From IMG/VR virus record IMGVR_UViG_3300042516_005475, positions 166,048-230,047 of that record: a DNA stretch of 64,000 nt; one strand, written 5' to 3'. This document shows, piece after piece, positions 1 to 64,000 of this stretch. The notes under the pieces were generated by a model, which made no database searches, had not been told where the DNA came from, and saw nothing but the letters and a program-made list of their open reading frames with translations. Numbering within the stretch: position 1 is the stretch's first letter; every line of letters starts with the position of its first letter. The position numbers were made by a program, and so were the translations under genes.

Positions 1-432
1 ATTGCTCTCTTAGCAAAAGACAATGCAATTTACAATTGGTATAAAACTACTGAGAATAGTATTTGTACGGGTAACTCTATATATAGAGAAATTTCTGACC
101 ATTTCTCTAATGAAAAGCTCATCATCGAGGAAAGAATTGGTGTTAAACTAAGCGATTTATTTAAGCACAATCAATTTGATCTAATTAAACTAGATACTCA
201 AGGCTCTGAGTTAGATATTATACAGGGTGGTATGGATATATGTAAAGCAGCCAAAGGCATTATTATTGAAACCTCTATCAACAAATACAATGATGGAGCT
301 CCTTTATACGTGCAAGTAGTAGTGTTTATGAATAGTATAGGTTTTGAGCAGCGAGAAGAAATCGACATTTTCCACTATGGAAATGTTTATCAAAAAGACA
401 TTCTTTTCATTAAGAAAGGCTTGAATTCGTAA
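1..432 (+). CDS. FkbM-family methyltransferase, 5'-truncated by window edge
   Basis: Frame 1 is open from base 1; motifs SICTGNSIYRE, FDLIKLDTQGSELDIIQGG, IIIETS; paralog of 15962-16579. Confidence 0.85.
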   Translation: MALLAKDNAIYNWYKTTENSICTGNSIYREISDHFSNEKLIIEERIGVKLSDLFKHNQFDLIKLDTQGSELDIIQGGMDICKAAKGIIIETSINKYNDGAPLYVQVVVFMNSIGFEQREEIDIFHYGNVYQKDILFIKKGLNS

Positions 433-455
433 AAAAATCAGTTAAAATAAGTGTA

Positions 456-1130
456 ATGAAAAACAAAGTCGAGTTGCTTGGATTTTACGGAAATGACCAG
501 GTGCATGCCTGTTCTGCCTGGACATCAACTAGTCGAAACTTATCAGATGAAAAAATTGAAAGAATTCCTAAATTGCTCAAGATGCTTGCTGACGCAGGTC
601 ACCATACTCCTTTTGAAAAGTCTACTCTACACTTTTTGGTGGATACTGATATTGCTAGTCACATTCATCTCCTTAAGCATCGTATCGGTGTATCTATTAA
701 TGGAGAGTCTGCTCGGTACAAGGAAATAAAGGAAGACAAGTATCTTATTCCAGAAGATTGGAAAGATATTGAATCTAATTTTGTAGATGGAGATAGTAAT
801 AAGTTAGGTGTTCAAAATGATAAATGGGCAAAAATTCTTGAACATTATACTGAACTTGGCAATACTCTTTATCATCAATGCGTTAAAGACCTTGAGCCAA
901 CTTTAGGGCGCAAGCGAGCTAAGGAATCTGCTCGATTCTTCAAAACTTACAACTCTCAGATTCAGGCTGATATTTCCTTTAATTGGCGAAGCTTTTATCA
1001 CTTCCTTCAGCTTCGCAACAAGCCTGATGCACAGCTAGAGATTCGAGAAATTGCTGCAGAGATGTTGAATCAAGTTAAGAACATTGACGGCAATCCGTTC
1101 GAACATACCATTGCTGCATTTGAACTGTAA
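456..1130 (+). CDS. thyX: FAD-dependent thymidylate synthase
   Basis: GHHTPFEK, HLLKHRIGVSINGESARY (variant of the RHRxxxSxxxxSxR signature), NWRSFYHFLQLR, AQLEIREIA. Confidence 0.93.
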   Translation: MKNKVELLGFYGNDQVHACSAWTSTSRNLSDEKIERIPKLLKMLADAGHHTPFEKSTLHFLVDTDIASHIHLLKHRIGVSINGESARYKEIKEDKYLIPEDWKDIESNFVDGDSNKLGVQNDKWAKILEHYTELGNTLYHQCVKDLEPTLGRKRAKESARFFKTYNSQIQADISFNWRSFYHFLQLRNKPDAQLEIREIAAEMLNQVKNIDGNPFEHTIAAFEL

Positions 1131-1131
1131 T

Positions 1132-1665
1132 ATGAATAAACCAGAAGAAATTATTGTTGAATTGCCTGAATTTTACCGAACTACTAAGCTCGGTGATAAA
1201 CTGCTTGATATTATTCCATACGGGTGGCGTATGTATTACAAGTATCAAGACTTGCAGCATTGGATTATTAAGACTTATCAAAAGCTTCGCTATGGAGTTT
1301 CTGAAAGTGAGTGTTGGAATCTTAGCACAACAATCACCAGCTTTGTATTGCCTCGTCTCAAGCATTTTAAGAAGATGCAGAGATATGCTTATCCTCCTGA
1401 TATAACTCCAGAGCAATGGGAAGAGATCATTGATGAGTTGATCTGGACATTTGAGTTCATGAATAACGAAGGAGAGGTTCTCAATCCTTTCCCAGATGTA
1501 TGGAAGAATGAAGAAGAAGAGCTATGGGAATACTGCCAGAGGAAGAAAACTCCTGAAGAGAAAGAGGCTATTAATAAATGGTATGCTAAGCAACTTGAAC
1601 TTAATGAGCGTAAGAGAAGGGGTCTCGAGTTATTTGCTAAGTACTATGATGCTCTTTGGGACTAA
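1132..1665 (+). CDS. hypothetical phage protein
   Basis: ATG 1132 follows thyX stop by 1 nt; PPDITPEQWEEIIDELIWTFE...RGLELFAKYYDALWD. Confidence 0.7.
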   Translation: MNKPEEIIVELPEFYRTTKLGDKLLDIIPYGWRMYYKYQDLQHWIIKTYQKLRYGVSESECWNLSTTITSFVLPRLKHFKKMQRYAYPPDITPEQWEEIIDELIWTFEFMNNEGEVLNPFPDVWKNEEEELWEYCQRKKTPEEKEAINKWYAKQLELNERKRRGLELFAKYYDALWD

Positions 1666-1673
1666 ATAACTTT

Positions 1674-1883
1674 ATGAATCAAAACATTATTAGAGAGAAC
1701 AATGATTTCTCAGTAGATTATAAGGATACCTGTGTAGCCTGTAATGGTCCTTCAGAGGAGAACAAGAGTACCAATGTTACTTTACGCAAATTTTATGTAG
1801 AAGGTTCTGGGCAATTGTGTAGGAAGTGTTATTTTAATGTTTTTCCAGAGAAACCCTATTCAAATTATTCGAATCTTGGATAA
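1674..1883 (+). CDS. small CxxC...CxxC zinc-finger protein
   Basis: CVACNG...YVEGSGQLCRKCY; TAAATA at 1663-1668 lies 5 nt before ATG 1674. Confidence 0.6.
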   Translation: MNQNIIRENNDFSVDYKDTCVACNGPSEENKSTNVTLRKFYVEGSGQLCRKCYFNVFPEKPYSNYSNLG

Positions 1884-1891
1884 ATACCTAT

Positions 1892-3988
1892 GTGAAGTTT
1901 CAAGATTATCTCATTGAGTCCTGGAAAGATTATAAAGTAAGTAACAGCCCCAAAGTACTTTTGTACGACTTTTACTTGCTTAGTTATCTTTCCTCTCTTA
2001 TTTTAGATCCAGGTACCAGAAAAGATGTTGGTTTAACAGGTGTTGGTTATTCTGGTAAATTCTTTGGAAGAGAAGGTAAAGAGCTCGATGAAGATATTCA
2101 AAACGCACAGAGAAAGCTATTACCATTCTTAGGTAACAAGCTATCTCAGGCTTTATTTTTAGCCGTTTGCGCAGAGCTACGCCATGTATTAGATAGAAAT
2201 CAACAATGGAGTGAGTTTAAGCATACAAAGAACAAAACATTTAGAAACTATATAAGAAACTTAGAGTTCATGAATAATAAAGAACTCAAAGATTTCCAAT
2301 CTAAAAGAAACATAGAAAATCCAAGATTACAGGTTCAAAGCCAAGGTTATAAAACATCTTACCAGGCTGCAAAGAAGTCTATCAAAGAAACAGGTGGCAA
2401 TGTAATTGACTTTGCCAGAATGGCTGCAGACGCCTTTGAAGATTTAAACTGGTCAGCATCATACGGAGGAGATAAGTGGGCTGAAATTGCTAAAGGTTAT
2501 GTAGATTTGCGCCTGGCTCTCAACAATTATAATCCTGAGGCTCCCAGCCCTTCTTCTGAGTCAGCAGAAAGGTTAATTGCTGCTATTGATCATGCATTTG
2601 ATTTAGAGCACAATACTGGTACAGTATTAAACAAAGTAAAGTACTTTGATGTTAAGGGATATGATTGGATTAAGACTGCCTTGGATGATAAGAGAGATGC
2701 TAACATGTATGACATAGCCAAGAAGGCTAGTAGCGACATGAGAAAGCTAGGTCAAGAAGTGTTAAAGGTGGCTGGTATGCAGGATAAGCAGATGAAAAAA
2801 GTACCTGCAGAGGCTGGTATTCCAACAAAGAAAATAAAGCTGGCTGGGTTTACCTCGAAGAAATATGAAGGTGAACATATTAAAGATCTCAGCAGTCTTC
2901 CTATAGGTAGTCTCATAACAGATGATTATAGCGAGTATGTAGCTAAAGTTTTAAATATAAAAAATGCAGAGAAAAAGGTTACGGTTAAATTTATAGCTAT
3001 AAAAAATAAAAATGATGAAAAATGGTTAGGAAAAACTCATAGATATAGTTTTAACTATATTAAAGAAAAATTACACATAGTTAAAAAACAAGATGAGGCT
3101 AATCTCTTAAAAGATTACTTTGTAGATCCTAGTTATAAACCGGAAGTTACTAGCACTTCATCTGCCATAAAAATTGGTGACACAGTAAAAGTTAAGAATA
3201 ATAACATGGAGGGTACTGTAGAATTAATTAATAATGAGGGAGATAATGAAGCACCCTTAGTTCAAATTAAAGTAATTAAAGCTATTCACCCTGAGCTTGT
3301 AGGTATTAAAACCTGGTACCCAGCAGACCATCTTGAGAAGATATCTCCATCAAAGGTAGTTAAGCTACAAGGTTTTGGTAGTAAAAAGCCAGCAAAAAAT
3401 GAGGCATTATTATTTTCAACAGAAATTGAAAGCCCATATATGTTAACTATAGGTTCAATTCTAATTAATATCCATAGTTCTGATCTATATATTGTTCAAA
3501 TGGTTAATGGGCCTGGAAATTATATAAAGATAAAATTAGTTGCATCGAACGACGCTTTGGAGTTTCCTAATTATACTGAACCTGAATTATACAATGGTGC
3601 TACAATTGCGAGAGATTTTAGATTAATAAAAAACAAAGATAAGGAAAGAGCCTTTGCTTCATATGAGTTTATAAAATTATCTTCTGCGAGTAGAGAAGCA
3701 TCTAAGGCTGCCAAGGCAGATGAGCCAGCCCCTAGAGAAAGAGATGAAAATTTAAAAGTTGGTTTTTACTTTGTAATTAATAATGAAACAAACATTGTTC
3801 AAATAACAGCTCTTCCAAGAGGTTATGTTGAATATAAAATAGTAGCAGCTACTAAAAAATATAAAGAGTTGGAAGGTGTTTCTAGCGGTATGCCTAAAGA
3901 TATGTTCATAGATTCAATTGACTTTGCTATTAATCCTAAATCAACTGAATTTAATTACTATATTAGACAATTCAAAAATAAACGTTGA
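1892..3988 (+). CDS. large late protein, putative internal head protein; conserved N-terminal domain plus KOW/SH3-like repeats (paralog of 8767-12267)
   Basis: 698 aa; MKFQDYLIE leader; LYDFY, WSASYGGDKW, IDHAFDLEHNTG shared with 8767; IKIGDTVKVK-type repeats; TAAATA 1881-1886. Confidence 0.65.
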   Translation: MKFQDYLIESWKDYKVSNSPKVLLYDFYLLSYLSSLILDPGTRKDVGLTGVGYSGKFFGREGKELDEDIQNAQRKLLPFLGNKLSQALFLAVCAELRHVLDRNQQWSEFKHTKNKTFRNYIRNLEFMNNKELKDFQSKRNIENPRLQVQSQGYKTSYQAAKKSIKETGGNVIDFARMAADAFEDLNWSASYGGDKWAEIAKGYVDLRLALNNYNPEAPSPSSESAERLIAAIDHAFDLEHNTGTVLNKVKYFDVKGYDWIKTALDDKRDANMYDIAKKASSDMRKLGQEVLKVAGMQDKQMKKVPAEAGIPTKKIKLAGFTSKKYEGEHIKDLSSLPIGSLITDDYSEYVAKVLNIKNAEKKVTVKFIAIKNKNDEKWLGKTHRYSFNYIKEKLHIVKKQDEANLLKDYFVDPSYKPEVTSTSSAIKIGDTVKVKNNNMEGTVELINNEGDNEAPLVQIKVIKAIHPELVGIKTWYPADHLEKISPSKVVKLQGFGSKKPAKNEALLFSTEIESPYMLTIGSILINIHSSDLYIVQMVNGPGNYIKIKLVASNDALEFPNYTEPELYNGATIARDFRLIKNKDKERAFASYEFIKLSSASREASKAAKADEPAPRERDENLKVGFYFVINNETNIVQITALPRGYVEYKIVAATKKYKELEGVSSGMPKDMFIDSIDFAINPKSTEFNYYIRQFKNKR

Positions 3989-4018
3989 TTCTGCATAGAA
4001 CCCCGTTATAATACAGAA

Positions 4019-4411
4019 ATGAGCTATTATCTCTTTTTGGACGATGAACGCTTCCCTCAAGATGTCACTTGGGTGAAGCTCCCACCCCACAACTGGACCA
4101 TTGTTCGCAACTATGCTGACTTTGTGCGAACCATTGAGAACAAAGGTTTGCCTGTGGAAATTGCCTTTGATCATGACTTGGGACACGAGCATTATCAGGC
4201 CTATCATGCCGCTGCTAAGCCTGGACATGGAGTCATTGATTACAGCAGCTTCAAGGAGAAGACTGGTCTCGACTGCGCCAAGTGGCTCATTGAACATTGT
4301 AACGAGAAGAATTTGCCGTTCCCCAAGTATTATGTTCACTCCATGAACCCCATTGGCAAGCAGAATATCATCAACGCTGTCAATTCCTTCAAAAGATATT
4401 TGCAAAAGTAG
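4019..4411 (+). CDS. cyclic-phosphate-processing receiver (cREC-type REC) domain protein
   Basis: LFLDDER.P, IAFDHDLG, TGLDCAKWL, VHSMNPIG motifs of this stand-alone receiver family. Confidence 0.8.
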   Translation: MSYYLFLDDERFPQDVTWVKLPPHNWTIVRNYADFVRTIENKGLPVEIAFDHDLGHEHYQAYHAAAKPGHGVIDYSSFKEKTGLDCAKWLIEHCNEKNLPFPKYYVHSMNPIGKQNIINAVNSFKRYLQK

Positions 4412-4440
4412 TGGCGTTCCTTCAAAAAAGCAGCCATAAT
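4411..4440 (+). promoter_or_regulatory. early-type promoter driving the ncRNA cluster
   Basis: gtggcg-ttcc...-CATAAT followed by GATTGTAGAAAAT, matching promoters at 26128, 27200 and 27485. Confidence 0.65.
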
Positions 4441-4554
4441 GATTGTAGAAAATTTAGAACGGTAGTAACGTTCAACAGGTGCTGACAATACGTAGAAAAA
4501 GATAGTGTTGGCTAAGTGCGAGTTGTAGTGCCTCCAGCCTGTGTTCTTTTCAAT

Positions 4555-4873
4555 GCGATCGTAGCTCAACGGTAGAGCATCGGCCTTTAATAGGAGCGCT
4601 TATAGAGTGATCTATAAGATGAACCGAGCCATATGCGGGGACCTCCTTAGAGCCTTGAGTACCGTAAGGTAAAAATCTCAAGGATTGGACAATCCGCAGG
4701 AAACCAGTAGATTAGTACGCTGTTGGTCATAAATTGGGATCCTCAGAGACTTTACGCTTGGCATCTCTAAAAGAGATGATGATAAAGTCCAGACTACAAC
4801 GGAAACGGCTAGTGAAAACTAGAGTAGTAAGTTAAGCCGGGTGTTGTGGATTCGAATTCCACCGGTCGCACCA
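4555..4873 (+). tRNA. trnK: tRNA-Lys(UUU) interrupted by a group I intron; exons 4555-4587 and 4832-4873
   Basis: Acceptor GCGATCG/CGGTCGC, D arm GCTC/GAGC, anticodon stem TCGGC/GCCGG, spliced loop CT-TTT-AA, T arm GTGGA-TTCGAAT-TCCAC, encoded ACCA end. Confidence 0.9.
4588..4831 (+). ncRNA. group I intron, 244 nt, no ORF (IC3-like)
   Basis: P ATGCGGGGAC 4633, Q AATCCGCAGG 4691, R CCTCAGAGACTTTA 4741, S GATGATAAAGTCC 4778; P7 GACTTTA/TAAAGTC; P3 CCGAGC/GCTTGG; P1 CTT/GAG; terminal G 4831. Confidence 0.92.
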
Positions 4874-4972
4874 TATTTGCCAACAGGGCTCAGCTTGATG
4901 CTTTGGACAGATAACAAAGTCTGATAGAGAGGCTAGTGCAGAAAATCCTGTATAAACTGCACATTAATTTTT

Positions 4973-5047
4973 CGGCAAGAGTCCTGATCAGACATGGTAA
5001 AGTGCCTGCAGAGGGCACGAGGCAGGTTCAAGTCCTCCATCTTGCCG
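4973..5047 (+). ncRNA. tRNA-like structured RNA without a normal anticodon arm
   Basis: CGGCAAG/CTTGCCG stem, TGGTAAA D-loop-like segment, GTGCCT/GGGCAC hairpin, AGG-TTCAAGT-CCT T-arm. Confidence 0.6.
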
Positions 5048-5070
5048 TTCAATTTAGTTCTTTTACATTT

Positions 5071-5162
5071 GAGTTGGAGCTGTATCCGCAAGGACAGCAT
5101 GGTGTTAGTGAAAGCATTGGAAATGCAGTCTTTCACCGGACTACGACGGTTCCATCCAACTC
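5071..5162 (+). ncRNA. structured RNA with the same architecture as 4973-5047
   Basis: GAGTTGG/CCAACTC, GCAA-tetraloop hairpin, ATGG/CCAT, GTGAAAG/CTTTCAC. Confidence 0.55.
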
Positions 5163-5169
5163 TTTAAAT

Positions 5170-5311
5170 TTATCTGTAGCTCAGCGGTAAGAGCAGAGTT
5201 CCTAACTATGGGTAAAGCCCTTAAAAATCTTATGTTAGGTCGTAAAATTGCCTTGTACTGATATTTTACAAGTTGTAAAAGTAGCCGTTGGTTCGATTCC
5301 AACCAGATGAA
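5170..5311 (+). ncRNA. tRNA-like RNA with a ~90 nt structured segment replacing the anticodon/variable region
   Basis: Acceptor TTATCTG/CAGATGA, TA-GCTC-AGCGGTAA-GAGC D arm, GTTGG-TTCGATT-CCAAC T arm; middle has CCTAAC/GTTAGG and CTTGTA/TACAAG. Confidence 0.7.
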
Positions 5312-5406
5312 CAATTACGCCCGGAGAATACCCGATAAATAGGACACTTAATTTGGTTCCCCATCAGAGGATTAAAACGCCAATTAAAAGACCGGCGACA
5401 ATTTTA

Positions 5407-5539
5407 TGCCAGGAGAGCGCGAGTAATACGCCTTCAGCTAGATGTAGTAATTAGCGTCTAGCAACGAGAAGAACAAAGGAAACCGAAGTAATTACCGGCT
5501 AACCTTTTATAGGTGGATAAAGAACCACCCCTGACACCA
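5407..5539 (+). ncRNA. CCA-ending tRNA-like RNA
   Basis: TGCCAGG/CCTGACA (one mismatch) then CCA; GGTGG/CCACC hairpin in T-arm position; internal GCTAGATG/CGTCTAGC stem. Confidence 0.45.
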
Positions 5540-5566
5540 ATTTAACAAGACAGATAGACGTGTAAG

Positions 5567-5621
5567 TAAGCTTTGGAAGCCACCCATAAGTGGGTGACTG
5601 GGTTCGATTCCCAGGAGCTTA
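5567..5621 (+). ncRNA. 55-nt minimal tRNA-like element
   Basis: TAAGCTT/GAGCTTA acceptor, TGGAAG linker, CACCCA-TAAG-TGGGTG hairpin, CTGGG-TTCGATT-CCCAG T arm; inside an AACAAG/CTTGTT outer stem (5544-5678). Confidence 0.6.
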
Positions 5622-5739
5622 TTAGGGAACAAACTGCCATCTCGACGAGAGAGCGTAGGTGAAATCCTGAAACTTGTTTCAAATTTTATTTGCAGTTCCT
5701 GTTACTTTCAGTTAAACTAAACGTAGTAAAAATAAAAAA

Positions 5740-6042
5740 ATGAACAAAGAAATCGTTAACATCGTTCGGGACCGCAAGGGTAATCCTCGTGGTTATGTTG
5801 TCGCTACTAAGCTCGAGAATGGTAAGGTTGGCCTTGGCTGGTCTTATGTTAATGTTAAGGCTGGAGATCGCTTCGACAAGTATCTCGGCCAAAAGATCGC
5901 CATGAATCGAGCCTTTACTGGTACTGATAAGTTTGTGCCTCGTGACGTGATGAAGGTGATTGATCGGGTGTCTTCTCGCGCTGTGAAGTACTTCAAGGCT
6001 CCTATTGATGCCTACCCTCAGCAAGTTGTTACTGTTGCGTAA
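5740..6042 (+). CDS. hypothetical early protein
   Basis: Downstream of TTGCAG-17-TAAACT promoter; GWSYVN...DRFDK.LG.KIA. Confidence 0.65.
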   Translation: MNKEIVNIVRDRKGNPRGYVVATKLENGKVGLGWSYVNVKAGDRFDKYLGQKIAMNRAFTGTDKFVPRDVMKVIDRVSSRAVKYFKAPIDAYPQQVVTVA

Positions 6043-6057
6043 ACAATTGCTAATGTT

Positions 6058-6264
6058 ATGATTAAAATCCTTGTTGATCTCGATACTGAAGGTGACAGCT
6101 TCAGAGGTAATATGTCTGGAGAAGTCACCAAGATCTCTAGGGATATTGGTGAAATGATCTTGGAAGTAATTAGCAAAGATGCTACTTGTGTATCGCGAGA
6201 TATCATCGATGCTGGAGATAATAAAATTGGTGTAGTAACTATTACTAATCCTTGGAGGGAATAA
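6058..6264 (+). CDS. hypothetical protein
   Basis: 68 aa ORF co-oriented with neighbours. Confidence 0.55.
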   Translation: MIKILVDLDTEGDSFRGNMSGEVTKISRDIGEMILEVISKDATCVSRDIIDAGDNKIGVVTITNPWRE

Positions 6265-6286
6265 CTAAAAGGGCATAAATATCTTT

Positions 6287-7684
6287 ATGCCTGTTAACAG
6301 TAATGTAACAACTCCTAATTACCAAACTTTAGAGTATCAAAAGTTTGTCCAAATATATAATGATACTAGATTCCCTCCAATAACAAGTGTAAGATCTGAC
6401 TATTATAGCGGTACACAGATTGAGATATATGATAAGTATGCTGTATTAACTTTTGATATTGGGCAAAATGCAGCTCTAGGACCAGCTAATACGTTGCCGT
6501 TTGGAGATAATGCTGCTAGTGATGCCTTTGGTAGACTGAGAGTTTCTCTCCCATCTACCTTATTTAACTCTAAACAAAATAATGATAGTAATTCTTTACT
6601 CTATAGCACAGCAACTGTAAATACAGGTAGTTGGTATTTTGATAACAATAATGCCTGTACAGTCTTATCTGTTTCAGCAACAGGAGATGTTGCTATAAAG
6701 CAGTCAAAAAAGTATATGAATTATCAGCCTGGCAAATCCCAGCTGATATTCGAAACCTTTGTAATGCCTAACACAGCAGGCATAGTTAACAGAGTTGGTT
6801 TATTTGATAGCTCAACAACTTCTCCATATAGCAATAATATTGAGGGTTATTATTTTCAATGTAATAATGGAGTAAATTCTTTCCATATTGCTAATGTTGG
6901 TGACGAGCCAAGCCAAAGCGCTTTACAATCTGAATGGAACATAGACAAGCTTAACGGTACAGGTTTATCTGGTATAACATTAGATGTTACAAAAACCCAG
7001 ATTTTAGTAATAGATTACGAGTGGTTAGGGGTAGGGAGAGTTAGAATGGGGTTCTGTATTAATGGTATTATATTTTATTGTCATCAATTCGTTCATGCAA
7101 ATGAAGTCTCTCTTCCTTATCTCCAAGATCCAAACAAACCTATTAGATATGAAATTAGAAGCACAGGTGGAATAGGTTCATTAAAACAAATATGCGCTAG
7201 TGTTATGAGTGAAGGTGGAAGTGTTGATAACGCTATCCCGTTATCTATTGATACTGGGTTTGACAGTATTGGTAATATTTCAAGCAATACATTATGGCCA
7301 GCTATAACTGTTAGACTAAAAGATTCTTTTAAGAGTGTAGATATACAATTAAAAGACTTTGCTGCAATGGCTTTCTCAACTACTAATACTCTTGTAAGAG
7401 TAGTATCAAATGGTGTTATTTCTAATTCAGCAGCCTTTGTTGATATGAGCTCTGGGGCCTTGGAATATAGTATAGGCACTACTTCTACTACTCTTACTGG
7501 AGGTGTTATATTATTCAGCTCTTTTTTTAATAAGGCCAGCAATACTATTAGTCAATTAGGAGAGTCTTTATATAGTTTAGGTAGCAACATAAACGGCACC
7601 AAAGATACATTATCATTAGTATTAGTTCCATGTGGAGGAAATGAAAAGTATTTTGCTGCAATGAACTTCAAACAGTACCTATAA
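6287..7684 (+). CDS. putative virion structural protein (beta-rich)
   Basis: 465 aa S/T/N-rich; DAFGRLRVS, YQPGKSQL, DYEWLGVGRVRMGF; TAAATA 6276-6281. Confidence 0.6.
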   Translation: MPVNSNVTTPNYQTLEYQKFVQIYNDTRFPPITSVRSDYYSGTQIEIYDKYAVLTFDIGQNAALGPANTLPFGDNAASDAFGRLRVSLPSTLFNSKQNNDSNSLLYSTATVNTGSWYFDNNNACTVLSVSATGDVAIKQSKKYMNYQPGKSQLIFETFVMPNTAGIVNRVGLFDSSTTSPYSNNIEGYYFQCNNGVNSFHIANVGDEPSQSALQSEWNIDKLNGTGLSGITLDVTKTQILVIDYEWLGVGRVRMGFCINGIIFYCHQFVHANEVSLPYLQDPNKPIRYEIRSTGGIGSLKQICASVMSEGGSVDNAIPLSIDTGFDSIGNISSNTLWPAITVRLKDSFKSVDIQLKDFAAMAFSTTNTLVRVVSNGVISNSAAFVDMSSGALEYSIGTTSTTLTGGVILFSSFFNKASNTISQLGESLYSLGSNINGTKDTLSLVLVPCGGNEKYFAAMNFKQYL

Positions 7685-7729
7685 TTTAGTTGCCTTTCCT
7701 GTTCAGGTAAATTATACTGTAGGAAGAAT

Positions 7730-8746
7730 ATGGAACGTAAACTTGCTAGTGTTCGTAAGATTCAAGAAATTAAGCTCATCGAAGGTGCTGACAAGATTTG
7801 CGCCTACCGAGTTGATGGTTGGTGGGTTGTAGATAGTATTAATAAGTATAATGTTGGTGATCTTGTGGTCTACTACGAGATTGATAGCTTTCTACCAATC
7901 ACTCCTCAATTTGAGTTTCTCCGCAAGTCTTCATTCAAGAAGATGGGTGAACGTGAAGGCTTTAGGCTCAAGACTATTAAGCTCAAGGGCCAGCTCAGCC
8001 AAGGTCTCTTGACTAAAATTCCAATTGGTCTCATTGTACCTCCTAAGGAAAATGATGACATGACTGAGTTGCTCGGCATTATCAAGTATGAGCCTCCTAT
8101 TCCTGCTGAGCTAGCTGGTGAGATCAAGGGTTCGTTCCCTAGCTTCATCCCTAAGACTGATGAGGTTCGTATTCAGAACTTTGAAAGGGAAGTTGGGGTT
8201 TCTATCGCTAATGAGCGAGTTTACGCTACTGAGAAGGTTGATGGTACTAGCTTTACTTGTTATGTTAACAATGGTGAGTTTGGTGTTTGTGGTCGCAATT
8301 GGGAGTTGAAGGAGACTCAAGGTAACTCTCTTTGGCGAATGGCTAACAAGCTCAATCTTCGTGAGAAGCTCTTGAGTCTCAATCTTAACATTGCCTTGCA
8401 GGGTGAGTTGTTTGGTAGTGGAATTAATGGTAATTGGTACAAGCTCAATGATCACCGACTCATGTTCTTTACTGGATATGATATTGATAATCAAAAGCGA
8501 TTGCAGTTTAATGAGTTAATGAACTTGTTGGATAGTTTGCAGTTGGAAAGTGTTCCTGTTATTGATTATATTGCTACTATTCCAGATGGTACTATGGCTG
8601 AGATCGTTGAGTGGTCTTTGTTGTATGCTGAGTCTGAGAGTAATATTAATGCTGCTGTAGAGAACGAAGGTGTTGTTATTCGTGGTCTTGAGAAGGAGTT
8701 TAGCTTCAAGGCTATTAGTAACAAGTGGCTCCTTAGTGAAAAGTAA
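7730..8746 (+). CDS. RNA ligase (DRB0094/Rnl5-like, N-terminal OB domain)
   Basis: MERKLAS...IEGADKI OB domain; FIPKTDEVRIQN; TEKVDGTS; LQGELFG; EGVVIR; SFKAISNKWLL. Confidence 0.88.
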   Translation: MERKLASVRKIQEIKLIEGADKICAYRVDGWWVVDSINKYNVGDLVVYYEIDSFLPITPQFEFLRKSSFKKMGEREGFRLKTIKLKGQLSQGLLTKIPIGLIVPPKENDDMTELLGIIKYEPPIPAELAGEIKGSFPSFIPKTDEVRIQNFEREVGVSIANERVYATEKVDGTSFTCYVNNGEFGVCGRNWELKETQGNSLWRMANKLNLREKLLSLNLNIALQGELFGSGINGNWYKLNDHRLMFFTGYDIDNQKRLQFNELMNLLDSLQLESVPVIDYIATIPDGTMAEIVEWSLLYAESESNINAAVENEGVVIRGLEKEFSFKAISNKWLLSEK

Positions 8747-8766
8747 GGAGAGTTAATAAATATTCA

Positions 8767-11700
8767 GTGATGACACTGAGCAATTTCTTAACCGAGGCAG
8801 CAGTAAATTACAAGATTGGTAGTGGTAACCCAGAGAAGATGCTCTATGACTTTTATGTCTTGAGCTTCATCTCTACCATTAACTTAACACCTGAGAAGGC
8901 CAAGACTGGAACCTTTGGAGATCTTGGATTCCAGGGTGGGTTTCTCGGTAAATCTGATAGAGTCAAGGAGGACATTGAGTACGCTCAAGATGTCCTCCTT
9001 CCTGTGTTAAAAGAGAAGCTAGTAAAAGGTTTGTTTGTATCTATCTGTGCTGAAATCAGACACATAAAAGATAGACCACAAAGCTATAAAGACACACCAT
9101 TAGCAACATCCAAGGTATTCAGAGACTACTATCGCAATTATACTTTAATAGATAAAAGTTTACCAAAAGAGTTTGAGATAAAGAGATTAAGAGAGCCTAA
9201 AAGCGCTATTCCAAAGTCTGAAGCTTACAAGAGATCCTATCAGGCGGCAACAAAGGCTATTAAAGACACAAATTCTACTCCATATGAGTTTGTTCAGATG
9301 TGTGAATATGCCTTTAAGAACATGTCATGGGCTGCTAGTTACGGTGGTAAGAACTGGGCTGCTATTTGCGCTGGGTACAGATTGTTAGTAGATTCTAAGT
9401 CAAAGGATCAGGTATCTGTAGCTATTGACCATGCATATGACCTTGAGCATAACACAGGTGCGGCTCTTAACAAGGTAAAGGATTTCTACATTACTGATAA
9501 AAATGGTAGAGAAGACTTTGATTGGATGGGCAAAGCATTGGATCTCAAGCGCGACGCTAAGTCCATGAACAAGCTCATTGACAAGTGTAGCGGTGATATG
9601 AAGAGATTAGCCTTGCAGGCTATGGCCTTATCTCCAATTGACTACATGAAGAAGAAGACTCCAGCTCCAGAGACTGTGATGCAGCAAACAGCATCTAAAG
9701 TAGGTGGAGAGTACTTAAATGCCTTTAATGAAGGAGCACCTAAGAAGTATAGAACAAAAGAAACTAAAAAGGAAGAGAAGGCTGATTTAAGTGAAGTAAA
9801 GGTAGTTCCAGGCCCTAAGCATGGATTAACAGCAGTAACCAAATATCAAGAAGATAATGTTTATTATGATGAGTATTTAAAAACCTATGTGTATGTTGTT
9901 AAGAAAGTGCCAGAAACAAAATCTGGAATAATTGTAAAATTAGCTGCTATAACAAAAGAAACCCCTAAAGAGATTTTAAAGAAGCAAATTGATCTACACA
10001 ACAAAGGAAATAATACTTATGTTAGTATCGACATGAACTTATTAAATTTAAGTCCAACAGATTTAGCTAACTTTTTTAATGAGGAAATACCAGTAACATC
10101 AAACGTAACAAAATTTAAATTAGCTCCTGCGCCTAAAGACTCTTCACATGCTCCTTACATTTTTCAAAAAAACAAATATTATTATGATAGTTTTTTAAAT
10201 GTTTATGTAGAGTTTATTAAACCAGACCCTGATTCTAAACTTGGAATAATTGTTTCTTTAGTAGCAGTTACTCCAAATTCTGCTATTTCTCTACTTCAAA
10301 ATAAAATTAAGGCCTATAATAAAGAACATGCTTATTTGAATACCTATGTCGCTGCGGAAAACGACCTTATGGGAGTTAGCCCAAAGGATGAAGAATCCTT
10401 AAAAGCTGCTGTATCTGGTAAGACTCCAATTAAATCACCAGAAGATCAATACGAAAGAGAGGAAAAGCAGTCAAAAGAGTATATTAGCAAGCTAGTACCT
10501 AATGCTCCTATGCCTATCACTGGTAGTAAGGTTAATAAGTTTAGTGATGATAAAATTTATTATGACAGCAAGACAAAGGCTTATGTAAAATATAAACATA
10601 AGAGTGGCTGGACAGATCCTAAAATAATGGAATTGTATGCAACAACATATTTTTCGGATACAGCTTTATTAAAAAGAAAAATTGAACTGTTTAAAAAGGA
10701 ATTTGGTCAAAATAAACAATATGTAGCTGCAATAAAAGATATTATTGAGATTGATGAATCTGATACAAACAAAGTAAAACAAGTAGTAGATGGAGAGAAG
10801 TCTGAGGTTAAGAAGCCTAATTTAGATGTATATTTCGCAAAGTATAAATTTGGTGATAAGGTCTTTTTAGATGTTAAAAAATCTGTATCTGGTCAAGTAA
10901 TAGAGAACTTTTTTGAAGATAATGATGAGTATTACAAAATTAAAGTAATTGATAATGCATCATATACTGGCGCTAGTTCTCCTTATGGAATAGGTAAAAT
11001 CTTTACAAAAACTGCAAAGTATATAGATGACTTAAACCCAAAATACAAAGTAACTGACAGAGTAATTTTAATACAATCCGGTAGTGAAGGTATTATTGTT
11101 CAGACCCCATTCAAGCAAGACGCTACATCTAATTATCTTATTAAGATTACAAAAGCAGGAGAGTCAAATGCCTTTAAAAAAGGAGAAGAAATTGTAGTTA
11201 ATACCAGCCGTATCGCCCCTTTGAAGAGGGAGAATGCTAGCGCAAGAACTAATGCTATTAAGAAGCAGAGTGCTCCAGGTAATATACCGTCAGAGGCCTG
11301 GGATAAAATGAGCGAAAAAGTAAAGAACATCTTTGCTCCATATAAGAAAAACAAAAACACTTCTTATGTTTATTATACTGAGAAAGGAGGCAGACAATTA
11401 GGTTTGTATGGTGTAATTGAAAAATTTTACTACAGTCAGGTTGGCGGTACAGAATTACTTACAGTAGAATTTAGATATTTTGTTTCTGCTGCATCTCAAG
11501 CTTCTTTTACAACAATATCTGAGAATAATTTTAATAAACTACAAGATTACAAATCTGCTTTAGAAAGTGTAAATGATTCACCTCTTTACAATGCTCCTTC
11601 TCAAAACTTAGATTCTGCATTAATGCTAAAAGACTATCAAACTGATATTAATGGAGAGGTATTTTATCATATACCAGCTCAGCAATATGTAAAGGTTAAG

Positions 11701-12267
11701 TCAAAAGGGGCTGGAATTCATACAGGTATATACTTTTCAGTTGTTCCAGTAGCAAAGACTAAATTCACCCCAGCTTATTATACATTTAACTGGGCAGAAA
11801 TAACAGCAACAACTAAAGATTTGCAAGAATTATCTATCAAGGCAATAGAATATTTGAAAAAACACTCTGGTGATATTGTTAAAGAGTTAATGCCAAAAGA
11901 AAACCCAGATGAAGTTAAAACACCTGGAAAAGTAAAGCCTGTTGAGATGAATGCATATGAAAAGGAAATACCTGTTCATTATATAAAGAATGAAGACTTC
12001 TTAGAATTAATTGATGCTCAGGCACTATCTTCTCAGTCTGAAATCAGAAGAGATCAATTTTATTATGATGTTACAACAAAGTTAGTAGTAAGTCCAATAA
12101 CTTCTAAAAAGCAATTTGGTGATGCTAGTAAGACTTTAGATGTAGCACCATATGAAAAGATTTTAATTAACTATTCAGGAGAGAAAACACCTAGAGGAGA
12201 GAAAATTATAGTACCTAAAACAATGTCTGTGTATGTGACTGATTTGCATAAAATCCTAGATTATTAG
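8767..12267 (+). CDS. very large late protein, paralog of 1892-3988, putative internal head protein
   Basis: 1166 aa; MTLSNFLTE leader; LYDFY, WAASYGGKNW, IDHAYDLEHNTG; repeated YYDxxxxxYV and YKxGDxV modules; TAAATA 8757-8762. Confidence 0.65.
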   Translation: MMTLSNFLTEAAVNYKIGSGNPEKMLYDFYVLSFISTINLTPEKAKTGTFGDLGFQGGFLGKSDRVKEDIEYAQDVLLPVLKEKLVKGLFVSICAEIRHIKDRPQSYKDTPLATSKVFRDYYRNYTLIDKSLPKEFEIKRLREPKSAIPKSEAYKRSYQAATKAIKDTNSTPYEFVQMCEYAFKNMSWAASYGGKNWAAICAGYRLLVDSKSKDQVSVAIDHAYDLEHNTGAALNKVKDFYITDKNGREDFDWMGKALDLKRDAKSMNKLIDKCSGDMKRLALQAMALSPIDYMKKKTPAPETVMQQTASKVGGEYLNAFNEGAPKKYRTKETKKEEKADLSEVKVVPGPKHGLTAVTKYQEDNVYYDEYLKTYVYVVKKVPETKSGIIVKLAAITKETPKEILKKQIDLHNKGNNTYVSIDMNLLNLSPTDLANFFNEEIPVTSNVTKFKLAPAPKDSSHAPYIFQKNKYYYDSFLNVYVEFIKPDPDSKLGIIVSLVAVTPNSAISLLQNKIKAYNKEHAYLNTYVAAENDLMGVSPKDEESLKAAVSGKTPIKSPEDQYEREEKQSKEYISKLVPNAPMPITGSKVNKFSDDKIYYDSKTKAYVKYKHKSGWTDPKIMELYATTYFSDTALLKRKIELFKKEFGQNKQYVAAIKDIIEIDESDTNKVKQVVDGEKSEVKKPNLDVYFAKYKFGDKVFLDVKKSVSGQVIENFFEDNDEYYKIKVIDNASYTGASSPYGIGKIFTKTAKYIDDLNPKYKVTDRVILIQSGSEGIIVQTPFKQDATSNYLIKITKAGESNAFKKGEEIVVNTSRIAPLKRENASARTNAIKKQSAPGNIPSEAWDKMSEKVKNIFAPYKKNKNTSYVYYTEKGGRQLGLYGVIEKFYYSQVGGTELLTVEFRYFVSAASQASFTTISENNFNKLQDYKSALESVNDSPLYNAPSQNLDSALMLKDYQTDINGEVFYHIPAQQYVKVKSKGAGIHTGIYFSVVPVAKTKFTPAYYTFNWAEITATTKDLQELSIKAIEYLKKHSGDIVKELMPKENPDEVKTPGKVKPVEMNAYEKEIPVHYIKNEDFLELIDAQALSSQSEIRRDQFYYDVTTKLVVSPITSKKQFGDASKTLDVAPYEKILINYSGEKTPRGEKIIVPKTMSVYVTDLHKILDY

Positions 12268-12301
12268 TTGATTCTTAAAAATCATTGGTTATAATAATTA
12301 C

Positions 12302-12649
12302 ATGACTGTTGAACAATTAGCGAGAGATTATAAGCAGCTAATGGCTGTGACTAATTCTCTCGCTTCTGCCTTGCAGAGCATTGATATCTTTCAGAAGTAT
12401 AACGAAGAATCTACATTAGCTACTCGTAGAATCTGGAGCAATTATAACTGTTGGCTATACAAAGGTGAGGCTATTGCCAATGTTAATGCAGAACAGATAG
12501 AACTTTCAGTTGCAAAGTTTGAAGATTTAATGCATACTGTTAACAGCAACCAAGAGCTTAAAATGCTCTTGCAAGGCATTGAAATTGAAAAGATAAACGA
12601 ACCTGATATTCAAGATGAAGCACCAAATAGATACGATGACATCTATTAA
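12302..12649 (+). CDS. hypothetical protein
   Basis: 115 aa ORF 6 nt after a TATAAT box. Confidence 0.6.
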   Translation: MTVEQLARDYKQLMAVTNSLASALQSIDIFQKYNEESTLATRRIWSNYNCWLYKGEAIANVNAEQIELSVAKFEDLMHTVNSNQELKMLLQGIEIEKINEPDIQDEAPNRYDDIY

Positions 12650-12812
12650 TAACCTCGTTAAAGGATATGAGAATACCATTGGTATGCTTAGGATTCAAAA
12701 CGAGCAATTGCGAATAGATTTAGACGAACTACGTAAAGAAAATCTATTGTTGAGAGTAGAATTGTCTGAAATAACTAAAAAGAGAAAGAAGAAGGTTTTG
12801 AGCTTCCATTGA
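12615..12812 (+). CDS. small coiled-coil protein
   Basis: Heptad pattern LRIQNEQLRIDLDELRKENLLL. Confidence 0.5.
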   Translation: MKHQIDTMTSINNLVKGYENTIGMLRIQNEQLRIDLDELRKENLLLRVELSEITKKRKKKVLSFH

Positions 12813-13069
12813 AGAATGCCTTGTTTCTTGACACATCTTGGTACGGAATAGATTTGTGTGCCAAAAGAATTCTGAATTTCTCTGGACTTTCCTCTGCAGG
12901 TCCTTCATAATCTCTTTAATGAATGAGATGCTTGATGCTCAGGATAGCCTCTACGATGTTGCTTTCGTCTCTGCAGAAGAGTATTATGAGGAAATGCAGC
13001 CGTTAGATTTAAACTAATTTTAAACTACGTTATTTGTATTTTATTTGTATTTAGATTAAATATAACTGT

Positions 13070-13372
13070 ATGTTTTGCCGCATTTTAAGCCTTTTTAGAT
13101 CGAAGCAGATATTGTTTCTGAATGTTGATTCTTTTAAAGAAATTAGTAAGCAGAACATACAAATCTTAGAAAACCAAAAAACAATTATGGCAGCTATCGA
13201 TAACCTCAATGAAGCACTACAACGCCTAGCAAAGGCAACTGACACCGCAGTGACTGTTCTCAATACTCCTCACCCAACCGAGGAAGCTATTCAGGCTGCT
13301 GCTGACCTAGTTCAAGCTCAGGCTCAACGTCTCGAGTCTGCAAGCGATAATGATCCTAGCACAATCGCCTAA
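13070..13372 (+). CDS. hypothetical helical protein
   Basis: Ala/Gln-rich C-terminal half; start may be 13187. Confidence 0.5.
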   Translation: MFCRILSLFRSKQILFLNVDSFKEISKQNIQILENQKTIMAAIDNLNEALQRLAKATDTAVTVLNTPHPTEEAIQAAADLVQAQAQRLESASDNDPSTIA

Positions 13373-13378
13373 ATCGTA

Positions 13379-13407
13379 GCCGCTGGAGAAATCTGGCGGC
13401 ATTTTTT
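13379..13407 (+). terminator. intrinsic terminator
   Basis: GCCGCTGGA-GAAA-TCTGGCGGC then ATTTTTT. Confidence 0.85.
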
Positions 13408-13839
13408 ATGTTCAAAAATAAAGGGTTTACAATATTAGAGATACTCTTAACAGTAGCCCTTTTAGCAACATTAATTGGTGTAGTGTCCTTTAACTTCAAT
13501 AGTTTATCAGATTCTGCTCAATACAAAGAAGCCAAAGAGAATCTAAAGACTCACTTAATAAGTCAGAAGTATAAGGCTGCTTATGAGCAGAAGGAGATTG
13601 AAGTTGATCTGAGTGTGGCAACAAATGATCTTAACATAGTAGATGCCACTAAGATAGTATTCTTCTCTGATGGTTCAGTTGAAGAGAGCTATATAATAGT
13701 AAGCTCTTTAGATGGTAAATATACTAACAAGATAGTAATTAATGTTATAGGTTATGTATCAGAGCAAGATACTTTCGATATTCTACCTATTGAGTCTAAA
13801 GACAGGTTACCGATAGAAAATTATGAAGAGTCTTTTTAA
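13408..13839 (+). CDS. type IV pilin/pseudopilin-like protein
   Basis: KNKG|FTILEILLTVALLATLIGVV: prepilin cleavage site, F+1, E+5, hydrophobic helix. Confidence 0.8.
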   Translation: MFKNKGFTILEILLTVALLATLIGVVSFNFNSLSDSAQYKEAKENLKTHLISQKYKAAYEQKEIEVDLSVATNDLNIVDATKIVFFSDGSVEESYIIVSSLDGKYTNKIVINVIGYVSEQDTFDILPIESKDRLPIENYEESF

Positions 13840-15318
13840 ATGGATAAAGTGGCATTGCTATGATATATTTGTTTGTGAGCACGTCAAAGGAGAAGGTATT
13901 CTCGTTGACGTTGGACGTAACAAATGTTGGTGGTGTACTAAATGCGGTTTATTAATCGAAACTTGTAACGGACCTTTTTTCTTATGGAAATTGACGAATT
14001 TATTGAAACGGAAACTGGCAAAAAAGCCATAAAGGCAATTGAAGAGCAAAAGAAAGAACTCTATGATAATTGGGGGTACACTAAAGAAGAGCTCGATCAC
14101 ATTGAGTTGTGTATGCTTAGGATTACTAATGAGATGTATCTAACATCAGAAGAGTGGGAAGAAGATGCTAGGCATTACCTTAAGATTATTGATAAGTATC
14201 GCAAGCTATTACTTCAGATTGCTAATGCTGCAGGTGTAAAGAGTCCAGTTGTTGATAGTACAACTGTAATGGAAGAAGCTATGTTTTATACTTTGCCTCA
14301 AGAAGTTAGGCAGATAAAAGAAAGAGCAGACTGGAATTAGACGAGGTTCCTGCTGGCGGTTCCTACGGTTTGCAGCCATAATCTTTACACAATGAAGACG
14401 ATGCAAATGGAAAAAGCCCTCGACTCAATCTCCGAGCAGCTGTTTGATCGTAGCCGCTCGCTTTCAATGTTCAATCTCGAATGCCCTACTTGCGGTGGAA
14501 CCATCAGCAAGTTTCGAGACGAACTCTCTGAGCGCGAATACCGTATCTCGGGTATGTGCCAAAAGTGTCAGGATGAAGTCTTTTCCGAGATTCCTGAAGA
14601 ATAAGCTTGAGGTTCCTGAGCTTTCGGCCTATACTGATTATAGAAAATAAGATATGAACTTGTTTACTTACAACGAAACTGAAAACTGGTACGAGTACTT
14701 TGACAAAGTCAATCTGCAGCTCACAGTTTACTCTGTGGAAGTTGAAAGCAACTGTGTAACTGTTCTTAATGGTCGTTCACCTATTCTTCAGAAGAGTATG
14801 GAGATGGCTAAGTCTAATATTAACTGGACTAAAGAAGAATCTTTCGGTATTGAGTTCATTAAAATGTTGAATCACGCTATTTCTAATAACTAAAATGACA
14901 TCTATTATTACTGATGATTTTCTCCAAGAGAAGATCTGGCAGAACGAATCATTCGAAAACGCAAAGGCTGAGTTTATCAACCTTATTAAGTCAGTCAATA
15001 TCAATCAAAAGGATAAGATGAAGATGGTGCGAGAGGCTATGAATGTCTCTACAAAAATAAAGCTTGATCAGTATGCTTTGAATGCCAAGTTTAAGTTTGA
15101 AGGTTTGGGGGTTATCTAATATGAAGAATCTTTTATATATGTTAGCGGTCGCGATTGTAGTATTCCTAATAGAGGCTTTACTCATTAAGTACTTGTGGAA
15201 CTTGTTGTTTCCAGAAATGTTTAATGCTCCATTCTTGGATTTCTGGCAGGCCTTGAGTATTCTGTTGTTATGTAACATCTTGTTTAAGACTCACTCAATA
15301 AAGAAATCAGAAGATTGA
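13823..15318 (+). other. run of small hypothetical early ORFs (13823, 13984, 14392, 14654, 14895, 15121)
   Basis: Contiguous + strand ORFs with promoters at 14354 and 14607; 14392 has CPTC...CQKC; the last has two hydrophobic helices. Confidence 0.6.
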
Positions 15319-15322
15319 GAAT

Positions 15323-15350
15323 GGCTACAGAGAAATCTGTAGCCTTTTAT
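15323..15350 (+). terminator. intrinsic terminator
   Basis: GGCTACAG-AGAAAT-CTGTAGCC then TTTTATTTT. Confidence 0.85.
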
Positions 15351-15372
15351 TTTTTACATATAAATATCTAGT

Positions 15373-15960
15373 ATGATTGATGATGTTTTAACAAGAAGCT
15401 CTTATAAAAACATTTGCCTACAGCAAAGAGAAGAGGTTAAAAACGTGTTCCCTGTATTGTTAAATAACATACTACCAAATAGAATTATTGAAGTAGGTAC
15501 TGGACATGGTGGTTTAACATTGTTCTTAAGGGATAATTTACCATCAACCTCAGATGTTTATTCTTTTGATATTGTTGAAAGTGTTTATCATAAAGATTTA
15601 AGAGATAATAAAATTAATATTTTTAATGGAAATATTTTTGAAGAAAAAACAGATTGGAATGAATTTATTTTAAAACAAGAATGGGAGCATTTATTTAACG
15701 TTAGCCCCAAAATTGTTATATGTGATGGAGGTTTCAAGCGAGGAGAGTTTAATGGTTTAGCAAAATATTTAAATATTGGGGATATTATAATGCTGCATGA
15801 TTATAGTACTGATAGAGAGTCTTTTGAAAAGTTAAACGTTTGGAATTGGTTAGAGTGTCAATATTCAGAAATTAAAAAAAGCTGTGAAACTTATAACCTA
15901 ATACCTTACATGCACGAAGAATTTCTAAATGTAGCGTGGGGATGTTTTCAAAAAAAATAA
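15373..15960 (+). CDS. class I SAM-dependent methyltransferase (CmcI-like)
   Basis: IIEVGTGHGG, YSFDI, ICDGG, GDIIMLHD; exact TATAAATA at 15359-15366. Confidence 0.75.
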   Translation: MIDDVLTRSSYKNICLQQREEVKNVFPVLLNNILPNRIIEVGTGHGGLTLFLRDNLPSTSDVYSFDIVESVYHKDLRDNKINIFNGNIFEEKTDWNEFILKQEWEHLFNVSPKIVICDGGFKRGEFNGLAKYLNIGDIIMLHDYSTDRESFEKLNVWNWLECQYSEIKKSCETYNLIPYMHEEFLNVAWGCFQKK

Positions 15961-15961
15961 T

Positions 15962-16579
15962 ATGTCTTTACAATTAATAAAAAAACACATTACCCCTCTT
16001 TCAATTCTTGATATTGGAGCTAATCACGGCCAATTTTATTGTGAAGCAAGAAAGATTTTTCCAGATAGTTATTTTTATTTAATAGAGGGTAACCCATACT
16101 GCGAACCTGCTCTTAAAGGTTTTGAGATAGATTACACTATAGCTCTCTTAAGTGATAAAGAAAAAGAAGTAGATTTTTTTATAAGAAATGGAGAAACAAG
16201 TTGTACAGGAAATTCTATTTATAAAGAAGATTCTGATTTTTATAAAGAGGGAAGCTACTTTAAAAAACAACTTTTCACTAAAACTTTAGACTCTGTATTA
16301 CAAGAGAAAAGATTCGACTTAATAAAATTAGATGTACAAGGATCAGAATTAGATATAATAAGAGGTGGTTTAGATATAGTTAAAGCAGCAAAAGCCTTGC
16401 TTTTAGAGGTAGCAGTAACCGATTTTAACATAGGTGCACCTAAAAAAGAAGAAGTTTTTCAATACCTCGCTTCTATTGGTTTTGAGCCAGTAGAAAAAAT
16501 AGCTGATTTAAACCATCCTATTTTGCATACTTTAGTACAGCAGGATTTTTTATTCTTAAATAAATCATATGATAAATAA
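15962..16579 (+). CDS. FkbM-family methyltransferase
   Basis: ILDIGANHGQF, LIEGNP, FDLIKLDVQGSELDII, LLLEV. Confidence 0.9.
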   Translation: MSLQLIKKHITPLSILDIGANHGQFYCEARKIFPDSYFYLIEGNPYCEPALKGFEIDYTIALLSDKEKEVDFFIRNGETSCTGNSIYKEDSDFYKEGSYFKKQLFTKTLDSVLQEKRFDLIKLDVQGSELDIIRGGLDIVKAAKALLLEVAVTDFNIGAPKKEEVFQYLASIGFEPVEKIADLNHPILHTLVQQDFLFLNKSYDK

Positions 16580-17255
16580 TATTTCTATTGTAAGTGTTCT
16601 TTTCGACTATCCTGAGCACTATTACCCTACTTTTTATAATAACGCTAAAAAGTACTTTCCGCTGGAAAATATTCATGTTGCGAGATACTCAAAGCTAATG
16701 GAGTTTATTTGTTATTACGATAAGCTTTATTTTTATAAAATTGAAAAACTTCTAGAATATGTAAAAGATAACATAAAAACAGAATATATGTTATTTTTAG
16801 ATGCTACAGATACAAATTTTTTAAAAGACCCATCAAATTTAGAAACAGATTTTAAAAACTATAACTGTTCAATTTTATTTTGTGCAGAAAGGGGCTTGTG
16901 GCCACCTACAGATTATAATCACTTATATAGTAATAAGAGAGTAATTTCAGAAAAGAAATATTTAAACTCTGGAGCTTATTTTGGGTATACAAAAAAAATT
17001 ATTGAGTGTTTGGAAGAGATAATTCAAGACCCTAGAGCTCATAAAGATGATCAAGCAAAATGGGCTATACAATATTTACACAAAGAAGATATAGTAATAG
17101 ATCAAGAATGTAATATTTTCTTTAGTTCTTATTTAAACAAGAACGATGTAATTTTTCATGACACCCACCCTAGTTTAAATAATTTAAATGCTTATATTGT
17201 TCATGATAACGGCGGTTATACTGAAGATACTTTAAAATTGGTACCTTTCTTTTAA
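16569..17255 (+). CDS. GT-A glycosyltransferase resembling the PLOD (lysyl hydroxylase) GT domain
   Basis: LFLDATD, ILFCAERGLWP, YLNSGAYFGY, DDQ, IDQECNIF, HDNG. Confidence 0.7.
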   Translation: MINNISIVSVLFDYPEHYYPTFYNNAKKYFPLENIHVARYSKLMEFICYYDKLYFYKIEKLLEYVKDNIKTEYMLFLDATDTNFLKDPSNLETDFKNYNCSILFCAERGLWPPTDYNHLYSNKRVISEKKYLNSGAYFGYTKKIIECLEEIIQDPRAHKDDQAKWAIQYLHKEDIVIDQECNIFFSSYLNKNDVIFHDTHPSLNNLNAYIVHDNGGYTEDTLKLVPFF

Positions 17256-17258
17256 ATT

Positions 17259-18242
17259 ATGAAAACAATTAGAATTACTCGGCAAGGCTTCCCAAATCAT
17301 GGTCAACACAGCTGGCCATCCTACTTTAAATTTATTTTATCAAAAAAGTATAATGTTATTTTAGATCCTATAAACCCTGATATAATTATTCAAACGGATC
17401 TATGTAATGATAGTACAAAAGTAGATTCCTATACTAATCATTTACCTACTTATTTTAATGCTTCTGACAAAAATAAGAAATTTATTTACATCTCAGGAGA
17501 AGCTGCTGATTTTCATAGTGGTTTAATTAATAACGATAACTGTTGGTCTTTAGGCTATCAAAAATTTTCTCACCCTCGTTATTTAAGACAACCTTCCTGT
17601 GTACTTGATGTTTGGACCCTTTTTGATGAGGCTAGGGTTGTAGACTCTCCTTTGAATTGGCTGACTCAAAAGAGAAATTTTGAGCAAATTTCCAAGAGAA
17701 ATAATAAATTTTGCTGTATAACTCAATCAAGTAATGTTGAATATAGAGGCAAAGTATTCGATAAACTTACTGAATATAAAACTGTAGACTCCTCAGGACC
17801 TTGGAGACAAAACCTATCAGGTAACGAAACTCTTAATAAGTACCAATGGATTAACCCTATTTATACAGGCAGAATGGATGGTTTAACATACAGAGAAAAA
17901 ATAGAGTTCTTTAAAAAATACAAATTTAATATTGCAATACATTTAACTAACACTGATTATATTGTTCAAGAAAAAATATACCATTCATTTTTTAGTGGTT
18001 GTATACCAATATTTTTTGGTAATAAATACATTCTTGAAGAGGGTTTTAACCCAGATAGTTTTATAAATTTACATGATTACTCTGATTTAAATTCTTTTCT
18101 AGAGCTTGTAAAAAATATAGACAACGATCAGAATCTATATAAAAAGTATATTGAATCTCCAATTTTTATAAATAATAAGTTACCAGAGTATTTTGACTTT
18201 GATTACACATTATCATTTTTAGAAAAAATTATAGAAGCCTAA
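17259..18242 (+). CDS. GT10-like (alpha-1,3-fucosyltransferase-type) glycosyltransferase
   Basis: KFCCI...SN, YKTVDSSG, KYKFNIAI, DYIVQEKIYHSFFSGCIPIFFG. Confidence 0.75.
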   Translation: MKTIRITRQGFPNHGQHSWPSYFKFILSKKYNVILDPINPDIIIQTDLCNDSTKVDSYTNHLPTYFNASDKNKKFIYISGEAADFHSGLINNDNCWSLGYQKFSHPRYLRQPSCVLDVWTLFDEARVVDSPLNWLTQKRNFEQISKRNNKFCCITQSSNVEYRGKVFDKLTEYKTVDSSGPWRQNLSGNETLNKYQWINPIYTGRMDGLTYREKIEFFKKYKFNIAIHLTNTDYIVQEKIYHSFFSGCIPIFFGNKYILEEGFNPDSFINLHDYSDLNSFLELVKNIDNDQNLYKKYIESPIFINNKLPEYFDFDYTLSFLEKIIEA

Positions 18243-19009
18243 TGAAATATTGCTTTACCACCTTAGCTGTAGGAGAACCTTACGAATCTAAAACTAAAGA
18301 GTTCTTTTCAAATTTAATAACTCGTACTAGTAATTGTGATTTTTTTGTTACTACTACTAATACAGAACTATCTCATGAAAGCGATAGAGTTAAAATAAAT
18401 GTTATAAATCCACCATCTTTAAGAACTACTCATGATAGGCTTGGTTTTAACTTTCATTTAAATTTAAAATGTTTATCTCTTAAACATGTATTAAATCACC
18501 AAAAAGAAATGTTAAAACAGGATACTTCCTTTGAAAATTATGATTTTGTTATATTTTGCGACGGAGATTGGTCGATGCATGAGGAATTTTCTGAAGAAAA
18601 AATCCTTTCAATGCTAGAACGTTTAAAAAATGAAGATATTGATTTTCTCTTTGAAAGACCAGCTGGGATAGGGGGAGCAAAAAGTGACCCACAGCAATGT
18701 TTTTTTAGAAATAAATTAGAGGATTATGATGTTTTCTCTCATAACAAGTGGGATGAGGCTCATGTACCTAATGAACAGTTTCTAGTTTTTAAAAATAACA
18801 ACAAGTTTAAGTTTTTTGTACAAAGATGGGAAATGTTCCTTTGGTACTGTATTGCTAATGATATTACTAGTTACCCTGATGGGTTTGAGATTGGTGTTTC
18901 AGCGCACGAGGCTGATATGAAATATGCTTATTACGGTTATTTTAATTACCATTTAACAAACTGTTTTTCTTTTTTAAACAAATACGGAGATAAAAGTATT
19001 AGATTTTAA
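18242..19009 (+). CDS. putative glycosyltransferase
   Basis: FTTLAVGE..Y N-terminus, VIFCDGDW DxD motif, in GT operon. Confidence 0.55.
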   Translation: MKYCFTTLAVGEPYESKTKEFFSNLITRTSNCDFFVTTTNTELSHESDRVKINVINPPSLRTTHDRLGFNFHLNLKCLSLKHVLNHQKEMLKQDTSFENYDFVIFCDGDWSMHEEFSEEKILSMLERLKNEDIDFLFERPAGIGGAKSDPQQCFFRNKLEDYDVFSHNKWDEAHVPNEQFLVFKNNNKFKFFVQRWEMFLWYCIANDITSYPDGFEIGVSAHEADMKYAYYGYFNYHLTNCFSFLNKYGDKSIRF

Positions 19010-19947
19010 AGCCAATTATTTAAATTTAATATACTGTATGTCTTATCTAAAGAAGGTTTTAGAGAAAGATTCTTTTCATAATATTCTCTAGCATTTTTAG
19101 AAATAAAAGCTAATAATCTCTCATTAGATATAACTTCAAAATATTTCTCCATAAATTTATCAGCATGTTCTTTTGTACCTGTTCTATAAAGAGTCATATC
19201 ATGAGGTCTAGGTATAGATATATAATGATAGTTTGGGATTAACGGCTCACTTAAAATAGATTCATATTCATACCTAATTATAGGTACCCCGCACCCAAAA
19301 CATTCTACATCTCTATAACAAAACTCACCCCTACCGTCTATAGAAATAGCGAGTTTGTGAGTAATCAATTGATTAAAATAATCATTAGGGTTAGTAGGAG
19401 CAAAATCAGTTACATAATTTTTATCTAAGTGGGATAAAAATGATCTATCTTGAATAGATGTTCCTTTAAAAAATAAAGTATTGCTCTTTTCTTTAATATA
19501 TTGTCTCTTATAATAAAACATATCTAAATTATCAAAAAGAGACTGAAAATATATCCAAGGTTTATATTTGTAAAAGAATTCCCCTGCATGGGATTTTACC
19601 TTGCTAGGATTAAATTGAGAAAACAATATAGACTTACAAAATGGGTTTTCTTTCTCATTTAAAGAGGCGTGAGAGAAATCATCAGATACTGAAATAACAT
19701 GAAACTCTCCTGTGTCTGCGTTTTCAATTACATACTCACACTCTAACAAGAGAAAGTTGTTTGAAATACTGTTTTTTAATTGCACTTGCCATCTTTCTCT
19801 ATCAGCTCCCTCAAAATATCTATTTTCTTCAACCTCAAAATTTTTTTTTAAAAAATGAGTAAAACTATCCCAGAAAAAATTATAATTTCTAAAATATCTT
19901 GTTTTTTCATTGCAAGGATTATGTACTATAATTTTAGGTTTACCCAT
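19006..19947 (-). CDS. putative GT-B glycosyltransferase
   Basis: LFFKG, KLAISIDGRGEFCYRDVECFGCGVP, LIPNYHYI, IxKNAREYY. Confidence 0.6.
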   Translation of the reverse strand: MGKPKIIVHNPCNEKTRYFRNYNFFWDSFTHFLKKNFEVEENRYFEGADRERWQVQLKNSISNNFLLLECEYVIENADTGEFHVISVSDDFSHASLNEKENPFCKSILFSQFNPSKVKSHAGEFFYKYKPWIYFQSLFDNLDMFYYKRQYIKEKSNTLFFKGTSIQDRSFLSHLDKNYVTDFAPTNPNDYFNQLITHKLAISIDGRGEFCYRDVECFGCGVPIIRYEYESILSEPLIPNYHYISIPRPHDMTLYRTGTKEHADKFMEKYFEVISNERLLAFISKNAREYYEKNLSLKPSLDKTYSILNLNNWL

Positions 19948-20025
19948 AATAATACTGATACTTATATTAAGCCTATATTTTTCAAGCTAAGTTGATTATT
20001 TAAAATAAAGGACTATAATATTCCT

Positions 20026-20865
20026 ATGACCAAGGTAGAACATCAGGAGCTAATTAACAAACTTGCCATGATTGGCTATCATGCTGATGGAGAGGATAAA
20101 GATGCAGTATTCTTAGCCATTGCTGCTTCTTATTCATTACCTTATGAAAAGTTAGATATATTAAAACAGCATGCAGAAGAGGTGGTCAACAATCAAACAC
20201 TCTTGAATGTAGATCTAATTCTTGAAACCATCTAAATTAAAAGTATATCCAGGGTGTAAGATTAAGTTTGATCTAAAACACTCTCCTTACTTAAAGGGTT
20301 TGGGTACAATATTAGAAATTTATACTGGGGTAGGCATACCTTGTATCTATTCTGTTGAGATAGAAGAAGTAGAGGGGCACTACATTTATCAAGCCGGGGA
20401 TAGTATTTTTGTGTTTCAGCACGAAATTGAAAAACTAGTTTATTTTGTTTAACCTTCTTGATTCTTTATTTTCTCTCTATAAAATTATTTTATGAACAAA
20501 TTCGAATACTATTGTTGTTGGCTAGATGTTTTTAATGCTCAATCTCTGCAAGAGTTCCTCGATGAAAAGGGCTCTCAGGGATGGCAAATCGATAGAACTT
20601 TACCAAGTAAAGACCCTAACGATTATAAGACTCTGTTTATATTTAAAAAAGAACTGCGGGAAATAATTGATGTAATTACATGATTAAAGAAGATATTGAA
20701 CAATTAAAGTCTTATAGAGCTATGCTATCTAAGATTAGTGAGGTAGTAGAAGAGTTCTGTGATACAGAAGAAAGTACTACTCTCGATTGTATTTTAGAGA
20801 TGAAGGCTCAGCTTTTCGAGGCAAAGGCTCAGCTTCTCCGCAAAAGAAAAACGATTCAATTCTGA
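20026..20865 (+). other. four small hypothetical ORFs (20026, 20222, 20492, 20680)
   Basis: Closely packed 61-76 aa ORFs after TTGATT/TATAAT promoters. Confidence 0.55.
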
Positions 20866-20930
20866 AGAAAGGCTTGCCGTTCCTGGCAGGAACCTGTATA
20901 CTTTTTGTAGAAAAATTAATAAATAATTGT

Positions 20931-21200
20931 ATGCCTTACAATAACGATTTCAACCGTATTTCTAAGAGCTATACTTCTCTTAAGGAGAACGAGGCTGCAA
21001 TGAAGATGCTGTTTGAGAATTTTGATATTACTGAAGAAGAATTTAAGAATGCTCCTCTTATCTCTACAATTGAAGAAATGAACACGCTGCTAGAAAAGCG
21101 AGGCGATATTTCTTGTAGTGTTTCTATTAACGAGAGCAATGGTAAAGATACATCAGTTGTTACTTTGAAGTACTTGGCACAAGGAGAAGATATTGTATGA
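20931..21200 (+). CDS. hypothetical late protein
   Basis: Start moved to ATG 20931 (TAAATA 20920-20925, 5 nt upstream). Confidence 0.55.
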   Translation: MPYNNDFNRISKSYTSLKENEAAMKMLFENFDITEEEFKNAPLISTIEEMNTLLEKRGDISCSVSINESNGKDTSVVTLKYLAQGEDIV

Positions 21201-21640
21201 GTATTATTTTAGAGGCAGTTAAAGAGAGTATCTCCTTTAATTATAACAAAGGGGATAGAATCACGGTAACTAGTGCTTTCTTAAAAGACAAACGAAAACT
21301 AGATCCAAAGATTAGAGCTGATTTGCAGAGACTACTTCGTACCTGGCAGCGCAGAGGGGGAGTAGATTTTCCTATTTTCGAATTTAAGAACCGTAGAAAG
21401 TTTCCAATGGACTTTGGAGATAGCAGAGGAATAGTTAAATCTTGTATGCCTCAATATGGCATTGAATTGCGTAAGAGAGTACCTCCAGTACATCTTAACG
21501 TGTTTATTACTGAAACTAATCCTATCTTTGGTAACCCAAAGACTCCTAACCCCAAGGGTAAGCTATTCATTTTTGACCGAATTTTCGATAATTACGACAA
21601 ATATAGGAATTATATCTCAGAAAAATACGAAGGCTGCTAA
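21197..21640 (+). CDS. hypothetical protein
   Basis: 147 aa, ATGA-coupled to the upstream gene. Confidence 0.6.
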   Translation: MSIILEAVKESISFNYNKGDRITVTSAFLKDKRKLDPKIRADLQRLLRTWQRRGGVDFPIFEFKNRRKFPMDFGDSRGIVKSCMPQYGIELRKRVPPVHLNVFITETNPIFGNPKTPNPKGKLFIFDRIFDNYDKYRNYISEKYEGC

Positions 21641-21697
21641 CTTTTCCTGTTGCAGTTCCTGTCCGAGGCATCTATACTGAATACAGAAAATAAAATT

Positions 21698-22033
21698 ATG
21701 AACAACGACGAAGTTATTATCCACGGTGAGTGCATGGTGTTTAAGAGCTCCATCCCTCAGAAGGCTAAGAAGATGAAGACTGCTGCTCAGCCTTATGTTA
21801 TTGTGGCACCTAGCGAGACTACTGGTAACCACCACGTGGTCGACCTCAAGCCTGGTGTCGCATTCTACGAGTACGAAGACGTTCTCTTCATGGAGAACGA
21901 AGTCGAGACTACTATTCGCTGCGTGGTTGCTGATCGCCACGACGAGATTACTCTTTCTCCTGGTGTCTATGAGTTCGGCTCTCAGCAGGAGTATGACCCG
22001 TTCACTGCTCGCCTTCAGAAGGTCCGCGACTAA
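21698..22033 (+). CDS. small His-rich beta protein of the type found beside DUF6745
   Basis: IIHGE, SETTGNHHVV, HDEITLSPGVYE..QQEYDP; start moved to ATG 21698. Confidence 0.7.
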   Translation: MNNDEVIIHGECMVFKSSIPQKAKKMKTAAQPYVIVAPSETTGNHHVVDLKPGVAFYEYEDVLFMENEVETTIRCVVADRHDEITLSPGVYEFGSQQEYDPFTARLQKVRD

Positions 22034-22107
22034 GCAGAATTTAGTTGCAGTTCCTCTGAAATTCGCATACACTAAAACCGTAAATTAGATACACCTACAC
22101 AAACGAT

Positions 22108-22980
22108 ATGAAGATTGAAAAGCTGACGAAGAAGCAAGAGAAGGAACTCGAAGCCTTTTATAAGGAGTGTCTCGAGATTGGACGTTCTTGCGAACCTATT
22201 AATCACGAGATTGCTGAGGGTATTATCTCTGGCTTCTATAAGCGGCTCGATATGCAGGCTCCTAAGTTCGTTTACTTCCCGAGCCCTCATGCAATCCTCA
22301 AGAGCGATTCGTCTATCGACTTGAACATGTACTTTGGTGGCCAGCAATGGATTCACTGGAAGGCCTTGTACAAGTTCGCTGAGCGTATCGGTGTTGAGTT
22401 CTCTAAGGAAGACAGTCAGTTGCTTGACGAGTGGTTCAATGAGTCTAAGCATTTGCATTGGTGGTTCCCGTTTACTGATGTTTGCTACATTAGCGAGCGA
22501 CCTATTCGGTTGACTGTTAACGAGGCTGGTGCCTTGCATAACGAGAAGTTCAAGGCGATTGAGTATGCTGACGGTTGGGGTATGTATTACCTCAATGGTA
22601 TCAAGGTGCCGGAGTACCTGGTTGTTACTCCGAGCGAGGATCTTAGCATTGACTTCTTTTTGAAGGAGAAGAATGCTGATGTTAAGGCTGAGTTCGTTCG
22701 TAAGTTTGGTGTTGAGCGAATGCTCGACATGGGTAAGAAGGTTGATACTTACGAGAAGTACAAGCAGAAGGATTATCCTTACTGGCATGAGAGTCAGTAC
22801 GAGCTGTGGGATATGGCTAAGTTGTTCGAGGGTCTCGACTATCAGCCGTATGTTAAGATGGTTAATCAGACTACTGGCATCTGGCATGTTGAGGCAGTTA
22901 GTCCTAGTTGCCGTAACCTTAAGGATGCAATTAAGGAGCGGTTCGGAGGCAAAGAGATGAAGATCATCGCGATCAAGTAA
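22108..22980 (+). CDS. DUF6745-like protein
   Basis: WWFPF..VCYISERP, LHNE..KAIEYADGWG.YYLNGI.VP, NA.V..E.VRK.G.ER. Confidence 0.75.
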   Translation: MKIEKLTKKQEKELEAFYKECLEIGRSCEPINHEIAEGIISGFYKRLDMQAPKFVYFPSPHAILKSDSSIDLNMYFGGQQWIHWKALYKFAERIGVEFSKEDSQLLDEWFNESKHLHWWFPFTDVCYISERPIRLTVNEAGALHNEKFKAIEYADGWGMYYLNGIKVPEYLVVTPSEDLSIDFFLKEKNADVKAEFVRKFGVERMLDMGKKVDTYEKYKQKDYPYWHESQYELWDMAKLFEGLDYQPYVKMVNQTTGIWHVEAVSPSCRNLKDAIKERFGGKEMKIIAIK

Positions 22981-22985
22981 GTTCG

Positions 22986-23014
22986 AACCCTCGGTTAACA
23001 GCCGAGGGTTTTTT
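22986..23014 (+). terminator. intrinsic terminator
   Basis: AACCCTCGGT-TAACA-GCCGAGGGTT then TTTT. Confidence 0.85.
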
Positions 23015-23434
23015 GTATGAAAGACTTAAAGATTACAAAGGCTCTAAAGTACCAATCAGCTACACTCAGAGGAGATCTTGATATTGTGCTGTTTAGACAA
23101 TTACCTGATAATTTTGCTAATCATTTGTTAGATAGGTTATCTCACAGATTACTAGATAACACACCTAGGTATGGGTATCATGAGCTGATGGAAGAACAAA
23201 ATCGTATTAAAAATGAATCAAGAGCTATACCAACAGACAATTGACTTCAGAGAAAAGACTTCCAAAAGGGTTGGTAAACAACTCTCAAGAAAGGCTTATA
23301 GGGTACTTGACGAGGTTTTGTGGGGAAATCTCTATGAAACACTCTTTTGGGGACTAGACAAAGAAATTAGAGTAAGTTTGAGGAAGGAAAAAGCTTGAGG
23401 TTCCTGTGAGGTGCCTATAGACTACTTGTAACAA

Positions 23435-24574
23435 ATGAAGATTACCTACGACACGCTTTATTCTGCCGACAGTAAGAACAACATTCGCATTTGGCGAATG
23501 GAACAGGATGGTGCGCAGTACCACACTACTTCAGGCTTGGAAGATGGTAAGCAGGTCACTACAGAGTGGTCTACTGCTGAGCCTAAGAACACTGGCAAGG
23601 CTAACGCTACTACTGCTACTCAGCAGGCCACTCTAGAGATTGAATCTCAATACGCTAAGAAGCTCAAGAGCGGTTATTTCCGAAGCAAGAATGATGTCAA
23701 TAAGATTACCTTTATTGAGCCTATGCTTGCTCAACCACTACATAAGCTCGCTAAGCAGCCTGACTTTGCGAATGAGAAGTGGGGCTTGCAATGTAAGTTC
23801 AACGGTAATCGATGCATTGCTACTAAGAATGGATTGTTCTCTCGTACTGGAGAGAAGTACTATAGTGTCCCACACATCGAGGGAGCTCTTAAGAGTTTCT
23901 TTGAGGTATGTCCAGCAGCTGTGCTAGATGGAGAATTGTTTAACAATCATCTCCGTACTCAGCTTAACGAGATCAACAAGCTTATTCGTAAGTCTAAGCA
24001 TATTAGCCAAGAAGACTTTGCTAAGAGTGAAGAGCTTGTTAAGTTCTACATCTATGATGGATACAATTTCTGTGGTTATAATGAGCTTTCTGCCTATCAT
24101 CTTCGCAAGAAGGCAATTGATAACTTCTTGCTCACTTGTAAGCTCAAGTGTTTGGCTAGTGTAGAGACTATTGCTATCAATTCTACTGATCAGATGAAAG
24201 AAGAGTTTAATAGACTCTTGGCTGATCAACAAGAGGGCGCTATTTTGCGTTGGATGGATGCTCCTTACGAGCACAAGCGCTCTAAGTACCTTGTTAAGGT
24301 CAAGGTTGATGATGATAGCGAGGCTACTATTGTCGACATTACTGATGGAGATGGTAACTGGAAGGGTGCTGCTACTAATGTTACATTGAACTGGAAGGGT
24401 AAGGTGTTTGATGGTGTGTTCAAGGGCAAGTATGAGAAGCGAGCTGATATCCTCAAGGATAAGAAGAATTGGATTGGCAAGGAGGTTACCTTTCTCTACA
24501 TGGGTCTCACCGGACTCGGCACCCCGAATTTCGCCCGAGTCGACCCTGACAACTGCTTCAAAAATGACCGCTGA
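23435..24574 (+). CDS. ATP-dependent DNA ligase
   Basis: IEPMLAQ, KFNGNRC (KxDG-type motif I), LDGELF, EGAILR, KRSKYLVKVK, C-terminal OB fold. Confidence 0.88.
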   Translation: MKITYDTLYSADSKNNIRIWRMEQDGAQYHTTSGLEDGKQVTTEWSTAEPKNTGKANATTATQQATLEIESQYAKKLKSGYFRSKNDVNKITFIEPMLAQPLHKLAKQPDFANEKWGLQCKFNGNRCIATKNGLFSRTGEKYYSVPHIEGALKSFFEVCPAAVLDGELFNNHLRTQLNEINKLIRKSKHISQEDFAKSEELVKFYIYDGYNFCGYNELSAYHLRKKAIDNFLLTCKLKCLASVETIAINSTDQMKEEFNRLLADQQEGAILRWMDAPYEHKRSKYLVKVKVDDDSEATIVDITDGDGNWKGAATNVTLNWKGKVFDGVFKGKYEKRADILKDKKNWIGKEVTFLYMGLTGLGTPNFARVDPDNCFKNDR

Positions 24575-25705
24575 TGCGGTTCCTGCTGGAGGTTCCTGCC
24601 GGGAGACTGTATCATCTTTGTAATGAATGAGAATTTCGTCACTGTCGCAGATGTAATCGATTTCTTCAAAACGATTCCTCCTGATGCGAAGATTCGTGTT
24701 AAACAGGAATGCTCCCGTGGTTATGAAACGTATACAAAGTATGTTAATGCTGTTAAGTATACCACCTTCATTGACGGCATCGATTACTCTGAAAGAAATA
24801 ACTCTGTTGATTTTGGCATTTAATTAATATGATTACTCATTTTACTAATAAAGCCTGGTTGGTTACTTGGGAGTTTTTAGGGCCTCGTATGGGTTGTGTA
24901 AGCTATGGTATTCATGGCATTTACAACAAAGAGAATCTCGCTAAGGAGGCTGCGGAACTTCTTAAAAAGAACCACAATTGGCGAGAGCCTAATACTTTTG
25001 CCATAAAGGTGAAAGAGGTTAGTCTCGATGGAACTCACGAACTGTTTAACTACGTATATTAACATGAAAGTTTACGCTATTCTTGAACACGATGATGAAT
25101 ACGAAGTAGCTATTAGCAAGATCTTTAGCAATCGCAAAAAAGCTCGTAAGTATGTATTTGAAAAATACTATGCTAACTGCGATGCTTCAGATGCTAAAGT
25201 TATTAAAGATATTGATTATTGGATTGATGTTGTAAATGTTGAATAATATGAATAAAGAAAAACTGAAACTTACAAGTGAACAAGGACAAGCTATCATTTA
25301 TGGAAGGGATAGTAATTTCGTTACTACCCATAAAAAGATAGTTGGAAAGAGGAGATGGGTTCTTGTATATGAAATTGTAGTGCAACGTAAATCTGACGGC
25401 AAATACTTCAAAGATGTCTACGATATTGGAGCAACAGAAAATGAGGAACAAGCCCCATACGAATTCTCTGAGCCTAATTTCATAGAGGTAGAACCGGTAG
25501 AAACAACTATTATTGAATACATTTAACATGACTGATCAAGACTATAAGGTTATTAGCGCAATGCGTACTTACGGAGGCTCTTTTGTGCAGTCCTTGGGTA
25601 TTTGCGCGCTTCATGCAGATGCTAGTAACCTCGCCAAGATCAAGGCTACCTGGCCTGATTACTGGCAGGAGTATGTTGTGATGGCTGAACAAGACGAGAA
25701 GAGAG

Positions 25706-26110
25706 GTGTTCATGATAGCTAAGTTTAGAGTCTGGGATGAGAAGTATAACTGTTGGAGCAAAGAGTCTCTCTTGCTCTATCCTGGTGAAGAGGTAATCAG
25801 GCAAGGCCGAGTTATCCAATGGTATACTGGTAAAGATGATAAGACTGGTAAAGAGATTTACCAAGGTGATATTATTCAAGGTCAATTTGATTTCGGACCG
25901 GCAGGGTTTATGGAGCATTTGTCAGTTGTTAAATGGGATAACGATGATGGTTATCAATGGAGCTATTGGGCTATGTCTACTGTGGAGGTTGTTGGTAACA
26001 TCTTTGAGCTGCCTTGTAGCAAGCCTAAAGCATTCGATCACAACGGAGAATGTTTGACTTGCGATGCCTGGGCGACCGACTGCCCCTTCATCGGCTGTAA
26101 AGTAAAGTAA
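25706..26110 (+). CDS. YopX-family protein
   Basis: KFRVWD, QWYTG.DDK.GKEIYQGDII, EVVGNIFE. Confidence 0.85.
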   Translation: MFMIAKFRVWDEKYNCWSKESLLLYPGEEVIRQGRVIQWYTGKDDKTGKEIYQGDIIQGQFDFGPAGFMEHLSVVKWDNDDGYQWSYWAMSTVEVVGNIFELPCSKPKAFDHNGECLTCDAWATDCPFIGCKVK

Positions 26111-26578
26111 CTTTTGGCGGTTCCTGCTTGAGGATCCGGGCAGGAACCGCCATAATGATTGCAGAAAATAAGATCTGACATGAAATACAAATACAACAAA
26201 GAAAATCTGGTTAAGGCCTTCAAGAATCTCGCTGAATGGGCTGAGAATCTCGATGCTAAGACTGACAAGGATGTGATTGGAACTGCCTGGGTCCAGTTGG
26301 AAAGTCTCACTACCGAGATCCAAGATAATCACGATGACATCTTTGGTACTGAGGGTTACGAAGCAACCATTCTCGGTAAAGACTAAGAAATATGAAACTG
26401 ATTGATGTTGATAACGCCGAGGTTGAAGTGGAAGATAGTTGGCAAGATGAATGTCCCCAATGTGGTGACACGAATGTGGAATGTTTCTATGTGCCAAACT
26501 GGGCTGCAACTCGTTGTTATGACTGCCTGGTTAACGAAGCGATAAAGTTTAATTACAAAATTCAAGATAACTAAAAAT

Positions 26579-26953
26579 ATGGCTACTCGATCATACATTG
26601 GACGGCTTAAGAACGAAACTGTCAAGTACATCTATTGTCACTTTGACGGCTACCCTCGGCACAATGGTAAGTTGCTGTTGCAAAACTACACTGACCCTGC
26701 TGATGTTGATGAACTCATTGAACTTGGTGATATGAGTGGTCTCAATGAGAATATTGAGATGTGTAATTATTATGGCCGTGACAGGAAAGAGAAGGGTTAT
26801 GTCTATAGGACTGCACAGAGTCTCAGCGAGTTCGAGAAAGAGCTTGAACATGTTAATTATCTTTATTACTTTAGTGAAGGTAATTGGTATGTGATGGGTG
26901 GAGAGTATAAGAGCTGGGCTATGGTTACCCCTCGAGTCTGCTGCTGCGATTAA
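26579..26953 (+). CDS. hypothetical phage protein
   Basis: MATRSYIG...YIYCHFDGYP...G..LL..Y. Confidence 0.7.
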   Translation: MATRSYIGRLKNETVKYIYCHFDGYPRHNGKLLLQNYTDPADVDELIELGDMSGLNENIEMCNYYGRDRKEKGYVYRTAQSLSEFEKELEHVNYLYYFSEGNWYVMGGEYKSWAMVTPRVCCCD

Positions 26954-28815
26954 TATGATTGTTAGGGTTAACTGAAACGGAACCAAACGATAATAACATA
27001 TACCCACGATGGAAGAACAACCACTCAACCCTTACGATTATTCAAACGAATATTTGAATCAATATGGAATTACTGACGTAGATGGTTTCAGGAAGTCTCA
27101 AAAAAGAAATCAAGTTATCTATGAAAAAGTGTTTCTAACGGCTTACCAAAATTTGACGGGCTCAGCAGCGGGCCTGGGTGAGATTCTCCAACTCCCTGCT
27201 GGAGGTTCCCCTGAGGAACCTTCATAATGATTGCAGAAAATAAGATATGAAAGATTTACAAGATAAGAGAGGGTGGATGATATGACTAACAAAGATCGAT
27301 TGCGTCTGATTAATGCTATTACTACTATACAAGGTACTTGTAGTGCAAAACACTTTGTTAGTACAGTTGCAGATTGTCGTTGGATTATCAATATCCTTTC
27401 AAACACCGAGCTAAGCAGCGAGTCTGTAAAAATTGAACTCGACTTGTTTAAAAAGTTGGCCCCTGAATTCGCTGAAATTTCTGCTTGAGGTTCCTGGCAG
27501 GAACCGCCATAATGATTGCAGAAAATAAGATATGACTAACGATCAAGTTCCCTTTGTGCCTACTCGCGACGATCTCATTGGTTACATCAGCGACACCTAC
27601 AAGGAGATCAACGGCTTTCGCCCTCACCCTATCTGGTCTGAGATCTCTTACGAGCAGCTGGACAAGTGGGGTCGTGAGCTGGCTACTGAGGTTGATACGC
27701 ATCGCAAGAGCGAAGTGAAGCGCGAGCGCATTGCTCGTAACCTTCGCCGGGCTCAGCAGAAGGCCTGGGATGAGAAGAAGCGCTCTTATTTCACCCCGGT
27801 CAACTTCACTATTGGTCAACTCGTCTCCGCTATCTAATGAAAACTATGAAGACTCCTAAAACTAAGATTGACAAGGCTGCTAAGAAGTATGATTACGTAG
27901 TTATTGGTCGCTTTGATCACGACGACCGCGGTATGGGTGATATGAGCTACAGAAAAGCTATTTTGTATACCGCTGACGAACTCAACGAGGTTATTAAAAA
28001 AAGTGGACATTCTTGGATTGTGAAAGTGTATAAGGTTGGAGAAGAGTTTAATATCTCGTTCAAAGTCGAAAAAGCTAATTAATATGAAGACCCCTACTAT
28101 CAAATACGTTGACGGCATTCGCCAATATTTTGTTGAGGCTCCTTTGGTTGACAAGTATGGTAGCATTACTGCTGCTCGTACGGACAAAGACACTGCTCAA
28201 GCCTTGCTGCTAGAGAACGAAGCAATTACTAAGGGAGGTCACATTTATTATTTCGCCTTGAAGCACATTGGTCTCAATGTTTACTCTGTTAAGCTTCGCC
28301 CTAAGGGTTCGATTGACACTTACATTGTCGAAAGCTTTGAGAAACATCTTATCAACGAAGGACCTGAAGGAGGTCTCCCCACTGCTCGGTATTAATTAAA
28401 CTAAAGCCTCTTGGAAATATGAAATTGAAAACAGGAAAGTATATGCTCCTAGGCAACCCAAACTCTCTATTTGGCCCAGACATCCGATATGCTGATACTC
28501 TCAAGGGACTAAAGCTCAAGGCCTGGGAGAAGGATGAGATAAAGCGAGGTACGAATGCTTTGTTTGTTGCTCGGGATACTAAGATTGTTAGGGTTAACTG
28601 CAACGGAACCAAACGATAATAATAACATATGAAAGAAACTGTTACAATTAGCAAAGAAGAATACGAAAGCCTCTTGGAGGACAGTAACAAGCTCTTGGCA
28701 CTTGAGGGTGCTGGAGTTGATAACTGGGAGGGTTATGATGAAGCTATGGAAATGATGAGAGAAATGAATGAGGAAGATAGTAGCAATTAAAAAATCTTAA
28801 GTTATAATCTCTCTT

Positions 28816-29337
28816 ATGAGCGAACAAACTTATATGAAGCTCGGTGATAAGGTTAAGAGGCCTACTCTTAGCGCTAATAATATTAACCGCTCTAACAAGT
28901 CATTTGTTAGGATGGTTGACAGCTATCAGAAATGGAATGAGTCTATCACTGCTGATGAGCCTCGCGAGACCTATGAGAAGGACATCTTTGAGTGTCTCTT
29001 TGAACCTGACTTGGATGGTTATAATTTGGCAGAGCATCTGAAGAGTAAGGTTTATCTTGAGCCTGATGCCTCGCTTGTAGAGATTTTGGATGATATGATC
29101 TTCGTCAAGAGGGCTCTAGAAGATGATTTGATTGCTCAATGGGTAGAGGAGAACTTTTTGACTGTCCCCGAAGATGTTATCGGTAAGAAGGTTAATGGTA
29201 AGGCTGGGTTTAAGACGCTAAACGGATACTATATTACTGCTATTCATCAGAAGAGGTATCAAGTTGTTATTAGTGAATCAACAGAGAAGAAGAACAATGG
29301 CTACTTCGTAAATTACGAGACACTTGTATTTGTATGA
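28816..29337 (+). CDS. hypothetical protein
   Basis: 173 aa ORF 7 nt after TATAAT. Confidence 0.6.
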   Translation: MSEQTYMKLGDKVKRPTLSANNINRSNKSFVRMVDSYQKWNESITADEPRETYEKDIFECLFEPDLDGYNLAEHLKSKVYLEPDASLVEILDDMIFVKRALEDDLIAQWVEENFLTVPEDVIGKKVNGKAGFKTLNGYYITAIHQKRYQVVISESTEKKNNGYFVNYETLVFV

Positions 29338-30468
29338 TTGAGTCTATTAAAAAGGCTATACCTCAACCTTACTTAAGGCAGAAGATTTCTCTTGTTACAA
29401 GTATTAAACTAAATCAAAGTTGTGATATTGAGCAGGACTTGTCTACTAATATTAGAGACAATATTTGTTCTCATTTGTTCTGGGAACTTAAGAGAGAAGA
29501 TTCTAATTTCTTGCATAATGTTAATATCTATTAAAAATGCTATTCATGAGGCAGAGTCTCGGGCTTACTTTAGGCAGAACCTATCTGTTAATAACAATAT
29601 TAGAATGTATCTTAATTCTAATATTAAAAGAGACTTGTGTACTAATATCAGAGACAATCTTCATTCTCCTTTGTTCTGGGAATTGATAAGAGACTTCGAT
29701 TAATCTCAACATTAATGAATACTGCTAAAGAGTTTAGTGCTAATCATAAAATTCATACCAGACTCTATACGGATTTGCGGTTGAGTATGTTTGATGTGTT
29801 TAATTTTAATTGTTCACCAACGAGTAAAGAACTCTTAAAAAGTATATCTGATAATCTTAGACCCATTAACTTTATTAGCAATCAGATATATAGTAACTTA
29901 AATATTGAAAAATATGAATGAGATATCAATATCTATTAATAAAGAAATAATTGAAATGACTAATCAAGTTGATGTTATGATTGAAATGGCAAAAGATTCT
30001 GACAAATTAGAGAGTGAGAATTTTATTGCAAAACTAAACAATATTCCTTGGCCTGAGCCATTAGATCCTCCAACTACTACTGCTGAGGCAGAAGCCAGAC
30101 AAAGAAGGTTTGAAGATGATATCAATTAATAAAGAAATAGGTAAATACATTAATGGTTTAAAGGATTAATATGGAAGAATGTAAAGCTGCTGTACCTACG
30201 AAGAAAAACATGGGGCACTTCATACGCAAGTGGTATTATGGAGCTCTCTTTTGGATGTATTTGAACATATGGTGTCGGTATTGTTATCGCCATGTTATGC
30301 GATGGATGCATAAGTTTAATTTTCACCACACCACTGTAGTTAATATTGTAGAAGAAAAGAATGAATTGACAGGTAAACATCAACGCAAGCATTTGTGGTG
30401 TCAATGGTGTGGATTGCGAGGCGACATTTTAAAGTTTAATCATGATGAGTAATTGAATAAATAATATT

Positions 30469-31706
30469 ATGTTCAACGAATTAGCTAACTCTCTTATTCA
30501 AGAGAGTTTCCACCCAATCAGAGCTAAAGAGCGTATAAAAAAGTTAATTGAGACCCCTCAAGGAGCATTCCAATATGCTTTAAAAATTAAAAAAGGTAGA
30601 GCACCAGAAGTTGAGCCTATTATTTTAAAAAAAGCCTCTACAGCTATTCAATATGCTGCATTTATTATTAAAGGTAGATGGCCAGAGGCAGAGCCAATAA
30701 TATTAAAAAATGCTGCTACAGCTTACAATTATGCGCTTAATGTAATAGACGGTAGATGGCCAGAAGCTGAGCAAGTAATATTACAAAGCAATAATGCTTC
30801 TATCGCGTCATCTTATGCTGCGTTTGTAATAAATGGTAGATGGCCAGAGGCTGAACCAATAATTAAAGATAATCCTAGCGCTTCTCTCTCCTACGCAAAA
30901 TATTTACTAAAGGAAAGATTCCCAGCTGGAGAAAAAGCAATAAAAGAGAGCCCCGCACATGCAAAAGACTATGCTATTTTTGTTCTAAGAGATAGATGGC
31001 CTGAAGCTGAGCCTACTATTAAAAAGGATGAAGAACAATGGGAAAGTTATAAAGATTACTTTGGAATAGAGGAAGAAGATTAATATGCCATTAAAACCTA
31101 TTAATACTAAACCTAGAATAGATAAACTAAAGAAATGGCCTTATCATGCATATTATATTGCTAAAGATATTAAAAAAGGCAGATGGCCAGAAGCTGAACC
31201 TTATATCAAAAACGATGCCAGATGGGCATATTTCTATGCCAGAGACATCATCAAAGGCAGATGGCCAGAGGCTGATTCTGTGATCATGAATTCCAGATGG
31301 GCTGTAGCATACCTCACCATTATTTAATATGCCACTAAAACCTCTTAAAACTAAAGAAAGATTAAATGCTAAGATAGCTGAGATAAAATCATTACAACAT
31401 CGTTATAGTGCTGCTTCGGTCGCTAGAATGTCTTTTGAATTAGCTAATGGTATTGAAATACGCATACCAGAACTAGAACCCTTTATATTTAAAGATCATT
31501 GGGCTGCATATGAATATGTTAGATCAGTAGTAAAGAAACCTTTGCCAGAAGCTGAACCAATCATTCTAGATGACCCATGGACTGCCTTTTATTATGCTGT
31601 TAAAATTAAAAAAGAGAGATGGCCAGCAGCAGAACAAGTACTAAAAAACAACCAGTTAGAAGGTTTTTGGAACAAATATAAAGAAAAATTCAATATTAAA
31701 GACTAA
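30469..31706 (+). CDS. three tandem WPEAEP helical-repeat genes (30469-31083, 31085-31327, 31329-31706)
   Basis: ~24 aa unit A..YA..VIKGRWPEAEP.I; TAA-T-ATG junctions; TAAATA 30458-30463. Confidence 0.75.
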
Positions 31707-31788
31707 TTTGCCAGCCTCGCTGAATAAATCTGCCGCAAAAAAAAGCTTGAACTGCCTGTGAAAAGTTATAGAGATAATAAATATAAAC

Positions 31789-32094
31789 ATGAGCAACATC
31801 AATGACCCAATTTTCGAGGCTTATAGAGATATGGATCGTTCAGCAGGATTTAGAAGATTCATGGCTAGTCAACAAAACAAACCAGAGACTAATTCAGAAG
31901 AACAATCTAGCTGGGCAGATAAAATCTCTGCGACATCTGAACATGGACAAATGGTAGCTAATAAACTAAAAGAAATATTCAAAGAGAATCACGGATTATC
32001 ACCAGCATTGTGGGGAAGAGCCTTGAAGATATGCAATGAGTTAACTAAACTAATTGATGAAGCTAATTCAAATATGGGGAAAATGATTAAATAA
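31789..32094 (+). CDS. hypothetical late protein
   Basis: TAAATA 31778-31783; MSNINDPIFE leader. Confidence 0.6.
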   Translation: MSNINDPIFEAYRDMDRSAGFRRFMASQQNKPETNSEEQSSWADKISATSEHGQMVANKLKEIFKENHGLSPALWGRALKICNELTKLIDEANSNMGKMIK

Positions 32095-32104
32095 TAAGAA
32101 AAAG

Positions 32105-32133
32105 AAGAGCCCTCTGTTTCGAGGGCTTTTTTT
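32105..32133. terminator. probable bidirectional terminator
   Basis: A-run, AGAGCCCTC/GAGGGCTTT hairpin, T-run between convergent genes. Confidence 0.75.
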
Positions 32134-32878
32134 ATCGTCTATTAGAATTAATTGAAGATTGTACATTTCTCATAGTAGTATTTCTTCTGTTACCTACATC
32201 ACTAGACATGTTACGCAATTCATCTGCACTTAAATTACCTTGCTTTAAACGCTCTCTTTTTAGTCTCAAATCTTGCAAGTCTGCTAACATTTGTTTGTAC
32301 TTCTCTTTAATTTCTGGAGAAAGCTTAGGGTCTTTTAATTTATTGTTTATACTTGCCTCTTGTTGCGCGTATGGATCAGGCTCTTGATTAGGGGTTTGCT
32401 GGGATTGGGATTGATAAGCACTTACTGGAGTCCCGCAATTAAGGCAAAATCTATCTCCAGAGTTTAATTTAGAACCGCAGTTACCACAAAAGCCTCCTGC
32501 TTGTTGCTGTTGTTGATTCTGATTAGATCTTTGCTGTTGTTGATTCTGATTAGTCTGCTGTTGTTGATTCTGATTAGATCTTTGCTGTTGTTGATTCTGA
32601 TTAGTCTGCTGTTGAGTTGGTGTACTATTGTTCAAAGCTTCATAAGCAGCCTGTATTTTAATAAAATCATTATGAGTATCTCTCCCTGAGGTGTCAGGAT
32701 GATATTGTATAGATAATTTTCTAAAAGATTTCTTTAATTCATCTTTGGATAAATTACCAGCATTATTAATACCATATTGCTGCATTATTTGTATAGCCTC
32801 ATCTCTTGAATAAGTTTCTTCCAAAAAAATATTACTGCCAAATAAAACCTCATCAATTAAAGAGCTTAAAAGTCTCAT
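32132..32878 (-). CDS. J-domain (DnaJ-like) protein with Q/N repeat and zinc ribbon
   Basis: LKKSFRKLSIQYHPD...FIKIQAAYEAL; Q/N tract; FCGNCG...FCLNCG. Confidence 0.85.
   Translation of the reverse strand: MRLLSSLIDEVLFGSNIFLEETYSRDEAIQIMQQYGINNAGNLSKDELKKSFRKLSIQYHPDTSGRDTHNDFIKIQAAYEALNNSTPTQQQTNQNQQQQRSNQNQQQQTNQNQQQQRSNQNQQQQQAGGFCGNCGSKLNSGDRFCLNCGTPVSAYQSQSQQTPNQEPDPYAQQEASINNKLKDPKLSPEIKEKYKQMLADLQDLRLKRERLKQGNLSADELRNMSSDVGNRRNTTMRNVQSSINSNRR
32506..32614. repeat. alternating 27/24-nt tandem repeat encoding the Q/N tract
   Basis: gattagatctttgctgttgttgattct and gattagtctgctgttgttgattct units. Confidence 0.85.
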
Positions 32879-32946
32879 AAGAATATTTATGAAATTTTCC
32901 TAAAAAAGCTTGAACTGCCTGTGAAAAGTTCATATCATAAGTAGGA

Positions 32947-33243
32947 ATGTTTAAAGAAGACGACTCCATCCAACCGTTCACTGGCTCCATCGATGCACTC
33001 CTTGAGCAATCTATGATGCTAGATCCTAATGCTATTGCTCTTCAGGTAGAAGAAGAAAAGTATAATCTGGGTATGTTGGAAATTATGCGTATGTTCGAAT
33101 GTACTTACGAAGAGGCTGAGTTCTTGTTCAATGAGGCTCAACAGCAAATGATCAAACAAGAGCTTGAGGCGCTCATCGCTGAGGGTAAAGTAAAGATCGT
33201 CGGAACCGATGAAAGTGGGAATACCCTGTATGCCTCTGCCTGA
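32947..33243 (+). CDS. hypothetical acidic protein
   Basis: 98 aa after TTGAAC-17-TATCAT promoter. Confidence 0.55.
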   Translation: MFKEDDSIQPFTGSIDALLEQSMMLDPNAIALQVEEEKYNLGMLEIMRMFECTYEEAEFLFNEAQQQMIKQELEALIAEGKVKIVGTDESGNTLYASA

Positions 33244-33313
33244 GTTTCCCGGAGAAACTTCTTGAGGTTCCCCACGTTCGCCTCCATAATGTATGGGTAG
33301 TTAAGAACATCAT

Positions 33314-34222
33314 ATGGACCTCAACATTACCAAATCCGACTTCATCCGCGTTGCCGACGTCAAGATCAGCGATATCTTTTATCGCCGTCTTCAGACCGGC
33401 ATTACTAAGATCGACGAGTTCATGAGCGGTGGTTTCTTGCCTGGCTCTAGCTTTACTCTGGCTGCTTCGCCTGGTACTGGTAAGACTACTCTTATGCTGC
33501 AGATCCTTGAGTCTCTTGCTAAGCAAGGCTACAAGGTTGGTTACATCTCCGGTGAGGAGAATATTATGCAGGTTGCCTATACCTGTCAGCGTATCAAGGT
33601 TGAGAACGTTATGGTTCGCAACGAGACTAACATTAACGAGATTAAGAAGGTGATGCAAGACTTCGATCTTATCATCATTGACAGCTTTCAGTGCTTGACT
33701 GGCGATGTTAATATGAGCTCTGTTGAGCGTGAGAAGTATATCCTCAAAGAGCTGTTGCCTGAGGCTAAGTCTACTGAGTGTGTCATTGGCTTCATTATGC
33801 ATATGACTAAGGATGGTAAGAACATGAAGGGTTCTACTTTGGTTCCGCATTCTGTTGACGCTAACCTTACTCTCGATATTGACGAAGAAGGTGATGACGG
33901 CACTCGCGTTCTTGGTACTCAGAAGAATCGCTTTGGCTCTCTCAACCAGGTCAGCTTGTACATGGGTTCTACTGGTTATGACTTTGATGCCAAGATTGAG
34001 GTGTTCAATGCTGAGAAGAAGGCTGCCCCTAAGAAGGACCGCAAGGCTGCTGACATGGAGAAGATTATGAATCTCGGCAATGAGTTTACTATTGAGCAGG
34101 TTATGCCTATTGCTAACGGAGACTATTGCCGCGCTCAGTACTTGCTGCGTAACTTGCTCAGTAGCAACAAGCTGACTAAGAGCGGTCGCGGCAATGAGGC
34201 TAAGTTTCAGGTCATTAACTAA
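33314..34222 (+). CDS. radA: RadA/Sms-like RecA-family ATPase lacking N-terminal Zn finger and Lon-like domain
   Basis: GGFLPGS, ASPGTGKTT, YISGEE, IIIDSFQ, PHSVD, KNRFG. Confidence 0.85.
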   Translation: MDLNITKSDFIRVADVKISDIFYRRLQTGITKIDEFMSGGFLPGSSFTLAASPGTGKTTLMLQILESLAKQGYKVGYISGEENIMQVAYTCQRIKVENVMVRNETNINEIKKVMQDFDLIIIDSFQCLTGDVNMSSVEREKYILKELLPEAKSTECVIGFIMHMTKDGKNMKGSTLVPHSVDANLTLDIDEEGDDGTRVLGTQKNRFGSLNQVSLYMGSTGYDFDAKIEVFNAEKKAAPKKDRKAADMEKIMNLGNEFTIEQVMPIANGDYCRAQYLLRNLLSSNKLTKSGRGNEAKFQVIN

Positions 34223-34255
34223 TCAACAATAACAAACTATAACATAACAAACTAT

Positions 34256-34657
34256 ATGAAACGTAATAACAAAGCTGGTTTTACTCTCGTTGAGCTGATG
34301 ATTAGTGTCGTTATCTTTTTCATCGTTATCTCAACCATTATTGGTATTAGTGGCATTATTATTGGCAAGAGCGACGGTAAGCGAGTTGGTACTATTACTA
34401 AATTCAGTCACAAGGGCTTGTTTGTTAAGAGCTACGAAGGCGAACTCAATATGGGTGGTTTTCGCGATCGTACTGACAGTGAAGGTAAGCATAGCGTTGT
34501 TGGCAACGTTTGGGAGTTTAGCTGCAGCAATCCTGAGGTTGCTAAGAAGTTGGATAATTTGCTTGGCAAGCAAGTCGTTATTCAGTATCATCAGAGCTTC
34601 AAAGGGTTCAAGATGGATACTAGCTATGATGTTGTTAGCGTAGAGGAAGTGAAATAA
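34256..34657 (+). CDS. prepilin-type N-terminal domain fused to an OB-like domain
   Basis: KAG|FTLVELMISVVIFFIV; G.RVG.ITKFSHKG..VKSYEGEL C-terminal domain. Confidence 0.75.
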   Translation: MKRNNKAGFTLVELMISVVIFFIVISTIIGISGIIIGKSDGKRVGTITKFSHKGLFVKSYEGELNMGGFRDRTDSEGKHSVVGNVWEFSCSNPEVAKKLDNLLGKQVVIQYHQSFKGFKMDTSYDVVSVEEVK

Positions 34658-37600
34658 ATGAGACTCAAAGAGACTGGCGAATACAAAGAGCCAATTAGTC
34701 TCAAGTATGGCCAGAGCTTGTTCGTAGATATGTGGGATAAGTATTACCTCTACGAAGAATGCTCTGGTACATCTTTTGACTTTAGATTGAATAGATACTT
34801 AGAAGATAGGTCTCGTAGTATAAATTACTTTAATTCTAACTATATTAAGATGATTATAAAATGGAATCGTTAAAGAATAAATTCTACAACGAGTTGGATC
34901 TTAAATTAAGTGCCAATTTAACTAATCGTATGGATAATAAGTTGGCAAATAATTTTTATGGTTATTTGCTAAACAAGCTCAATTATAGTTTGTATTGGCA
35001 GCTTGATTTAGTTTACTGTAATCGAATTGCTGACGAGATACACTTATCCTTAACAGATGAAAAATGAGGCTCAAAATATGTCTATTATTCTAATGTTAGA
35101 AGACAAGTTAGTAGAAAGAGTTCGTAAAGATGTTCTCAAAAAGAGTATCAAGATAGACCCAAAAGTTGACGATCTACTTTATATTAATTTGAGTAGATCT
35201 ATTGTATCGTTAGATATACAATTAAGCGATGAGTTGATGGGATGGTAGAGATACTATGAAAAACATGAAGGGTAAATCTATAAAAGGTAAAATGATAATG
35301 AGACAGATGGCTGTCAAAGATTCTTTCTTTAATAATATCTCTAAACAATTAGGTAGAGGGTACAAGTGGAAGATTTATATTGATTTTGGTAATGATTTGT
35401 TTATTATAGAAGAAGCTAGTGATGAGATACATAAGAGCCTTTCTATAGAAAACTACAAAAAGAAGCTATGAAGCCAATCAAGAAAAAATTATTTGCATTG
35501 TACTTAGATAACCGATTGTATCAGGTTTTAAGTACGCAAATGTTTTTTGATGTTCATTGGGATATTTCAGGAAAATTGTTTAATGATTTGCATGATAAAA
35601 TGTTAACGGTTAGTCAAAGAGTTGAAAATAGACTAGTCAAAGAGAGGCGAATAGGAGAAGTATGACATCCATTAAAGGCAAACTACTAGAGCCAGATAAT
35701 AATGCTCTCTATAGTCTCGATTTAATCTCTAAGATTAATAATTTGTACAATAATATTCCAAAACATATAGATGGCCTTTTTCTTTTTAGGCAGCTATCAT
35801 TGATGTTGTCAGAAGAAATTAACGATGGCTTAAAAGATGAAATCAAGAAAAGAAAACTCTCTAAAAGAAAAACTATTTAACAAACTGCGAATAAAATTAG
35901 AGAGTAATCTGCTCTCTACCGTCTGTTCTGATCCTATTATCATCGACAATTTCAAAATAATCAGGAGACATAATTTGAGGCTAGCAATTAGGATTCGCAA
36001 TAGTACACTTATACCATATGTATATAAAGAATAAAGAGTCTATAATTTGTGCATTAAATCCTGTTTTTATTTCTACTATATTGGGCAGAGCGTTGAATGT
36101 AAAAGTTGACTGTAAACTTATAAGTGCATTACACTTTGCCTTGTCTGAAGAGCTTTTAAGTAAAGTTAGGATTAATATTTCTCAAGGAATATCGGACGAA
36201 TTATATGAAGAAAAAAAGCAAATCAATTAGTAAAAAAATTCTCCTCAATCAATTTAAGTTTCAAGATCAATTAGAAAATACAAGGCAGAAGTACTTTCAT
36301 AAAGAATTACGTATAGACTTCGAGATAAGCCTTTATAATAGGTTATATGTTCAGCTGACTTATGACTACCTGTAAAGTAAACATTCGTAAAGTGCTTTTA
36401 AGTCAAGTTAAAAAGCTGAAGCTTAACCTTGAAATTAATACATCTAAACGATTAGATAATAGTTTATATTGGGATCTCACTAAAAGAGAGAACCACATGT
36501 ATATTATTTTTTATCTACGTCCCAAAGCCATTTACAATGAACAGCTTAAAAAAGATTTATATTGATTCACTTGAACAAAATTTATTTCGTAAGACACAAA
36601 ATACTCTTGATAGAAAGATTGTGTCTGAAATGATTAAAAATATTAATCTATCTTTAGTGTGGGCTGTGCATGATGAGCTATATATAAACCCAATTAAACG
36701 TGAAAATGTCTCTAAGATCAAAAATTAATCGCTCTCTGGCTAGTCCATGTACTGATGATAGATTTAAAGAACTAAACAAAATAAGCACTAAAATTATTGC
36801 CACTTTACATACTCAATTGTATAATAATATCCAACAAACATTAGATCATCAAATATTCGTGGGACTATTAGGTATAAAACATGACATCAACAAAGAATAA
36901 AATTGTTAGTAGCGTTAGTCTTCACCTTGACACTTGTTTGTATAAACAAACAAATCAAAAAGATTATTTAAAATTGGTTGGTACTTTAGACGATAATTTA
37001 CATGAATTGTTACTTAATCAAATGTGCCTAAAGATTCATAGCAAACTCTTGTTTAACAGAGAAAACTTTATATACCTAAACTTTGAGGTGTTCTAGCAAA
37101 TGTGCCTAGATCTTCATAACAAACTCTTATTTAACAGTGAAACCTATATACCTTAAACTTTGCGGCACTCTATCTAAGTACATTAACAAACATGTTACTC
37201 TAGATAGATATTATGTCAGCCCTTATTATGGCAGCCCTTATTTTATTACCAAATATGATATTTCAAATAGTTCTTATAAACAATTGAAACATAAATTTGA
37301 TGATGAACTATTCGATGTAACCTACAACAATATTAACAATGCCATTAAGAAAGAACTGCTTAAAACTATTCATCGCTAATATTTTTGAAAAGGTGAATCA
37401 TGACAACCTGAAGGATATTTGCCCTAAACTTCTCTCCGAAATTTTAGTTGACTATGAGGTCAAGGTAGCCCATAATATAGCCAATCACATAGAGTTAGCA
37501 ACCTTTAGCCATATTATTGAGGATCATGAACTCGTGCGCTGGTAAAGTATCAGTCAGAAAAGAAATTAATCGGGTGATATATAGTACTTACGCTATATCT

Positions 37601-40600
37601 AAGTTGACAAAATCAAAGAGAGATGTTATAGAATCAAAACTATTCTACAATACAGACTTACCCTACAATACTGTACATTGGCATTTATATCATGAGCTTA
37701 AGACAGGAAATTGAAATGAGAATGTTAGAGAGTAAGCGTAATATGTGTGCTCATTACACATTGAATGCTTTCTCAAATGCTAAGCCTAAAAACAAAATAG
37801 AGCAAAAAATATGGGGAGATAATTCTATTTCTGATCTTATTCAATTGCTAGAATACAATTTACGAGAACATCTATATGACTAAACAAAAAAGACAACCAG
37901 TAAATTTCTCTTGCTTCGATAACCTATACGTGACTTCTGAAAAGTTGTTGCTTAATTCTTTGTATTATACTTTAAATGATAACATTCAAATAAAGCTTTA
38001 TAATAACATATATAATAATTTTAATCGCAATTTAAGGACTCAACTAAAAAATGAAGGCTATCGCTCGTAAATTAACTTTTTTAAATGGGACCCCTTATCG
38101 AGTTAAATGTGGTAAGAAGTTGTTCTATTATTTAGAATTAATATTTCATAAAAAATTAGGACAAGAATCTGTGAGTAGAATTAATGTACAATTAGTAAAT
38201 GAATTACTAAACAATGAAAAGCGTTAAAATTCTAATTATAACTAATGCATTTTTTCATGCTAGTATTAGAAATGCTGTCGTCTCTAAATTAAAAGATGAA
38301 GCTATATCAGATCTAGAAGTTAAAATGTGGACTGACCTATATGGATTAATATGGTCTAATGTTTATGAACCTTTAAGCAGTGAACTCAATAAAAACTGAA
38401 ATAACTAATAAAGTACTTTATCATTGGAGTATAAAGTATAATAAGATTCTCTCATCTGATGCTCTCATTAGTTATTGGAGAAATAATCCATTTGCCTTTG
38501 TTAACGATGCCTTGTTCGTTGGCTTAAATGATAAACAAAATGAAGAAATCTGATAACATCAAGAAACAACTACAAGGGTTTAAAGACACAATCTACAAGG
38601 TCTACTACATGAAACAAACATCTTCTTTCAATAGGTGTATTGACTTATATGGTGAACTCAGCCATAATCTTAACAGCAATTTAACTAATCACACTGAGAG
38701 GCAATTAAAAAATGAAAGAAGAAACGCACATTTTAAAACTGGAAAAAGAGCGCAGAAGGCTCTATACTAGAATAAACAATAGCTGTGGAGTAGTTACAGC
38801 TATGTTGCAAACACCCTTTTATTATAAAGAGCTCTATCAACCAATAGAATTTGCAATGATCATAGAGAATGAATTAGAAAATGAAATCGATTAGACTAAA
38901 AATGATAGTTAAAATGCACTTCAGCAGAGATACTCGAATTAAAATTACTCCTGAAACTGTAGAAAAACTATACAACCCCTTATGGGCTAATCTACAAGTT
39001 AACATCTCACGAAATTTAGCCAATAAATTGATATTCAAAAATATTTTAGAAGACTATGAAAAATAAAGAGGTTCTCCATAAAATGAATGAGCAACGCAAT
39101 TGGGCTATTGGTAGATGCAATCCTATTATTGATAAAATTATTAACCGAGAGATTTTACTAAATAGTTTTGTAGATTTTAGTTTTCAAATGCGGTCGCTTA
39201 ATGTTAATGTAATGAGAGATTTGTTAAATGAAACCTAAAACCCTCAGATTTAAAATACAAGATCAAATCAATGATAGCTTCTGTACTACCCGAACTCTGG
39301 GCAGAAACGATAAGTGGGAAGAATTAGATAGTACTTTGTTATTTTTCTTATATTATGAGTTAGAGCATATTATTCAGCATTCTTTATCAGAGGAGTTAAA
39401 TGAAGCCAAAATATCTTAGACACAAAATAAACGAGAAATTACATGCTCATCGTTTTAGAATCATTTTACATGAGCAAATAATAGATTTGTCTAGGCAAGA
39501 TTTATATAGAAAGTTAGCTAACCCATTGTATGATAATAGCCTTGAGGATACAATAGGGTGGGAATTGAGAAAACAAATAAAGAATGAAATCAAAAAACAT
39601 TAGACAAAAAATACAAGAGAACTTATTTGATCTTCGTTTTAGAATTGCCTTACAAGAGCAAATAATAGACTTGCTTAAAGATCAATTAATTAAAAAGTTA
39701 GCTAATCCATTGTATACTAATAGCCTTGAGGATATAATAGACTCTGAACTTAGAAAACAAATACTGAATGAAGCCAATTAAAACTAGTTTAAACGTACTT
39801 TATCTTTACCATTCATTGACAGAATTGAGTACTATTGTTCGTAACAAGTTATCCAATGAGCTTTATCACCCTTTATTTGTTAATATTGATAGGGGCATTA
39901 GCATGATAAAGAGGAGAGAACTTAAAAAATGAAGCCAATTAAAGATAAACTTAGAGAAAAGCTATTCTATAACTGTTATTATAGATTTAGCAATGAGTAC
40001 TATAAAAAGGTATCGTATGGATGCTATGTTAGGGTGTCAGGCAAACTAAACATTGAACTCAAAGAAAAATGTGATGAGGTAAATTATCAAGTAAGTGAAC
40101 AATTACTCTGGAGCAATGAAAACAAAAAGAAACTTATATTTTAACATATCCAATAAGGCAGTAGTTATGGGTCAAAAATTACACCTCAGTGTGAGTAAAC
40201 AAACTAACTTAGAATACTTTCAACCAGTTGAAGTTAAACTAAATTGTGCTTTGCATAAAAACTTAGAGGCTCAATTGTTCTACGTTATAAAAGACTCATT
40301 AGTTCATCATAAAACAATTTCAACATAAATGAAACCTTTAACTAAAGAAATACATTCAAAATTGATTTGTAAATTAGAAACAAAATTGAATAGACCATAT
40401 TATAGTAACCTAAAAAACGAGCCAAGATGGAAACTACAAAATGCATTTAATGTTGTTTATAATGACCTAGACCAAATAAACAAAAGGTTAGAACACTTCT
40501 GAATGCTTATAATATTATCTATGACTTTAATCACTCATAAAATAATGGAAAGGCTAGTGAGCAAAATGGAAATGAATCTGTATAGAGCCATGTATTACTC

Positions 40601-40927
40601 TCTCAAAAACAAATGTTACACTCGCTTTCAAAACCAATTCAACTCCGAATTGTATCACCTTATACACAATAGATTAAACTTCTCCATTAGGAGCAACTTA
40701 AGAGAAGAATGAAACCATTAACAGTTAGCATAATTAATAAACTATACAATGAATTGGAAACTAATTTGTATAATGCCTTGTATTGGAACACTAAAGCTAA
40801 TGCATATACCGCTTTACAATCAAGACTCTTTGCTGGGTTATATATCGAGTTGAATAATAGATTAAACGAAACTGTTGATAATAACCTCTTTGATGAGCAA
40901 TTAAAACTTCATAACCATACCAATTAA
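34658..40927 (+). other. tandem array of 30+ translationally coupled ~55-80 aa helical mini-genes
   Basis: Continuous overlapping ORFs, many starting MK(P/S)(I/L)K.K(L/I), with L..xLYxxL periodicity and ATGA-type overlaps. Confidence 0.7.
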
Positions 40928-40965
40928 AGGAAGATTAGTTAAGAGAGGCATATTAAATAACCTAT

Positions 40966-42260
40966 ATGTCTCTTAAACCATTAAAGACTAAAGAGCGATT
41001 AGATGCCTTGAAGAACAATCCAAAGGCATTATTAGCTTTTTGCAAAGATGTATTAAAGGCTCCATGGCCAGAGGCTGAACCATACATCTTAAAAGATACT
41101 ATGGTTGCTATGCATTATGCCTATCATGTTAAACAGAAGCTATGGCCTGAGTTAGAAAATATACTAGATGGTACTAGATATATGCCAATGTATAACTGGA
41201 ACATGAGATATTTTACCTATTAATATGCCTCTTAAATCAATCAAACTAAAAGATAGATTACAAAAGAAAAAGAAAGATCCTTTTGAAATCATTAATTTTT
41301 GCAGATACACTATAATGGGTCGCTGGCCAGAAGTTGAACCTTTTTTACTAAAACATAAAGATCCTTTTTGGGCATTGTTATATGCCAGAGACATCATCAA
41401 AGGGCGATGGCCAGAAGCAGAACCTCTTATCATGAAAGAGGCATACATGGCATACAAGTACGCTAGAGATGTAATCAAAGGACCTTGGCCTGAAGCCGAG
41501 AAACATATTAAACGAGATGCTGCTGCCTGGAGCGAATATACAAAAAAGGTACTAAACAACTCATAACATATGCCCCTAAAACCAATAAAGACTAAAGAGA
41601 GATTTGAAAATCTTATAAAAACTCCTAGAGGTGTTGTTACATATGCTGAGCATAAAAAAACGCCTGTACCTGATCTTGAGCATGTAATATTACTAGATGA
41701 CTTGGCAATCTATTGGTATGCCTATTATGTTTTACACCGCAGATGGCCAAAGGGAGAACAGATATTGTTGAGAGGAGCTTTTCCTATATGGGGACCAAAT
41801 GCCTATGTTCTAAGCAGATATGCAGAAAATATAATAAAAAATCGTTGGCCAGAGGCTGAACCATTTATTAAAAAAGATTCATCAGAATGGGAAAATTACT
41901 CAAACAACTTTAACATTCAAGACTAATATGCCCCTCAAACCAATAAAGACTAAAGAAAGATTAGAACAAGTAAAGAAAGATGCAGGATTAGCATATTATT
42001 TTGCTAAAGATGTAATCAAGGATCGTTGGCCAGAAGTTGAACCTATTATTATGCAGGATGCCTGGTGGGCATGGAAGTATGCTGTAGACGTTATTAGAGC
42101 ACCATGGCCAGAGGCTGAACATGTTATCTCTAAAAAATCTATGCCTGCTTATAATTATGCTGTATTGGTAATAAAAGATAAATGGCCACCTGGAGAAAAA
42201 GCTATTAATAAATTAGCCTACTCCAAAAAAGGATATAAACATTTTGTAGACAATTTATAA
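40966..42260 (+). CDS. four tandem WPEAEP helical-repeat genes (40966, 41225, 41570, 41928)
   Basis: M(P/S)LK(P/S)(I/L)K.K(E/D)R N-termini, RWPEAEP.I repeats, TAAATA 40954-40959. Confidence 0.75.
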
Positions 42261-42422
42261 ACTAAAGGAGCAATGAATAAAGAATTCTCTATTAAACAAT
42301 ACACCTTGTCACAAAAGATCATGATGATACTAATAACACTAGTTGTTACTGTATTACCCATACTGTTCTGGATGTGGATCACATCATACCTAATCAAATG
42401 TAACAAAGATGTCATGATGAAA

Positions 42423-43169
42423 TTAAAAAGGAAATAATTCACATTGTCTGGATGCAGGGTAATTTTGAGTAACATCCAAAAATTCATGCTGTTCCATTTT
42501 TACAAACTTGTCCCAGCAATTGTAATGCTCAAAATAATATGAAAAAAATAATTCAGGAAAGAAATTTGGCCCGTTAAAATTGTGCTTCCAGGCATACATT
42601 TTTTCTGAAAATTCTGGGCTGTACAGCTTGTCAAATAAATTAAAATAATTATGAAAAGAGTTGGGCAGTATAAAACTTGTGTCCATAAAAAATTTAGGTG
42701 CATCGAGGAACATGTTGTAGCTACAGTTGGCATAAAAATTTTCCTTATTTAATGTTGTTAAATCTGGAAAAGTTATGATGTGACAAGAGTCATAACGCCC
42801 TCTAATAATAAAGTCATATTGAGACCAATCAAATAAATTACTAACATTCTGCAAACCATGCAATTGAGAGAAATGCATCTGATTGTTGGTAGTTCTGCCT
42901 CCTGCATTATTAAAATTAAATCCATGCAGTTTGATTAATTCTGGGTAGTCAGCCACATGCTGCTGCATTAATAATCGCTGAGGAGCATATGCCTCCATAA
43001 TTTTTGTCTCTGTTTCTTGTTTGTTCTGTTCACTGGTGTACCAACATTGACAATATACATCTGTAGAGTACTTGCTGATGATTTTATCAATTAGATAATC
43101 TTTGGAGTTGTTGTTTCTAAACAACCCACTGAGAAGTAATGCAATTTTCATGATGGTACTTATCTTCAC
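42423..43169 (-). CDS. putative glycosyltransferase-like protein
   Basis: KIALLLSGLFRN, DVYCQCW, YDFIIRGRYD, FFPELFF. Confidence 0.55.
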   Translation of the reverse strand: MKISTIMKIALLLSGLFRNNNSKDYLIDKIISKYSTDVYCQCWYTSEQNKQETETKIMEAYAPQRLLMQQHVADYPELIKLHGFNFNNAGGRTTNNQMHFSQLHGLQNVSNLFDWSQYDFIIRGRYDSCHIITFPDLTTLNKENFYANCSYNMFLDAPKFFMDTSFILPNSFHNYFNLFDKLYSPEFSEKMYAWKHNFNGPNFFPELFFSYYFEHYNCWDKFVKMEQHEFLDVTQNYPASRQCELFPF

Positions 43170-43558
43170 AAGAAAATTATTGCAAAGAGTATAATGGAGA
43201 TGTAGACGTTATAATAATACTACAAGTATAGGTACCTGCCTAACAACATGGTACAGAATCATGTGACCATCTGCAGCACTCAAGGAGAACGGCAGAGAAT
43301 AAAAAGGATCTGCGTATATTCTTTGATGCCTATCCCCAGAAGTCAACTAGGAACCTCAAAAATGTTTCCACACACCTGAGCCTTTCCTGTTGATCTGTGT
43401 ACTGAGAGCCTGTATACTGTATACAGTGACAATGAATCACCGATAGTACGCATAGTTGCAATAGCGCTCGAGAAGGGCTGCAGAACATGGGTCCACTATG
43501 TTGACTATCAAACACAAACAAAATAGGAGCTCGCTGAGCCTAGTGACTAGCAAACCAT

Positions 43559-44036
43559 ATGGAAGAAACTGAAACTGAACCTACTATTACGATTGTGCTT
43601 GGAGCTGACATGAAGCCTGCCAGAAAGCCTATTGAGTTTCACCGTGTGTTGGATAGTGATGAGACGTTTGGATCGGTCTATGAAGAATATCCTTGTCTTT
43701 GGAAGTACATTGAGCTTATCTGTAAGGAGTATCTTGGAACCAAGACATTAGACTTGATGTATGCCTACGACAATCCTAAAGATCGCTCTAGAGGTAGGCT
43801 CTTTCTTGGTCAGTGGAACGATGGCTATGTAGAGCGCTAATATGACGTCCAAATATAATAGCTTAGACTATGAGCTAGAGTCTCGACTAAGGACAAGATT
43901 GTTTGATGCTACTGAAAAGAAACTAAACATGAATCTATTTGAAGTGTTGTCAAAGTCTTATAGCAATAGGCTATATGTAAACAATACAATTGCATTTCAC
44001 AATCCACTATGGGATGAACTTAAACAAAGCAACTAA
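43559..44036 (+). other. two small hypothetical ORFs (43559-43840, 43842-44036)
   Basis: Co-oriented ORFs; the second resembles the mini-gene array. Confidence 0.5.
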
Positions 44037-44239
44037 CTAATATGAAGATCGTTATCTATAATACTAAACGTAAGAGCTGGACGTTCAAGCCTACTACTAA
44101 GGTTAAGATCTCTAGTAAGCTCTACAACCGCAAGCGGCATAAGCAAGTGCTAACGCCAGTAGAGGTAGATGAGTGCTATAGTGACATGTGAGCTATAGAG
44201 CCAAGTGTCTGAGATCTGCATCCTGTGTTCTGAAACCGT

Positions 44240-44491
44240 AAACGGGGCCGTGAAACACAAACGGGTCTCAGACACCCCCAGGGGTCTAGGACACAAACGG
44301 GGATATAGAACCAAGGGGCTAGAATCCACATATAGTAGAGAAGGCAAGCTAATAGGTAGGAACCGCATGCTCCAAACTTTTGGCAAAATTTTTTTTGGAT
44401 TTTCTATATGGATTTTCCTATAGGGCCGCAATTGCTCCAAACTTTTGGCAAATTTTTTTGGAATTTTTCTATGGATTTTCTGTATGGCCCC
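44240..44491. repeat. non-coding repeat region: three AAACGGG units and two ~65-bp tandem copies
   Basis: AAACGGG at 44240, 44259, 44295; TGCTCCAAACTTTTGGCAAA...TGGATTTT from 44368 and 44433. Confidence 0.75.
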
Positions 44492-44970
44492 TCTTTTGCT
44501 CTCTGCTGCCTCTCTGTAACATTGATATCTGCTTCGTTGTTTCTCTGAAAGTCTGATGTTCTGATATTCTGATGATATGTGAGTCTGTTTATTATTGAGT
44601 CTGAATCTCTCTTATTCTCGGCTTGTGATGCCTTCGGCACATAGGAGAATCTTTTTTATCAGGTAAGATAAGTAATAGTATGTATAGTGCTCCTAGTGGA
44701 ATAGTGATGAACGATTATGACCATGAGCCAATGTCATTAATTGCGCAAAAGTGGTTGGGTAAAAACAGGCGCAAGAAGAAAAAGAGAGTTTCTGAATCTT
44801 TTGCTAATTATTATCGTCGATATAATGCCTAATAATTGTGAATGACAATAGTTGGTTAATATTGGGACATGAATATAGTTTAATTAACTCGGTAGAGACA
44901 AGGTAGTATATACTATGGATCTGGGTTTGAGCTATAAAAAAAATCTTATTCAGACTAAATATTAGTAGAT

Positions 44971-45345
44971 ATGATCACATCTTTTTTAAACTCGGTTGAT
45001 TTGCCAACGGTATCTGGAATTAACTCAACATCTGGATTGCCAGCTGGTATTGCTTATGAGGCTGGCATTGCTGGTTCATCTATATTGTACACCTTGCCAA
45101 CTTCTACTCTTGGTACTACTTTTACATTAATTACCTTGAGTGTAGCTGGTAATACTACTAACAGGATTAGACTCAACAAATCTTATAGTGGTCAGACACT
45201 TGGTTTTATTAATCAGGACCGTTCTTCTTTCTTATTCACCTATACATCAGGTGGAACTGCAACAGCCTCTCTGACTGCAACAGCCAACTATTACGACAAT
45301 GTTGGACCAGTGCAGCGTAGATTGGTACAAGGTTACGAAGCCTAA
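44971..45345 (+). CDS. S/T/G-rich late protein, probably virion-associated
   Basis: TAAATA 44956-44961; beta-rich composition. Confidence 0.55.
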   Translation: MITSFLNSVDLPTVSGINSTSGLPAGIAYEAGIAGSSILYTLPTSTLGTTFTLITLSVAGNTTNRIRLNKSYSGQTLGFINQDRSSFLFTYTSGGTATASLTATANYYDNVGPVQRRLVQGYEA

Positions 45346-45362
45346 TACCATTATAAACAATG

Positions 45363-45390
45363 AACCCGCCAAGAACATTGGCGGGTTTTT
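45363..45390. terminator. terminator between convergent genes
   Basis: AACCCGCCAA/TTGGCGGGTT then TTT. Confidence 0.8.
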
Positions 45391-45391
45391 A

Positions 45392-45697
45392 TTAGTCTTT
45401 TTTAGGCTTTGGCGAGCCTGGAGGTCTTGGTGGTCCGAAGCTTCTGAGAAGTTTACGATCTTCTTCACTTACATTTTTGCGTTCCTCTGGATCTAGCTTT
45501 CCGTCTTTATTTGTATCGTATTTGCTAACAATAGCATCTCTTTGTTTCTTTTGTTCCTCAGTTAACTTGGGACGTCTAGGTGCCTTATCATGTACACGTT
45601 CCTCTAAAGGAGGAGGTCGTTGACCTGGTGCATGTTCCTTAGGAACCTGAGCCACTAAAGTTGTGGCTGCCAATAGGGATAAGAATAACATTTTCAT
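45392..45697 (-). CDS. secreted Pro-rich single EF-hand protein
   Basis: Signal peptide MKMLFLSLLAATTLVA; loop YDTNKDGKLDPEER. Confidence 0.7.
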   Translation of the reverse strand: MKMLFLSLLAATTLVAQVPKEHAPGQRPPPLEERVHDKAPRRPKLTEEQKKQRDAIVSKYDTNKDGKLDPEERKNVSEEDRKLLRSFGPPRPPGSPKPKKD

Positions 45698-45750
45698 ATC
45701 TATAGGTACTTAGCTCATCTAGAACATTGCTTAAACATTCTCATTAAACT

Positions 45751-46578
45751 TTAAACATCTACACCTAATATCTTTAGGTACTTTTCTGTATCTGCTTTGC
45801 TCATTTTTTTATCATCAGCATCAAAGCCTTCTCTAATAACACCATCTGGGCTATCAGATTCAGGATCAGTTCCTGGAGCAATGTCTACTAATACAGCACA
45901 AGACTGTACGTTCCTCTTTGGAAATGCCTGTTGTAGTTCCTGTAGCTTTTGTTCACTCTTAGGTTTAGCAAAGTAGAAGGTAATCAATTGATTTTCAAAG
46001 TAATCCTTCCAGTGATCATCATTCTTATAGGTGATGCACCAGGCACAATCCTTCTTGCCATCCTTGCCTGTTCGGTGAGCAAATTCACTCAGGCCTAACT
46101 TACGAGCAGCGCTGTGATTCAATGGAGCAACTACTAAGGCATCATTGTTATCCAAGTAGACTTCCACTTCACCTTCTGATTGAGATCTGCTTGGATTAGC
46201 TTTTACTTGTTGATTAGCCTGTGTTACCTTTTTCTGAAGATCCTCATATGTTGGATACTTCTCAATATTAGAGTCTTCACCAGCAATAGAGCCGCTATTA
46301 ACCATGGCAATGAACTCAGTAACAGCATTTCTCAATTGATCCCAATCAAATGGAGCATTAGGTTCTTTTGTTTTGAGATATTGACGGCCAATCCATCCAA
46401 CGAACTTCTTTGTTGGTGTATTATCAGACTGAAGAATCTGATTGAATTCTTCTTGGTCTATCTTTTTACCGGCTAGCATTTGCTTGAGCTGAGCCTTGTT
46501 TTCATTGACCAAAATATTTGAACGGTTGTGATTAACGTACCCTTCAAACATTAAGCTATTAATTGATTGATTCTTCAT
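45751..46578 (-). CDS. hypothetical late protein with WC-motif domain, putative internal head protein
   Basis: IEKYPTYEDL, LVVAPLNHSAARKLG, WCITY...HW..Y. Confidence 0.55.
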   Translation of the reverse strand: MKNQSINSLMFEGYVNHNRSNILVNENKAQLKQMLAGKKIDQEEFNQILQSDNTPTKKFVGWIGRQYLKTKEPNAPFDWDQLRNAVTEFIAMVNSGSIAGEDSNIEKYPTYEDLQKKVTQANQQVKANPSRSQSEGEVEVYLDNNDALVVAPLNHSAARKLGLSEFAHRTGKDGKKDCAWCITYKNDDHWKDYFENQLITFYFAKPKSEQKLQELQQAFPKRNVQSCAVLVDIAPGTDPESDSPDGVIREGFDADDKKMSKADTEKYLKILGVDV

Positions 46579-46579
46579 A

Positions 46580-47731
46580 TTAAAATTCTTGTTCTGGGTT
46601 AGAGCTATTTTTCCAGTTATTATAAGTTTCTCTGGCTCTTGCCACTAACTTATCCATGATATTTTTGGCTTCACCACCACCTGTATTAACCTTTTTGATT
46701 ACTTCTGCTGGATGTCTTAATAGATCTTTTACAATGAATGGTATTAGATGTTGATCTTTAACCTCGATTAACTTGCGGAAGTTATTGTATACTTCTTCTC
46801 CACTCATTAGTTCTAGTACTTCTTGATCTAGAGTTTCACGATCTAACTCACTTTGAGTAGCAATATCATAGGTTAACCAATTGTAGATGCCTTTAACAAT
46901 CTCATGTACAAGGATTGGAAAGTTAGCTCCACGAGCCTTGATTGTGCTATCGTTTTCTACTTCTACAGAGCCAACAGCAGCACTATTAGCAAAGGCTCTG
47001 GACATCTCAATCATTGGCATGCCATAGTAACTCATAGTAGTACCAGCGCAAACAATGCCGTACATCTTAGGCAATTGTGGGTTAATTTGAGTTAGCTTGT
47101 CTTCTACTAAATGGAATAGGTAGAATTTATTGACTGCATTACCTTGGGTTAATGTTTTGGCAAAAGAACGTTTGGCCAAGATGTCTGGATCTAGTTCTGG
47201 TTTAACAAATTCTGTGGCTAATTGTTGAGTATCTTTCTCTGATGTGGATAGCTTGCCGTTTTTAGCCTTTAATTCATTCTCTGTTATAGCATTGCTCAAG
47301 TTAGGGGTATCTAATTTAGCATCAATAATTAGCATGCCTTCAGCAACCATTTCTTTTACTGCCTTGAATTCAGGCAAATCTAATACAGTTTCAACAGCTA
47401 ATGTTTGTAATTCATCCTTATAATTCTCTTCTGCTTGAACAGTATTAAGGAAGTTAGTGAGGATGATATTGTATAAAGAGCTAAAGGATGAGTGCTTCTT
47501 ATGCAAGGCTTCTAAGGACAGGCCAAGGTATTTGGCTAATCGTTCTACTGAGCGTTTGTATGTAGCGCTTGTGATGAGCTCTAAGTAGGCCTGATTGTCT
47601 GCATCTAGAGAAGGGTACATGCCTGTTACAATTTCTTTCTCATGAGATGGTAAGTTCTCTACATAATCCTTTTTGGAGGGATGCATGTACTTGCCACCAA
47701 ATGGTAAATCTAGAGCTTCTTTTAGTTTCAT
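46580..47731 (-). CDS. hypothetical late protein
   Basis: 383 aa; IKARGANFPILVHEIVKG motif. Confidence 0.6.
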   Translation of the reverse strand: MKLKEALDLPFGGKYMHPSKKDYVENLPSHEKEIVTGMYPSLDADNQAYLELITSATYKRSVERLAKYLGLSLEALHKKHSSFSSLYNIILTNFLNTVQAEENYKDELQTLAVETVLDLPEFKAVKEMVAEGMLIIDAKLDTPNLSNAITENELKAKNGKLSTSEKDTQQLATEFVKPELDPDILAKRSFAKTLTQGNAVNKFYLFHLVEDKLTQINPQLPKMYGIVCAGTTMSYYGMPMIEMSRAFANSAAVGSVEVENDSTIKARGANFPILVHEIVKGIYNWLTYDIATQSELDRETLDQEVLELMSGEEVYNNFRKLIEVKDQHLIPFIVKDLLRHPAEVIKKVNTGGGEAKNIMDKLVARARETYNNWKNSSNPEQEF

Positions 47732-47732
47732 A

Positions 47733-47999
47733 TTATTTGCGAGCGTTTAAAAAGGCTGCTACATCTGGACTGATTGGACCTTTATCGGTGGCCTGTGGTC
47801 TAGGCTTTACATCTGGGCGAGTTGGTTGAAGAGGGTGTCTCTTAGGTGCTAATGGCTTTTGTGGGCCTGGAGTTGGTAGAGGTTTTGTATCTGGTTTAAT
47901 ATCAGGCTCAACCTCTGGCTCTTCAACAGGTGCTGCTGGAGCCTCAAACAAGGTTTTGCTTAATAAATTATTGACTAAATCGTCAAAGTTATCTTTCAT
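47733..47999 (-). CDS. small Pro-rich protein
   Basis: TLFE|APAAP...PE/KP/TP-rich; coupled to 46580 gene. Confidence 0.6.
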   Translation of the reverse strand: MKDNFDDLVNNLLSKTLFEAPAAPVEEPEVEPDIKPDTKPLPTPGPQKPLAPKRHPLQPTRPDVKPRPQATDKGPISPDVAAFLNARK

Positions 48000-49360
48000 G
48001 GTTTCTTATATTTATCTTTTACAGATGGTGTTTGTGGCGTCTTTTTAATATCTGCTGCTGGGTAGCCTGTTGGTTTAATTGTTGGTTGTTGAGAGGCTTC
48101 AACTAATTCAAACTGTGTTACACCACCTGGCATTCTAATAGCATATAGTTTCTTGCCTGATAATGGAACTCTTAATACTATTCTATTTCTCTTTTGGGCA
48201 ATGGCTGGTAATTGTAAAAAGTAATTGATCCACTTGGGCAATACCTTAGTATTATGAGCACCAAAGTATCTGAACTCAACTGTTTTATATTTGGCAAAGG
48301 CCTTTATGTTAGTACCAGCATAACGATCAGCGCTATTAATTGTTTCTAATAGTTCTTTATTAGACATCTGAAAAGGCTTTGGTTTATCCTGCCCACCATA
48401 TTTAACTCTTAAAATAACACTAATTAAGTTCTTTGAAACTTCATTTCTCAATTTTGCAAAGCCTAAATCTCTTCTTACCTTAGAGGCTTTTAAATCTGAC
48501 TCTACTTGCTCTTCATCTACTAGTGTTGTCATCGCCAGTAAATCGAAAGCATCAAAGTCTTTGGGTGTTCCAATGTGTATATGTAAACCAGTACCACTAT
48601 CGGTAATCTGATGGTCTACGAAGGCTGAGACCAAGTCTACTTGATCCATATTCTCTCTCTTTAAAATAGGAGATCTAATCTCTGTATTTGGACCGTCTGG
48701 ACCAATTGTCCACATATTAGGATCATATCGTTCATCTCTTTTGATGCTAATAGATTTGTTAAGAACATTAATAGCCTCATAGCAGCTAGCTTCTGGGTCT
48801 ACATCAACTTCAACTTCTACAAAGTCTTGCCAATTGTTATCAGCGATATACTCAAAGAATTCGTCTGTATTATCGTATTTGTCTCTTCTTTCCCAATAGG
48901 CGTAATTGTAATCAACATCACTTAATTTTTCTTGATATTCTTTTAATTCTCTTTCGTAGTCTTCTTCATTATTGTATGCGCTTAAATTTGGCTCAGCGTA
49001 CACATCAGTAAATGTGTCTTGAGACATTGGTCCATAGATATCATCATATCTGCTTATATCCCCTCTTCCGTATCTTTTCCATTGGATAGCAGCATCATTT
49101 CTTTTTTCTTCTAGCCAAGACAAATATTCAGCCTCTAAGTCTCTATTGCGACCACCTCTCCAAGAACCATTCAAGGCTTCTAATATATCGTCTTTCTCAA
49201 CTTCTTTGCTTGTTGTATTCGGTAGATATTCATACTCTACTCCGAATGTACCTTCTGGGATAGAGTGCTGCTCAGCCATTTTATTCTTGATCTGCTCTAT
49301 CTTTGCAAATGGAACTGGGCCCTCTTGTAGCAGGCTATTATATAAGTCTTTAAACTTCAC
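47996..49360 (-). CDS. amidoligase (COOH-NH2 ligase type 2)-like protein with acidic insertion
   Basis: TFGVEYEY, EIRSPIL, GTGLHIHIG, YKTVEFRYF; GTG start. Confidence 0.75.
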   Translation of the reverse strand: MKFKDLYNSLLQEGPVPFAKIEQIKNKMAEQHSIPEGTFGVEYEYLPNTTSKEVEKDDILEALNGSWRGGRNRDLEAEYLSWLEEKRNDAAIQWKRYGRGDISRYDDIYGPMSQDTFTDVYAEPNLSAYNNEEDYERELKEYQEKLSDVDYNYAYWERRDKYDNTDEFFEYIADNNWQDFVEVEVDVDPEASCYEAINVLNKSISIKRDERYDPNMWTIGPDGPNTEIRSPILKRENMDQVDLVSAFVDHQITDSGTGLHIHIGTPKDFDAFDLLAMTTLVDEEQVESDLKASKVRRDLGFAKLRNEVSKNLISVILRVKYGGQDKPKPFQMSNKELLETINSADRYAGTNIKAFAKYKTVEFRYFGAHNTKVLPKWINYFLQLPAIAQKRNRIVLRVPLSGKKLYAIRMPGGVTQFELVEASQQPTIKPTGYPAADIKKTPQTPSVKDKYKKP

Positions 49361-49409
49361 GTAATTATTTATTGCCTTTGGTAGATAGGCCCTTATAATA
49401 CCTCGTAGA

Positions 49410-49823
49410 GTGAAGAGATTAAAGAAGAACTTTGAGATTAAGCTCGATCAGACGTCTAAAGGGCCATGGAAGAGGTTCAAGACTGGCTCACATTTTCAGT
49501 ACATGGCGTACTATGAAGATATAGAGATCGGTAACATATCTGTTTTTAAAAATGGAATAAACGTTTATGTTAACACTGTTTTTATAAAAACCAATTATAG
49601 AGGCAATGGCTTTGGATATCAATTGTATGAATTTGCTTTTAAGCAGCATGGATGTCTGAGTACATTTTATTTTAGTGCCTCTGATGACGCAAAGCGTGTA
49701 TGGAAAAAGTTAATTAAAAAATACAGATATGAAACCGACTTCTTTAAAGAGACCTTAACTATTTACTGTGCTGATGATAAACTATCAGATAAAAGTGCAG
49801 CTTCTTTAAATGCTAAAGCCTGA
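49410..49823 (+). CDS. GNAT-family acetyltransferase
   Basis: VFIKTNYRGNGFGYQLYE; A..VWKKL. Confidence 0.75.
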   Translation: MKRLKKNFEIKLDQTSKGPWKRFKTGSHFQYMAYYEDIEIGNISVFKNGINVYVNTVFIKTNYRGNGFGYQLYEFAFKQHGCLSTFYFSASDDAKRVWKKLIKKYRYETDFFKETLTIYCADDKLSDKSAASLNAKA

Positions 49824-50383
49824 GCAACATGTCCTTGATCAAGCAAAAAGGTTTCTTTTGGAATGAATCCAACCAACTTTAATGATTCAAGTGTTTGTGG
49901 ATTGCTCATAGCGTTGAGCAACTTAGCTGCTGAAGGCCTACCATATGCAATAATTTCTGCTTGAATCTCTCTTCCAATAGTAACAGTAAATTCGTTGTTG
50001 GCATTAGCCTCAAACATTTGATCATCTGTATAACCTGGAATTCTAGTTGGCTCACAAATCTCATATAGCTCAGCAATGAGCTTATTTAAGATAGCTAGCT
50101 CTTGTCTATTAAGATTAAAGGCATGAGCAGTATCTTCAAGAGTAGATTCTAGCTCAATAATTTCAGCCTCAAGATTTAAAATGACGTGCGGTAATGCAGA
50201 AATCTGCTTTAAATGCTTTAGCTCTTCTAATTTAGCCTTATGCTTCAATTCTGCTACCTTTTCCAAGGCTGCTGCGCGCTTGCGTCCTTCTAGAAACCCT
50301 TTGAGAGTCTTTAGCTTCTCCCAGGGAGTACTACCAATAACCTGATAACGATAATTAAATTCTGAATTTAAATTAGATGCCAT
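49763..50383 (-). CDS. coiled-coil protein adjacent to fibre genes
   Basis: MASNLNSEFNYRYQVIGSTPWEK; long heptad region. Confidence 0.6.
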   Translation of the reverse strand: MASNLNSEFNYRYQVIGSTPWEKLKTLKGFLEGRKRAAALEKVAELKHKAKLEELKHLKQISALPHVILNLEAEIIELESTLEDTAHAFNLNRQELAILNKLIAELYEICEPTRIPGYTDDQMFEANANNEFTVTIGREIQAEIIAYGRPSAAKLLNAMSNPQTLESLKLVGFIPKETFLLDQGHVAQALAFKEAALLSDSLSSAQ

Positions 50384-50472
50384 ACAATATATGTATTAAG
50401 CAGTTAGAGAGTATCCAGCTGCTGTACGATAATATTAGCTTATTTTTAATATTTCTAAAAGGTAAATTTATT

Positions 50473-51861
50473 TTAGGCTGTTGTTGAGTAACCAGCGGCA
50501 CCTAAACCAGATCTTGATGTCCCAATTTGGGTTGCAGAATCAGTAGCTATTACCCCTAAATTAGATACAAGATTTGTAATACTAACAGTTGAACCAGAGG
50601 AGTTTTCCCCATATCCAAAAATAGCCTTATCCCCACCATAGCTAGCAGCTGCAAGTCCATACCTAGCGGTACCTACCCCTGTTGTATTCGTTGCAATTAC
50701 CCCTGTATTAGATACTAGATTAGAAACACTAACAACTCCACCCTGTTGACTATTAGTAGTACCAAAACCAAAAATAGCCTTATCAGTGCTATACTTCGCA
50801 GCTCCAAGGTGAGTTCTCGCTGTTCCAACCCCTGTTGTATCAGTAGATACTACCCCTGTGTTAGATACTAGATTTGACATACTAACAGTTACAGAAAAGC
50901 TTGTAGACCCGTAAGCAAAAATAGCTTTATCAGTACCGTAACCTGTTCCTGCTAATCCGTATCTTGCTGTTCCGACCCCTGTTGTATCAGTAGATACTAC
51001 CCCAGTGTTTGATACGAGGTTAGTTATAGCAGTTGAAACAAAAGAGTCTGAAAAACCATAACCAAATATAGCTTTATCTGTACCATAACTACAAGCCCGA
51101 GTGTTTTCTCTACTTGTACCTACTCCTGTTACATCAGTAGATACTACACCAGTGTTTGAGACGAGGTTAGTCATAGATAAAATGGTATTATTATAACCGT
51201 ATCCAAATATTCCTTTATCTATACCATAAGTAGCTGCACCAAGTGTGCTTCTAGCAGTACCAACTCCCGTTACATTACTAGCAACGACTCCTGAGCTGGA
51301 TACTAAATTTTTTAAAGATAAGTAAGAACCACCACCATCACTTCCATAGGCAAATATCGCCTTTTGTGTAGGCGTACTAGCAGCGCCTGACGGTGTTGGA
51401 GTTGGTGTAACTGTAGAGGTTGGAGTAACAGTATTGGTTGGAGTAACTGTAATGGTTGGTGTAACTGTTGGTGTTACAGAGTTAGTCGGTGTAACTGTAA
51501 TGGTTGGTGTAACTGTTGGTGTTACAGAGTTAGTCGGTGTAACTGTGATGGTTGGTGTTACCGTAATTGTCGGAGTCGGAGTCGGTGTGATGTTATAACC
51601 AGAAACAATTGTATCACCAGCAGTAGTATTTATTGTAAAAGTATCCCCGTATATGAAAGCTGTATTTGAATAATTAAAACCTATTACCCCTTGATTTGGA
51701 CTTAAAGCGGTTGGGTCCCACCCGTCAATTAAACCATAAACTTTATTTGTATAAGCTGTAACACCACCTATAGTAACAAAAGAATTAAACGGTATAAATG
51801 TGTCTGTGTAGCAGAACACATAATTATATCTCGGATCTTTGAATACTAAATTCGCAGCCAT
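50473..51861 (-). CDS. putative fibre/adhesin: Thr-Pro linker plus Kelch-like beta-propeller
   Basis: TPTxTV repeats; ~6 repeats of DKAIFGYG...TNLVSNTGVV.TD.TGVGTAR; TATTTA 51867-51872. Confidence 0.7.
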   Translation of the reverse strand: MAANLVFKDPRYNYVFCYTDTFIPFNSFVTIGGVTAYTNKVYGLIDGWDPTALSPNQGVIGFNYSNTAFIYGDTFTINTTAGDTIVSGYNITPTPTPTITVTPTITVTPTNSVTPTVTPTITVTPTNSVTPTVTPTITVTPTNTVTPTSTVTPTPTPSGAASTPTQKAIFAYGSDGGGSYLSLKNLVSSSGVVASNVTGVGTARSTLGAATYGIDKGIFGYGYNNTILSMTNLVSNTGVVSTDVTGVGTSRENTRACSYGTDKAIFGYGFSDSFVSTAITNLVSNTGVVSTDTTGVGTARYGLAGTGYGTDKAIFAYGSTSFSVTVSMSNLVSNTGVVSTDTTGVGTARTHLGAAKYSTDKAIFGFGTTNSQQGGVVSVSNLVSNTGVIATNTTGVGTARYGLAAASYGGDKAIFGYGENSSGSTVSITNLVSNLGVIATDSATQIGTSRSGLGAAGYSTTA

Positions 51862-51888
51862 GTAGTTATTTATGGTTCGTAAGATTTA

Positions 51889-54165
51889 TTAACTCAAGGA
51901 GTATCCAGCTGCTGCTAAAGCATATCTTACAGTACCAACACCAGTTGTATCAGTTGCAACCACACCAGTGTTTGAAACTAAGTTAGTAATAGAAACAAAA
52001 ACATAACTACTACTGAAACCGTAACCAAATATTGCCTTATCTCCTCCATATCCAGCTGCTGCTAAGCCGTATCTAGCAGTACCAACACCAGTTGTATCAG
52101 TTGCAACTGTTCCAGTATTATTTACCAAATTAGTCATAGAAAAACTTGAAAACAGTTGACCACCATACCCAAATATTGCTTTATCAGTTCCATAACTAGC
52201 TGCAGCTAGACCTTCTCTAGAAGTCCCTACACCCTCAGTATTACCAGCAAAAACTCCAGTGTTAGATACTAAATTAGTCACTGATCCTAGAGTACTCATA
52301 GCATTATCTACACCATACCCAAATATAGCTTTATCTGTGCCGTAACTAGCAGCAGCTAAGTTAGCTCTTGATGTACCAGCCACTTGAACATCATTAGCAA
52401 CAATACCCGCATTTGAAACTAAATTACTATAGGATAAACCAAAATCAGCCGTACCATAAGCAAATACAGCTTTATCAGTACCATATGTAGCAGCAGCTCT
52501 ACCTATTCTACTAGTTCCAACACCTGTTGTATCAGCTGCAACTACGCCTGTATTACTTACCAAATTTGTCATAGATACAGCAACACTAGTTTTACCATAA
52601 CCAAAAATAGCTTTATCAGTACCATATCCAGCAGCAGCTAAGTAAGATCTTGATGTTCCAACACCTGTTGTATCAGCTGCAACCACGCCTGTATTAGACA
52701 CAAGATTAGTAATAGAAGTATTACCTCCATCCCCTTCACCAAACCCAAAAATTGCTCTTTGAGTGCCTGCAGCTGCCGCTGCAGATGGTGTAGGTGTTGG
52801 TGTAACTGTGTTGGTTGGTGTAACTGTAATTGTTGGTGTAACTGTGTTAGTTGGTGTAACAGTTGGTGTAACAGAGTTGGTCGGGGTAACAGTATTGGTT
52901 GGTGTTACTGTAACTGTTGGTGTAACTGTGTTAGTTGGTGTAACAGTTGGTGTAACAGAGTTGGTCGGGGTAACAGAGTTGGTAGGTGTTACTGTTGGTG
53001 TAACTGTTGGAGTAACAGAGTTGGTAGGAGTAACAGAGTTGGTAGGTGTAACAGAGTTGGTAGGTGTAACAGTAGGGGTTACAGTTTTGGTTGGTGTAAC
53101 AGTAGGGGTTACAGTTTTGGTTGGTGTAACAGTAGGGGTTACAGTTTTGGTTGGTGTAACAGTAGGGGTTACAGTAGGGGTAACTGCAGGTACAGGTTCA
53201 GAAAAATCTAAAACCAATGATACCATTCTTGGGGATACCTGAATAGCACTAATTGCATTACCGTAAGCATCATAACCGTTAACAACAACAGTGGAAAGAG
53301 CTGGAAAGTTAACATCATCGTTATATAATGGAACGTAATTACCTATTTGAGATAACTGAATTGGTAATGGAGCAGAGTAATCTAATACTGTAGCAGGATC
53401 AATGTTGTAAACTAATGAGGCTGTTCTTGGAAATACTTGTACAGCAGATAGCGCATTACCGTATGCATCATAACCATTAACAACAACTGTAGAAAGAGCT
53501 GGGTAAGTAACATTCCCAGCATACAGCTGAGCATAATTTGTTACCTGCTGTAATTGGATTGGATTTGCAGCAGTTTGGTTCCATGTTAAAGTTGATAAGG
53601 ATTTAACAAGTTGCAATTGTCTAGGAAATATTTGTACTGCGCTTATGGCAGTACCATAAGCATTGTAACCATTTACTACAATGCAACTCAAAGGATCAAT
53701 GCCATTTGTAACCTGTACATAATTAGTTACCTGAGATAATTGTATGGGACTAGGCATTGTTACGTTTAAAGCAGATACCACCTCAGTTACAAGACTAATG
53801 GTTCGAGGGAATATTTGTACATGTGCAATTTGATTGCCATAGGCATTGTAACCTTCTACAATAGTTGTTGATAGTGCAGGAAATGTCGCATCATTATTAT
53901 ACAAAGGAATATAGTTAGTTACTTGAGACAGCTGTATGGGGTTTGGTATGGTAGGGTTGGTTGCAACATCGTTTGCGTACCTTACTAATTTTACAGTTCT
54001 AGGGAATACTTGAACAGCAGATAAGGCGTTACCGTATGCATCATAACCATTAACAACGATGGTGCTAAGAGGAGGGAAAGCTGGATCGTTAATCACTACA
54101 TAATTTGTCACCTGTGACAATTGAATGGGTAGTGGTTCGTTAAGATTAAGATCTGTTAAAAGCAT
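51889..54165 (-). CDS. putative fibre/adhesin: N-terminal repeats, Thr-Pro linker, Kelch-like propeller
   Basis: ~4 PIQLSQVTNY...VVNGYDAYGNA.SAVQVFPR repeats; VTPTNS tract; DKAIFGYG repeats; start moved to 54165. Confidence 0.7.
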   Translation of the reverse strand: MLLTDLNLNEPLPIQLSQVTNYVVINDPAFPPLSTIVVNGYDAYGNALSAVQVFPRTVKLVRYANDVATNPTIPNPIQLSQVTNYIPLYNNDATFPALSTTIVEGYNAYGNQIAHVQIFPRTISLVTEVVSALNVTMPSPIQLSQVTNYVQVTNGIDPLSCIVVNGYNAYGTAISAVQIFPRQLQLVKSLSTLTWNQTAANPIQLQQVTNYAQLYAGNVTYPALSTVVVNGYDAYGNALSAVQVFPRTASLVYNIDPATVLDYSAPLPIQLSQIGNYVPLYNDDVNFPALSTVVVNGYDAYGNAISAIQVSPRMVSLVLDFSEPVPAVTPTVTPTVTPTKTVTPTVTPTKTVTPTVTPTKTVTPTVTPTNSVTPTNSVTPTNSVTPTVTPTVTPTNSVTPTNSVTPTVTPTNTVTPTVTVTPTNTVTPTNSVTPTVTPTNTVTPTITVTPTNTVTPTPTPSAAAAAGTQRAIFGFGEGDGGNTSITNLVSNTGVVAADTTGVGTSRSYLAAAGYGTDKAIFGYGKTSVAVSMTNLVSNTGVVAADTTGVGTSRIGRAAATYGTDKAVFAYGTADFGLSYSNLVSNAGIVANDVQVAGTSRANLAAASYGTDKAIFGYGVDNAMSTLGSVTNLVSNTGVFAGNTEGVGTSREGLAAASYGTDKAIFGYGGQLFSSFSMTNLVNNTGTVATDTTGVGTARYGLAAAGYGGDKAIFGYGFSSSYVFVSITNLVSNTGVVATDTTGVGTVRYALAAAGYSLS
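52790..53190. repeat. Thr-Pro (mucin-like) coding repeat; shorter copy at ~51374-51590
   Basis: GGTGTAAC(A/T)G-based 12/18/30-nt units encoding TPTV, TPTNS, TPTKT. Confidence 0.85.
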
Positions 54166-54210
54166 ACAGTTACATATATTTATCGTAGAGGAGAATAAAT
54201 AATTAAGCAT

Positions 54211-55134
54211 ATGAACAGCATTTTCGATGAGTATTACGAAACTTTAATCAAAGAGGCTATTGGTTTGAATGAAATGCCAGTAAGCCGCATTGCCTCTGAT
54301 TTAACATCTTTTAAGCCAAGCAAAGAGCTTGGCTCATATTCAATTACAGATATAACAGGTGAGGATGAAGAAAAAATTAAACAGGTACTTGTTAAGGTTG
54401 GTGAATATGTAATTGACAATCTTAAAGAACCATCTTCTGCTTCAAGAAAAGAGTATCAAGATGTAGTCGCTGAATTTATTAGAAAGGCTATTAATGACGT
54501 ATTCCCCGATTCCAAAAAGGCTTCAGGAGGCAAGCCTTTTACTGCCAGAGATTACTATGCTGCAAGAGCTATTATCAAGGCTTTCGAAGACCAGAATATT
54601 ATTAACACCAATGATACTGGTGGTAAGATTGAAAAAGGCTCTGTTGAAAAAGATGAGCTACCTCAAACAGTAGCTGACATTACTCAGGACGTTTCAAATG
54701 AAGTAGAGGCTAAGGTACAAGATGATTTGGATGATACCAAGGAAAAGCAAGAAGAGACTCAAGTAGAAGTTGGTGAGATAGGTTTAGTCAAAGGTGATAA
54801 GTTTGAACCAACAGCAGTATATTCTGTTGATGAGACATCTGATAAAGAAAATCTAAGCCCATTAGAGAAGTATGCTCTTGATTATGTTGAACCTGAAACA
54901 AGTGGCATTGATATTGTAAAGATGCTTAAAAACTCAATTAAGCTCAGAAACAAAGAAAACGAAATCAGAGATCTATTAGATTCTCTTGTGAAGAAAGGTA
55001 TTTTAGCCAAGACTGGTGATGATGAAGATTCTGGCAGAGGAGTTTCAAAGACTGGAGATGATTCAGTTGAGGATATATTAAAGGGCATGGGGCCAAGAGA
55101 GAATCCCGAAACTGGAGTTCTAGGCGATTTATAA
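54211..55134 (+). CDS. acidic late protein, putative internal head protein
   Basis: TAAATA 54196-54201; ...YETLIKE leader; D/E-rich. Confidence 0.55.
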   Translation: MNSIFDEYYETLIKEAIGLNEMPVSRIASDLTSFKPSKELGSYSITDITGEDEEKIKQVLVKVGEYVIDNLKEPSSASRKEYQDVVAEFIRKAINDVFPDSKKASGGKPFTARDYYAARAIIKAFEDQNIINTNDTGGKIEKGSVEKDELPQTVADITQDVSNEVEAKVQDDLDDTKEKQEETQVEVGEIGLVKGDKFEPTAVYSVDETSDKENLSPLEKYALDYVEPETSGIDIVKMLKNSIKLRNKENEIRDLLDSLVKKGILAKTGDDEDSGRGVSKTGDDSVEDILKGMGPRENPETGVLGDL

Positions 55135-55356
55135 TAACTACTTGGTAATGGATATCAATAAAAAAATTGATGCTTATCTAAAAGAGGGTAGGCCAGTTGA
55201 TGCAGACTTTATAATTGAAATTTATAAACACGCAAAAACAACCTACCCTGAAAAGGAGTTCAAGGATATTCAGAAAGATTTAAAAGTTTTAGTTAAACTG
55301 TTGAAAAAGAGCGGGACTGATAATACAATTGTTAAAATTAAAAAGTCCCGCTTAAA

Positions 55357-55806
55357 ATGAACGATGAATTAAATCTTACCTGGGCTGATGTTGAACAGGG
55401 TGTAAACATTATTATTAATAGAATCGGTAACAAGAAATATGACTATGTTGTTGGAATTGCAAATGGCGGTCTTATTCCTGCTACATTAATTGCCAAAAGA
55501 CTTAAGCTAAAGACCATGTCAGTTGGATTAGAGTCTTACGAAAATAAAGACTTTAAGAATGTTACTCTCTGGTCTGAAATTAATAAGAGGTTGTATATTT
55601 TACAACAACAAGGCTTATGTTTACTTGTTGACGACATAAGCGACTCTGGCAAATCTTTTAACTATATCAAGAATGCCTACTTGAAAAAAGAAGAAATTAT
55701 TTGCGATACTGCATCTTTAGTTGTAAAGCCAAAGACAACATTCATGCCTGATTATTTTGCAATGAGTGTGCATACTGACACTTGGGTTAAGTTTCCTTGG
55801 GAATAA
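55357..55806 (+). CDS. purine phosphoribosyltransferase (Gpt/Hpt-like)
   Basis: VVGIANGGLIPA, LLVDDISDSGKS, DTWVKFPWE. Confidence 0.88.
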   Translation: MNDELNLTWADVEQGVNIIINRIGNKKYDYVVGIANGGLIPATLIAKRLKLKTMSVGLESYENKDFKNVTLWSEINKRLYILQQQGLCLLVDDISDSGKSFNYIKNAYLKKEEIICDTASLVVKPKTTFMPDYFAMSVHTDTWVKFPWE

Positions 55807-55807
55807 T

Positions 55808-56317
55808 ATGGCCTCACAGAAAGATATTGACAAGGCATACTTGCGTATGTGTGTAGAGTGGGCTAGACTATCTACAGCTCGTCGACGCAAGGTTGGCTGT
55901 CTAATTGTTAAAAGTGGCCAGATAATCTCTGATGGTTATAATGGTACTCCTAAAGGGTTTGATAACAATTGTGAAGAAGAAGTTAATGGAGAGCTAGTAA
56001 CAAAATCAATTGTTCTTCATGCGGAGAGTAACGCCATTACTAAACTAGCTAAATCTAATAATTCTTCTGATGGTGCCACCTTATATGTTACTTGCTCTCC
56101 GTGCTTTGAATGTAGTAAGCTTATTATCCAGGCTGGTATAAAGAGAGTAGTACATTGCCACTTTTATCGAAATACAAGTGGCTTAGTGTTGCTTGATCAA
56201 GCTAATATTGAATGGAGTTTTTATGATCTTAGCTCAGAATTCTCTGCTGACCATTTTCAATCGATATTGCATTCTTCTTCTCGTTCACAGGAGGGTAAGC
56301 AGCAGTTGCAGCAGTAG
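55808..56317 (+). CDS. dCMP deaminase
   Basis: GYNGTPKG, LHAESNAI, YVTCSPCFECSKLIIQAGI; start moved to ATG 55808. Confidence 0.92.
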   Translation: MASQKDIDKAYLRMCVEWARLSTARRRKVGCLIVKSGQIISDGYNGTPKGFDNNCEEEVNGELVTKSIVLHAESNAITKLAKSNNSSDGATLYVTCSPCFECSKLIIQAGIKRVVHCHFYRNTSGLVLLDQANIEWSFYDLSSEFSADHFQSILHSSSRSQEGKQQLQQ

Positions 56318-58700
56318 GCATTGTATTCTCTCTGCCTAATGTTCTTACATCATCTGCAGATGCCATTAATGTTAATGGCAGATTTCTGAATTGATGAGAA
56401 TGTCTTCCAACATTAACTGGAATCTTTTCAGTAAAGTAAAGAGTAAAGTTACAAGGATCTCCACCACAGTTTAACACCCCGCGATAGTTAACATTTGGTA
56501 AAACATATCCCTCTAAGAACACTTCTTCAGTTTCCTGAAACTCAATAGGAGCAGTAATATGCTGTACAGTAAGTTCTCCTTCAACGTGAGCACTTCCAGC
56601 TACTACAATATTTTGGGTAATGCCTAGATTACTATCAACTAATACCTGTTTACCTTGAGATTGTCTTAATACTAATATATCGGATGAGATAGATAGTCTC
56701 TTTTTAGCATTAATATTAACTTCATTATTAGAAGCAATGTTAACTTGTTCTCCAGTTAAGTTTGTAATTGACCCAGCTATATCAACTGGACCATAGGATT
56801 TAAGAGCGACCCCACCTGAACCAACAAGTACATTCCATCTGTTACAAACGTTTAAATTATATGTACCACCTGGCAAGTCTTCTACATTAACATACTCCAT
56901 CATAGGAGATTCTTTTTGACTTATATATACACCTTGAGCAGCAACTATAACCTCGTTGTTGGTTATTTTACCGGTGTTATCATATCTAATATTAGGTAAA
57001 TCGTTCATTACTAATCCAATAGTTTCAAGTTTATGTTTAGTAATTTGAATGATCTTGGATCCACCTAACCCCATTTGTTTCTCTAAGGCTGTAATCTCAT
57101 TAATCTTAGATTCAAACTTTAGCTTTAAAGCATCCTTCTTATCTTCTACTGCCCAAATACCATCTTGAGTTGAAGGAGAAATACCTGTACCGTTACATAC
57201 TGGGCATGGACCACTTCCCAAGAAGTTTCTTGGTTGTGCTGGTGGCTGTATTAATTGAGACGGTACATTGTAATTGTAAACAATAATATTCTGACCTAGA
57301 TAACCAGTAGCTCGTCTTACACTAAAGCTAGAGTCGTTAATCATATTATAAGCAGTTGTCCAATTACCACCCATTGGATTAGTTGCTGTAATAATTGCTG
57401 TGCTATTAACTGGTATATAAAGTGAGAATGTTTCTCTTCTGCTCCATATAGCTGGTCTGTTAGCTGCTGAACAAACAGGGCATTTAGCATATGAACCAGA
57501 TTGGTTTTGTAGAGGGGAGGTATATGGGAACAAATTATTATATGAACCTGTTTGATTGCATCTCTGTATTTCAAATAATTGCTTTACTGCTGCAATTTCT
57601 TCAGCAATATCTTTCCATTGTTGAATAGCTGACTTGTTAAAGTTACCTATCTTTTCAAAATGATCACCTCTAATAATCTCATCATGATCTTTTTCAGTGT
57701 ATTCATTCTTATACCCTCGAGTTGTTTCAAAAGAATCTGCTAGTGTTAAATTTTGTTTGTTTTGAGTGTTAAGTTCAATAGTAGCCTGGTTGTTCATTTC
57801 TCTATATGAACCATTATAGGCTGTCATTCTTATAGCCTCTTTATTGTCAGTATTAACTACTTCTATAGTACCACCCTTTTGGTTTAGCACCATTTTACCT
57901 CTATAGGTTTCAGTATCTGGAGTATAACCCTGAGTATCAGCTGGATTAACATTGTTGTAATCTCCTGGATAGTCTACTGGGTAAGTTTCTAGATTGCCTT
58001 GATAAACACCTAACCAATCCTGAGTACCGTAGTGAGCTGCGAATACAACTGGGTAATTAGCATCACCTTCTCTAAAGAATACCCAAACGTGAGCTCCAAC
58101 ATCAGGAATAGCAAATTGACCTTTAGTACAATTTGAATAGGTGTGTGGTTTATATAAATGAGTATATGGATTGACTCTATTAGGGTTACCTGTAGATATT
58201 ACTCCTGTGTTTGTATTATATGTTTTGCTAAAGGCATCTGATGGTTGTAATTCGTTAATTTCATATATTCTGCCATACTTCTCTCCAGTACCATCAACGT
58301 TAAGAGAGTATTTTGAATTAGCAGATAAAGTTGGTATAGATGTATCAACTCTGTTAGAATCTGATATAGAAGCTTTACTATCCCAATTATAATACTTGCC
58401 AGATGCACCACCGCTAACAACTGGCAAGGCTACTTCAGCCCAAGGTAATAACCTTTTAATTTCCTCATTAACTGAGGTTAGAGAAGATTCAATGTTGTTA
58501 CCCATGAATCTAAAATTCTTATCTGTATTCTCTTGCTTGAAGCTGCTATAAACAGTTTGAGAGATATGAGGCACCCATACCTTTACTCTGCCTCTTTTTT
58601 GAGGATCATTGTTCTGAACAACAATGCCGAGATAATGACCGTAATAATACGGTAGTTGTTTTCTACTGGGGCTACCTTCTAATGCGTTAGAATATCTCAT
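56229..58700 (-). CDS. baseplate hub/spike protein (T4 gp5/VgrG-like)
   Basis: GIVVQNNDPQKRGRVKVWVP, IPDVGAHVWVFFREGDANYPV OB fold; beta-helix repeats; CPVC Zn-finger insert. Confidence 0.75.
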   Translation of the reverse strand: MRYSNALEGSPSRKQLPYYYGHYLGIVVQNNDPQKRGRVKVWVPHISQTVYSSFKQENTDKNFRFMGNNIESSLTSVNEEIKRLLPWAEVALPVVSGGASGKYYNWDSKASISDSNRVDTSIPTLSANSKYSLNVDGTGEKYGRIYEINELQPSDAFSKTYNTNTGVISTGNPNRVNPYTHLYKPHTYSNCTKGQFAIPDVGAHVWVFFREGDANYPVVFAAHYGTQDWLGVYQGNLETYPVDYPGDYNNVNPADTQGYTPDTETYRGKMVLNQKGGTIEVVNTDNKEAIRMTAYNGSYREMNNQATIELNTQNKQNLTLADSFETTRGYKNEYTEKDHDEIIRGDHFEKIGNFNKSAIQQWKDIAEEIAAVKQLFEIQRCNQTGSYNNLFPYTSPLQNQSGSYAKCPVCSAANRPAIWSRRETFSLYIPVNSTAIITATNPMGGNWTTAYNMINDSSFSVRRATGYLGQNIIVYNYNVPSQLIQPPAQPRNFLGSGPCPVCNGTGISPSTQDGIWAVEDKKDALKLKFESKINEITALEKQMGLGGSKIIQITKHKLETIGLVMNDLPNIRYDNTGKITNNEVIVAAQGVYISQKESPMMEYVNVEDLPGGTYNLNVCNRWNVLVGSGGVALKSYGPVDIAGSITNLTGEQVNIASNNEVNINAKKRLSISSDILVLRQSQGKQVLVDSNLGITQNIVVAGSAHVEGELTVQHITAPIEFQETEEVFLEGYVLPNVNYRGVLNCGGDPCNFTLYFTEKIPVNVGRHSHQFRNLPLTLMASADDVRTLGRENTMPTAATAAYPPVNEKKNAISIENGQQRILS

Positions 58701-58705
58701 ATTAA

Positions 58706-59962
58706 TTAACCTTGCTTCGGAACATTGCTATTTATAGCATTTTTAATGTTATTATAGGCTCTTGCTGTACCTGAAGTAACATCAGATACAACACTAGTTG
58801 CTGTATTGCTAGCAGCAGTAGCAACAGTACTTGTAGCTGTATTCACACTCTTATTAACAGTAGAAGGTAAGCCAGTTACAGAATTAAAAAAGTCTTTTGG
58901 TCCTTTAGCAGAGAAACCGCTAGCGGCTTGTACAACTTGATTCTCTAAATTGTTTACAACACTATCAGCAGCAACATTAGCTACCATATCCACAATAGGG
59001 CCACCCTTTGAAAGCTTCTTTTTATTTCTAGGGGATAAGGTATTGCATATCTTATTAATATTACTGTTTACTTCAGATGTTAACTTGGCTGTATAAAAAT
59101 TTGTATTCTTAACATCTTTTATTATATCTAAACTTCCAGTAACAGAAGTCGTTAAAGTCTTTCTTTTAAAATCTAACGTACCCAGCAATGATATTTCTGC
59201 ATTAAGATGCTTGTTAATTTTCTTATTAAGTTCAATAGCACCAGCAGCACCAGCACTTGTTATAACACCATTAACACTCACACCGTTAGGTATACTAGGT
59301 GTTATGCCTCCAAATGGAATGTTTGGAGAGGATATATTACTAAGTAAAGAACTTACAGCACTACGCAAACAATTTTTAATACCTAATCTTAAAGTACCTT
59401 TTATTTGAGTCAAACTACCTCTTACTGCAACAGTAGCAATACCAAATGAGGATTTTGCAAAATTACCTACAGCTCCAACAGCTCCTGTTACACCATTTTG
59501 AATGGTATTACCTGATACTAATCCAGACACAGTTGATTTGGCTCCACCAACTGTAGATACAACTGCCCCTTTTAAGGAAGCTGAACCACCTCTAACAAAC
59601 CCACCTATAGAGCCTCTCACACCATCACCTGAAACAGCTCCACCAATAGCCCCACCCAAAGTGTTGATTGCTACATTATTTAATTTTGTACGAGCAGCAC
59701 CTGAGGCAGCGGTTATGCCATCTTTAACCACCCCATTTGGATTCTTTACTAATGTCTTTACTGAACCAACTAAACCTTTTACATTGGCATTAATCGGAGG
59801 CAAAGGAGGAGCAGCTATGTTTATGCCAGTCTTAGCGTTGAGTTGATCGGTTAAAGACTGTGGAACAGATGTAACTCTTCCAATCTTCTCATCAACAGCG
59901 CTGATAGTCTTAGTAATATTCTTACTAAAATTTACAGGGTTAAACTTTTCTAATGCAGCCAT
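58706..59962 (-). CDS. G/A/S/T-rich structural protein (baseplate/tail module)
   Basis: 418 aa upstream of gp5-like gene; TATTTA 59969-59974. Confidence 0.5.
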   Translation of the reverse strand: MAALEKFNPVNFSKNITKTISAVDEKIGRVTSVPQSLTDQLNAKTGINIAAPPLPPINANVKGLVGSVKTLVKNPNGVVKDGITAASGAARTKLNNVAINTLGGAIGGAVSGDGVRGSIGGFVRGGSASLKGAVVSTVGGAKSTVSGLVSGNTIQNGVTGAVGAVGNFAKSSFGIATVAVRGSLTQIKGTLRLGIKNCLRSAVSSLLSNISSPNIPFGGITPSIPNGVSVNGVITSAGAAGAIELNKKINKHLNAEISLLGTLDFKRKTLTTSVTGSLDIIKDVKNTNFYTAKLTSEVNSNINKICNTLSPRNKKKLSKGGPIVDMVANVAADSVVNNLENQVVQAASGFSAKGPKDFFNSVTGLPSTVNKSVNTATSTVATAASNTATSVVSDVTSGTARAYNNIKNAINSNVPKQG

Positions 59963-60010
59963 TTAAATTATTTATTTGATTCTCTGAGTTTTGACACTAT
60001 AATGACAGAG

Positions 60011-60835
60011 ATGAATATTAAAGTATCTCATGAAGTACCTATTAAGCTCCTTGATTATTCTCGAAACTTTAACGATTATGACTACTGTCTGGTACACCTA
60101 CTGGATCAGAAACCGGAGTATAAGAAATATTATCAGTCTTGTAAACTCTATGACCGAGAATTGCTCTTGGATAATAGTATTTTCGAGCTTGGTAAGGCTT
60201 TCGATTCTGATAAGTTTGCTGAAAAGGTTGTAGAAATTGAACCTACTTATTACATTGTTCCTGACTCTCTGCAGAACTGTGAAGAGACTATTAGCAATTG
60301 GAAGAGTTTCGTTGCTAAGTATAATGACTTGCCTGGACTTAAAATTGGTGTCGTGCAAGGCAATACCTGGCGAGAACTTAAGTATTGCTATCAGTTCATG
60401 AACGAACATGCTGACTATATTGCAATCTCGTTCGATTATGCGTATTATTTGGTTACTGGAGAGTCTCCTACTAATAACAAGCTCGAGCTCTGGTGCTCTG
60501 GACGTCAACGACTCATTCAGCAACTTATGGATAGTGGCATCTGGAATACAAAGAAGCCTCATCACTTGCTTGGTTGTTCATTGGCTAAGGAGTTTAAGGC
60601 CTATATCGGTCAAACATCTATTCGCTCCGTCGATACTTCGAACCCAGTTGTTGCAGCCTTGCATAATCTCAAGTATAACGGTGATCTTGGATTGAAGACT
60701 AAACCGAGTACCAAGTTGGCTGATCTTATTGACTCTGAAGTTAGCAATGAGCAAATGGATCTTGTTGAGTACAATGTTGGAGCCTTTAAGGAGATCCTTG
60801 GGCGTCCCTCTGATAACTTCCTTCGAAAATTTTAA
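60011..60835 (+). CDS. TGT-fold protein, putative 7-deazaguanine-DNA transglycosylase (DpdA-like)
   Basis: LLLDNS.FELG, IVPD, GVVQG, HHLLGCS, SVDTS; context with QueF; ATG 60002 overlaps the -10 box so 60011 preferred. Confidence 0.65.
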   Translation: MNIKVSHEVPIKLLDYSRNFNDYDYCLVHLLDQKPEYKKYYQSCKLYDRELLLDNSIFELGKAFDSDKFAEKVVEIEPTYYIVPDSLQNCEETISNWKSFVAKYNDLPGLKIGVVQGNTWRELKYCYQFMNEHADYIAISFDYAYYLVTGESPTNNKLELWCSGRQRLIQQLMDSGIWNTKKPHHLLGCSLAKEFKAYIGQTSIRSVDTSNPVVAALHNLKYNGDLGLKTKPSTKLADLIDSEVSNEQMDLVEYNVGAFKEILGRPSDNFLRKF

Positions 60836-60838
60836 ACT

Positions 60839-61768
60839 ATGAAGAAATGGATAGCATTTTTCTCTAAGTCAGGAAGCGAGATTGCTGAATTAAGCAATCG
60901 ATTGGGACGGTGGCCTGATCTCATCGTTACTAATCGTAATGATGTAAATGATTGTAATTTAGCATTAGTTCAATACATTCAGAACAACTTAGATAAGATT
61001 GAATATATTAAGAACGATCCATCTGAATTAGATTATACAAATGCAATAAACTCTTTCTGGAGTACAGATTTGTTTATTACATTGCATGGATACATGCGGA
61101 TCATTCCAAAGAAGATTTGTGAGACTTATGAGATTTATAATGGGCACCCTGGGTTAATTACTAAGTACCCTGAACTCAAAGGTAAAGATCCACAGCGCAA
61201 GGCCTGGCTTGGCGCATATAAGACTTCTGGTTGTGTAATTCATAAGGTTACTGCAGAGGTTGATGATGGTGAGGTTCTTGCTGAAGTTGAAGTTCCAATT
61301 GGTGGGACACTTGATGATACAATTAGCATCTTGCATAAGAACTCTATTGATTTGTGGGAAAATTTCTTGAGAGATAAGCTTATAGAGAAATCTAAAATTA
61401 CAACTGATTATAGAGAACTTGTAAGAAATCATGATTACTCAGTTGAATATTGTGAACATCATTACCCGGAGACTATGCAAGAGCTGAGACGTTTGCAAAA
61501 AGAAGAGTTTCGACTATTCTGTAAAAAGCAGTTTGATTATGGCCCTGGTAATATCTCGGTTGGTCAAGACACAACTACTGCAGATGGTAAGAGAGTTTCT
61601 CTCTGCTCTATCGTCTTTAGATGCAATGATAAAGTTCAGCGTTTGTTAAATCTTGTGGTTAAGAATAATAAGTCTGCTCAGAACGAACCTGTTATGGATG
61701 CTTTCGAGGATCTTTCTCTTTACGGAAAGATTGCAAAAATAGTTGATAAAGGTGTGTGGGGCAAGTAA
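60839..61768 (+). CDS. PurN-like formyltransferase (DpdN-like) fused to a DUF1599-like domain
   Basis: FFSKSGS, LHGYMRII, IYNGHPG, GCVIHKVTAEVDDG; C-terminal KKQFDYG...RCNDK..RL.NL...D.FEDL..YG. Confidence 0.8.
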   Translation: MKKWIAFFSKSGSEIAELSNRLGRWPDLIVTNRNDVNDCNLALVQYIQNNLDKIEYIKNDPSELDYTNAINSFWSTDLFITLHGYMRIIPKKICETYEIYNGHPGLITKYPELKGKDPQRKAWLGAYKTSGCVIHKVTAEVDDGEVLAEVEVPIGGTLDDTISILHKNSIDLWENFLRDKLIEKSKITTDYRELVRNHDYSVEYCEHHYPETMQELRRLQKEEFRLFCKKQFDYGPGNISVGQDTTTADGKRVSLCSIVFRCNDKVQRLLNLVVKNNKSAQNEPVMDAFEDLSLYGKIAKIVDKGVWGK

Positions 61769-61777
61769 AATCAAAGC

Positions 61778-62464
61778 ATGAGAAAGCTGTTTACGTTTAC
61801 TGGCGCTCAGAGTACTGGTAAGACTACTTTGCTTAATAAGGTAAAAGAATTGTATCCTAATCGATTTGAATATGTAACTGAGGTAACTCGTCGTATTCAG
61901 CGATTAGGAGTTTCTATTAATGATAATGCTAAAAACTATGATTTGACTCAGTCTCTTATTATTGGAGATCATTTGATTAACTACATGAAGGTGCATGAGC
62001 AACGTGAAGAGAATGTTACTGATATCTTGCTCGATCGTTGCATTGTAGATGGTTACATTTATACAAAGTACTTTTATGAGCAAGATAAAGTGTCTCGTAC
62101 AGTAATGGACTTTGCTGAATATTGGTTTAAAGAACTAACTCCTAAATATGATGTTATTTTCTATACTAATCCTTCTGATGTTAAACTTGTTGATGACGGG
62201 GTTCGTAGTACTAGTAGTGGTTTTCGAGAAAGAATTATTGAACTCTATAATACAGAATTTATCGATAAATATGATAATATCTGTACGTTAAATGGCTCTG
62301 TTGAAGAACGTATAGAAGTTATGAAAATTGGAATGTTGTATAGTCAATGTAACAACTGCAATATTATGATTGATCTGGATGCTAGCAAGCCCATTCGGAA
62401 GCAAAATAATTATTCAGAATCTGCTGGACAATTGTGTGAAGGCTGCTATAATAATCAAAAATAA
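61778..62464 (+). CDS. P-loop nucleotide kinase-like ATPase (AAA_28/NadR-type) with C-terminal Zn ribbon
   Basis: TFTGAQSTGKTTL, LLDRCIVD, DDGVRS; CNNC...LCEGC. Confidence 0.75.
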   Translation: MRKLFTFTGAQSTGKTTLLNKVKELYPNRFEYVTEVTRRIQRLGVSINDNAKNYDLTQSLIIGDHLINYMKVHEQREENVTDILLDRCIVDGYIYTKYFYEQDKVSRTVMDFAEYWFKELTPKYDVIFYTNPSDVKLVDDGVRSTSSGFRERIIELYNTEFIDKYDNICTLNGSVEERIEVMKIGMLYSQCNNCNIMIDLDASKPIRKQNNYSESAGQLCEGCYNNQK

Positions 62465-62467
62465 ATT

Positions 62468-63358
62468 ATGAGTGACATTACAAAACATCTTGGTAAGACT
62501 AGTGCCTATAAGGCTACTTACGACAAGTCTTTGCTTGTTCGTGAACCTCGTCAACGCAATCGTACCTATCTTGGTATTCAAAACGAGAGTCTTCCGTTCG
62601 TTGGATATGATATCTGGAATGCCTTTGAGGTGTCGACTTTGCTTTCTAATGGGTGCCCTGTTAGTGTAATTGCTAAGGTTACGTATAACTGTGACTCTGA
62701 ATACATTGTTGAGTCAAAGTCTATTAAGCTCTACTTTAACTCCTTTAATATGGAGAAGCGAGCTCATATCAATACTGTTGAAGATGCTATTGAGTTCATC
62801 GAAGAGACTGCTAGTCAAGACCTTTCTGATCTTCTTGAAACTAATGTAATTGTTACTTGCTTTAAGACTAGTCAGTATGTTGTTAATGATAATCTTGCTG
62901 GTTATCCTGTTCTAGAGAATGAGGTGATGTATGGTGTTGACGAAGAGTTTACTAGCTACTCTGAGAATCCTTTGCTCTTGAAGATTAGTGATGTAACTAA
63001 GAAGCCTGTTAAGCAGTACTTTAACTCTAAGCTATTGAAGTCTAACTGTAAGGTTACTAGTCAGCCTGACTGGGGTGATGTGTATATTTACTTGAAGTCT
63101 GATAAGCTTGTTGATAAAACTTCTCTGCTTAAGTATATTGTTTCATTCCGTGATGAGTGTCACTTCCATGAAGAGATTTGTGAAGCTATCTATAAACGAC
63201 TTTGGGATAATTTTGAACCAGAAGAGTTGTTAGTGTTTTGCTTCTATGTTCGTCGTGGTGGTATTGATATTAATCCTATTCGAGCATCGAATATTAATCT
63301 AATCGATAATGATATGATTGATCCGTATTTGCCGTTTATTCGAACTGGCAGACAGTAA
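62468..63358 (+). CDS. queF: NADPH-dependent preQ0 reductase (two-domain type)
   Basis: DIWNAFEVS, VESKSIKLYFNSFN, LKSNCKVTSQPDWG, FHEEICE, RRGGIDINP.R. Confidence 0.95.
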   Translation: MSDITKHLGKTSAYKATYDKSLLVREPRQRNRTYLGIQNESLPFVGYDIWNAFEVSTLLSNGCPVSVIAKVTYNCDSEYIVESKSIKLYFNSFNMEKRAHINTVEDAIEFIEETASQDLSDLLETNVIVTCFKTSQYVVNDNLAGYPVLENEVMYGVDEEFTSYSENPLLLKISDVTKKPVKQYFNSKLLKSNCKVTSQPDWGDVYIYLKSDKLVDKTSLLKYIVSFRDECHFHEEICEAIYKRLWDNFEPEELLVFCFYVRRGGIDINPIRASNINLIDNDMIDPYLPFIRTGRQ

Positions 63359-63360
63359 AC

Positions 63361-63397
63361 AAAGAAAAGGCCGATCTTTCGATCGGCCTTTTTTATT
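63361..63397. terminator. bidirectional intrinsic terminator
   Basis: AAAAGGCCGATC-TTTC-GATCGGCCTTTT between convergent queF and capsid gene. Confidence 0.9.
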
Positions 63398-63418
63398 GAA
63401 CTACTATTGCTTCTAAGA

Positions 63419-64000
63419 TTAGAAGTATACAACAGATGTTGCTGGGGTGAAGGCAATGCCAAGACCCTTAACAACAACCAATGTATAGTACAAGTTAGCA
63501 CCAAAGATGTTATCGACAACACCATAACGTGTTAGCAAGCCAACACGAGGAGCGAAGTCGTTAGGACCGATTGTGCGTTGTACCATTACTGGGATGTATG
63601 GACAATAGATAATACCAGTGTCATAGAACTCTGGTCCCTTATAACCCAATAGTGCGTACTCAACTGTGGTACGTTGACCTGTTAGGTTTTGAGCATCGGT
63701 ACGAGTATCGCGGTAGACTTGGAAACGACCACCAACTGTACCAACCTTAGCAACACCTGTTGGTTGAGTGTTAACGTTACCGTCAACAGTCATCCAGCTG
63801 AACTCAGGAAGAGCCTCGAGAATAGCGCAAACTCTTGGAGTAGCGATAATGAAGTTAGCAGCACCACGGCGGTTACGAACTGCAATTCTGTTTGCTTCAA
63901 CGATCAACTTCTGATAGAAGTCGCGATTACGCTCAGCCAACCAGCGACCGTCAGCAGCAGAAGCTGTCCAGCTTGTTACGGAACCGTAAGAAGCATACTT
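63419..64000 (-). CDS. gp23: major capsid protein, T4 gp23 family, C-terminal part running off the window
   Basis: ADGRW..ER, RRGAANFIIATP, VGTVGGRFQVY.D, GYKG...DTGIIYCPYIP, P..GLLTRYG; frame open to 64000. Confidence 0.93.
   Translation of the reverse strand, partial: KYASYGSVTSWTASAADGRWLAERNRDFYQKLIVEANRIAVRNRRGAANFIIATPRVCAILEALPEFSWMTVDGNVNTQPTGVAKVGTVGGRFQVYRDTRTDAQNLTGQRTTVEYALLGYKGPEFYDTGIIYCPYIPVMVQRTIGPNDFAPRVGLLTRYGVVDNIFGANLYYTLVVVKGLGIAFTPATSVVYF

What the first reader, a model, noticed from the sequence alone, without database searches (positions are those of the whole stretch)
60011..63358. 7-deazaguanine cassette predicting formylated preQ1 in DNA
Seen: TGT-like gene, PurN-like formyltransferase, P-loop kinase and QueF in one operon next to the capsid gene. 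Known: DpdA exchanges G for preQ0/preQ1 in phage DNA, QueF makes preQ1, and a PurN paralog (DpdN) has been linked to formyl-preQ1 in a phage genome. Inference: hypermodified, restriction-resistant DNA. FolE/QueD/QueE/QueC are not in this window.
Basis: partly seen in the sequence, partly recalled or inferred. Interest (0 to 1): 0.65.

Follow-up and report, generated by a model that had tools for sequence, protein, structure and literature searches.

The report
Phage formyl-preQ1 DNA modification operon
An uncultured 230-kb T4-like lake phage carries the same gene cassette as the one phage known to replace every guanine in its DNA with formyl-preQ1, so it very probably does the same; it adds an extra fused domain, and a kinase always sits beside the transglycosylase, which nobody has explained.

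Summary
Window 60002-63358 (+) holds four tightly packed genes, closed by a hairpin terminator before the convergent gp23 capsid gene. They are a DpdA3-type transglycosylase, a DpdN formyltransferase, a P-loop nucleoside/nucleotide kinase and a bimodular QueF.

The transglycosylase has no Pfam or NCBIfam hit. Its AlphaFold model matches TGT and DpdA structures (Z 18). Gene order and sequence (45-47% identity for three of the four genes, 28% for the kinase) match Flavobacterium phage immuto, whose DNA has all G replaced by formyl-preQ1 (Cui et al. 2023). FolE, QueD, a divergent QueE and QueC lie elsewhere in the same 230-kb genome, so the pathway is complete.

New details:
- The DpdN here is fused to an Nmad1/DUF1599 domain. 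Nmad1 accompanies DpdN in 22 of 23 related loci and is absent from immuto.
- The kinase follows DpdA3 in 79 of 80 loci. Related or analogous small P-loop kinases also sit beside DpdA3 in CP220 and phiST, yet the literature never discusses them.
- More than 540 IMG/VR contigs carry the DpdA3-kinase-QueF core.

No chemistry has been done on this phage, and DpdN and DpdA3 have never been reconstituted. Whether insertion happens on DNA or on nucleotides is open.

The parts
59976..60003 (+). sigma-70-like promoter motif (TTGATT-16-TATAAT) directly upstream of or overlapping the first ATG
   Evidence: Consensus scan, 10 of 12 matches. This is pattern evidence only. The number of such sites in the region is not above the shuffled expectation.
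60002..60835 (+). DpdA3-type 7-deazaguanine transglycosylase (277 aa; alternative start at 60011)
   Evidence: No Pfam or NCBIfam hit; phrog_19058 E 2e-60. 46.6% identical to immuto DpdA3 and about 45% to CP220 gp056. hhalign to phiST DpdA3: 97.3% probability. AF2 model pLDDT 90.2. The Foldseek top 50 are all TGT (E 1.9e-9). VIA: ArcTGT Z 18.0, DpdA 7ui4 Z 17.8. Family-invariant residues: D57, D88, Q119-G120, H187-H188-L-L-G191, D211-T-S-N-P. No Zn-binding Cys motif.
60839..61393 (+). DpdN formyltransferase domain (aa 1 to about 185 of the 309-aa ORF 60839-61768)
   Evidence: PF00551 E 2.2e-13. 45.3% identical to immuto DpdN YP_010114479.1 over its whole length. In the DpdN clade against PurN, 100/100 support. 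hhalign to E. coli PurN 97.9%, aligning N101/H103/D142 with N106/H108/D144 and G12-S13-E14 with the PurN G11-S12-N13 loop.
61436..61768 (+). Nmad1 / DUF1599 domain fused to DpdN (aa about 200-309)
   Evidence: 6 of 18 family members hit PF07659, best E 4.7e-6. AF2 model pLDDT 89.5, helical bundle. BFVD hits are Nmad1 proteins (best E 4.6e-7, TM 0.84) and the top Atlas row is a PF07659 cluster (TM 0.65). No PDB relative. Accompanies DpdN in 22 of 23 related loci.
61778..62464 (+). P-loop nucleoside/nucleotide kinase (core aa 1-185) with a CxxC...CxxC tail (aa 191-223)
   Evidence: AAA_28 E 1.2e-16 and phrog_2107 E 4.7e-26. The family profile best matches the NadR ribosylnicotinamide-kinase domain 6gye (E 1.9e-5) and thymidylate kinase 2pbr (E 6e-5). 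Conserved motifs: Walker A, ExTR, TQ, DR and the DDGxRS..FR LID. Follows DpdA3 in 79 of 80 loci. Homologues adjoin DpdA3 in immuto and CP220.
62468..63358 (+). QueF, bimodular NADPH-dependent preQ0 reductase (makes preQ1)
   Evidence: QueF_N E 1.5e-32 and QueF E 5.7e-22. TIGR03138 251 bits, below the 293 cut-off. Motifs E82-SKSIKLY, C194..QPDWG and H232-FHE are present. 46.3% identical to immuto QueF.
63365..63392 (.). bidirectional intrinsic terminator hairpin between QueF and the convergent capsid gene
   Evidence: 12-bp stem with 6 GC pairs, flanked by an A run and a T run.
55357..55806 (+). Gpt-like xanthine/guanine phosphoribosyltransferase; possible accessory gene (guanine salvage or deazapurine activation)
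   Evidence: Pribosyltran E 2.4e-13. NF006613 XPRT 71.5 bits, below cut-off. Homologues are immuto gp211, which lies inside that phage's que cluster, and phiST CGPG_00045. Its link to the cassette is inferred, not shown.

Best explanation
The operon is the DNA-insertion half of a complete phage pathway that replaces guanine in virion DNA with 7-(formylamino)methyl-7-deazaguanine (fdPreQ1).

The proposed steps are:
1. FolE, QueD, QueE and QueC, encoded 145-210 kb away in the same genome, make preQ0 from GTP.
2. QueF reduces the nitrile of preQ0 to the aminomethyl group of preQ1.
3. The PurN-derived DpdN domain transfers a formyl group, presumably from 10-formyl-tetrahydrofolate, onto that amine.
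4. The compact TGT-fold enzyme DpdA3 swaps the deazapurine for guanine. By analogy with TGT, Asp211 would be the ribosyl-attacking nucleophile and Asp57 the general acid/base.

The result would be DNA that most G-recognising restriction enzymes cannot cut.

What is shown: the identity and fold of each protein, intact catalytic motifs, synteny with the one chemically characterised fdPreQ1 phage, and completeness of the pathway.

What is inferred: that the proteins are active, that the final base is fdPreQ1, that replacement is complete, and the order of the steps.

Following the published proposal, I take base exchange on double-stranded DNA after replication as the more likely insertion route (about 55%). 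Exchange on a mononucleotide or nucleoside followed by polymerase incorporation is about 40%. The roles of the ever-present kinase and of the fused Nmad1 domain are unresolved.
For: Four-gene operon with 3-9 nt gaps and a terminator.

Same gene order as immuto gp206-gp202, at 46.6%, 45.3%, 28% and 46.3% identity. Immuto DNA contains 345,000 fdPreQ1 per 10^6 nt and no dG, and its DpdN is YP_010114479.1 (PMC10516641).

DpdA3: AF2 pLDDT 90.2. All top 50 Foldseek hits are TGT. ArcTGT scores Z 18.0 and DpdA Z 17.8, against 14.2 or less for generic TIM barrels. It matches phiST DpdA3 at 97.3% by hhalign. The invariant acidic and pocket motifs are listed.

DpdN: 100/100 clade with immuto DpdN, excluding E. 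coli and cyanophage PurN. The N-H-D catalytic residues align with those of PurN.

QueF: motifs intact.

Upstream pathway in the own genome: QueC 154.8 bits, above the 150.3 cut-off. FolE E 7e-48 and QueD E 8e-16 by Pfam, although both are below the NCBIfam equivalog cut-offs (FolE 164 against 181.6; QueD 31.7 against 89.25). The QueE-like protein's five best hits are the five QueE models.

The genome has no canonical TGT and no QueA.

The cassette recurs near-identically in 20 lake-water metagenome runs, which suggests a maintained, functional gene set.
Against: - There is no chemical evidence for this phage.
- DpdN's activity is only predicted in the literature, and attempts to reconstitute DpdA3 in E. 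coli failed (PMC10516641).
- This DpdN is a long form. The reference paper cautioned that longer formylases may do other reactions, and immuto has no Nmad1.
- A class-II glutamine amidotransferase starts 2 nt after the QueC stop and could divert preQ0 towards G+.
- QueE and QueF score below their NCBIfam equivalog cut-offs.
- Under a purely post-replicative model, the universal kinase has no assigned function.
Confidence: 0.7

Rival explanations
1. Same end product, different route: modification happens in the nucleotide pool before replication. DpdA3 exchanges guanine for the deazapurine on dGMP or deoxyguanosine rather than on DNA. DpdN formylates the aminomethyl group of a phosphorylated substrate, much as PurN formylates the ribonucleotide GAR. 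The linked kinase phosphorylates the modified nucleoside or nucleotide, and the phage polymerase incorporates it. The Gpt-like PRT recycles the released guanine.
For: - The kinase follows DpdA3 in 79 of 80 loci, and the one exception is at a contig end.
- Among 50,697 phage records, kinase homologues occur only in phages that also have DpdA3: 14 Campylobacter and 4 immuto records.
- The kinase has small-molecule kinase motifs and best matches the NadR nucleoside-kinase domain and TMPK.
- The three isolates with measured full replacement each pair DpdA3 with a small P-loop kinase and an NTP (pyro)phosphohydrolase: immuto gp203 with the PRA-PH-like gp208, phiST CGPG_00066 (AAA_18) with MazG CGPG_00068, and CP220 gp057 with the HD/AAA_33 protein gp055.
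- DpdA3 is compact (277 aa against 413 for DpdA) and has no Zn subdomain.
- DpdN keeps a G-S-E loop that aligns with PurN's G-S-N loop, which from background knowledge binds the substrate phosphate.
- The reference paper reports the ADG nucleoside in CP220-infected cells and failure of DpdA3 alone in E. coli.
Against: - From background knowledge, the characterised TGT and DpdA enzymes act on polynucleotides, although the Cap10 structure among the fold hits (9ntn, with CdnD) suggests the fold can serve other substrates. The published view is that all deazaguanine DNA modifications are post-replicative.
- No MazG, PRA-PH or HD hydrolase is found in the window's genome or within 6 kb of DpdA3 in the 80 related loci, so a way to exclude dGTP is missing here.
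- A PRT and a kinase can also be explained as purine salvage.
- No interaction or activity data exist.
Confidence: 0.3
2. The cassette modifies DNA, but the final base is not fdPreQ1. It could be plain dPreQ1 if DpdN is inactive or has another substrate, another N-acyl or one-carbon derivative made by the DpdN-Nmad1 fusion, or a mixture that includes dG+ made through the amidotransferase next to QueC.
For: - The Nmad1 fusion is absent from the reference phage.
- The paper warns about longer formylases.
- A Gat follows QueC, and fused Gat-QueC makes dG+ in phage 9g (PMC6884629).
- 57 of 80 related loci lack DpdN altogether and presumably stop at dPreQ1.
Against: - The DpdN domain is an orthologue-level match to immuto DpdN with its catalytic residues intact.
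- Long and short forms interleave in the tree, so the fusion does not mark a separate enzyme lineage.
- The QueC here is canonical and not fused to the Gat. Homologous Gat genes lie beside QueC in nt-1, whose DNA has only traces of dG+.
Confidence: 0.2
3. The TGT-like enzyme and QueF serve tRNA queuosine modification, boosting translation, and do not modify DNA.
For: The fold is shared with tRNA-guanine transglycosylases, and QueF is a queuosine-pathway enzyme.
Against: - The protein belongs to the DpdA3 family, whose members occur in three phages with fully substituted DNA.
- It lacks the Zn motif and is about 100 residues shorter than tRNA TGTs.
- It does not match Pfam TGT at all.
- The genome has no QueA and the window has no tRNA genes.
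- The family is essentially confined to phages: 4 MAG contigs among 185,579 species genomes.
Confidence: 0.03
4. The formyltransferase is an ordinary PurN auxiliary metabolic gene for purine synthesis, as in cyanophages, and lies next to the que genes by chance.
For: Its Pfam and NCBIfam best hits are PurN-type, and cyanophage PurN genes give weak BLAST hits.
Against: - TIGR00639 PurN scores 52 bits against a cut-off of 150.
- The domain is separated from E. coli and P-SSM2 PurN by a 100/100 branch.
- It always lies between DpdA3 and the kinase in the 23 loci that have it.
Confidence: 0.03

Closest known systems
[quoted passage not shown] 2023, PMC10516641)
   Same: Same gene order: DpdA3, DpdN, P-loop kinase, QueF. 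Identities are 45-47% for DpdA3, DpdN and QueF, and 28% for the kinase. FolE, QueD, QueE and QueC are elsewhere in the genome, and a PRT homologue is present. Both are T4-like aquatic myoviruses.
   Different: - DpdN is fused to an Nmad1/DUF1599 domain, which immuto lacks.
- The kinase has an extra CxxC..CxxC tail.
- No PRA-PH/MazG-like gene is present, whereas immuto has gp208.
- QueE is not detectably similar to immuto's by BLAST.
- A stand-alone Gat follows QueC.
- The capsid is at most 39% identical to any isolate.
- There are no chemical data.
Campylobacter phage CP220 group (Firehammervirus; dADG replaces all G)
   Same: DpdA3 homologue at about 45% identity, immediately followed by the same AAA_28 kinase at 33-35% identity. 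The cassette also lies among capsid and tail genes.
   Different: No QueF and no DpdN. According to PMC10516641 the pathway stops at CDG/ADG. An HD plus P-loop protein (gp055) lies upstream.
Cellulophaga phage phiST (dDG replaces all G)
   Same: DpdA3 family (hhalign 97.3%). A small P-loop kinase-like gene (AAA_18) adjoins DpdA3. A PRT homologue is present in the genome.
   Different: The kinase belongs to a different Pfam family. It has DpdL and MazG in place of QueC, QueF and DpdN. It is a 79-kb siphovirus-type genome.
Bacterial Dpd system (DpdA with the DpdB ATPase; structure 7ui4)
   Same: Same fold: Z 17.8 over 230 aligned residues. It also exchanges guanine in DNA for a 7-deazaguanine.
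   Different: bDpdA is 413 aa and modifies less than 0.1% of G (per PMC10516641). The P-loop protein here is a small-molecule-kinase type, not ParB-like. Sequence similarity to bDpdA is undetectable.
T4 hydroxymethylcytosine pathway (dCTPase gp56, dCMP hydroxymethylase gp42, dNMP kinase gp1); background knowledge
   Same: This is the functional analogy behind the pre-replicative rival: a base-modifying enzyme plus a dedicated kinase gives complete replacement.
   Different: No homology was tested. This genome has no detectable dGTP-clearing hydrolase.

Membership tests
DpdA3 subfamily of DNA guanine transglycosylases | Sequence homology to the founding members (phiST CGPG_00065, CP220 gp056, immuto gp206) | tested here: met
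   46.6% identity to immuto, about 45% to CP220 (E 1e-54 to 1e-63), and hhalign 97.3% to phiST.
DpdA3 subfamily of DNA guanine transglycosylases | TGT/DpdA TIM-barrel fold | tested here: met
   AF2 pLDDT 90.2. All top 50 Foldseek hits are TGT. ArcTGT Z 18.0 and DpdA 7ui4 Z 17.8, which is 3-4 Z units above generic TIM barrels.
DpdA3 subfamily of DNA guanine transglycosylases | Catalytic aspartates equivalent to TGT Asp102 and Asp280 | tested here: inconclusive
   Invariant D57 (LLDNS) and D211 (DTSNP) lie at the C-terminal ends of strands and resemble the TGT motifs. hhalign to E. coli Tgt is weak (probability 1.4%) and its register near D211 is uncertain. No residue-level superposition was available.
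DpdA3 subfamily of DNA guanine transglycosylases | Co-encoded 7-deazaguanine synthesis genes | tested here: met
   FolE, QueD, a QueE-like gene and QueC are in the same genome, and QueF is in the operon.
DpdA3 subfamily of DNA guanine transglycosylases | Inserts a 7-deazaguanine into DNA, with complete replacement | not testable with these tools
   Needs LC-MS of virion DNA or an enzyme assay.
DpdN (preQ1/dPreQ1 formyltransferase) | Groups with immuto YP_010114479.1 and not with PurN or other formyltransferases | tested here: met
   In the maximum-likelihood tree, 38 DpdN-like domains including immuto's form a clade against E. coli and P-SSM2 PurN with 100/100 support. 45.3% identity over the full DpdN length.
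DpdN (preQ1/dPreQ1 formyltransferase) | Formyltransferase catalytic Asn-His-Asp | tested here: met
   N101, H103 and D142 are invariant in 35 sequences and align with PurN N106, H108 and D144.
DpdN (preQ1/dPreQ1 formyltransferase) | Co-encoded with DpdA and with FolE through QueF (the criterion used by Cui et al.) | tested here: met
   It lies between DpdA3 and the kinase/QueF, and the whole pathway is present.
DpdN (preQ1/dPreQ1 formyltransferase) | Short single-domain architecture (about 175 aa), as in the four named DpdN proteins | tested here: not met
   It is 309 aa with a C-terminal Nmad1 domain. Long and short forms interleave in the tree, so this is a variant architecture and not a different enzyme family.
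DpdN (preQ1/dPreQ1 formyltransferase) | Formylates preQ1 or dPreQ1 | not testable with these tools
   This is unproven even for immuto DpdN.
QueF, bimodular (type II) nitrile reductase | QueF_N and QueF domains, the NADPH motif E(S/L)K(S/A)hK(L/Y)(Y/F/W), and the catalytic Cys in C..QPDWG | tested here: met
   Pfam E 1.5e-32 and 5.7e-22. E82-SKSIKLY and C194 are present. The TIGR03138 score of 251 is below the equivalog cut-off of 293. The motif definitions come from background knowledge.
Nmad1 / DUF1599 (PF07659) | Match to the family by sequence and by fold | tested here: met
   The window's own copy is below the Pfam threshold, but 6 of 18 orthologous domains match (best E 4.7e-6). The BFVD and Atlas fold searches return Nmad1 proteins.
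MazG-like all-alpha NTP pyrophosphohydrolases (considered for the Nmad1 domain) | Detectable profile or fold similarity to MazG or PRA-PH proteins | tested here: not met
   hhalign to phiST MazG and to immuto PRA-PH gives probability 0.2%. PDB fold searches are not significant: Foldseek best E 1.7 and VIA Z 7.2 or less.
Nucleoside/nucleotide kinases (NadR-RNK / TMPK-like, Pfam AAA_28) | Walker A, a DR motif and an Arg-rich LID, with full-length similarity to solved kinases | tested here: met
   AAA_28 E 1.2e-16. Profile against PDB: 6gye NadR-RNK E 1.9e-5 and 2pbr TMPK E 6e-5. The motifs are conserved in 25-27 sequences. The substrate is unknown. It is not a dTMP kinase by score: TIGR00041 gives 18 bits against a cut-off of 83.

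The most novel reading that the evidence does not exclude
DpdA3-type systems, the only deazaguanine systems that replace every G, may not be post-replicative as published. They may be a nucleotide-pool pathway. In that reading, the compact TGT-fold enzyme exchanges the base on dGMP or deoxyguanosine. The invariably linked NadR/TMPK-like kinase (and, where present, DpdN-Nmad1) process the free modified nucleotide, and the polymerase then writes it into DNA. The kinase would then be an overlooked essential component, and its absence would explain why DpdA3 has never worked alone in E. coli.
Probability: 0.3. Interest if true: 0.8.

Novelty: new variant of a known kind. Interest (0 to 1): 0.5.

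Why it matters
If the prediction holds, fdPreQ1, so far known from a single Baltic Flavobacterium phage, is used by a persistent population of large T4-like phages in lakes. The underlying DpdA3-kinase-QueF core is common in aquatic viromes: more than 540 IMG/VR contigs and more than 4,000 protein clusters. About a quarter of the sampled loci carry the formylation add-on.

Fully G-substituted DNA resists restriction. It can also bias sequencing and host-defence studies.

The survey points to two unstudied parts, the constant kinase and the Nmad1 partner of DpdN. These give concrete, cheap experiments on an open question: how complete replacement of guanine is achieved, and why DpdA3 has resisted reconstitution.

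Tried and rejected
- **Sequence detection of TGT in ORF1.** Pfam, NCBIfam, phmmer and a 47-sequence profile against PDB sequences gave nothing. hhalign against E. coli Tgt gave 1.4% probability. Only structure worked.
- **Nmad1 as a MazG-like hydrolase.** hhalign to phiST MazG and to immuto PRA-PH found nothing. PDB fold searches were not significant. The 2p06 row (Z 6.2) is a lead only.
- **Nucleotide-pool enzymes in this lineage.** MazG, PRA-PH, HD and IMPDH/GMP-reductase families were not found in the window's genome. tblastn with immuto gp208, phiST MazG, CP220 gp055 and phiST CGPG_00066 found nothing in the genome or the 80 loci.
- **Complex prediction of DpdA3 with the kinase.** No verdict (score 0.00). 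This is evidence neither for nor against binding.
- **Host inference.** Cellular genomes gave only 4 MAG contigs of unrelated taxa. The window has no tRNA genes.
- **Nucleotide-level similarity to known phages.** One 145-bp QueF match only.
- **Literature.** Nothing was found on a kinase, PRT or MazG role with DpdA3, or on Nmad1 or DUF1599 function. The paper I recall as defining the Nmad domains was not held under the id I tried.
- **Read laying was not used.** All 20 runs that hold the sequence are kept as contigs, which cannot reveal base modification.

Full report
**What is there.** The window is the last 64 kb (166048-230047) of a 230,047-bp IMG/VR virus record that CheckV rates complete. 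At 60002-63358 four + strand ORFs follow one another with gaps of 3, 9 and 3 nt. Upstream lies a divergent block of structural genes, including a VgrG-like baseplate hub at 56229-58700. Downstream, a 12-bp GC-rich hairpin flanked by A and T runs (63365-63392) separates the QueF stop from the convergent Gp23 major capsid gene. A sigma-70-like motif lies at 59976-60003. Either start is possible.

**ORF1, the 'TGT-like' gene.** No Pfam or NCBIfam model, no PDB sequence and not even a 47-sequence profile detects a TGT. Only PHROG 19058 (unknown function) matches.

By tblastn the protein is 45-47% identical to the protein annotated DpdA in Flavobacterium phage immuto and to 'hypothetical proteins' of the CP220-like Campylobacter phages. 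Its family profile matches phiST CGPG_00065 at 97.3% probability. These three are the founding members of the DpdA3 subfamily (PMC10516641).

An AlphaFold2 model (mean pLDDT 90.2) is an eight-stranded alpha/beta barrel. Its 50 best Foldseek PDB hits are all tRNA-guanine transglycosylases (best E 1.9e-9). In an exhaustive VIA-align search, the best chains are:
- archaeosine TGT 1iq8 (Z 18.0, 238 residues aligned);
- the DNA preQ0 insertase DpdA 7ui4 (Z 17.8, 230 residues);
- bacterial TGT, QTRT2 and Cap10, ahead of generic TIM barrels at Z 14.2 or less.

Family-invariant residues include D57 in LLDNS, D88, Q119-G120, HHLLG (187-191) and D211 in DTSNP. They resemble the TGT active-site motifs and lie at the C-terminal ends of strands in the model. 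A residue-level equivalence could not be established, because hhalign to E. coli Tgt is weak. The protein is short (277 aa against 413 for DpdA) and has no CxC or CxxC zinc motif. The genome holds no canonical TGT.

**ORF2, the formyltransferase.** Residues 28-163 match Formyl_trans_N. The first 180 or so residues are 45.3% identical to immuto gp204, YP_010114479.1, the protein that Cui et al. named DpdN.

In a maximum-likelihood tree, 38 DpdN-like domains form one clade separated from E. coli and cyanophage P-SSM2 PurN with 100/100 support. The 38 comprise long and short forms, immuto's DpdN and two copies taken from DpdA3 cassettes.

hhalign to E. coli PurN (97.9%) aligns N101, H103 and D142 with the catalytic N106, H108 and D144. 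It also aligns G12-S13-E14 with the PurN G11-S12-N13 loop, which from background knowledge binds the substrate phosphate.

**The fused domain of ORF2.** The protein is 309 aa, not about 175. Its last 110 or so residues form a separate, strongly conserved helical domain. Six of 18 orthologous copies match PF07659, DUF1599, 'Nucleotide modification associated domain 1' (best E 4.7e-6). A model of the domain (pLDDT 89.5) retrieves Nmad1 proteins from the viral and Atlas structure libraries. It retrieves nothing significant from the PDB. Its function is unknown. I found no support for a MazG-like activity.

**ORF3, the kinase.** It matches AAA_28 and PHROG 'thymidylate kinase'. A profile of 27 homologues best matches the ribosylnicotinamide-kinase domain of NadR (6gye, E 1.9e-5, aligned through the LID) and thymidylate kinase (2pbr, E 6e-5). 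Walker A, ExTR, TQ, DR and an arginine-rich DDGxRS..FR segment are conserved. This is the signature of a small-molecule nucleoside/nucleotide kinase. It is not a dTMP kinase by score. A CxxC..CxxC tail is present only in the window's nearest relatives.

**ORF4, QueF.** Both QueF domains are present, along with the NADPH motif (E82-SKSIKLY), the catalytic Cys194 in the C..QPDWG context and H232. It is 46.3% identical to immuto QueF.

**The rest of the pathway.** In the same genome:
- FolE lies at 21294-21830.
- QueD lies at 20684-21082.
- A 243-aa radical-SAM protein lies beside them. Its five best NCBIfam hits are the five QueE models, though all score below the cut-offs.
- QueC lies at 37607-38263 and scores above the TIGR00364 cut-off.

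FolE and QueD are clear by Pfam but below the NCBIfam equivalog cut-offs. No QueA is present. The phage can therefore make preQ0, then preQ1, on its own.

**Comparison with what is known.** Immuto has the same order: DpdA3, a 50-aa ORF, DpdN, kinase, QueF. Its DNA contains 345,000 fdPreQ1 per 10^6 nucleotides with no dG peak.

Two cautions apply. DpdN's activity is only predicted, and attempts to make DpdA3 work in E. coli failed. The same paper also set 'longer forms of the formylase' aside as probably doing other reactions. The long form here is nevertheless embedded in a DpdA3 cassette and nests among short DpdNs in the tree.

**How widespread it is, and what always travels together.** The DpdA3-like protein has more than 4,000 90%-identity clusters in metagenomes and at least 543 IMG/VR stretches. 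I mapped the window's proteins onto the 80 closest loci. This sample is biased towards close relatives, and four of the loci are 88-100% identical to the window at the DpdA3 protein.
- The kinase follows DpdA3 in 79 of 80 loci. The one exception ends at the contig edge.
- QueF follows in 77 of 80. The three exceptions are also at contig ends.
- 57 loci are simply DpdA3-kinase-QueF, for which dPreQ1 is the predicted product.
- 23 loci have DpdN inserted between DpdA3 and the kinase.
- 22 of those 23 also have Nmad1. It is contiguous with DpdN in 13 loci. In 9 it is separated by about 1 kb, and in 7 of these the intervening gene is a GMP reductase.

Immuto, CP220 and phiST have no Nmad1.

Among 50,697 phage records, kinase homologues occur only in the Campylobacter and immuto phages that also carry DpdA3. 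In phiST the gene next to DpdA3, left as unknown in the paper, is an AAA_18 P-loop kinase-like protein.

The three isolates with measured complete replacement also have an NTP (pyro)phosphohydrolase beside the cluster: immuto gp208 (PRA-PH), phiST MazG and the CP220 gp055 HD domain. None is detectable in the window's genome or in the 80 loci.

A Gpt-like PRT lies 4 kb upstream in the window (55357-55806). It has homologues in immuto, inside that phage's que cluster, and in phiST.

**Mechanism.** The most likely product is fdPreQ1 in DNA, and I put the whole reading at 0.7. For the insertion step I follow the published post-replicative model (about 55%), because the known TGT and DpdA enzymes act on polynucleotides.

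That model leaves the universal kinase without a role. A nucleotide-pool route would explain the kinase, the PRT, the hydrolases in the isolates, the compactness of DpdA3, the PurN-like phosphate loop of DpdN, the free ADG nucleoside reported in CP220 infection, and the failed reconstitutions. In that route DpdA3 acts on dGMP or dG, and the kinase and polymerase follow. Its weak point is that this lineage shows no dGTP-clearing enzyme. A complex prediction for DpdA3 with the kinase gave no verdict.

**Other rivals.**
- A different end product, from the Nmad1 fusion or the amidotransferase that starts 2 nt after QueC, is possible at about 0.2.
- A tRNA role or an ordinary PurN function is very unlikely.

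**Context.** The phage is a deeply divergent T4-like myovirus. Its capsid is at most 39% identical to any isolate, and the nearest are cyanophages and Pseudomonas phage pf16. The host is unknown. The cassette recurs almost unchanged in 20 lake-water metagenome runs.

**Verdict.** This is a variant of a known kind, with two unreported regularities that make an open mechanistic question testable: the DpdN-Nmad1 pairing and the constant kinase.

Noticed in passing
own genome G000:C1 about 38313-38963 and 38960-39694 (locus L002:2207-2857 and 2854-3588): A class-II (Ntn) glutamine amidotransferase with an MCAIFG N-terminus starts 2 nt after the QueC stop and is followed by a family-2 glycosyltransferase. 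Homologous Gat genes lie beside QueC in the Vibrio phages nt-1, KVP40 and VH7D. It may supply ammonia to QueC or open a branch towards G+.
   Followed up: partly
window 55357-55806 and 55766-56317: A Gpt-like xanthine/guanine phosphoribosyltransferase overlaps the start of a dCMP deaminase. PRT homologues occur in immuto (inside its que cluster) and in phiST, the two other DpdA3 phages from aquatic Bacteroidota hosts.
   Followed up: partly
L060, L061, L064, L067, L072, L073, L085 (for example L061:7375-8340): In seven related IMG/VR loci a GMP reductase (NF003966, 331 bits) sits between DpdN and a separate Nmad1 gene. Microcystis phage Mel-JY01 also has an Nmad1-like ORF near a GuaB-like gene and a SAM synthase.
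   Followed up: partly
window 62348-62449 (kinase aa 191-224): A CNNC...CEGC zinc-ribbon-like tail on the kinase, present only in the window's closest relatives (L012, L013).
   Followed up: no
own genome G000:C1:18495-18956 (minus strand): A second kinase of the same type (31% identical to immuto gp203) lies just beside the QueE-QueD-FolE cluster.
   Followed up: no
L094:8782-9261 (phiST CGPG_00066) and L001:8291-8815 (immuto gp208): Two genes next to DpdA3 in the reference phages can be assigned to families. One is left as unknown or hypothetical and the other is annotated only 'hydrolase'. phiST CGPG_00066 is an AAA_18 P-loop kinase-like protein. Immuto gp208 is a PRA-PH (MazG-superfamily) pyrophosphohydrolase.
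   Followed up: yes
window 60002-63358: The cassette is present at 75-100% of sampled 31-mers in 20 lake-water metagenome runs dated 2020-2024, so this phage population is persistent in freshwater.
   Followed up: partly
L090-L093: The only DpdA3 homologues among 185,579 species genomes lie in MAG contigs labelled Pseudoalteromonas, Bacilli, archaeon and Lachnospiraceae. These are probably phage contigs binned by mistake.
   Followed up: no
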